Shown in pieces: positions 1 to 32,000 of a DNA stretch of 32,000 nucleotides. The notes below the pieces were generated by a model that was given only the letters and a program-made list of their open reading frames with translations, was not told where the DNA came from and did no database searches. The number at the start of each line of letters is the position of its first letter. Positions within the stretch are counted from its first letter, which is position 1. The position numbers and the translations under genes were made by a program. Origin of the DNA: Dickeya dadantii NCPPB 898 (GTDB lineage Bacteria; Pseudomonadota; Gammaproteobacteria; Enterobacterales; Enterobacteriaceae); NCBI RefSeq assembly GCF_000406145.1, contig NZ_AOOE01000043.1, forward strand, positions 1 to 32,000. The letters run 5' to 3'.

Positions 1-193
1 TAACAAAAAGTTAGCCGATGAGTTCCTTTCGCAAGAGATAGACATTCGTTGATAACTATATGAGTATACCCGCCCATAACTGGACGGCGTTTTGAACACC
101 GGCAAGAAAGCGATAAATAATGGCCTCTTCCTGACCTCATGAATGCTGCATCAATAAATATTTTAATAATTTTGAATTTTCAGGAGACTGGTG

Positions 194-1156
194 ATGAACA
201 ACTCACACATTAACCTCCCCGCTGGTTACTTTGGCATCGTCCTTGGCATCATTGGATTGGGATTTTCCTGGCGGTTCGCGGCGACTATCTGGCCCGTCAC
301 AACCATACCCGCTAATACCCTCATCTTTCTGGCAATAATCATATGGGCGCTCTTGATGTTGGCGTTGATTATAAGAATGCTCCGGCATGCCGACAGCCTT
401 CTTCAGGAGATAAGACACCCGCTCAAAAGCAGTTTTGTGAGCCTGGCGCCGGCGACGTCGATGCTTGTCGCGATAGGGATTGCGCCATGGAATCACCCGA
501 TAGCTCTCGGCCTTTTCCTGATTGCTGTCGCTATCCAACTCACCTACTCAGCCTGGCAAACAGCAGGATTATGGAAAGGGAAACATCCCAGAGAAGCCAC
601 TACGCCGGGGCTGTATCTTCCAACCGTCGCGAATAATTTTATCAGTGCGATGGCATGTGGGGCGCTGGGGTTCCAGGATGTCGGGATCCTGTTTCTTGGG
701 GCCGGGATTTTTTCCTGGCTTAGCCTTGAACCCGCAATTCTGAGTCGGTTACGAAATCTTGATGAAATGTCCCCAGCCGTACGGACGTCGCTCGGCATTC
801 AGATGGCTCCGGCTTTTGTGGCCTGCAGCGCCTGGTTAAGCGTGAATGGCGGCCAGGCGGATGTTTTTGCTAAATTATTGTTCGGTTATGGCCTGTTACA
901 GATGCTGTTTATGATAAGGCTGATTCCCTGGTACTGTTGTCAGCCATTTAACCCCTCATTCTGGAGTTTCTCATTTGGTGTCGCGTCATTGGCGACAACG
1001 TCCATCCGACTGGGGAATGCTGTACCGGGCGGAGCATTATACTGGATATCATTCCCGTTATTTATTGCCTCTAATCTGGTTATCGTACTCCTTATGATAA
1101 AAACAGCGTCTCTTTTATTCAGCGGGAAATTAATCATCAGGGAAAACAGTAATTGA
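194..1156 (+). CDS. tehA: TehA-type tellurite-resistance / TDT (SLAC1-like) family membrane channel
   Basis: Track ORF 191..1156. The ATG at 194 lies 7 nt after AGGAG (182-186). The protein is polytopic and hydrophobic. The blocks [49 protein letters not shown] and SFWSFSFG are colinear with E. coli TehA as I recall it. No tehB follows. Confidence 0.88.
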
Positions 1157-1211
1157 CCCCCTATTTTCCCCGCGCTTAAAAATCACAATGGCCTGATGCG
1201 ATAATACGGTA

Positions 1212-1247
1212 TGAAAAAGAGTCTTCCGCTATCCGGGTGGAAGGCTC
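1212..1247 (-). terminator. rho-independent terminator candidate downstream of the ClbS-like gene
   Basis: The minus strand reads GAGCCTTCC-N11-GGAAGACTC (9-bp stem with one G:U pair) followed by TTTTTCAT. It lies about 50 nt after the stop at 1300. Confidence 0.5.
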
Positions 1248-1299
1248 CTGATCTGATGTTTAACTGCCATAATGGAACATCACCGTCAATTTGAGATGT

Positions 1300-1818
1300 T
1301 CACTTTAAACGCAGGTGATTGTTCTTTGCCCACTGCCTTAATCTCCCATTAGCATTGGCATAGGGTGATGACGTGTTCAATGAGATCATACGTCCCATTG
1401 TCCATTTGCCATACCATGGCTTGCCATACAGATCTTCATCAGTGCGCTCGTCAATCAGCCTCACTATTTCGTCTTTTACCGACTGAAGGTTATTGATTAA
1501 CGTCTGGTAATTTAATCCTTTGTAATCAAAGTAAAATTTCTGCGCCAGAAGCCCGAGCTGATTCCACTTGTAACCGGTTTCTGGGAAATCAACAGGTTGC
1601 CCTGTTGCGTCACCGCTAATCCATTTTACAACCAGAGTGTTCCATCCCAGCAAATACGAAACAAGCTCACAAACACTCATCTCCGTGCCTTTTGCATGGC
1701 CATCCAGCGATTTATCCGCAGTGAGCTCTGGCGGAATCGCATTGAGGTAACCGATTAATTTCGTGAAATTTTTATCAATAGCGAAAAGTAGTTCGGATTT
1801 TGTTTGTGGCACGCCCAT
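1300..1818 (-). CDS. ClbS/DfsB (DUF1706) family four-helix-bundle protein
   Basis: Track ORF 1300..1872. I prefer the internal ATG at 1818 (MGVPQTKSELL...), which is preceded by GAGAGG. The N-terminal P.TK.ELL..I...F.KL and the C-terminal KWT.GRMI..NT.SPY..A..R..W pattern match my recollection of the DUF1706/ClbS family. The family call is from memory only. Confidence 0.7.
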   Translation of the reverse strand: MGVPQTKSELLFAIDKNFTKLIGYLNAIPPELTADKSLDGHAKGTEMSVCELVSYLLGWNTLVVKWISGDATGQPVDFPETGYKWNQLGLLAQKFYFDYKGLNYQTLINNLQSVKDEIVRLIDERTDEDLYGKPWYGKWTMGRMISLNTSSPYANANGRLRQWAKNNHLRLK

Positions 1819-2216
1819 CAAGAACGCCCTCTCAGTTTTAAAAAAGATGCCGGTGTGGTGTCTGGAAAACAATCAATTATGACCCACCTGCCACTACAGG
1901 GGAAGCACCATAAAAAACACCGGTTCGGATCGATAAAACGCAACGGTCAGGCTGGTGAGGAATAATTCTGGTCGTTGCCATAAAATTCCCATCAGTTCTC
2001 AATTGAATATATGGATATCATTGCGTTACATCACATTATTTCCCATTTATTCCTCCCGGATTTATATTTAATCCACACAATGACGAATAATTTCTTTTTC
2101 TATGATGAATCGTTGTCTTTAATTTTTTTAGGATTTATCTTATTCACTGAAATATAAATATTACACAATGTTTAATGTGAAGCGGGATGTGCTTCTCATC
2201 TTACATCAAATAATAT

Positions 2217-2921
2217 ATGGACATGACTATGATGACATTCAAAAAGGCTTTATTAATATCTTCACTGTTATTACCTCTGGCCCATAGTGCCCAGGCTGCC
2301 TGGGAACTTGGCGATATCTGCTACGGCTATGCGACTGCCACGGGTTCAGGTTATTCCGGCGGCGCTTTATTATTGGACCCAATCCCTGCCAATATGGAGA
2401 TAACCGCGTTAAACAGAGCGCAACTGGACTATAAAGGAGTTAAAGCGGCGCTCGCCGGCGCTTATCTCAAAGTTACCGGGCCTAAGGGAAGTACAACGGT
2501 GTATGTCACTGACTTATACCCTGAAGGCGGCGATTGTGCACTGGATCTATCATTCAATGCGTTCGAGAAAATTGGTAATTTGCAGGATGGTAAAATTAAT
2601 ATCCAATGGGAATTAGTAAAGGCACCGATAAGCGGTAATGTGGTGTACAGAGTTAAAGAAGGATCTAATCCTTATTGGGCTGCAGTACAATTCAGAAATG
2701 TCAAATATCCGATTATTGGGATGAAGTATCTGCGAGGCAATCAGTGGGTCAGTGCGCCAAAAACAGATTACAATCATTTTATTTTGGAGTTCGTTGGTAA
2801 AAATGATATTCCGATCGAATTTACCGATCTCAAAGGTAATATCTTAAGCGATACGCTCCCGCCGATGTCAGACAGCACGTCGTCCGCCTATTTGATCACC
2901 GGAAAAGTACAACTGCCTTAA
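2217..2921 (+). CDS. yoaJ: secreted bacterial expansin (YoaJ/EXLX1 type, two-domain)
   Basis: A signal peptide ends ...LPLAHSAQA|AW. The mature part is colinear with B. subtilis YoaJ/EXLX1 as I recall it: GYAT.TGSGYSGGA.LLDPIP, EITA.N...L.Y.GVKAALAG.YL.V.GPKG.TTVYVTDLYPEG, ALDLS.NAF.KIG, DGKINI.W..VKAPI.GN..YR.KEGS..WWAA.Q.RN.KYP. The start codon is uncertain because four Met codons fall in the first 6 codons. Confidence 0.9.
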   Translation: MDMTMMTFKKALLISSLLLPLAHSAQAAWELGDICYGYATATGSGYSGGALLLDPIPANMEITALNRAQLDYKGVKAALAGAYLKVTGPKGSTTVYVTDLYPEGGDCALDLSFNAFEKIGNLQDGKINIQWELVKAPISGNVVYRVKEGSNPYWAAVQFRNVKYPIIGMKYLRGNQWVSAPKTDYNHFILEFVGKNDIPIEFTDLKGNILSDTLPPMSDSTSSAYLITGKVQLP

Positions 2922-3145
2922 TTTCTATGATGACAGGATACTGAGCAAATAAGAGTTACCGGTGATACCGGTAGCTCTTTCCTCTCTCCTCTGGCCCTCT
3001 TCGCTTTTTCCACTAAACCGCCCACGTTTTGCCTGCAAACTGGTTTTATCCACTCCGTGTTTTTCGTCAACGCGGGCGCTGCCTGCTGACACACCTCGCC
3101 TGCCCCCAGATAGCCAACGCCATGCTGAGTGCCCGCAACATTCCC

Positions 3146-3193
3146 TTGACAGGCCTTAAATGTCAATGCAAAACTATACCGTACGGTTTAGTT
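3146..3193 (+). promoter_or_regulatory. candidate sigma70 promoter with an embedded 22-bp GTAC-centred palindromic operator (site A)
   Basis: TTGACA (3146-3151), 18-nt spacer, AAAACT (3170-3175). The palindrome AACTATACCGT|ACGGTTTAGTT (3172-3193) pairs at 10 of 11 arm positions and begins inside the -10 hexamer. It is about 140 nt upstream of the lipoprotein ATG at 3330. Confidence 0.45.
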
Positions 3194-3329
3194 AATGTGT
3201 TGGCGTTAGCTCACCCGGTAAGTGGGGTTAATCAGAAGGCTAACGCCGTATAGAGAAGGTTTCCGCCTTCACCAGGGAAGTCAGTGTTACGTCACTCAAC
3301 AATAAGTTCTTTATCACAGGATACGTCAA

Positions 3330-3995
3330 ATGAAAGCATTCGCACGGGCCGCCCAGCCAGCCATCGTGACCCTCGCCATCTTTTTGGCCGGTTGTTCTGG
3401 TAGCCAGCAACCCTTACGCTACACCGGTATTGGTTCATCAGCCCAGTTGACCCCTAACAGCGGTGATGCATCCGACCGAATCCCCTTCAAGTACGCCGCG
3501 CCGGTTGACTGGAAAAAGTACAACAGCATTATCATTGAGCCTGTCGTGGTGTATTCAGGCAGCGACAATCAGTTTGGCGACCTGTCCGTGTCTGACAGGC
3601 AACAACTTGCCGCCTATATGCAAACAAAGTTCGAAGAGGCGCTGCGCCCACGCTTCAGGCAGGCGACAGCATCTGCGCCGGATGCTTTACGTCTGAAACT
3701 GACGCTTACCGGTGCCGAAACCACGACGCAAGTGGTAGGGACATTCACCAAGTTCGACCTTGCCGGCGGCCCTTACAACATCGTGCAATCTATTCGTGGC
3801 AAAGAGGGCATGTTCAGCGGTTCGGTGAGTTATGCTGTCGAGATCTACGACTCTACTTCCAATCGCTTGCTTCATGCCTATGTCGCTAAGCAATACCCGA
3901 ACGCCATGAACGTTTCTGCCACCATTGGCTCATTGAGCGCGGCAGAAGTCGGGATCGATAAAGGTGCAGACGAGCTGGCCGGCATACTGAAATAA
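3330..3995 (+). CDS. lipoprotein, DUF3313-like
   Basis: 221-aa ORF with a lipoprotein signal peptide and lipobox (…IFLAG|CSG). The size and the Y.SIIIEPVVVY motif fit my recollection of DUF3313 lipoproteins. The family name is tentative. Confidence 0.8.
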   Translation: MKAFARAAQPAIVTLAIFLAGCSGSQQPLRYTGIGSSAQLTPNSGDASDRIPFKYAAPVDWKKYNSIIIEPVVVYSGSDNQFGDLSVSDRQQLAAYMQTKFEEALRPRFRQATASAPDALRLKLTLTGAETTTQVVGTFTKFDLAGGPYNIVQSIRGKEGMFSGSVSYAVEIYDSTSNRLLHAYVAKQYPNAMNVSATIGSLSAAEVGIDKGADELAGILK

Positions 3996-4065
3996 GCGAT
4001 CCCCGTTGACCGGCCGAGTCGCCTGTAAGGCGTCACCGCGGGCATACCGGTAAATGTTAAAAACA

Positions 4066-4095
4066 ACAGATAACCGAAAGCCGGTTATCTGTTTC
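4066..4095 (+). terminator. hairpin / weak terminator between the lipoprotein gene and the pqi operon
   Basis: Perfect 11-bp stem ACAGATAACCG-AAAGC-CGGTTATCTGT followed by TTCCCCCC, which is a short T tract. Confidence 0.45.
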
Positions 4096-4127
4096 CCCCC
4101 TTATCTTGCTGAGTATTGTCCACCGCG

Positions 4128-4757
4128 ATGAAAAGCTACCCGTATTTAATCGCCTGCCCACACTGCGGTGGCGTGTATCGCCTCCGCCCGCTGGTCGGCA
4201 ACGATGTCGCGCAATGTGTGCGCTGTCTGGCCATTCTTTATCGCTCCTCGTCGATGGACCCGGCACGTTTGCTTCCGCTGGCTTTTGCTTCCGCCATCAC
4301 CTTTCTGATGGCTAATGCCTGGCCTGTCATGACGGTGAGTTTTCATGGATTAACCCATAACGTGACGCTCTGGCAATCCATGTGGTCGCTTGCTCAGGGT
4401 GATACCGCCCTTCTGGCGTGGTGCGCGGTGCTGTTCCTTATTCTTGCCCCTTCTTTACAAATCATGCTGTTAACCTGGATTTTGTTGTTCGCAAGCGCCC
4501 GCCGGCGGGCACCGGGCTTTATCGCCATCATGAAAACGCTGAGGTGGTTACGCCCCTGGAACATGATGGAAGTGGGTCTGCCCGGTTTTTTGGTCGCGGC
4601 GGGGAAACTGTCCGGTCTGCTGGATGTCTCTGTCGAGCCCGGAGGGTGGTTTCTGGTGGCTTCATTGATACTGGTTTTTATCATTACCCGTCAGGAGAAT
4701 CGTTGGCTGTGGGCGCTTGGCGCGACCGTTCATCACGGAAAGGCGCATCATGCATAA
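4128..4757 (+). CDS. pqiA: PqiA-family inner-membrane protein, N-terminal-half homolog (one zinc-ribbon plus TM module)
   Basis: Track ORF 4116..4757 starts at TTG; the first ATG is at 4128 (MKSYPYLIACPHCGG...CVRC). It has a CxxC...CxxC zinc ribbon followed by about 4 hydrophobic segments, which is half the length of the fused 417-aa E. coli PqiA. Confidence 0.8.
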   Translation: MKSYPYLIACPHCGGVYRLRPLVGNDVAQCVRCLAILYRSSSMDPARLLPLAFASAITFLMANAWPVMTVSFHGLTHNVTLWQSMWSLAQGDTALLAWCAVLFLILAPSLQIMLLTWILLFASARRRAPGFIAIMKTLRWLRPWNMMEVGLPGFLVAAGKLSGLLDVSVEPGGWFLVASLILVFIITRQENRWLWALGATVHHGKAHHA

Positions 4758-5370
4758 AGTGCCGTCAGCCCGTCAGATGAATGTCTGCGATTGCCCGGTT
4801 TGCGGGCTGGTTTTCGACGCACCGGCGGCGGATGACCGTAACGCCCGTTGCCCACGTTGCCACACCCGGTTTGATGCACATTCCCCAGGCAGCACCGCCC
4901 TGTCGTGGGCTCTGCTGCTTGCCGCCCTGATTTTTTACATTCCGGCCAATACCCTACCGGTGATGCACACCAGCCAGCTCGCCAGCGGCGGCGAAAGCAC
5001 GATTATGTCTGGCGTCGTCGACTTCTGGCAGCATGGCTCGTATGGCATTGCCCTGATCATATTTGTTGCCAGCGTGGTGATCCCTTGCATGAAGTTCCTG
5101 TCCCTGATACTCCTGCTGGTCACCGCTCGTCGGAAAAGCGCTTGGGCAAGACGCGAACGCACCCGGCTCTATCGCATAACGGAATGGATCGGCCGCTGGT
5201 CCATGCTGGATGTGATTGTCGTGGCAGTGGTGTGCAGCCTGGTTCGCTTTCATTCGCTGGGCGAAGCGGAACCCCGCCCCGGCATCCTGTTTTTTGGACT
5301 GGTGGTTATCCTGACCATGCTCTCCGCCATGAGTTTCGATCCGCGTTCGATCTGGGAGGAGGAGCAATGA
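4750..5370 (+). CDS. pqiA: PqiA-family inner-membrane protein, C-terminal-half homolog
   Basis: The ATG at 4750 (MHKVPSARQMNVCDCPVCG...CPRC) follows GGAAAGG and overlaps the upstream stop (4755-4757) by 8 nt. It carries a second CxxC...CxxC ribbon plus TM segments. Its stop overlaps the pqiB start (ATGA). Confidence 0.8.
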   Translation: MHKVPSARQMNVCDCPVCGLVFDAPAADDRNARCPRCHTRFDAHSPGSTALSWALLLAALIFYIPANTLPVMHTSQLASGGESTIMSGVVDFWQHGSYGIALIIFVASVVIPCMKFLSLILLLVTARRKSAWARRERTRLYRITEWIGRWSMLDVIVVAVVCSLVRFHSLGEAEPRPGILFFGLVVILTMLSAMSFDPRSIWEEEQ

Positions 5371-7037
5371 ATCCGATGTTACCGGGTGAGATCACCGCCA
5401 TTCGCCGCAGCTGGCGTCATGCCGCTATCTGGTTCGTCCCGGTTATCGCGCTGGCGATCAGCCTCGCTATGCTGGTTCAGTCTCGCCTGTCCGCCGGTCC
5501 TGACATCACCCTTTCCTTTCGCAGTGCGACAGGGCTTGAAGCCGGTAAAACCACGGTTAAATACAAAGACGTCACGGTCGGAATAGTAAAAGATATCGTT
5601 ATTAACGATGACGGTTCCCGTGTTCTGGTCAGGGTGCAACTGAACAAAAGCGCAGAGAATCTGGCGCGCAGCGGCTCACGGTTTTGGGTAGTCAGGCCAC
5701 GCGTGGGGATGAGCGGCGTCAGCGGCATTGATACCCTGTTATCCGGCGCCTATATCGGCGTGGATAAAGGCTATTCATCGGAAACCCGGCGCGAATTTAC
5801 CGGTCTGGAAACCCCGCCCGCCATTATCAATGACATGCCAGGGAGCCATTTTGTCATCGACGCCGACGATTTGGGGTCGTTGGATATCGGCTCGCCGATT
5901 TACTACCGCCGGGTACAGGTGGGACGTCTTGCTTCTTATCATCTGAAAGAAGACGGCCGTGGCGTCAGTTTACAGGTTTTCATCGATGCGCCTTATGACC
6001 GACTGGTGCAGCCTGACACCCGTTTCTGGAATGTCAGCGGCGTCGACCTATCCGTCGGTGCCAACGGCTTTCGCCTGAAAACGCAGACCGTGGCTGCGGT
6101 GCTGGCCGGCGGCATCGCGTTTGCCACCCCGGAGAGCAATAAAGATAGCGATAAAACGCCGGCGATTAACTCCCCCGTCAGCTATCGATTGGCACCGGAT
6201 CAGGAGTCCGCCATGTCGGCGCCGGATGGGCAGGCGATTCCATTCCGGCTTCGGTTTGAACGTGCGTTACATGGGCTGGACATCGGCGCGCCGGTAGAAT
6301 TTTCCAGCGTCACCATTGGTCGGGTTACGGCTATCACGCTGGATTATAATCCCACTGGCTATCGTTTCCCGACGATCGTGGATGTTGAGGTCTACCCCGC
6401 TCGTCTGGGAAATTTGCTGGATAAACTGCCCGGTTCATCGCCATCTGAATCCCCTTCGCCCGCAGAAACAGTGAACAAAGCCGCCCTGTTCACCCGTGAC
6501 CTTGTCGCCCACGGCCTGCGGGCCCAGGCGGTTCCCGGCAACCTGTTGACCGGGCAACTGTATGTTTCATTCGATTTTGTGCCTGATGCCCCCAACGTCC
6601 GCTTTAATCCAAACGCCCGCCCCATCGAATTACCGACCGTCAGCGGCGGGCTGGATAAACTGCAAGCGCAATTGGGCGGTATCGTCGCCAAAGTTAACAA
6701 CATGCCGCTGGAGTCTATCGGCAATAACCTGAACAACACCCTGGTTGAATTGAACAAGACGCTGCGGTTGGTCAATAACCAGACCTTGCCGACCGCCAAC
6801 AGCCTGATGAAACAAACGCAACTGACGACGGAAAACGCCCAGGAACTCATCGCGGAAGACTCGCCATTGCTGATTCATTTCACTCAGACGTTACAGGAAG
6901 CAAGCCGGACGCTGCGCACCCTACGCGAGTTTACGGAGCAACTGGAGCGTAACCCGGAGTCGCTACTGCGTGGACGCTCATCGGATTCAGCCCCTAACGC
7001 AGCGGATGACCGTTCTGCTTCCCCCAAAGGAAAATAG
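5367..7037 (+). CDS. pqiB: PqiB-like multi-MCE-domain periplasm-spanning protein
   Basis: This is the in-frame part of track ORF 4905..7037. The true start is the ATG at 5367 (MNPMLPGEI...), which overlaps the pqiA-C stop as ATGA. An N-terminal TM segment (AAIWFVPVIALAISLAML) is followed by repeated MCE-like blocks (GKTTVKYKDVTVG, FWVV.PR.G..GVSG..TLLSGAYI, GAPVEF..V.IG.V) and a C-terminal helical region. It is colinear with E. coli PqiB as recalled. Confidence 0.88.
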   Translation: MNPMLPGEITAIRRSWRHAAIWFVPVIALAISLAMLVQSRLSAGPDITLSFRSATGLEAGKTTVKYKDVTVGIVKDIVINDDGSRVLVRVQLNKSAENLARSGSRFWVVRPRVGMSGVSGIDTLLSGAYIGVDKGYSSETRREFTGLETPPAIINDMPGSHFVIDADDLGSLDIGSPIYYRRVQVGRLASYHLKEDGRGVSLQVFIDAPYDRLVQPDTRFWNVSGVDLSVGANGFRLKTQTVAAVLAGGIAFATPESNKDSDKTPAINSPVSYRLAPDQESAMSAPDGQAIPFRLRFERALHGLDIGAPVEFSSVTIGRVTAITLDYNPTGYRFPTIVDVEVYPARLGNLLDKLPGSSPSESPSPAETVNKAALFTRDLVAHGLRAQAVPGNLLTGQLYVSFDFVPDAPNVRFNPNARPIELPTVSGGLDKLQAQLGGIVAKVNNMPLESIGNNLNNTLVELNKTLRLVNNQTLPTANSLMKQTQLTTENAQELIAEDSPLLIHFTQTLQEASRTLRTLREFTEQLERNPESLLRGRSSDSAPNAADDRSASPKGK

Positions 7038-7039
7038 CC

Positions 7040-7642
7040 ATGAGATTGATACTGCCGCTGCTCACTGTCATTGTGGCGCTGACGCTACCGGCCTGCCGCT
7101 CCCCGCAGGTTCGCTACCATACGCTACTTCCCCCGACCGCCGGTGCGGTATCGCCCCCGGCGCCATTCGCGATTGAGGTATTACCGGTCGATGTACCGGC
7201 GCAGGTGGACCGACAGCAGGTGGTGATTCGCACTGGTCAGGACGGCGCCATGATCCTTGACGGCGATCGCTGGCTGAGTCCGCTAAGCGATGAGATTCAC
7301 ACGGCGCTGTCATCACTGCTGGCTCAGCGGCCGGGGGCCTCTAATGCATCTGGGCAGCCGCTGCCGCGCGATATCCCTGTACTGCGGGTCCGCATGCAGA
7401 TTCGGCGTTTTGACAGCTGGCCCGGTCAGTTCGTCTCGCTCGACGCCGACTGGAGCCTGACCGCCAAAAGCGGGGATAAGCACCTCAAACTGTCTTGCCG
7501 CAGCCAGTTGACGGAAAGCGCCGCCGGCGATCTCACGCAACTGTTTTCTGCCTGGCAGAAGATTATTGAGCGAGTCGCGACACAGATGGCGGAAACCGCC
7601 CGGCAATGGCAACAAGATGGGAATATGGCGTGTCAATCGTGA
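7040..7642 (+). CDS. pqiC: PqiC (YmbA)-like auxiliary lipoprotein
   Basis: Lipobox LTLPA|CRS. The ORF is 200 aa and starts 2 nt after the pqiB stop. The RYH.L start of the mature part and the RWLSPL motif resemble the YmbA/DUF330 family. Confidence 0.8.
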   Translation: MRLILPLLTVIVALTLPACRSPQVRYHTLLPPTAGAVSPPAPFAIEVLPVDVPAQVDRQQVVIRTGQDGAMILDGDRWLSPLSDEIHTALSSLLAQRPGASNASGQPLPRDIPVLRVRMQIRRFDSWPGQFVSLDADWSLTAKSGDKHLKLSCRSQLTESAAGDLTQLFSAWQKIIERVATQMAETARQWQQDGNMACQS

Positions 7643-7667
7643 AACGGAAAAGCGACGTGTAAACAAA

Positions 7668-7699
7668 CAGAGGATACGTCGATCAGAGGATACGCCGAT
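7668..7699. repeat. 16-bp tandem duplication
   Basis: CAGAGGATACGTCGAT (7668-7683) is directly followed by CAGAGGATACGCCGAT (7684-7699), with 15 of 16 positions identical. Confidence 0.85.
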
Positions 7700-7727
7700 G
7701 CAGCGATAGCTGGTGTTTCCTGAAGAA

Positions 7728-7760
7728 GAGCCAGTTCGGTCACCCGACCTGGCTCCTGTT
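7728..7760. terminator. hairpin between the convergent pqiC and mini-lipoprotein genes (possible bidirectional terminator)
   Basis: GAGCCAGTTCGG-TCAC-CCGACCTGGCTC forms a 12-bp stem with 1 mismatch. It is followed by CTGTTT on the plus strand and TTCTTC on the minus strand; both tails are weak. Confidence 0.4.
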
Positions 7761-7780
7761 TCACGCCCAGAGGCGGCGCG

Positions 7781-7861
7781 CTAAATATGACTGCCGATAG
7801 ACAGACAACCGTTCAGGATCATGGCGGCCATGACGATACAAACCAGCCCAATAATTCTCAT
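7781..7861 (-). CDS. mini-lipoprotein / small hydrophobic peptide, 26 aa (MRIIGLVCIVMAAMILNGCLSIGSHI)
   Basis: Not in the ORF track because it is too short; I hand-translated it. The ATG at 7861 is preceded by GAGGA with a 6-nt spacing. Lipobox L-N-G-C has Cys at residue 19. It is a paralog of the ORF just upstream, with the same Cys position and same frame. Confidence 0.55.
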   Translation of the reverse strand: MRIIGLVCIVMAAMILNGCLSIGSHI

Positions 7862-7900
7862 GTTCTTTCCTCACTCGTAACCGAATAAGATGGCTTCCCC

Positions 7901-7972
7901 CTAAAACAGGGAGACACAACCGGTCAGCATACAGACAGCCGCAGCAAACCCTGCCAACGCCAGAATTTTCAT
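7901..7972 (-). CDS. mini-lipoprotein / small hydrophobic peptide, 23 aa (MKILALAGFAAAVCMLTGCVSLF)
   Basis: Not in the ORF track; I hand-translated it. The ATG at 7972 is preceded by GAGGG with a 6-nt spacing. Lipobox L-T-G-C has Cys at residue 19. A strong promoter-like sequence lies about 35-60 nt upstream. Confidence 0.55.
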   Translation of the reverse strand: MKILALAGFAAAVCMLTGCVSLF

Positions 7973-7986
7973 ACTCCACCCTCAAT

Positions 7987-8032
7987 AAATAAACTGTACG
8001 GTTTAGTTTATATAAAGAAAAAACACTGTCAA
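7987..8032 (-). promoter_or_regulatory. sigma70 promoter candidate with an embedded 22-bp GTAC-centred palindrome (site B) for the mini-lipoprotein genes
   Basis: The minus strand reads TTGACA (8032-8027), 16-nt spacer, TAAACT (8010-8005). The palindrome spans 7987-8008 (minus strand AACTAAACCGT|ACAGTTTATTT) and pairs at 9 of 11 arm positions. The 13 nt GTACGGTTTAGTT are identical to site A. Confidence 0.55.
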
Positions 8033-8182
8033 GGCGTTGATTGTCTGAAAAAGAGGGATGAAGACGTACCAAAAAATATCGCTGCGTGACGTACGATGCC
8101 GTTGAGCAAACGCCACGCAGATGAGGTTAACGAGGAAAATGTTGGATTTATTGTCCCAATGGGCAACCAGCCCGCTGGCGAT

Positions 8183-8809
8183 TCATTTCCCTGCCTGCGG
8201 GGATGCCCCATGCAGGAAAAGCTGGACACCGTTTCTCACCATTTCTTTGACGCGATCGGTCGAATAATCAGGCAGTTCACGCTGCAACAGCACCGCATCC
8301 GCTTCGGCTTTGACCAGCGACGTAAACTGCATGGCTCTCAGCATGGGATCTGCCGGAGCCAGTTCGCCGGTTTGCATAGCCTCGGCCATGAGATCGGCCA
8401 ACCTGGCCATGCTCTCTTTCGGCCCCGACCCCTGAAACAAGGCACCGATATCTGAATGGCCCGCCTCGCCAACCACAATGCGATAAATTTGCAAAGCCGG
8501 GTTGCCACCGGTCAGAACATGCATCATTTTTTCACCAAAACGCGTCAACTTGATCTCCAGAGAACGCTGCCCGTCTTCCGGCATGTCGAGCTCCGCCGCC
8601 GCGTCCGTCAAAAAGCGCGTACTGTAGGTGCGTACAACCGTCTCAAACAACGCTTCCTTTGAGGGAAAGTAGTTATAGAGCGTCGCCTTCGACCCCCCTG
8701 CTCGTTTAGCCACCTCATTCATGGACGCCCGTTCGTATCCCGTTTCCTGAAACAATTGGGCGGCGGCATCGATAATGGCCTGCCGTTTTTCCTCAGTCAG
8801 TGTTCGCAT
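8183..8809 (-). CDS. TetR/AcrR-family transcriptional regulator
   Basis: 208 aa with GAGGAGG upstream of the ATG. The N-terminal HTH is typical of TetR (IIDAAAQLFQETGYERASMNEVAKRAGGSKATLYNYFPSKEALF). Confidence 0.9.
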   Translation of the reverse strand: MRTLTEEKRQAIIDAAAQLFQETGYERASMNEVAKRAGGSKATLYNYFPSKEALFETVVRTYSTRFLTDAAAELDMPEDGQRSLEIKLTRFGEKMMHVLTGGNPALQIYRIVVGEAGHSDIGALFQGSGPKESMARLADLMAEAMQTGELAPADPMLRAMQFTSLVKAEADAVLLQRELPDYSTDRVKEMVRNGVQLFLHGASPQAGK

Positions 8810-8862
8810 TACGCCTCCTCTGGCACCTGTCCGGAATGATGTAGTCAGCGTTATTCTTAGGT

Positions 8863-8884
8863 AACCGGACAGTACAGTTTAATT
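8863..8884. promoter_or_regulatory. weaker relative of the GTAC-centred operator (site C) upstream of the TetR gene
   Basis: The minus strand reads AATTAAACTGT|ACTGTCCGGTT. The first 13 nt match site B at 11 of 13 positions. It lies 54-75 nt upstream of the TetR ATG (8809). CCGGACAG (8865-8872) has an inverted partner CTGTCCGG at 8827-8834. Confidence 0.4.
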
Positions 8885-9250
8885 ATGTCGCAGTATGCCA
8901 CATTCCGGCCCCCCAAGAAACCGCGCGGCGTTGACCATCTCCCGTATGTGTAAGTCGAGTTTCGGTAACAGCGCGCCCAGCAGTTAAAATCGTACATTTG
9001 TATTAAAATAGATATTTAAGTCCGTAAAATTAAATTTTATGAAAATAAATAAGAATTAAATTCTGAATATAAAATCATAAATGGTTTTTTGATCCAAAAG
9101 TTCATTCTGTTTTTTTGAGCAAGATTGTCAAATCCACGCTATTCTCTTCTCACTGCCAGCAAGGATACGATGCAGGCCGGATTACGGAACGCCCGATATC
9201 GCCCGCTGTCATCGTGGGCTGGCATTCCCGCTGACGCCCGGAGAGGAACC

Positions 9251-9811
9251 ATGAGATCGAAAAGTGAAATCACAGCAGAACAACTGATACGCAGCGCCGC
9301 GGCCATCATTCGGCGTGATGGTCTGCACGCCTGTACGCATCGGGCTGTAGCTGAAGAAGCGCAGATGTCGCTGGGCGCCACCACCTACCATTTTAAAACG
9401 CTGGATGATCTGCTGGCCGCGGTGATGCATCAGGCGATTGAAGACTTTGCGGTCAGCACCCGGCATTGGCTTTCGCTGCGTGGAACCGACGACCCTGCCG
9501 CGATCCTGACCGATTTCGTATTCTGGACTATCGGCGAGCGCTCAAGGCTGACTCGTGAGTACGAACTGTTCGTGGCCGCGGTTTCCCGCCCCTTCCTGCG
9601 GGCGCACGCCGCCGAGTGGCTACATGCCCACGAAACGATATTGAGCGAGCATTTCGGTTTCAGCCGCCCGGTGTCGCAAGCGGCGGTGTCGTTCACCGAT
9701 GCCTGGTTGATGCGCGGCATTCTGAGCGGCGTCGATGACTTGCCGGATGCGGATGTGATTCAGGCGGCGTTTCACGCCATCGTCACCAACAGGTCCGCCA
9801 TCGGTCCTTAA
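9251..9811 (+). CDS. TetR-family transcriptional regulator
   Basis: Track ORF 9125..9811 begins at TTG. I prefer the ATG at 9251 (MRSKSEITAEQLI...), which follows GGAGAGGA. The HTH region reads LHACTHRAVAEEAQMSLGATTYHFKTLDDLL. Confidence 0.85.
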   Translation: MRSKSEITAEQLIRSAAAIIRRDGLHACTHRAVAEEAQMSLGATTYHFKTLDDLLAAVMHQAIEDFAVSTRHWLSLRGTDDPAAILTDFVFWTIGERSRLTREYELFVAAVSRPFLRAHAAEWLHAHETILSEHFGFSRPVSQAAVSFTDAWLMRGILSGVDDLPDADVIQAAFHAIVTNRSAIGP

Positions 9812-9948
9812 CGCACATCTGTGCGGGTCATTGCCACCCGCCCCCATTGAAATTGAAACGATACATGTTCCTCCGGGGCGGTGAACTGCCCCGGCAGGCA
9901 TGACTTTGCCGGTAATAAACGACCGGCGAAAACTGGAGCAGTACCTCT

Positions 9949-10033
9949 ATGGGAAAAGTACCTACATGGAAAAAATACCGGCATGGGGAAAGTCCCTGCG
10001 CGGGAAAAATACCTAAATGGGAAAAGTACCTAC
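9949..10033. repeat. 17-bp x5 tandem direct repeat immediately upstream of the solute-binding-protein gene
   Basis: The copies are ATGGGAAAAGTACCTAC (9949), ATGGAAAAAATACCGGC (9966), ATGGGGAAAGTCCCTGC (9983), GCGGGAAAAATACCTAA (10000) and ATGGGAAAAGTACCTAC (10017). Copies 1 and 5 are identical. A degenerate copy precedes the array (9932-9948, ...GTACCTCT). Confidence 0.9.
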
Positions 10034-10053
10034 ACGTAACCAAGGACTATCGT

Positions 10054-11175
10054 ATGAAGAATGTGAATAACGCGATGAAGGCAGCCGGATTAACGCTGGC
10101 GCTCGCGGGAAGCACGGCAGCCTTTGCCGGGAATGCCGCCACTACGCCGGAACAACGATCGCTGGACCAGATTTACCAGAGCGCGCTAAGAGAAGGCGGT
10201 GTAGTCACGGTCTACGCCGGCGGCGACACCGCGGGCCAGCAGGATGGCATCAAGCAGGCGTTCGAAAAACGCTTTCCGGGTATGACGCTGAATGTCATCG
10301 TGGATTACAGCAAATTTCATGATGCCCGCATCGATAACCAGCTGGCGACCGACAGCCTGATTCCGGACGTCGTTCAGCTACAGACGTTGCAGGATTATTC
10401 GCGCTGGAAAAAAGAAGGCGCACTGCTGAACTACAAGCCGGCGGGCTGGGACAAGATCTGGCCGGCATTCCGGGATCAGGACGGTGCCTGGACCGGCATT
10501 TTCGTCGATGCGTTCAGTAATGTGGTCAACACCAAGCTGGTCGATCAGAAATCCTGGCCGCGTGAAGCCAATGATTACCTGCGCCCTGACCTGAAAGGAA
10601 AAATCGTTGTCACCTACCCGAACGACGACGACGCCGTGCTGTTCTGGTTCAAACAGGTGGTGGATAAATACGGCTGGGATTATGTGGCGAAGTTCAGCGA
10701 ACAAGAGCCGGTTTACGTACGTGGCACCCAGGCGCCGGCGGACGATGTGGAAAGCGGCAAGTCCGCGGTAACCTTCTCCACTGACGGCGCGCTGGTTCCT
10801 GACGCCAAAGCCAGTTCCCGCTTTGTGCTGCCGGCACAAGATCCGTTTGTCGCCTGGGCGCAGCGCGTGGCAATCTTTAAACAGGCTAAGCATCCGGAAT
10901 CCGCCAGGCTGTATCTGAGCTGGCTGCTGGACCCGAAAACCCAGACCGACGTCTGGTATATGTGGTCGGTTCGCACCGATGTGGCGCCGCCGGCCGGTTA
11001 CAAGCACATCTGGGAATACAAGAATGCCAGTCCGGAAGCCTTCGAGCGTTTCATGAGCGACCGGGCGGCAGTCGAACGTTTCAGAGCGCAGATCGGTTTG
11101 TATCTGGGCGAAGTCAAAGGCGAACCGTCGCCGGGCTGGCTCGGCCTTCACCCGGAACAGGCGCTGCCGCACTGA
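10054..11175 (+). CDS. periplasmic ABC-type solute-binding protein (family-1 / Fe3+-polyamine-like fold), orphan
   Basis: Track ORF 9949..11175. The true start is probably the ATG at 10054 (MKNVNNAMKAAGLTLALAGSTAAFAG|NAA, a signal peptide) after AAGGA. The sequence is typical of an SBP (VTVYAGGD..., PDVVQLQ...). No permease or ATPase gene is adjacent. Confidence 0.85.
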   Translation: MKNVNNAMKAAGLTLALAGSTAAFAGNAATTPEQRSLDQIYQSALREGGVVTVYAGGDTAGQQDGIKQAFEKRFPGMTLNVIVDYSKFHDARIDNQLATDSLIPDVVQLQTLQDYSRWKKEGALLNYKPAGWDKIWPAFRDQDGAWTGIFVDAFSNVVNTKLVDQKSWPREANDYLRPDLKGKIVVTYPNDDDAVLFWFKQVVDKYGWDYVAKFSEQEPVYVRGTQAPADDVESGKSAVTFSTDGALVPDAKASSRFVLPAQDPFVAWAQRVAIFKQAKHPESARLYLSWLLDPKTQTDVWYMWSVRTDVAPPAGYKHIWEYKNASPEAFERFMSDRAAVERFRAQIGLYLGEVKGEPSPGWLGLHPEQALPH

Positions 11176-11232
11176 GTTATCTGCCATGTAATACGTTATC
11201 CACTATGTAATATGTTATCCGCCACGTAATAC
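11176..11232. repeat. 19-bp x3 tandem direct repeat starting at the first base after the SBP stop codon
   Basis: The copies are GTTATCTGCCATGTAATAC, GTTATCCACTATGTAATAT and GTTATCCGCCACGTAATAC. The last copy extends into the palindrome CACGTA-A-TACGTG (11223-11235). Confidence 0.9.
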
Positions 11233-11262
11233 GTGAGTGAATGACCTATCGCTCATTTGCCA

Positions 11263-11296
11263 GGGATTCCGCCGTGTCACGGAATCCCTTTTTTAT
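11263..11296 (+). terminator. rho-independent terminator of the SBP gene
   Basis: GGGATTCCG-N8-CGGAATCCC forms a 9-bp perfect stem followed by TTTTTTATT. Confidence 0.75.
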
Positions 11297-11484
11297 TCCG
11301 CAGAAAACCCGTTCCGCCCGCAAGCTAAATCTCATCACATCTCGCGTCACGTTAAGTCTTCTTCACATTAAGTCTTCTTATGTTATCCAGAATTTCGGCG
11401 CCGTCACGTCCGGATGAACGTAACCGACTACACTATGATTACACGGCATTTTTCCTGATTCTAACCATTCACCGGGATGTGCAT

Positions 11485-13353
11485 ATGACGCATACGCAGC
11501 AAGAAAAAGCACCAGGTTTGCTGGCTATTTCCGCTCTGGGCATTGTATTTGGCGATATCGGTACCAGCCCGCTTTATACCTTCAATACCGTGATACAACT
11601 GGCCGGCGATGGCAGCCGACCGGAAACCATATTGGGCCTGCTTTCCACCCTGTTCTGGACGTTGATCATCGTTACCTCGATCAAGTACGCCTTGTTTGCC
11701 ATGCGGATCGACAACAAAGGCGAAGGCGGCGTGCTGGCGTTGATGTCGCTGTTGCAGAATAATCAGGCCAAACGCCAGAAATGGATTATTGCCGCCGGGC
11801 TGCTGGGCGCGGCCTTTATCTATGGCGACGGCGCGATCACGCCGGCGATCTCGGTATTGTCGGCGCTGGAAGGACTGGAGCTGGTTTTGCCGGAAACCAC
11901 CGATTACATCCTGCCGCTGACAATAGTCCTGCTGGTCCTTATCTTCGCCATTCAGCCAATGGGTACAGCCAAAATCAGTCGGTTTTTCGCACCGGTGATG
12001 CTGCTATGGTTTGCGACGCTGGCTCTGCTGGGCATCAGGAGCATCATGAATTATCCGGCCGTGCTCTGGGCGTTGAACCCCGTCCATGCGCTGACATTTT
12101 TCGCTACCCACGGGCATATCGCCCTGCTGATTCTGGGCGGCGTGTTCCTGTGCGTCACCGGGGCGGAAGCGCTGTATGCCGATATGGGGCACTTTGGCCG
12201 TAAGCCCATCTGGATTGCCTGGTATACGATGGCGCTACCTTGCCTGCTGCTCAATTATGCCGGTCAGGCGGCATTTATCTTATCCGGCACCGACGCCAAC
12301 AATAATATTCTTTTTCGCCTGTGCCCTCCGGCGCTGCAAATACCGCTGGTGATTCTCGCCACGCTGGCTACCATCATTGCCAGTCAGGCCATTATTTCCG
12401 GCGCGTTTTCCATGACGCGGCAGGCGATTCAGCTCGGCTGGTTGCCCAGAATGAAAATCACCCAGACGGCGGAGCAAAGCTACGGCCAAATCTATCTGGG
12501 CACCGTTAACTGGCTATTGATGGTGGTTACGCTCAGCCTGGTCATCCTCTTCCAGTCTTCGGAACGGCTGGCCGCCGCCTATGGTATTGCCGTTTCCATC
12601 ACGATGCTGATGACGACGCTGCTGTTATATATGGCAATGCGTAAGATTTGGCACTGGAACAAGATGCTGAGTCTCAGCATCACCGCCATTTTTATCCTGA
12701 TCGATGTGGGATTCTGCGTCGCCAATATGCTGAAAGTGTTCGACGGCGGCTATGTTCCGTTGTTGCTGGCGATGCTGATTTTCTGCGTGATGTTTATCTG
12801 GCGTCGGGGTGTGACCCGCGTATCGCAGACCGTGGCGGAAAAAACGCTGCCGGTAGACGAGTTTCTCTCATCGCTACAGGCTGATGGCATTTCGCGCGTG
12901 CCGGGCGTCGCCGTATTTTTAACCCGCGTGCAGAATGTCGCGCCGCCGGTGATGCGCTGGCATGTCAAACGTAACCAGGCCTTGCATGACAAGATCATCG
13001 CCCTGACCATTCAGGTGCTGGATGTGCCGCGCGTCAGGGAGGAAGACAAATTGGTGTTAACCGAAAAATTTCCCGGTTTCTGGCAAGGCGTGGCCTACTA
13101 CGGATTTATGGAGAAACCCAATATTCCCGAACTGCTCAGGCAAACGCCGCCGCTGAAAGCCTGTGCCGATCATGAATCCGTAACCTATTATATCGGCCAT
13201 GAGTCGATCGTCGCCAAAGACAGTACGGACGCCCTGCCGCGCTGGCAATCCTACCTGTTCGCCTGGATGATGCGAAACTGCCTGCATGTCACGGAATACT
13301 ACCAGTTGCCGGGTAATCAGGTGATCGAGATCGGTCGACGCATCGCCATCTAG
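11485..13353 (+). CDS. kup: KUP/HAK/KT-family potassium uptake protein
   Basis: Track ORF 11380..13353. The ATG at 11485 gives 622 aa, the same length as E. coli Kup. It carries the G.VFGDIGTSPLYT signature, EALYADMGHFG, about 12 TM segments and a C-terminal cytoplasmic domain. Confidence 0.9.
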   Translation: MTHTQQEKAPGLLAISALGIVFGDIGTSPLYTFNTVIQLAGDGSRPETILGLLSTLFWTLIIVTSIKYALFAMRIDNKGEGGVLALMSLLQNNQAKRQKWIIAAGLLGAAFIYGDGAITPAISVLSALEGLELVLPETTDYILPLTIVLLVLIFAIQPMGTAKISRFFAPVMLLWFATLALLGIRSIMNYPAVLWALNPVHALTFFATHGHIALLILGGVFLCVTGAEALYADMGHFGRKPIWIAWYTMALPCLLLNYAGQAAFILSGTDANNNILFRLCPPALQIPLVILATLATIIASQAIISGAFSMTRQAIQLGWLPRMKITQTAEQSYGQIYLGTVNWLLMVVTLSLVILFQSSERLAAAYGIAVSITMLMTTLLLYMAMRKIWHWNKMLSLSITAIFILIDVGFCVANMLKVFDGGYVPLLLAMLIFCVMFIWRRGVTRVSQTVAEKTLPVDEFLSSLQADGISRVPGVAVFLTRVQNVAPPVMRWHVKRNQALHDKIIALTIQVLDVPRVREEDKLVLTEKFPGFWQGVAYYGFMEKPNIPELLRQTPPLKACADHESVTYYIGHESIVAKDSTDALPRWQSYLFAWMMRNCLHVTEYYQLPGNQVIEIGRRIAI

Positions 13354-13379
13354 TCATTTATAATTAGTCACTTACGATG

Positions 13380-13418
13380 GAGGACAGGCATATTTCCCTG
13401 CCTGTCCTCGCGTTTATC
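13380..13418 (+). terminator. terminator candidate after kup
   Basis: GAGGACAGGCA-TATTTCCC-TGCCTGTCCTC forms an 11-bp perfect stem. The tail GCGTTTAT is weak. Confidence 0.5.
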
Positions 13419-13635
13419 CCAACCTCTTCCTGCCCGACAAAGGAGAGGCCGTAACTCGTTCCACGTTTGCGCCATACGTAAAACCCACATTTCCCCTCCT
13501 GCCTGACGATAATCACGCCAATGTTTCAAGTTACCGAGGGTATTAAAAATATAAGTATGTTGTAACTAAATAGGTTGTTGTAACTAAATGAGTTTAACGA
13601 GGCAGAGCGACATAGATAAATTCTCAATGAGAAAG

Positions 13636-13665
13636 TGAAAAAATAAAGGGCGGATAGCCGCCCTT
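13636..13665 (-). terminator. rho-independent terminator of prtA
   Basis: The minus strand reads AAGGGCGG-CTAT-CCGCCCTT followed by TATTTTTTCAC, 15 nt after the prtA stop. Confidence 0.75.
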
Positions 13666-13679
13666 CGGTGATCAGACAG

Positions 13680-15152
<1,473 letters not shown>

Positions 15153-15494
15153 TCATTAAATTTTTAGATAAAGAACACCTCTGCCAATCTAATGACATAT
15201 TTTTCAGCATATAAGCCTGATGATATTTGACACAGACAAACAACGCCGTCACTGGCGCTAATTATTTATATAAGCCACTGTAATGTTTTTGTAAAGAGTC
15301 GTTAATCAATTTTCTATTTACTGGAGAGTTAACCCACGGCTTCAATACGATGCTAATTGATTAAAGTGGAATAAGTTATTTGAATGATGGCAAATAAAAA
15401 AGAAACGGTTGCTTGTTAAAACGGTTAATTTTATCGAGAGGATTTAATACAGAGAAAATAATTTCAGGAATGAATTCTACCCTAATGCAGAATG

Positions 15495-15526
15495 GAATAT
15501 TAAACAGGGCAGATAAACTGCCCTGT
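15495..15526 (-). terminator. hairpin/terminator candidate after prtC
   Basis: The minus strand reads ACAGGGCAG-TTTAT-CTGCCCTGT followed by TTAATATTCC, a weak T tract. A homologous hairpin follows prtB. Confidence 0.5.
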
Positions 15527-15546
15527 GCAATATTTTCAGAATATCA

Positions 15547-17019
<1,473 letters not shown>

Positions 17020-17084
17020 TCATCCTTTATTCAGGACGAGCAACGCCCTGCCAGAATGACATGATAATAAGATTCCCGTGGAAA

Positions 17085-17117
17085 TCTTATTAAACAGGAT
17101 GGTTAACCCACCCTGTT
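17085..17117 (-). terminator. hairpin/terminator candidate after prtB
   Basis: The minus strand reads AACAGGGTGG-GTTAA-CCATCCTGTT followed by TAATAAGATTTC, a weak T tract. Confidence 0.45.
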
Positions 17118-17136
17118 TAATATTTTCAGTGGTTGA

Positions 17137-18609
<1,473 letters not shown>

Positions 18610-18793
18610 TTACTGTCAGAATGCCTTGTTTCGCCATTAAATCGCCGGCAATTATCATCACGGCTAATTTAATGACATACCCATCTCTCGCAGCGGGCTG
18701 CGAAAGAAATTTCGTGGAAACTGCAATCAATTTTTGTAGAGAAAACCATCAGTTTTCATAGACACCACAACCAACTAACGCCAAAGGTTACCG

Positions 18794-20182
18794 CTAATTC
18801 GTTTTATTACCGGTGGCCGCGTTTATTCCGGTTTTATTTATTACAGGCGCAGATTGAAACCAGGCAGCCAATTGCATCATATCCTGCTCATTCAGCGTTC
18901 CGGCGGTATAGCGCAAATTCAGCCAGGCCTGTAACCAGCGATATTTGACTTCCGTCAGCTCGCGGCGGGCGTTATACCACTCCTGTTCCGCCATCAGCAC
19001 GTCCAGATTGATGCGCTCGCCGCCGGCGACGCTCTGCCGCGTCGCGCGGATCGCTTCCTCAGCGGCGGCCACGCTCATCTGCCAGGCTCGGATTTTGGCG
19101 GCCCCATTGGCGCACAGGTTGAACTGACGGCGTAATTCCGCAAAGGTCTGCCGGGTCTGGTTATCCAGCTCCGCCTGACTTTGCTGGTATTCCGCCGCTG
19201 CCTGACGCATCGAGGCCGAAACGGCGCCGCCGGAATACAGCGGCACGCGCACCTGCAAACCGACGGTCTGGGTGTCGTATTTCTGGTTGTAGTTGTATTC
19301 AGACTCCGACAAGCTGTTGCGGGTGGACGCCACCAAATCCAATGTCGGCAGATGGCCGGCGCGATTACGCTCAATTTCGTAGCGGCTGTAATCGACGTTT
19401 TCACGCTGTACCGCCAGCTTTGCGTTGTGCCGCACCGTCAGTTCGCGCCACTGCGACAGCGAGCGATTTTCGGTGACATTATCCGGCAACGTATCCAGCG
19501 CCAACGGCGACAGATCCTGAATTTGCAACGGCGAACCCATCATGTTTTCCAGATCGGTCATAGCGGCATCCAGCGTATCTTCCTGTTCGATACGCTGGGC
19601 TTCAGTGACGGTGTAACGCGCCTCCGTTTCCCGCAGGTCGGTTTGCGTGCCTTCCCCCGCCGCCAATAAGCGACGGTTCAGCGCCAACTGCTCCTGATAG
19701 GCACGGCGCTGCGCATCCAGCAGCATCAATTTCTCCTGCGCCAGCAATGCCTCGCTCCAGGACTGGTACAAACGCACCATCAGGTCCTGACTGCGATCGC
19801 GAAATCGCTGATCGGCCATCAGTTTGCGGGTGACGCCCTGCTGGTAGCGCGCCCAGGCGGCATAGTCCAGCAGCGGCTGACGCAGCGTCAACGTCGATAC
19901 GTAGTTATCGTAGTCACGTTTAGTCGTGTTATTCAGCGTCCGATCGCGTTGCGTCACCTTGGAATGACTGTAATTAGCGCCATAGGTATATTGCAGCGAC
20001 GGCAGCAACCCGGCGCGGCCGATCGCCACCTCTTCCTGCCCGGCGTCTCGTTCGAAACCGGCCGCCCGCAGCTGTGCGTCATTACGCAGCGCCAGTTCCC
20101 ATGCATCCAGCAGCCCCATCGCCTGGGCGCTGCCGCCCGACAGAGATAACACGACCGTCAGTAGTACCGCTTTCCTTCGCAT
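18794..20182 (-). CDS. prtF: TolC-like outer-membrane factor of the protease type I secretion system
   Basis: 462 aa with a signal peptide (…GGSAQA|MG). It shows the two-repeat TolC-family pattern and has GGAAGGA upstream. It starts 12 nt after the prtE stop. Confidence 0.93.
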   Translation of the reverse strand: MRRKAVLLTVVLSLSGGSAQAMGLLDAWELALRNDAQLRAAGFERDAGQEEVAIGRAGLLPSLQYTYGANYSHSKVTQRDRTLNNTTKRDYDNYVSTLTLRQPLLDYAAWARYQQGVTRKLMADQRFRDRSQDLMVRLYQSWSEALLAQEKLMLLDAQRRAYQEQLALNRRLLAAGEGTQTDLRETEARYTVTEAQRIEQEDTLDAAMTDLENMMGSPLQIQDLSPLALDTLPDNVTENRSLSQWRELTVRHNAKLAVQRENVDYSRYEIERNRAGHLPTLDLVASTRNSLSESEYNYNQKYDTQTVGLQVRVPLYSGGAVSASMRQAAAEYQQSQAELDNQTRQTFAELRRQFNLCANGAAKIRAWQMSVAAAEEAIRATRQSVAGGERINLDVLMAEQEWYNARRELTEVKYRWLQAWLNLRYTAGTLNEQDMMQLAAWFQSAPVINKTGINAATGNKTN

Positions 20183-20194
20183 TGCTTCCTTCCG

Positions 20195-21541
20195 TTACTC
20201 TTCCGTCAACGCCAGATGCATGCGATCCATCAGGGGTTTAAACAGATAATTGATAAACGAACGCTCTCCGGTGCGGACAAACCCCTGCACCGGCATACCA
20301 GGTTTAATTTCCAGCCCGTGCAACGAACGCTTGCCTTCTTCGCTCACCTGAATGCGCAAACCGTAGTACGGCGTGCCGTCCTTTTCGTCCACCAGCCGGT
20401 CAGCGGAAAGCAGGGTCACCGTTCCCGGCACTCGCGGCGTGGTGCTTTGGCTAAACGCGGTGAACTGCAGTTCCACCGGCAGCCCGGACCACACCTTGTC
20501 CACCATTTCCACCGGAATGCGCCCATCCACCAGCAGCGGCTGGTCTTCGGGAACGATGTCCATCATGACCTGCCCGGGGGCGATCACCCCGCCTTCGGTG
20601 AAGATCTTCATATCCACCACGGTGCCGGCAACCGGTGCACGGACCTGCACGTTGGCCAGATTGAAATCCGCCTTCTCGCGCTGACTGATCACCTCATTCA
20701 GTTTGGCCTGTACGTCGGACAATTCGCTGTTGACCTCTTTGTCGTATTCCTGCTGACGCTGGGCGATGCGCAATTTTTGCTGCTGAATATCACGCCGGGT
20801 TCGCCCTACCTCGCCGCTGGTCTGGGCCAGTTCGCCGCTGACCTGCGCAAACAAGCGCTCCGTTTCCAGCATCTTATTACGCGGAACATAGTTATCCGCC
20901 GCCAGCGGCCGCAGTCCCTGCAACTGCTGGCTCAACGTCGCCTGCTCGGACTGTTTGCTGCTCATCACCTTTTGCAATGCGCCAAGCGACGTCTCCAGGC
21001 CATCGATGCTGGCGCGCACTCCGTCTATTTCCAGCTTTAGCGACTGCTGCCGGCTACGCAATAGATCTTCCTGCAACGCAATGATGGCGGCCATTTCCGG
21101 CCGCTGGCGCGCCTGAGTCAGCCGGGGCGTCGCCGCCAGCGACGATTGATTACGTTGTTCCGCCAGCAGTCGGGCTTCACGAGCAATCAATTGATCGTAT
21201 TGGGAGCCCAGCCCTTCGCTGGTGGTACGGGCATCTACCGCATTCAGCGTCAGCAACACCTGACCCGCGGCAACGCGGTCGCCGTCTTTCACCTGAATCC
21301 GGTCGACAATGCCGCCCTGCATGTGTTGGATCACCTTGCGATTACCGGACACCACCACATTGCCTTGCACCGCCACCCCTTTATCCAACGGCGCCAGCAA
21401 GGCCCACAGCAGAAAACCGCCAAAACCGGCGAGCACCAGCCACCAGCCCAGCCGTAACGCGCGCTCTTCATCCCGGCTGGCGCGATCGCGCATTGCTGCT
21501 TCGTTCAATTCATCCTGAGTGGTTATATCCATGCCTGTCAT
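20195..21541 (-). CDS. prtE: HlyD-family membrane fusion protein of the protease T1SS
   Basis: Track ORF 20195..21544 begins at GTG; the adjacent ATG at 21541 gives 448 aa. It has an N-terminal TM segment (LGWWLVLAGFGGFLLWALL), a long coiled-coil and a C-terminal beta-barrel region typical of HlyD/MFP proteins. Confidence 0.93.
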   Translation of the reverse strand: MTGMDITTQDELNEAAMRDRASRDEERALRLGWWLVLAGFGGFLLWALLAPLDKGVAVQGNVVVSGNRKVIQHMQGGIVDRIQVKDGDRVAAGQVLLTLNAVDARTTSEGLGSQYDQLIAREARLLAEQRNQSSLAATPRLTQARQRPEMAAIIALQEDLLRSRQQSLKLEIDGVRASIDGLETSLGALQKVMSSKQSEQATLSQQLQGLRPLAADNYVPRNKMLETERLFAQVSGELAQTSGEVGRTRRDIQQQKLRIAQRQQEYDKEVNSELSDVQAKLNEVISQREKADFNLANVQVRAPVAGTVVDMKIFTEGGVIAPGQVMMDIVPEDQPLLVDGRIPVEMVDKVWSGLPVELQFTAFSQSTTPRVPGTVTLLSADRLVDEKDGTPYYGLRIQVSEEGKRSLHGLEIKPGMPVQGFVRTGERSFINYLFKPLMDRMHLALTEE

Positions 21542-21554
21542 CACGAGATCCCTG

Positions 21555-23282
21555 TCATTGCGGCATTGCGGCCGTGGGGTTCATCCGGGCCTGATTGGCG
21601 GCGCTGCGCTGTTGCAGTTCCGTCAGCACATCCCGCGCCAGTCCCATACGCTGCTGCTGGCCCTCATGGAGGATCAGAATTTTTTGCGCCAGCGTCGTCA
21701 GCGCCGGGCGATGGGTAATCAACACCACGGTGGCGCCGCGTTTCTGCAACGCGACAATCGCCTGCATCAAGGCCTGATCGCCTTCGCTGTCAAGGCTGGC
21801 GTTCGGTTCATCCAGAATCAGCAGGCAAGGATCGCCGTACATGGCACGCGCCAGACCGATACGCTGCCGCTGGCCGCCGGACAAACCGCCGCCGCCATCG
21901 CCCAATTCGGTGTCATAGCCATTGGGTAGCGACAAAATCAGTTCATGTACCCCCGCCAGTTTTGCGGCCGCCACCACTTTTTCCGGATCGGCATCGCCAA
22001 AACGGGCGATGTTTTCCGCCAGCGAGCCCTTAAACAGCTGCACATCCTGCGGCAAATAGCCGATGGTCGGACCAAACGTGTTTTTGTCCACCTGATTCAA
22101 ATCAGCGCCATCCAGACGCACTTTGCCTTGCGTCGGCGACTGCGCGCCGACCAGCAAGCGCGCCAGCGAGGATTTACCGGAACCGGACGCGCCGAGAATC
22201 ACCAGCGTTTCGCCAGCCTGCAACGAGAAATGGATGTTCTGCAGTCGGGTATTGCCCTGCGCCGTGCGCAGCGACACCTGTTCCACACTGAGATGCCCTT
22301 CCGGCGCAGGCAGCGCCATTGCCGCCGGGCGCGGCGGATAGGCGGCGATCAGCCGGGTCAGGCGCTGCCAGGCAATGCGCGCGCTGCTCCACTGTTTCCA
22401 TACCCCGATTAACTGATCGATCGGGCTCAGTACCCGGCCAACCAGAATCGAACCGGCGATCATCATCCCCGGCGTGATCTTGCCGTCGATCGCCAGCAAT
22501 GCTCCCAGCCCCAGCATCAACGACTGCAACGCAATACGGCTGTATTTGGACGCACCGCCTACCGCGGCGGCACGCTCGCTGGCCAGATTCTGCAGGGAAA
22601 TAAAACGGTAATGACGCGCCAGCCAGCGCCGACGCAGGTTGCCCAGCATCCCCATTGCTTCAATAACGTCGGCATTGCGCAACTGAGCGTCAGCCAGATG
22701 GGTCGCCTGTTGCGATTGCTGATTGGCTTCCGCCAGCGGTTGATTGGTCAGATGCTGGTTCAGCCAGGCCAACGCCACCAGCACCACGGTGCCGCCCAGC
22801 GCCAGCATCCCCAGCCAGGGGTGCAGCAAAAACAGCACCAGCAAAAACAGCGGAAACCAGGGCACATCGAAGAAGGCGAACAGCGCATTGCCGGTGATGA
22901 ACTGGCGCAGCAGCGTCAGGTCGGTCAGCGCCAGCCCGGCGCGGCCATCGCCGGCCTCCAGATTACGGGCGAAGGCCGCATTGAAGACATCCTGATTGAG
23001 CGCCAGATCGATACGGGTGCCCAGCCTCACCACCAACAGACTACGAACCCACTCCAGCGCGCCCATAAAGGCGCACAGTCCCGCCATCAGCAACGTCAGC
23101 ATCAGCAGGGTTATACCGTTGCCGGACGCCAGCACCCGGTCATACACCTGCAGCATATATACCGAAGGCGCCAGCATCAGCACATTGATGACGGCGCTGA
23201 AAATCCCGACGCTCCAGAAACTGCGGCGGAACTGGCGCAGCACGCCGAACAACGAACGATCTCGCTCAGAGGAAGCATTCAC
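21555..23282 (-). CDS. prtD: ABC transporter (ATPase/permease) of the protease T1SS
   Basis: 575 aa with a GTG start. An N-terminal 6-TM domain is followed by Walker [10 protein letters not shown], the ABC signature [14 protein letters not shown] and Walker [13 protein letters not shown]. Confidence 0.95.
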
Positions 23283-23298
23283 GGCAGGGCTCTCTCCC

Positions 23299-23661
23299 TT
23301 AGGCTTTCTTTTTCAGGGTGCGAACGCTGCCGTCAACCAGCTTATGTTCGTAGCGATCGCGGTTGCGGCTGAAAAACGCCACCGCCGAGCCGTCTGCCTG
23401 CGTCAACGTCAAGCCGTCGGGCGTCGGCCGCCAACCGACCGGCGCTTCCGGCAGCAATTTTTGCAGGCACGCGCTGTCGCCAGCCAGCTTCCAGGTCGTG
23501 CCGTCAAGCACATCGGTGTTCAACCGGATATCACAGTGCTGCTCTGCGCCGCTCAATACCCACTGCCCGCTCAGTTCCGCCGCGGACGGCAATCTCAGAC
23601 TGCTCGCCATACATCCTCCACTCAGTGCACTCAATAATGTCGCAATAATAAGCTGTTTCAT
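23299..23661 (-). CDS. inh: periplasmic metalloprotease inhibitor Inh
   Basis: 120 aa with a signal peptide. The size and position (between prtG and prtD) match the Inh inhibitor of the Dickeya prt cluster. The L.G.W.L pattern is typical of the serralysin-inhibitor beta-barrel family. Confidence 0.9.
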
Positions 23662-23728
23662 GATATTCCCATCATTCGGTCATCAGTGAACGCGTTTAAT
23701 AATTGAAACCATCTGGTTAAATATGTTG

Positions 23729-23806
23729 ATAACGGCAGGCATATTTCCGATAAGAGAAAACACCTGCCGTTATTCAACAAACCCGAAAATAGCGGGAGCG
23801 TTCCCG
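23729..23806 (-). terminator. two hairpins between prtG and inh (terminator/attenuator candidate)
   Basis: On the minus strand, CGGGA-ACGC-TCCCG followed by CTATTTTCGGGTTT lies at 23806-23782. It is followed by an 11-bp perfect stem ATAACGGCAGG-N23-CCTGCCGTTAT (23773-23729). Confidence 0.4.
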
Positions 23807-23812
23807 TTATTT

Positions 23813-25246
23813 TTAAACAATAACATCCGACGGTTGTAATGCCGCACCGACAATGTTGACCAGAAAATCAGCCGTCTCGTGCCCGCTTAAATGCAACCAC
23901 ATATTGGTTTGATGAGACTGACTATCCCAATTCAACACCACTTCGTTTCCTTTTCCCGAGAAATTATCCACAAAGCGAAGATCATGATTTTTATTAAATG
24001 CAGATAAATCGATCCGGTCTTCGCCACGCTGGAAATCGGTAATGGTATCCGGCGCCGACGATAGCGAATCCTTTTCCCAGGCATAAACAAAAATGTCTTT
24101 ACCGGCGCCACCGGTTAAAATATCAGCGCCGCCATCGCCATAAAGCACATCATTGCCGGCACCGCCGTCAATACGATTATCAGACAGATTACCCACAATC
24201 ACATCATGGCCTGAACCGCCAATCGCGTTTTCAATCACCGCGCCCGCGGCGATGGAAACATTGCCTTTTAGCCCGCCGACATCCGAGAAGGTGCCGCTAA
24301 TCAGGCTAATACGCTGATTCGCGCTGTAACCGGAGAAATCAAAGGTATCGTTGCCGCCGGCATCCCAAACGGAAAATATCAGCGGCGTTTTGCTGTCTGT
24401 CGCGGTATAAAAATCACGACCACTATTGGAATGAAACCCGTATACCGTATCGCCCGTGCGGGTCGACATATTGGCGCCATACAATTTTTGAATGGCTGCA
24501 ATATCATCCATCAGCGGCGCGGCGGCATGATAGCCATGAAAATCGCCGCCGGTGTACCCTTCATTCCAGTAGCTCATAATACTGAATTGGCGGGTATCCT
24601 CCGCGTAGGTCACGTCTTTATAGCCCGGATTACCGTCGGAAGCGTCATAATCTCCAGGATGATACAGCCCCAGCGTATGGCCGATTTCATGCGTCAGCGT
24701 ATTACGGCCAAATTCATTGATATCCGGCCGCTGATTGTCGGCCTGATTATAATTAAACCAGGCTGAGCCGGCCCATTTCCAATTGCCGGGATAAAAACCG
24801 AACGCCTGGCTGTTGTTATCCGTATTGCCGTCCGGGGTTAATGTATAGTTGCCAAACTGAATGGTGGCGCGCTCACCATCCTTAGCTTCGCTAAATGTGA
24901 CGTTCGCCACATCAGCCCAGGATTGCAATGCCAGTTTGGTCTGTTGAATCTGCGCGGCATTAAATTTGACAAAGCCTTTGAAATTATCAGGCATGTCGCT
25001 ATCAGCGACCGACTGAAGAAAAGAGTAAGTCAGCGCGGCGGATTTACCGAAAACCTTTTCGCCATTCCAGGTAATATTGCCGCGGGTGATTTGATCGCGG
25101 GCCTGCTCCAACGTATAGGACGGCTTATCGCCGATGTTGCCATTGCCGCGGGCGTGGTAATGCCATAATTGATAGACATCCGCCACGCCGGTATAGCCAC
25201 CGGATGATGCGGAAGAAAGATCGGTCTTCTTTCCATATAAAGCCAT
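23813..25246 (-). CDS. prtG: serralysin-family secreted zinc metalloprotease G
   Basis: Track ORF 23813..25291. I prefer the ATG at 25246 (MALYGKKTDL...) after GGAGGA, which aligns its N-terminus with PrtA/B/C. It has HEIGHTLGLYHP, SIMSYW, RTX repeats and a C-terminal ...SDVIV. Confidence 0.9.
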   Translation of the reverse strand: MALYGKKTDLSSASSGGYTGVADVYQLWHYHARGNGNIGDKPSYTLEQARDQITRGNITWNGEKVFGKSAALTYSFLQSVADSDMPDNFKGFVKFNAAQIQQTKLALQSWADVANVTFSEAKDGERATIQFGNYTLTPDGNTDNNSQAFGFYPGNWKWAGSAWFNYNQADNQRPDINEFGRNTLTHEIGHTLGLYHPGDYDASDGNPGYKDVTYAEDTRQFSIMSYWNEGYTGGDFHGYHAAAPLMDDIAAIQKLYGANMSTRTGDTVYGFHSNSGRDFYTATDSKTPLIFSVWDAGGNDTFDFSGYSANQRISLISGTFSDVGGLKGNVSIAAGAVIENAIGGSGHDVIVGNLSDNRIDGGAGNDVLYGDGGADILTGGAGKDIFVYAWEKDSLSSAPDTITDFQRGEDRIDLSAFNKNHDLRFVDNFSGKGNEVVLNWDSQSHQTNMWLHLSGHETADFLVNIVGAALQPSDVIV

Positions 25247-25330
25247 AACATTTCCTCCATGAAATTCGTCTTTATACCCGTAATACTTCAAATTGTAGAT
25301 ATGTTGGCAACACCGCGACTAAACACGAGT

Positions 25331-25378
25331 CTATTCACTGTTTACCCTATTCACTTTTTGTCCTATTGAAAGTGAATA
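25331..25378. promoter_or_regulatory. repeated TATTCACT motif cluster upstream of prtG
   Basis: CTATTCACT occurs at 25331-25339 and 25347-25355 as direct copies. The inverted copy AGTGAATA is at 25371-25378. The cluster is 85-130 nt upstream of the prtG start. Confidence 0.35.
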
Positions 25379-25551
25379 CGCCTTGTGATGCATTAATCAG
25401 CTTGAAATGCGGCATAGACTGACAACACAGACAGGTTAGTAAAACAGAAATAAAATGACAAGATTCTGTCAGGAAAATCGACGTTTTATTACCTTGCGTT
25501 CAGACTACGAAAAAAAACCAGACAGAACATTGAGGAAGGGGAAATTGGCAG

Positions 25552-25586
25552 AATAAAAAGTGGCGCATCTGTCGCCAGCGCGCCAC
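25552..25586 (-). terminator. rho-independent terminator of qorB
   Basis: The minus strand reads GTGGCGC-N13-GCGCCAC followed by TTTTTATTCT, about 25 nt after the qorB stop. Confidence 0.6.
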
Positions 25587-25610
25587 GGTATTTAATAACA
25601 TGAAAAAAAA

Positions 25611-26471
25611 TTACAGCGATGCCAGCGTACCGCGGATAACCTCGGCATAGGGCGTTGTCGAGCGCCCCAGCAACGTCGTCAGCGCGTTCTTATCATCAAA
25701 CAGTCCGCCTTTTTCCGCACCGGCGTCGGAGTCCGCCAGCATATCGGCCAGAAAGTCCGGTAATCCCGCACCTTTCAGCGCGTTGGCGAAATCAGCCTGG
25801 GACAGGTTGATATACTGCACCGGTTTACCGCTTTGCTTCGCAACTTCCGCGGTAAACTCCGCCAGCGTGTAGCTGTGATCGCCGGCCAGCTCGTAAATCT
25901 TCCCTTCCTGACCATGCAGTTGCAGCACTATTGCCGCCGCTTGCGCATAGTCGCCGCGCGCCGCGGAAGCAATGCGACCTTCGCCGGCGGCGCCGATAAA
26001 CGCGCTGTGCGCCAGAGCCGGCGCGATGCTGGCGGCATAGTTTTCGGTATACCAGCCGTTACGCAAAATAACATGAGGGATGCCGGAGGTGCGTAGCGCA
26101 CTCTCGGTCGCCAGATGCTCGGCCGCCAGCCCCAGCGACGAGGTATCCGCGTGCAGCAGGCTGGTATAGGCAATCAGCCCGACACCGGCTTTTTTCGCCG
26201 CGTCAATTACTGCCTTGTGCTGGGTTTCGCGCTTGCCGACTTCACTTGATGAGATCAACAGCAATTTGTCTACCCCGTTCAGCGCGCTGACCAGCGTCTC
26301 CGGCCGATCATAATCACCGTGTCGCACATGAATCCCCTGCGCGGCCAGAGCGCTGGCCTTGGCAGGGTCGCGCACCACCGCAACGATCTGTTCTGCCGGC
26401 ACCGATTTCACCAGCGAATCAATCACCAGACGGCCCAGTTGGCCGGTTGCTCCTGTAATCGCAAACATCAC
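25611..26471 (-). CDS. qorB: NmrA/SDR-like NAD(P)H:quinone oxidoreductase (YtfG/QorB)
   Basis: 286 aa, the same length as E. coli YtfG and colinear with it as recalled: M.AITGATGQLG, KLLLISSSEVG, AYTSLLHADTS.LGLA.EH, LRNGWY.ENY, LADMLADSD.GA.KGGLFDD. AGGAG precedes the ATG. Confidence 0.9.
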   Translation of the reverse strand: MMFAITGATGQLGRLVIDSLVKSVPAEQIVAVVRDPAKASALAAQGIHVRHGDYDRPETLVSALNGVDKLLLISSSEVGKRETQHKAVIDAAKKAGVGLIAYTSLLHADTSSLGLAAEHLATESALRTSGIPHVILRNGWYTENYAASIAPALAHSAFIGAAGEGRIASAARGDYAQAAAIVLQLHGQEGKIYELAGDHSYTLAEFTAEVAKQSGKPVQYINLSQADFANALKGAGLPDFLADMLADSDAGAEKGGLFDDKNALTTLLGRSTTPYAEVIRGTLASL

Positions 26472-26569
26472 GTACTCCTGTTAATGAGAAAACCTTACGC
26501 CACGCTTCAACCCGCATGCTCTCAACGCCAGAACAGGCTGAAGCTCTTGCCAGCAGCATATGACCAAAG

Positions 26570-26602
26570 CTAACTTTTAGTAAGTACTAACAAAAAGGTT
26601 AG
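26570..26602. promoter_or_regulatory. nested inverted repeat upstream of qorB (possible orphan operator)
   Basis: TTAGTA-AG-TACTAA (26577-26590) is flanked by CTAAC (26570-26574) and GTTAG (26598-26602). It is about 100-130 nt upstream of the qorB ATG. Confidence 0.35.
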
Positions 26603-26792
26603 TGTTGAATAAAAATGCCGACAACATCACAGAATGCTCGCCGCCGCCTTCCAGCTGGCATGCTACCGGGTAACCTGTAAGATAATCGACCTGCCGGTTT
26701 TTTAGTTTCAGTCACATCGCACTTATGCGATATTGCTTTTTCAGAGAGCTGATGACGCAAATATTTGTCATATTTGTCACTTCTTTACGTAT

Positions 26793-26819
26793 TTGATTCG
26801 TGATCATCAGAATTATAAT
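26793..26819 (+). promoter_or_regulatory. candidate sigma70 promoter for srfA
   Basis: A perfect -10 TATAAT (26814-26819) lies 58 nt upstream of the srfA GTG. TTGATT (26793-26798) is a possible -35, but the spacer is only 15 nt. Confidence 0.4.
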
Positions 26820-26877
26820 CGCAGATATTGAACACGATTTTCTGCCTTGACGGTTTATCACAAAGGGTCTCTTTGGC

Positions 26878-28194
26878 GTGGCAAAATTATTTTTACGCAG
26901 TGGAAATTTAGACGATTTTCTTGCGTTGGGAGAGAACGGCCAGCCCGTTTATGCTTCGGCGCTGCAACTACGGGAGACACTGCGTCTTCGCAAACAACAG
27001 CACATCGCGGACTGTCTGGCCATCCCCCAACCCAACGAGGATGGCGACCGCATCGACTGGTATGCGCCCTTCGCCGGCAAGATAACCTCCTGGATGGCGG
27101 CCAGCGACGAACAGCGTGAGCAGGCGTTGCTGGTGCTGGAACAGTATCTCGGCACCGTTGGCGCCATTAGCGAGCGGGCGCAGCAATCCAACAAGCCGGC
27201 ACAGAAACTCTTCGGGGTATTGTTGTCGAAAGCCTTTCAGTTTCCAGGTTCCAATCATGTCTATCTGGTGGACGATAAACCGGTCATCACCTTTTGGGGA
27301 TTCGTCAGCCTGGGCAAAAAATCCCGCGCTGATGTGCTGGAGTGCCTGCGCCCGGTTGAACCGGTCGACATTCCCGAGCCGGTTCCGGAACCGCTGCCGG
27401 AAGTGACCACACAGGTCGCCGAACCCGAACCGGAACAACCGCCGCCGCCGGTCGAACCGGAACCGATCGTGGTTGCCGAACCGGTCGCTCCGCCGCAAGC
27501 CGCCCCGTCGCCGCGCCGGGTCTGGACCAGCATCTGGTTGCTGGCGCCGGGCGCCGCGCTGTTGGCGACGCTGGCGTTCCAGATCCGCGGTTGCGTTTCT
27601 CAACCCGAAAACAACGCTCCGCCGGCGGTGACCGCCATCAAACCGGAAAAACGCGCGCTGAGCGCTACGCCGACGGATACGCTTCCACCGCCGAATCTGC
27701 CGTTGCAAGTAGCGACGCTGCTGACGCCGCCAGCGCTGGCTGAACAGAAGAAACCCGAAGAAAAAGCGCCGGAAGCCCCCGCCCATGTCGAGATGAGCGC
27801 CGCGCCGAAAGGCGCGCTGGTGATGCCTGCCGACGCAGTAAAAATCGGCTCCATCCGTTTCCTCGACGGCAACTGGCAGGCGGTCGTTTCCATGAAAAAT
27901 CCGCTGACCGGCAAACCGCCGGTTCTCCGCTACCAGATCAAAGACGGCAAAGGCCGGGTTCGCTTTAACTACAGCGAAAAAGTCACCTGCCAGGCTGAGG
28001 TGGAAGCCGGGTTGCATCAGTCCGGCAATCTGGTGATCAACAGCCGCTATCGGGCGCGCTGCAGCGATGGTTCCCGTTATCCGATGCCGGAAATCGTCTG
28101 CACCCGGCAAGAATCGAGCGAGGCCGCAGAATGTAAAGGCCGCTACGATGCCGACACAGAGCTACCGATGACGATTAAGCGTGAGAGCAAATAA
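26878..28194 (+). CDS. srfA: SrfA-like protein: bitopic membrane protein with Pro/Glu-rich spacers
   Basis: 438 aa with a GTG start. It is first in a coupled three-gene set. The N-terminal sequence and the size and order of the three genes fit my recollection of the Salmonella-type srfABC operon. One TM segment lies at residues 215-236 (VWTSIWLLAPGAALLATLAFQI). Confidence 0.8.
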   Translation: MAKLFLRSGNLDDFLALGENGQPVYASALQLRETLRLRKQQHIADCLAIPQPNEDGDRIDWYAPFAGKITSWMAASDEQREQALLVLEQYLGTVGAISERAQQSNKPAQKLFGVLLSKAFQFPGSNHVYLVDDKPVITFWGFVSLGKKSRADVLECLRPVEPVDIPEPVPEPLPEVTTQVAEPEPEQPPPPVEPEPIVVAEPVAPPQAAPSPRRVWTSIWLLAPGAALLATLAFQIRGCVSQPENNAPPAVTAIKPEKRALSATPTDTLPPPNLPLQVATLLTPPALAEQKKPEEKAPEAPAHVEMSAAPKGALVMPADAVKIGSIRFLDGNWQAVVSMKNPLTGKPPVLRYQIKDGKGRVRFNYSEKVTCQAEVEAGLHQSGNLVINSRYRARCSDGSRYPMPEIVCTRQESSEAAECKGRYDADTELPMTIKRESK

Positions 28195-28196
28195 CC

Positions 28197-31187
28197 ATGC
28201 TGGCAACCCTGACAGATTACAAACAACAAATTACGCTGATTCAGAATAGCGGTATTCAGTTTCTCGATTTTGCGTTAAAGCTCCCGCCGGCCCGGTCAAG
28301 CTTCGCCAATCGCTTTGTTCGCAAGAGCGCCAACGGGCCGCTGTTGCGGCTGACGTACAACGAACACAGCGGAAAATACGCCTTGCCGAGCGCCATGCAG
28401 GTGCTGCCGGAAGCGGTCAATCCGGAATCCAGTTACACGCTGGAACAGTCGTTGCGTCTGCTGAGCAACGTATGGCTGCCGCTGCCTTTTTTCCGTTTTA
28501 ACCCGCCGCGGACCTTCATGGGCGGCCCAAACAACTGGGCGCGGGTACAGGTGCTGGAGCTGGGCGAGCCGGACGATGACGGCAACACCCACCGCCTCTG
28601 TCTGGCCTTCGATACCCGTGTTTATCCGGAAAGTCACGATCTGGAAGCGCTGGCGCCCAGCGAAAGCGACATCAACGCCGGGCGCTTGTTCACGCTGGCC
28701 TACCACAGTGAAGAACTGGACGATTTCCTCGACCAGACCTGGGTGGACGGCTGGCTGCGCGAAGCATTTTCCCAGCAGGCGCTGGTGGTGGAAAGCCGCA
28801 AACCCCGCGATATCCGCCAGAATCTGCGTGAATTCGAATATCAGGCGCATTACCTGAATTTGCTGGATATTATGGCGACGCTGCTGGATGTGCCGGAAAT
28901 CCGCATCACCAGCGGTACGCTGAAAGAGCCGGCCATCAATGTGGATCTGATTCTTGACGTCGGTAACTCCCACACCGCCGGGATCCTGGTGGAGGATCAC
29001 GCCGACGAAAGCAACGGCCTCAAGCAGACCTACGAGCTACAGATCCGCGATTTGAGCCAGCCTCATTATCTGTACAACGAGCTGTTCGACAGCCGGGTGG
29101 AGTTCGCCCAGGCGCGCTTCGGCAAGCAAAACTTCTCCTTCGAAAGCGGCCGCGACGATGCGTTTGTCTGGCCGTCGATTACCCGCGTCGGGCGCGAGGC
29201 CAGCCGTCTGGCGCTACAGCGTCAGGGAACCGAGGGTTCCAGCGGTATTTCCAGCCCGCGCCGTTATCTGTGGGACGAAGAGCCGTATGTGCCGGGCTGG
29301 CGTTTCAGCCAGACCAACAGCCCGCGTCAGCAGGAGCCGCTGGCGACCGCCATGCCGTTGACCATGCTGGTCAACGATGAAGGCCAGCCGCTGTTCAGCC
29401 TGCCGCTGGACGAACGCCTGCCGGTGTTCGACCCGCACTACAGCCGCAGTTCGGTGATGACGTTCATGCTCTCAGAACTGCTGGCGCAGGCGCTGATGCA
29501 AATGAACAGCCCCGCCCAACGCCTGAAGATGATTCACGCCAACGCGCCGCGTCAGTTACGCAACATTATTCTGACCCTGCCCTCGGCGATGCCTAAACCG
29601 GAACGCGAGATCTTCCGGCGGCGGATGATCGAAGCGATCGGTCTGGTGTGGAAAGCGATGGGCTGGCACCCGGCCGATGAGGATTTCCTGACGGTGGAGG
29701 GTAAGCGCCACAGCAGCATGCCGGTGCCGGAAGTCCAGATGGAGTGGGATGAAGCCACCTGCGGACAGATGGTGTACCTCTACAACGAAGCGCAGGTGAA
29801 TTTCGGCGGCCGGGCGGAGGCGTTCTTCGCCAGCATGGCGCGGCCGGACAAAGAACTGGCGGACGACGAACAGCCGGGGAAAACCTTGCGCATCGCGTCT
29901 ATCGATATCGGCGGCGGCACCACCGATCTGGCGATTACCCAATACTGGCTGGACGACGGCGTCGGCAGCAACGTCAAAATCATCCCCCGTCTGCTGTTTC
30001 GTGAAGGGTTTAAAGTCGCCGGCGATGACATTCTGCTGGATGTGATCCAGCTGTATGTGCTGCCGGCGTTGCAGGTCGCGCTGAAAAAAGCCGGCGTCAC
30101 CAGCCCGGACAGCCTGATGACCCGGCTGTTCGGCAGCGAAGGCCGCATGGACGGCCAGCTGACGCTGCGCCAGCAGGTCACGCTGCAAATGTTCATTCCT
30201 ATCGGTCAAGCGATTCTGGAAGCCTACGAACAGTTCGACCCGCTCGATCTGAACGCGGAAATCGACACCACATTCGGCGAAATGCTGCCGCAGGCGCCGA
30301 CGCGCAAAGTACTGGAATACGTCAACAGCGAGATCCAGCGTGAATTGCCGGACGAGGAAACGCCGTTCGATATTCTGCAGGTGCCGCTGATTCTGCGTCT
30401 TGGCAAGCTGCACAGCGAATTTCTGGCCAACCGCATGAGCATTACCCAGCACCTGCGGCTGATGTCGGAAGTGGTGTCGCTGTATGCCTGCGACGTGCTG
30501 CTGCTGACCGGCCGTCCGTCCCGTTTTCCGGGTATTCAGGCGCTGTTCCGCCACCTGCAGCCGCTGCCGATTAACCGCATGATGTCGCTGGATGGCTATC
30601 ACACCAGCGACTGGTATCCGTTTAACAAGCGCGGGCGTATCGAAAACCCGAAATCCACCGCCGCGGTGGGCGCGATGCTGTGCCTGCTGGCGCTGGATCT
30701 GCGTCTGCCCGGTTTCTACTTCAAAGCCGGGGATTTCGAACCCTATTCCACCGTGCGCTACCTCGGTATGTTGGACAGCAGCCACACCCTCACCACCGAT
30801 AACGTCTACTATAACGATATCGATCTGGATGACGCCGATTTCACGCTGGACGATCAGTCCGGTTTCGAAGTACGCGGCTCACTGTGCCTCGGCTTTCGCC
30901 AGTTGGACAACGAACGCTGGCCCGCTTCACCGCTCTACTCGCTGTCGATCGTCGATCCGGAACTGGCCCGCAAGGTGGCCGGCGACAGCGTACTGCACGT
31001 GCGCCTGAAAGTGGTGCCGGGCGACGATAACCTCACGCCGGAACGCGTCGAGATCGCCGACGCGGTGCTAGGCTCCGGGCTCGCCATTTCGCCGCATCAG
31101 CTAAGGCTGAAACTCAACACCTTGTCCAGCACGGTTTCCGGCATGGCACATTACTGGATCGATAGCGGGAGCGTCTTCAAGAAATGA
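28197..31187 (+). CDS. srfB: SrfB-like large protein with actin/Hsp70 (ASKHA)-type nucleotide-binding motifs
   Basis: 996 aa. The ATG lies 2 nt after the srfA stop. Motifs are LILDVGNSHTAGILVED (phosphate-1-like), IASIDIGGGTTDLAI (phosphate-2-like) and VLLLTGRPSRFPGIQ (adenosine-motif-like). Confidence 0.85.
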   Translation: MLATLTDYKQQITLIQNSGIQFLDFALKLPPARSSFANRFVRKSANGPLLRLTYNEHSGKYALPSAMQVLPEAVNPESSYTLEQSLRLLSNVWLPLPFFRFNPPRTFMGGPNNWARVQVLELGEPDDDGNTHRLCLAFDTRVYPESHDLEALAPSESDINAGRLFTLAYHSEELDDFLDQTWVDGWLREAFSQQALVVESRKPRDIRQNLREFEYQAHYLNLLDIMATLLDVPEIRITSGTLKEPAINVDLILDVGNSHTAGILVEDHADESNGLKQTYELQIRDLSQPHYLYNELFDSRVEFAQARFGKQNFSFESGRDDAFVWPSITRVGREASRLALQRQGTEGSSGISSPRRYLWDEEPYVPGWRFSQTNSPRQQEPLATAMPLTMLVNDEGQPLFSLPLDERLPVFDPHYSRSSVMTFMLSELLAQALMQMNSPAQRLKMIHANAPRQLRNIILTLPSAMPKPEREIFRRRMIEAIGLVWKAMGWHPADEDFLTVEGKRHSSMPVPEVQMEWDEATCGQMVYLYNEAQVNFGGRAEAFFASMARPDKELADDEQPGKTLRIASIDIGGGTTDLAITQYWLDDGVGSNVKIIPRLLFREGFKVAGDDILLDVIQLYVLPALQVALKKAGVTSPDSLMTRLFGSEGRMDGQLTLRQQVTLQMFIPIGQAILEAYEQFDPLDLNAEIDTTFGEMLPQAPTRKVLEYVNSEIQRELPDEETPFDILQVPLILRLGKLHSEFLANRMSITQHLRLMSEVVSLYACDVLLLTGRPSRFPGIQALFRHLQPLPINRMMSLDGYHTSDWYPFNKRGRIENPKSTAAVGAMLCLLALDLRLPGFYFKAGDFEPYSTVRYLGMLDSSHTLTTDNVYYNDIDLDDADFTLDDQSGFEVRGSLCLGFRQLDNERWPASPLYSLSIVDPELARKVAGDSVLHVRLKVVPGDDNLTPERVEIADAVLGSGLAISPHQLRLKLNTLSSTVSGMAHYWIDSGSVFKK

Positions 31188-32000
31188 AACCATTAACGCC
31201 CAAACAGCTGTCGAGCCGTCTCAGCCGTCAGTTACAGTCCGTTTCGCAAGGCGTGGATCAGGCGATCGCCTGGGTGGATGAAACCCGGCGCAACGTTCCC
31301 CGCCTGGATATGGAAGCCGATCGGCTTATCGTCAAGCTGCGGCGCTGTCGCAACAAGGCCCGCGGCCTGTCCGATTCGTCGTTAAAAGAGATCGCCATGG
31401 GCATGTTCGGGTTGGCTCAGGGCGGCAAAACTTATCTGCTGACCTCGCTGGCCGGTAACGAAAACGGACGAATTGAAACCTCTATCGGCGGCGTTACGTT
31501 GGATTACCAGAAAAACATCAATCCGGACAACCAGCAACCGGCCTTTGTCACCCGCTTTACCCGGCAGGCTGAAGGCAAAAACACCCCGAATCCGGTACAG
31601 GTCCAGTTGCTCAACGAGGCCGATATCGCCCGAATTATGGCCTATGCCTTCGTACTGGAAGACAGTCAGAACCCGGCGCCGGAGCTTGACGAACAGCATA
31701 TCGCCGAGCACCTGAAAACCCTGTCGTTGCACCGCCAGCAGGAAGCGGTGCCCGGGCTGGACGGCGATGACGTGGTCGCGTTGTGGGATTATCTGGTGCG
31801 CCACGACGCCCGGCGTCAAAAGCCGCTGGAACGCAAATTCTGGCCGCTGGCGGTGGAGCTGGCGCCGCACCTCAGCATCGACGACCGCGCCAGCCTGTTC
31901 TCGGTTCTGTGGGGCGAACAGTCGGAATACACTTCGCTCTACCGCCATTTCGCCCACACGCTGGAGCAATTGTCCGGCACCCGCAAGGTACTGGCGCCGA
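31184..32000 (+). CDS. srfC: SrfC-like P-loop NTPase, 5' part only (truncated by the window end)
   Basis: Not in the ORF track because there is no stop in the window. I hand-translated it from the ATG at 31184, which overlaps the srfB stop as ATGA: MKPLTPKQLSSRLSRQLQS...MGMFGLAQGGKTYLLTSLAG... The frame is open for all 272 codons to position 32000. Walker A GLAQGGKT is at 31409-31432. Confidence 0.8.
   Translation, partial: MKPLTPKQLSSRLSRQLQSVSQGVDQAIAWVDETRRNVPRLDMEADRLIVKLRRCRNKARGLSDSSLKEIAMGMFGLAQGGKTYLLTSLAGNENGRIETSIGGVTLDYQKNINPDNQQPAFVTRFTRQAEGKNTPNPVQVQLLNEADIARIMAYAFVLEDSQNPAPELDEQHIAEHLKTLSLHRQQEAVPGLDGDDVVALWDYLVRHDARRQKPLERKFWPLAVELAPHLSIDDRASLFSVLWGEQSEYTSLYRHFAHTLEQLSGTRKVLAP

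Follow-up and report, generated by a model that had tools for sequence, protein, structure and literature searches.

Many Proteobacterial genomes have srfABC genes annotated as 'virulence factor', and the system is also found on 114 Klebsiella plasmids (PLSDB), where IS elements flank it. What kind of system do these genes encode, and do its proteins act inside or outside the cell that makes them? We addressed this question with the copy in the plant pathogen Dickeya dadantii NCPPB 898, taking as our window the whole 32,000-nucleotide stretch analyzed (contig NZ_AOOE01000043.1, positions 1 to 32,000 of the forward strand), at the end of which the three genes lie (Table 1). An earlier note on this DNA had described three translationally coupled genes on one strand, and their open reading frames, the spacing between the srfA stop codon (TAA, 28192-28194) and the srfB ATG at 28197, and the 4-nt ATGA overlap of srfB and srfC (31184-31187) were all confirmed. 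The same overlap and an A-B gap of a few nucleotides were found again in the coordinates of most related loci, indicating that this coupling is conserved and not due to chance.

Table 1. Coordinates of the srf features in the window and predicted layout of their products
Feature	Position	Description	Evidence
srfA upstream intergenic region	26472..26877 (+)	promoter not found by scan	
srfA	26878..28194 (+)	GTG start, 438 aa; bitopic inner-membrane adaptor, predicted	NF040486 match, TM segment, P/E linker
SrfA-N	residues ~1-165	cytoplasmic, predicted	
SrfA P/E linker	residues 166-210	Pro/Glu-rich	
SrfA TM	residues 218-236	single TM-grade hydrophobic segment	
SrfA Pro-rich linker		between TM and SrfA-C	
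SrfA-C	residues ~316-438	predicted periplasmic, lipocalin-like, 4 Cys	
srfB	28197..31187 (+)	996-aa cytoplasmic Hsp70-like (ASKHA) ATPase, predicted	PF07520, AF2 model, motifs
SrfB N-terminal extra domain	residues ~1-230	beta-rich	
SrfB C-terminal extra domain	residues ~855-975	beta	
srfC 5' part	31184..32000 (+)	817 nt, 272/834 codons, leaving the window; P-loop GTPase-type, probably dynamin-like	PF10139
SrfC layout		two N-terminal helices; G domain with helical insertion; long C-terminal helical stalk beyond the window	

All three products belong to the Srf families, as the note had proposed. SrfA matched NF040486 (NCBIfam) with 567.9 bits (E = 2e-170; residues 3-436 on model positions 1-438; curated cut-off, 150 bits), and SrfB matched Pfam PF07520 with 1497 bits (E = 0; residues 1-993 on model positions 1-991 of 992; gathering score, 27.1 bits). 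The SrfC fragment in the window scored 249 bits (E = 1.2e-73) against PF10139 (SrfC/Virul_Fac; gathering score, 28.1 bits), and the full-length protein from the same species (L002:12988-15492, 834 aa), to which the fragment is identical at 271 of 272 residues, scored 668 bits (E = 2.4e-200). This full-length protein served as the query in the search for SrfC homologs, the 272-aa fragment having retrieved fragments only. The genes are already named in D. dadantii records, and Xenorhabdus papers, a 2026 preprint and Salmonella mutants deal with the system, so that it is not, as the note had proposed, an undescribed one.

The Dickeya operon lies between a gene of the NmrA family and an oxidoreductase cluster. 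The note had placed it next to the protease virulence cluster. This Prt protease/type I secretion (T1SS) cluster is indeed nearby, but the NmrA gene, on the opposite strand, intervenes, and no functional meaning of this proximity was detected. A functional link to the Prt cluster was rejected because the neighborhood is not retained outside the Dickeya loci. The GC content over the operon is 58-62%, and a clear mark of recent foreign acquisition is absent. No match to the sigma-70 consensus was found in the region upstream of srfA (26472-26877); a small palindrome, ATCGCACTTATGCGAT, is present there at 26716-26731, and the inverted repeats upstream of srfA are unremarkable.

SrfA is predicted to be bitopic, as the note had proposed, with Pro/Glu-rich stretches on both sides of its single TM-grade segment; in the linker that precedes this segment, Pro and Glu make up 60-67% of the residues. 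The 2026 preprint divides SrfA into an N-domain resembling a kinase, a TM helix and a C-domain resembling a lipocalin; the Dickeya protein carries the whole of the signature given there, i.e., the N-domain, the single TM, the lipocalin-like C-domain with the motifs FLNGxW, TGKP and CxDGS (here FLDGNW at 328, TGKP at 344 and CSDGS at 395), and four cysteines (371, 395, 408 and 419). The two parts are separable, since sub-profiles of SrfA-N and SrfA-C occur separately in paralogs, where SrfA-N and the TM are fused to Trypsin_2, Peptidase_S8, VWA or SrfA-C heads. SrfA-N was present in 960 clusters at 50% identity. Among the best 150 matches of an exhaustive search, the long SrfA-N-containing proteins showed no Pfam domain; the protease and vWA heads were found in more divergent SrfA-N paralogs.

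For SrfB, structure comparison indicates an ASKHA fold of the Hsp70-like type. The AF2 model (pLDDT 74.9, pTM 0.67) gave 190 Foldseek matches in the PDB at E ≤ 1e-3, the best 50 of which were all Hsp70-family proteins (Hsp70/Hsp110/Ssz1) with a probability of 1.00; the top match was 7ko2_B (E = 4.7e-13), and the comparison with 7rax, a nucleotide-binding-domain-only target, gave a TMt of 0.55. The phosphate-1 (D254-G256-N257-T260-G262), catalytic connect-1 (D518-E519-A520), phosphate-2 (D570-IGGGTTD577) and adenosine (D766, G772) motifs each showed conservation of at least 95% across a diverse set of 60 homologs from several phyla, ranging from Gammaproteobacteria to Bacteroidota, in agreement with the ASKHA motifs, D254 and D570 included, that the note had picked out. 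By sequence profile, SrfB is not a member of the Hsp70 family proper: Pfam HSP70 did not match it even at E ≤ 5, phmmer and hmmsearch comparisons with PDB chains returned nothing meaningful, and an hhalign of the SrfB profile with E. coli DnaK aligned only phosphate-2 (SrfB 564-588 on DnaK 188-212) at a probability of 21%. When diverse members of the SrfB and SrfC families were scanned against Pfam at relaxed thresholds, just weak P-loop or FtsA-fragment matches were gained.

SrfC is a P-loop NTPase and, judging from its model and motifs, probably of the dynamin-like GTPase type. The Walker A motif (GLAQGGKT) that the note had seen is there, at residues 75-82 and after two long N-terminal helices rather than at the very start of the protein. 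In Foldseek, the AF2 model, which was built on the 95%-identical P0127 (pLDDT 79.7, pTM 0.78), matched best the Campylobacter dynamin-like protein (DLP) 5owv_C (E = 3.1e-4, probability 0.99), followed by the Nostoc BDLP 2j68 (E = 8.6e-4), LeoA, mitofusin and Fzo1; the top matches all belong to the dynamin superfamily but are weak (E = 3e-4 to 5e-2, TM-scores of 0.14-0.26). The dynamin-like fold, one of the options that the note had raised for SrfC, is the best structural match, if a weak one. The strand/helix order of the model fits a TRAFAC GTPase, with the G1 (GxxxxGK[ST]), G3-like (DLLDFPG, i.e., DxxDxPG) and G4-like (T453xxD456) motifs each following a strand; their assignment is based on position in the model rather than on a dynamin profile alignment. 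Across 54 diverse homologs, G76, G81-K82, D349/D352/P354 and T453 were at least 95% conserved, and D456, which completes TxxD, about 90%. At the sequence level, Pfam Dynamin_N did not match SrfC, the weak matches to MMR_HSR1, RsgA_GTPase and AAA_16 remaining at the level of the P-loop, and sequence and profile searches of PDB chains found nothing beyond the P-loop. We also considered cyanobacterial loci in which a dynamin is paired with a SrfB-like protein; an hhalign of the SrfC profile with these Dynamin_N neighbors aligned only the P-loop (probability 18%), and the pairing was rejected as evidence of homology for SrfC and is regarded as a contextual analogy. A hydrophobicity scan revealed neither a TM-grade segment nor a paddle-like or hydrophobic membrane-binding element in SrfC, and SrfB likewise has no TM-grade segment or hydrophobic N-terminus. 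With one TM segment in SrfA and none in SrfB and SrfC, the three proteins are, as the note had held, unlike classical secreted effectors.

In a survey of 77 genomes, cluster B occurred in 63 loci, cluster C in 59 and cluster A in 43, always on the plus strand relative to B. The srf genes are co-conserved as a unit: srfB and srfC are adjacent in about 59 of the 63 SrfB loci, comprising nearly all complete loci; the adjacency is kept in Planctomycetes, where the order is C-B, and SrfA or a SrfA-N paralog is present in most SrfB loci. The three-gene module of the note is a real unit in this sense, but it is the reduced form of a larger operon. The commoner form has about nine genes, the additions being a MacB-type ABC transporter, one vWA and one FGE-like protein and two proteins that matched no family; MacB_PCD/FtsX permease plus ABC ATPase, vWA and FGE-sulfatase proteins were co-operonic with srf in 26-30 loci. 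The taxonomic distribution is patchy and the head domains are swappable. The short form is stably syntenic, in an ordinary chromosomal context, among the sampled genera of Pectobacteriaceae. An apparent fusion of a membrane anchor to SrfB/SrfC in Anaerobiospirillum was rejected, the additional length being a coiled-coil insertion without a TM segment.

We propose, at a probability of roughly one-half, that srfABC encodes a cell-autonomous, inner-membrane-anchored module in which an Hsp70-like and a dynamin-like protein remodel the envelope, rather than a classical exported toxin. In this model, SrfA would be a bitopic adaptor composed of a catalytically dead, kinase-like cytoplasmic N-domain, a flexible Pro/Glu linker, one TM helix and a periplasmic head, and its disulfide-bonded lipocalin-like domain would presumably bind an envelope ligand. 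SrfB, a putative Hsp70-like ATPase with intact catalytic motifs, may dock on SrfA-N and recruit or regulate SrfC, a large GTPase of apparent bacterial dynamin-like architecture, which, having no membrane-inserting segment of its own, would reach the membrane via SrfA/SrfB. Cycles driven by ATP and GTP could then bring about reshaping, tethering, repair or vesiculation of the inner membrane wherever the periplasmic head marks a site. In Dickeya, the operon would represent the minimal core, to which most other lineages would add SrfA-N paralogs whose heads are of the trypsin, subtilase, vWA or TerD-like type, together with the vWA protein, the MacB-type ABC transporter and the FGE-like protein. 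We infer the dynamin-type remodeling of membranes, the order of assembly and the role at the envelope or surface; the physical association of the three proteins (co-immunoprecipitation and an AlphaFold3 model) and the swarming phenotype considered below are derived from the literature, and the assembly order rests on the preprint. In favor of the proposal are, besides the predicted folds and topology, the co-conservation of the genes and the reported association of their products, the envelope-related genes of the long form, the restriction of the Salmonella deletion phenotype to swarming and the co-regulation with motility genes in Erwinia. Among the points that weigh against it are the weakness of the dynamin assignment of SrfC, the confinement of sequence and profile matches to the P-loop, the lack of a membrane-binding element in the SrfC scan and the secondary place that it gives to the published cytotoxicity to insect and mammalian cells. 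In the literature searched, we found no report of nucleotide hydrolysis, membrane binding or localization for any Srf protein and no paper tying bacterial SrfB to Hsp70 or SrfC to dynamin.

More tentatively, Srf could represent an unrecognized class of trans-envelope machine, in which a dynamin-like GTPase would be coupled to a dedicated Hsp70-like ATPase and pseudokinase-like bitopic adaptors (SrfA-N and TM) with swappable periplasmic heads would recruit both to the inner membrane. The heads (lipocalin, trypsin, subtilase, vWA or TerD-like) would here specify where or when the membrane is remodeled; the purpose could be vesiculation or repair of the inner membrane or, alternatively, defense at the level of the envelope, and the enterobacterial srfABC would be a stripped-down core.

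The published view differs from our proposal, taking SrfABC as a tripartite toxin for eukaryotic cells, possibly delivered by outer-membrane or outer-inner-membrane vesicles, with SrfA as platform or effector and with all three proteins required for full cytotoxicity. SrfABC of Xenorhabdus stockiae was described as a tripartite cytotoxin; its proteins co-immunoprecipitate as a heteromeric complex and, when expressed in E. coli, were toxic to insect CF-203 and several mammalian lines, insecticidal by injection and apoptosis-inducing (PMC6950479). The 2026 preprint, in which an AlphaFold3 model of the A-B-C complex (ipTM 0.66) has SrfA as the platform, favors vesicle-mediated export, and srfB stands among the virulence-factor genes in a table of Yersinia differential expression during insect infection. 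Yet, according to the same preprint, Sec/Tat signal peptides are absent from the Srf proteins and those of Salmonella are not substrates of the T3SS, and the stable TM anchor of SrfA and the lack of any TM-grade segment in SrfB and SrfC also argue against export. Moreover, each X. stockiae protein was reported to be 'toxic' and cell-entering even singly (PMC6950479); this suggests that over-expressed protein or lysate acted non-specifically. Known toxin subunits are unlike SrfB and SrfC, two large NTPases with predicted folds of the housekeeping type and strictly conserved catalytic motifs, and the system is common in free-living non-pathogens (Methylococcus, Methylocapsa, Desulfovibrio, marine Bacteroidota, Roseomonas and Planctomycetes). 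An exported toxin is in our estimate distinctly unlikely. Much the same holds for a dedicated flagellar or swarming accessory that would, for example, change the envelope to support hyperflagellation or the wetting of surfaces. The Salmonella operon is grouped with class 2 flagellar genes and controlled by FlhDC, and swarming is poor but swimming normal in mutants of srfC, in polar srfB mutants and in mutants of the whole operon (PMC4219756); in Erwinia amylovora, the srf operon is down-regulated jointly with chemotaxis and motility genes. In Dickeya, however, no flagellar genes are nearby, and the FlhDC half-site pattern in the window is not above chance (59 matches observed versus 51.6 expected), with no match well placed upstream of srfA. 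The family also occurs in lineages whose accessory genes point to the periplasm and not to the flagellum, as well as in Tenacibaculum and Polaribacter of the Bacteroidota. To our knowledge, the latter two genera have no flagella.

Dynamin-mediated protection against phage is known from DynA of B. subtilis, and the note had named a defense-type function among its suggestions. Srf could in this sense be an NTP-dependent conflict system, directed against phages or competitors and acting at the envelope, with the periplasmic heads as sensors or effectors. The vWA, FGS, trypsin/subtilase and TerD-like modules of the long form are recurring components of such systems, and GTPase-centric conflict systems with Hsp70 partners have been reported (PMC7159879); the presence on Klebsiella plasmids, the exchange of heads and the patchy distribution fit this idea as well. 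Against it, no PADLOC model (PADLOC-DB v2) matched SrfA, SrfB or SrfC even at E ≤ 1, leaving the defense suggestion without support from this source, and the annotated families that recur as neighbors included no effector of the nuclease, pore-forming or NADase type. The stable synteny and ordinary chromosomal context of the short form, the GC content of the operon and the membership of the flagellar regulon in Salmonella (PMC4219756) likewise speak against a conflict system, which we regard as unlikely.

If the proposed membrane-tethered pair of Hsp70-like and dynamin-like proteins is correct, the label 'toxin/effector' is probably misleading, and srfABC would offer a tractable bacterial case of a dynamin-type protein with an Hsp70-type partner. 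The swarming phenotype, the reported cytotoxicity and the idea of vesicle export would then become testable through point mutants in SrfB D254, E519 and D570 and SrfC K82, D349 and T453.

Compared with Hsp70 chaperones (DnaK, BiP and Hsp110), the SrfB core is predicted to have the same type of nucleotide-binding fold, and it carries conserved motifs for phosphate-1, the catalytic Glu, phosphate-2 and adenosine, phosphate-2 reading DIGGGTTD in SrfB and DLGGGTFD in DnaK. SrfB differs by large insertions, an extra N-terminal domain of about 230 aa, a distinct C-terminal beta domain and the lack of sequence-family membership, and neither DnaJ nor GrpE is seen in the operon or among the recurrent neighbors of srf loci. 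With Nostoc BDLP, Campylobacter DLP1/2, LeoA of ETEC and the mitofusins, SrfC would have in common the N-terminal helices, the G domain and the long helical stalk; like bacterial dynamin-like proteins (PMC6104087), it shares its operon with genes for partner proteins. In contrast to bacterial DLPs, it gives a weak structural match (E ∼1e-4, low TM-scores) and no Dynamin_N match, has no hydrophobic paddle, shows TxxD as G4 and DxxDxPG as G3, and would be partnered by an Hsp70-like ATPase instead of another DLP. The GTPase-centric and vWA-centric conflict systems of Kaur, Burroughs, Iyer and Aravind (2020), in whose account Srf, dynamin and MacB are unmentioned (PMC7159879), share with Srf the GTPase, in some cases an Hsp70-family protein, the vWA, FGS and trypsin-type components and the principle of variable heads on a constant adaptor. 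Unlike Srf, they are built on the GAP1/AP-GTPases clades and cytoplasmic effectors, and all of their variable components are missing from the short form in Dickeya. Closest are the SrfABC systems of Salmonella enterica, whose name stands for SsrB-regulated factors, and of X. stockiae, which share with Dickeya the three families, the gene order and coupling, the SrfA layout and the SrfA-C motifs. The neighborhoods differ: the Dickeya genes lie near NmrA and the Prt protease/T1SS cluster, those of Salmonella near class 2 flagellar genes and those of Xenorhabdus and Haemophilus near a Lol/MacB-vWA-SUMF1 cassette. It is the three-gene short form of Salmonella that the Dickeya operon matches.

The three genes srfA, srfB and srfC were found exactly where the earlier note had placed them, and the translational coupling it claimed is real at both junctions (TAA-N2-ATG between srfA and srfB, an ATGA overlap between srfB and srfC). 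Profile searches also bore out the Srf family membership: NF040486 (NCBIfam) covers the full length of SrfA (E = 2e-170), PF07520 (Pfam) spans SrfB end to end (E = 0), and the SrfC fragment in the window aligns with positions 1 to 250 of PF10139 (1.2e-73). SrfB is 100% identical to a D. dadantii protein named "virulence factor SrfB". In D. dadantii chromosome CP077422.1 (L002), the complete srfC comprises 834 codons; of the 272 residues encoded in the window, 271 are identical to this copy. Since an unrelated GMC-oxidoreductase cluster follows the operon after a gap of ∼590 bp, and the operon's upstream neighbors are an NmrA-family gene on the opposite strand and the Prt serralysin/Inh/T1SS cluster, the Dickeya operon consists of srfABC alone. 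No sigma-70 consensus was observed in the intergenic region upstream of srfA; a palindrome there, flagged in the terminator scan, could be an operator. In another D. dadantii assembly (GCA_013168465.1, L001), srfB is intact, while srfA is split into two open reading frames and srfC into three fragments (L001:8684-9998 and L001:12988-15490), reflecting either sequencing frameshifts or pseudogenization of the operon in that strain.

Coordinates of the srfABC operon and neighboring features in the window
Feature	Position	Strand	Remarks
Serralysin-type metalloprotease	23813-25291	-	Prt/Inh/T1SS cluster member; HEIGHTLGLYH zinc motif and GGxGxD repeats
NmrA-family NAD(P)-binding protein	25611-26471	-	between Prt/Inh/T1SS cluster and srfA
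Palindrome	26716-26731		ATCGCA-CTTA-TGCGAT, then T-rich stretch; ∼150 bp 5' of srfA start
srfA	26878-28194	+	GTG start; 438 aa
srfB	28197-31187	+	996 aa
srfC	from 31184, past window end	+	272 codons inside window

Although sequence searches detected no solved relative of SrfB, and a Pfam search placed it outside the Hsp70 sequence family, its AlphaFold2 model (72 homologs; pLDDT 74.9, pTM 0.67) gave 190 Foldseek matches in the PDB at E ≤ 1e-3 (best E, 4.7e-13), the best 50 of which were all Hsp70-family structures (DnaK, BiP, Hsp110, Ssb, Ssz1 and NBD-only structures). Among 60 SrfBs from Gamma-, Beta- and Alphaproteobacteria, Desulfovibrio and Bacteroidota, conservation was at least 95% for phosphate 1 (D254-x-G-N-x-x-T-x-G), the "EPTAA"-type catalytic segment (D518-E519-A520), phosphate 2 (D570-IGGGTTD) and the adenosine motif (D766...G772), and hhalign aligned residues 188 to 212 of DnaK, its own phosphate-2 motif, with SrfB 564 to 588. 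From these results together we conclude that SrfB, as modeled, is an ASKHA ATPase, as the earlier note had proposed, and more precisely an Hsp70-like one; it looks catalytically competent. SrfB differs from Hsp70 in having an extra N-terminal domain (∼230 residues), large insertions and, at the C terminus, a separate beta domain; TM-like segments are absent from both SrfB and SrfC.

The SrfC model is that of a D. undicola protein sharing 95% identity (pLDDT 79.7, pTM 0.78). Two long N-terminal helices precede a P-loop G-type domain bearing a helical insertion, and the C-terminal half is long and helical, broken by an acidic disordered loop. The best Foldseek matches were a Campylobacter dynamin-like pair (E = 3.1e-4, probability 0.99), Nostoc BDLP (8.6e-4), LeoA, mitofusins and Fzo1. 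The P-loop NTPase proposed in the earlier note stands. Because TM-scores were low and sequence and profile methods recovered the P-loop alone, the dynamin-like nature of SrfC is graded as probable, short of proven. Conservation among 54 diverse SrfCs is at least 95% at G76, G81-K82, D349/D352/P354 (DLLDFPG) and T453, and ∼90% at D456, completing TxxD; each conserved motif follows a beta strand, as do G1, G3 and G4 of TRAFAC GTPases.

SrfA is bitopic, as judged from a single predicted TM-grade hydrophobic segment (residues 218 to 236), which is preceded by a linker of 60 to 67% Pro+Glu and followed by a second Pro-rich stretch. A 2026 preprint divides SrfA into a kinase-like pseudo-domain, a TM helix and, on the periplasmic side, a lipocalin-like domain; the Dickeya C-terminal motifs (FLDGNW, TGKP, CSDGS) and four Cys exactly match its SrfA-C signature. 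Searches with SrfA sub-profiles revealed the N-domain plus one TM to be a reusable unit (960 SrfA-N clusters at 50% identity); in SrfB-adjacent paralogs, Trypsin_2, Peptidase_S8 plus SrfA-C, or a VWA or TerD-like region replaces or supplements the lipocalin-like head. In Anaerobiospirillum (L049:632-8021, L059:25-15669), four tandem paralogous genes encoding 620 to 650 aa, not detected by SrfA profiles, occupy SrfA's usual place upstream; SrfB (∼1330 aa) and SrfC (∼1090 aa) carry coiled-coil insertions there.

Scanning one genome per species yielded 77 SrfB-encoding loci, whose open reading frames were sorted by HMM searches and clustering. SrfC adjoins SrfB in ∼59/63 true SrfB loci, the exceptions being mostly truncated contigs, and SrfA or SrfA-like genes occur in most; Planctomycetes and a single Bacteroides MAG show the order C-B. 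The proposed three-gene unit thus holds but is incomplete. A long form (Pseudomonas, Aeromonas, Providencia, Burkholderiales, many Alphaproteobacteria, Desulfovibrio, Klebsiella plasmids) adds to A-B-C a 330-aa protein without family match, a vWA protein, an ABC ATPase, a MacB_PCD/FtsX permease, an FGE-sulfatase-domain protein and a protein of ∼230 aa whose family matches all fell below significance (weak and coiled-coil-like). The short form comprises A-B-C only (Dickeya, Pectobacterium, Brenneria, Yersinia, Rouxiella, Pantoea, Erwinia, Citrobacter, Kluyvera, Buttiauxella, Morganella and, according to the 2026 preprint, Salmonella). Since both forms exist, the window carries the reduced core of a larger system. 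SrfC, ∼900 aa long in L012 and L019-L037, becomes progressively shorter among short-form Enterobacterales, from 834 aa (Dickeya) through ∼711 aa (Citrobacter, Kluyvera, Buttiauxella; L010, L011, L014, L015) to 593 aa (Morganella; L017); its helical stalk seems to have been lost together with the accessory genes. The long form also resides on 114 Klebsiella IncFIB/IncHI1B-type plasmids (PLSDB; SrfB at 44% identity). In the copy examined (L082, K. pneumoniae NZ_CP096261.1; 7992-24308, ∼16 kb), it is flanked by IS110/IS1 and ISVsa5, and PGAP names one SrfA-N paralog "tellurite resistance domain protein". In cyanobacteria (L073-L080, e.g., L073:5997-13336), three genes form a conserved triad: one encodes a Dynamin_N protein (Pfam, 858 aa), the second a 1128-aa protein distantly resembling SrfB (Pfam SrfB at 1.4e-5, which is below threshold) and the third a protein of 400 aa without assigned family. 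The triad may be a remote analogue of SrfC paired with SrfB, but hhalign linked SrfC to this Dynamin_N protein through the P-loop only.

The best-supported reading, to which we assign a probability of about one half, is that srfABC is a cell-autonomous two-NTPase machine anchored in the inner membrane. For this reading our analysis supplies folds and motifs, co-conservation, modularity and the predicted single-TM, bitopic SrfA. The cytoplasmic SrfA N-domain would recruit SrfB, which would engage SrfC, while the periplasmic head would couple both to an envelope cue or target. Complex formation is borrowed from the literature: the three X. stockiae proteins co-immunoprecipitate (PMC6950479), and the preprint reports an AF3 complex (ipTM 0.66) with SrfA as the platform. 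We infer that nucleotide cycles might then drive remodeling, tethering, repair or vesiculation of the inner membrane, and likewise infer the physiological role.

The X. stockiae study describes a tripartite cytotoxin, and the preprint rules out the T3SS as the export route and suggests vesicles instead; we consider a delivered toxin distinctly improbable. A motility-specific accessory appears quite unlikely. In its favor, Salmonella srfABC is under FlhDC control, with mutants swarming poorly and swimming normally (PMC4219756), and E. amylovora srfABC decreases together with motility genes (PMC5683332); against it, no FlhDC box was found in the Dickeya srfA upstream intergenic region. The E. 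amylovora RNA-seq study took enterobacterial srfABC for the surfactin-synthetase genes of Bacillus on account of the shared names, a mislabel that may propagate. An envelope conflict or defense system is unlikely as well. An Aravind-lab conflict-systems survey covers GTPase/Hsp70 and vWA/FGS/trypsin systems (PMC7159879), Srf and dynamin are absent from it, and PADLOC has no model matching SrfA, SrfB or SrfC.

The observation itself is confirmed and its interpretation partly supported: the structural predictions were good, but calling the system "undescribed" overstated the case: srfABC is already known and annotated, with published Xenorhabdus and Salmonella work. No paper in the searchable literature ties bacterial SrfB to Hsp70 or SrfC to dynamin. 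Relative to that literature, the Hsp70-like/dynamin-like pairing and the modular family of SrfA-N adaptors appear to be new, and they point to specific residues for mutagenesis.
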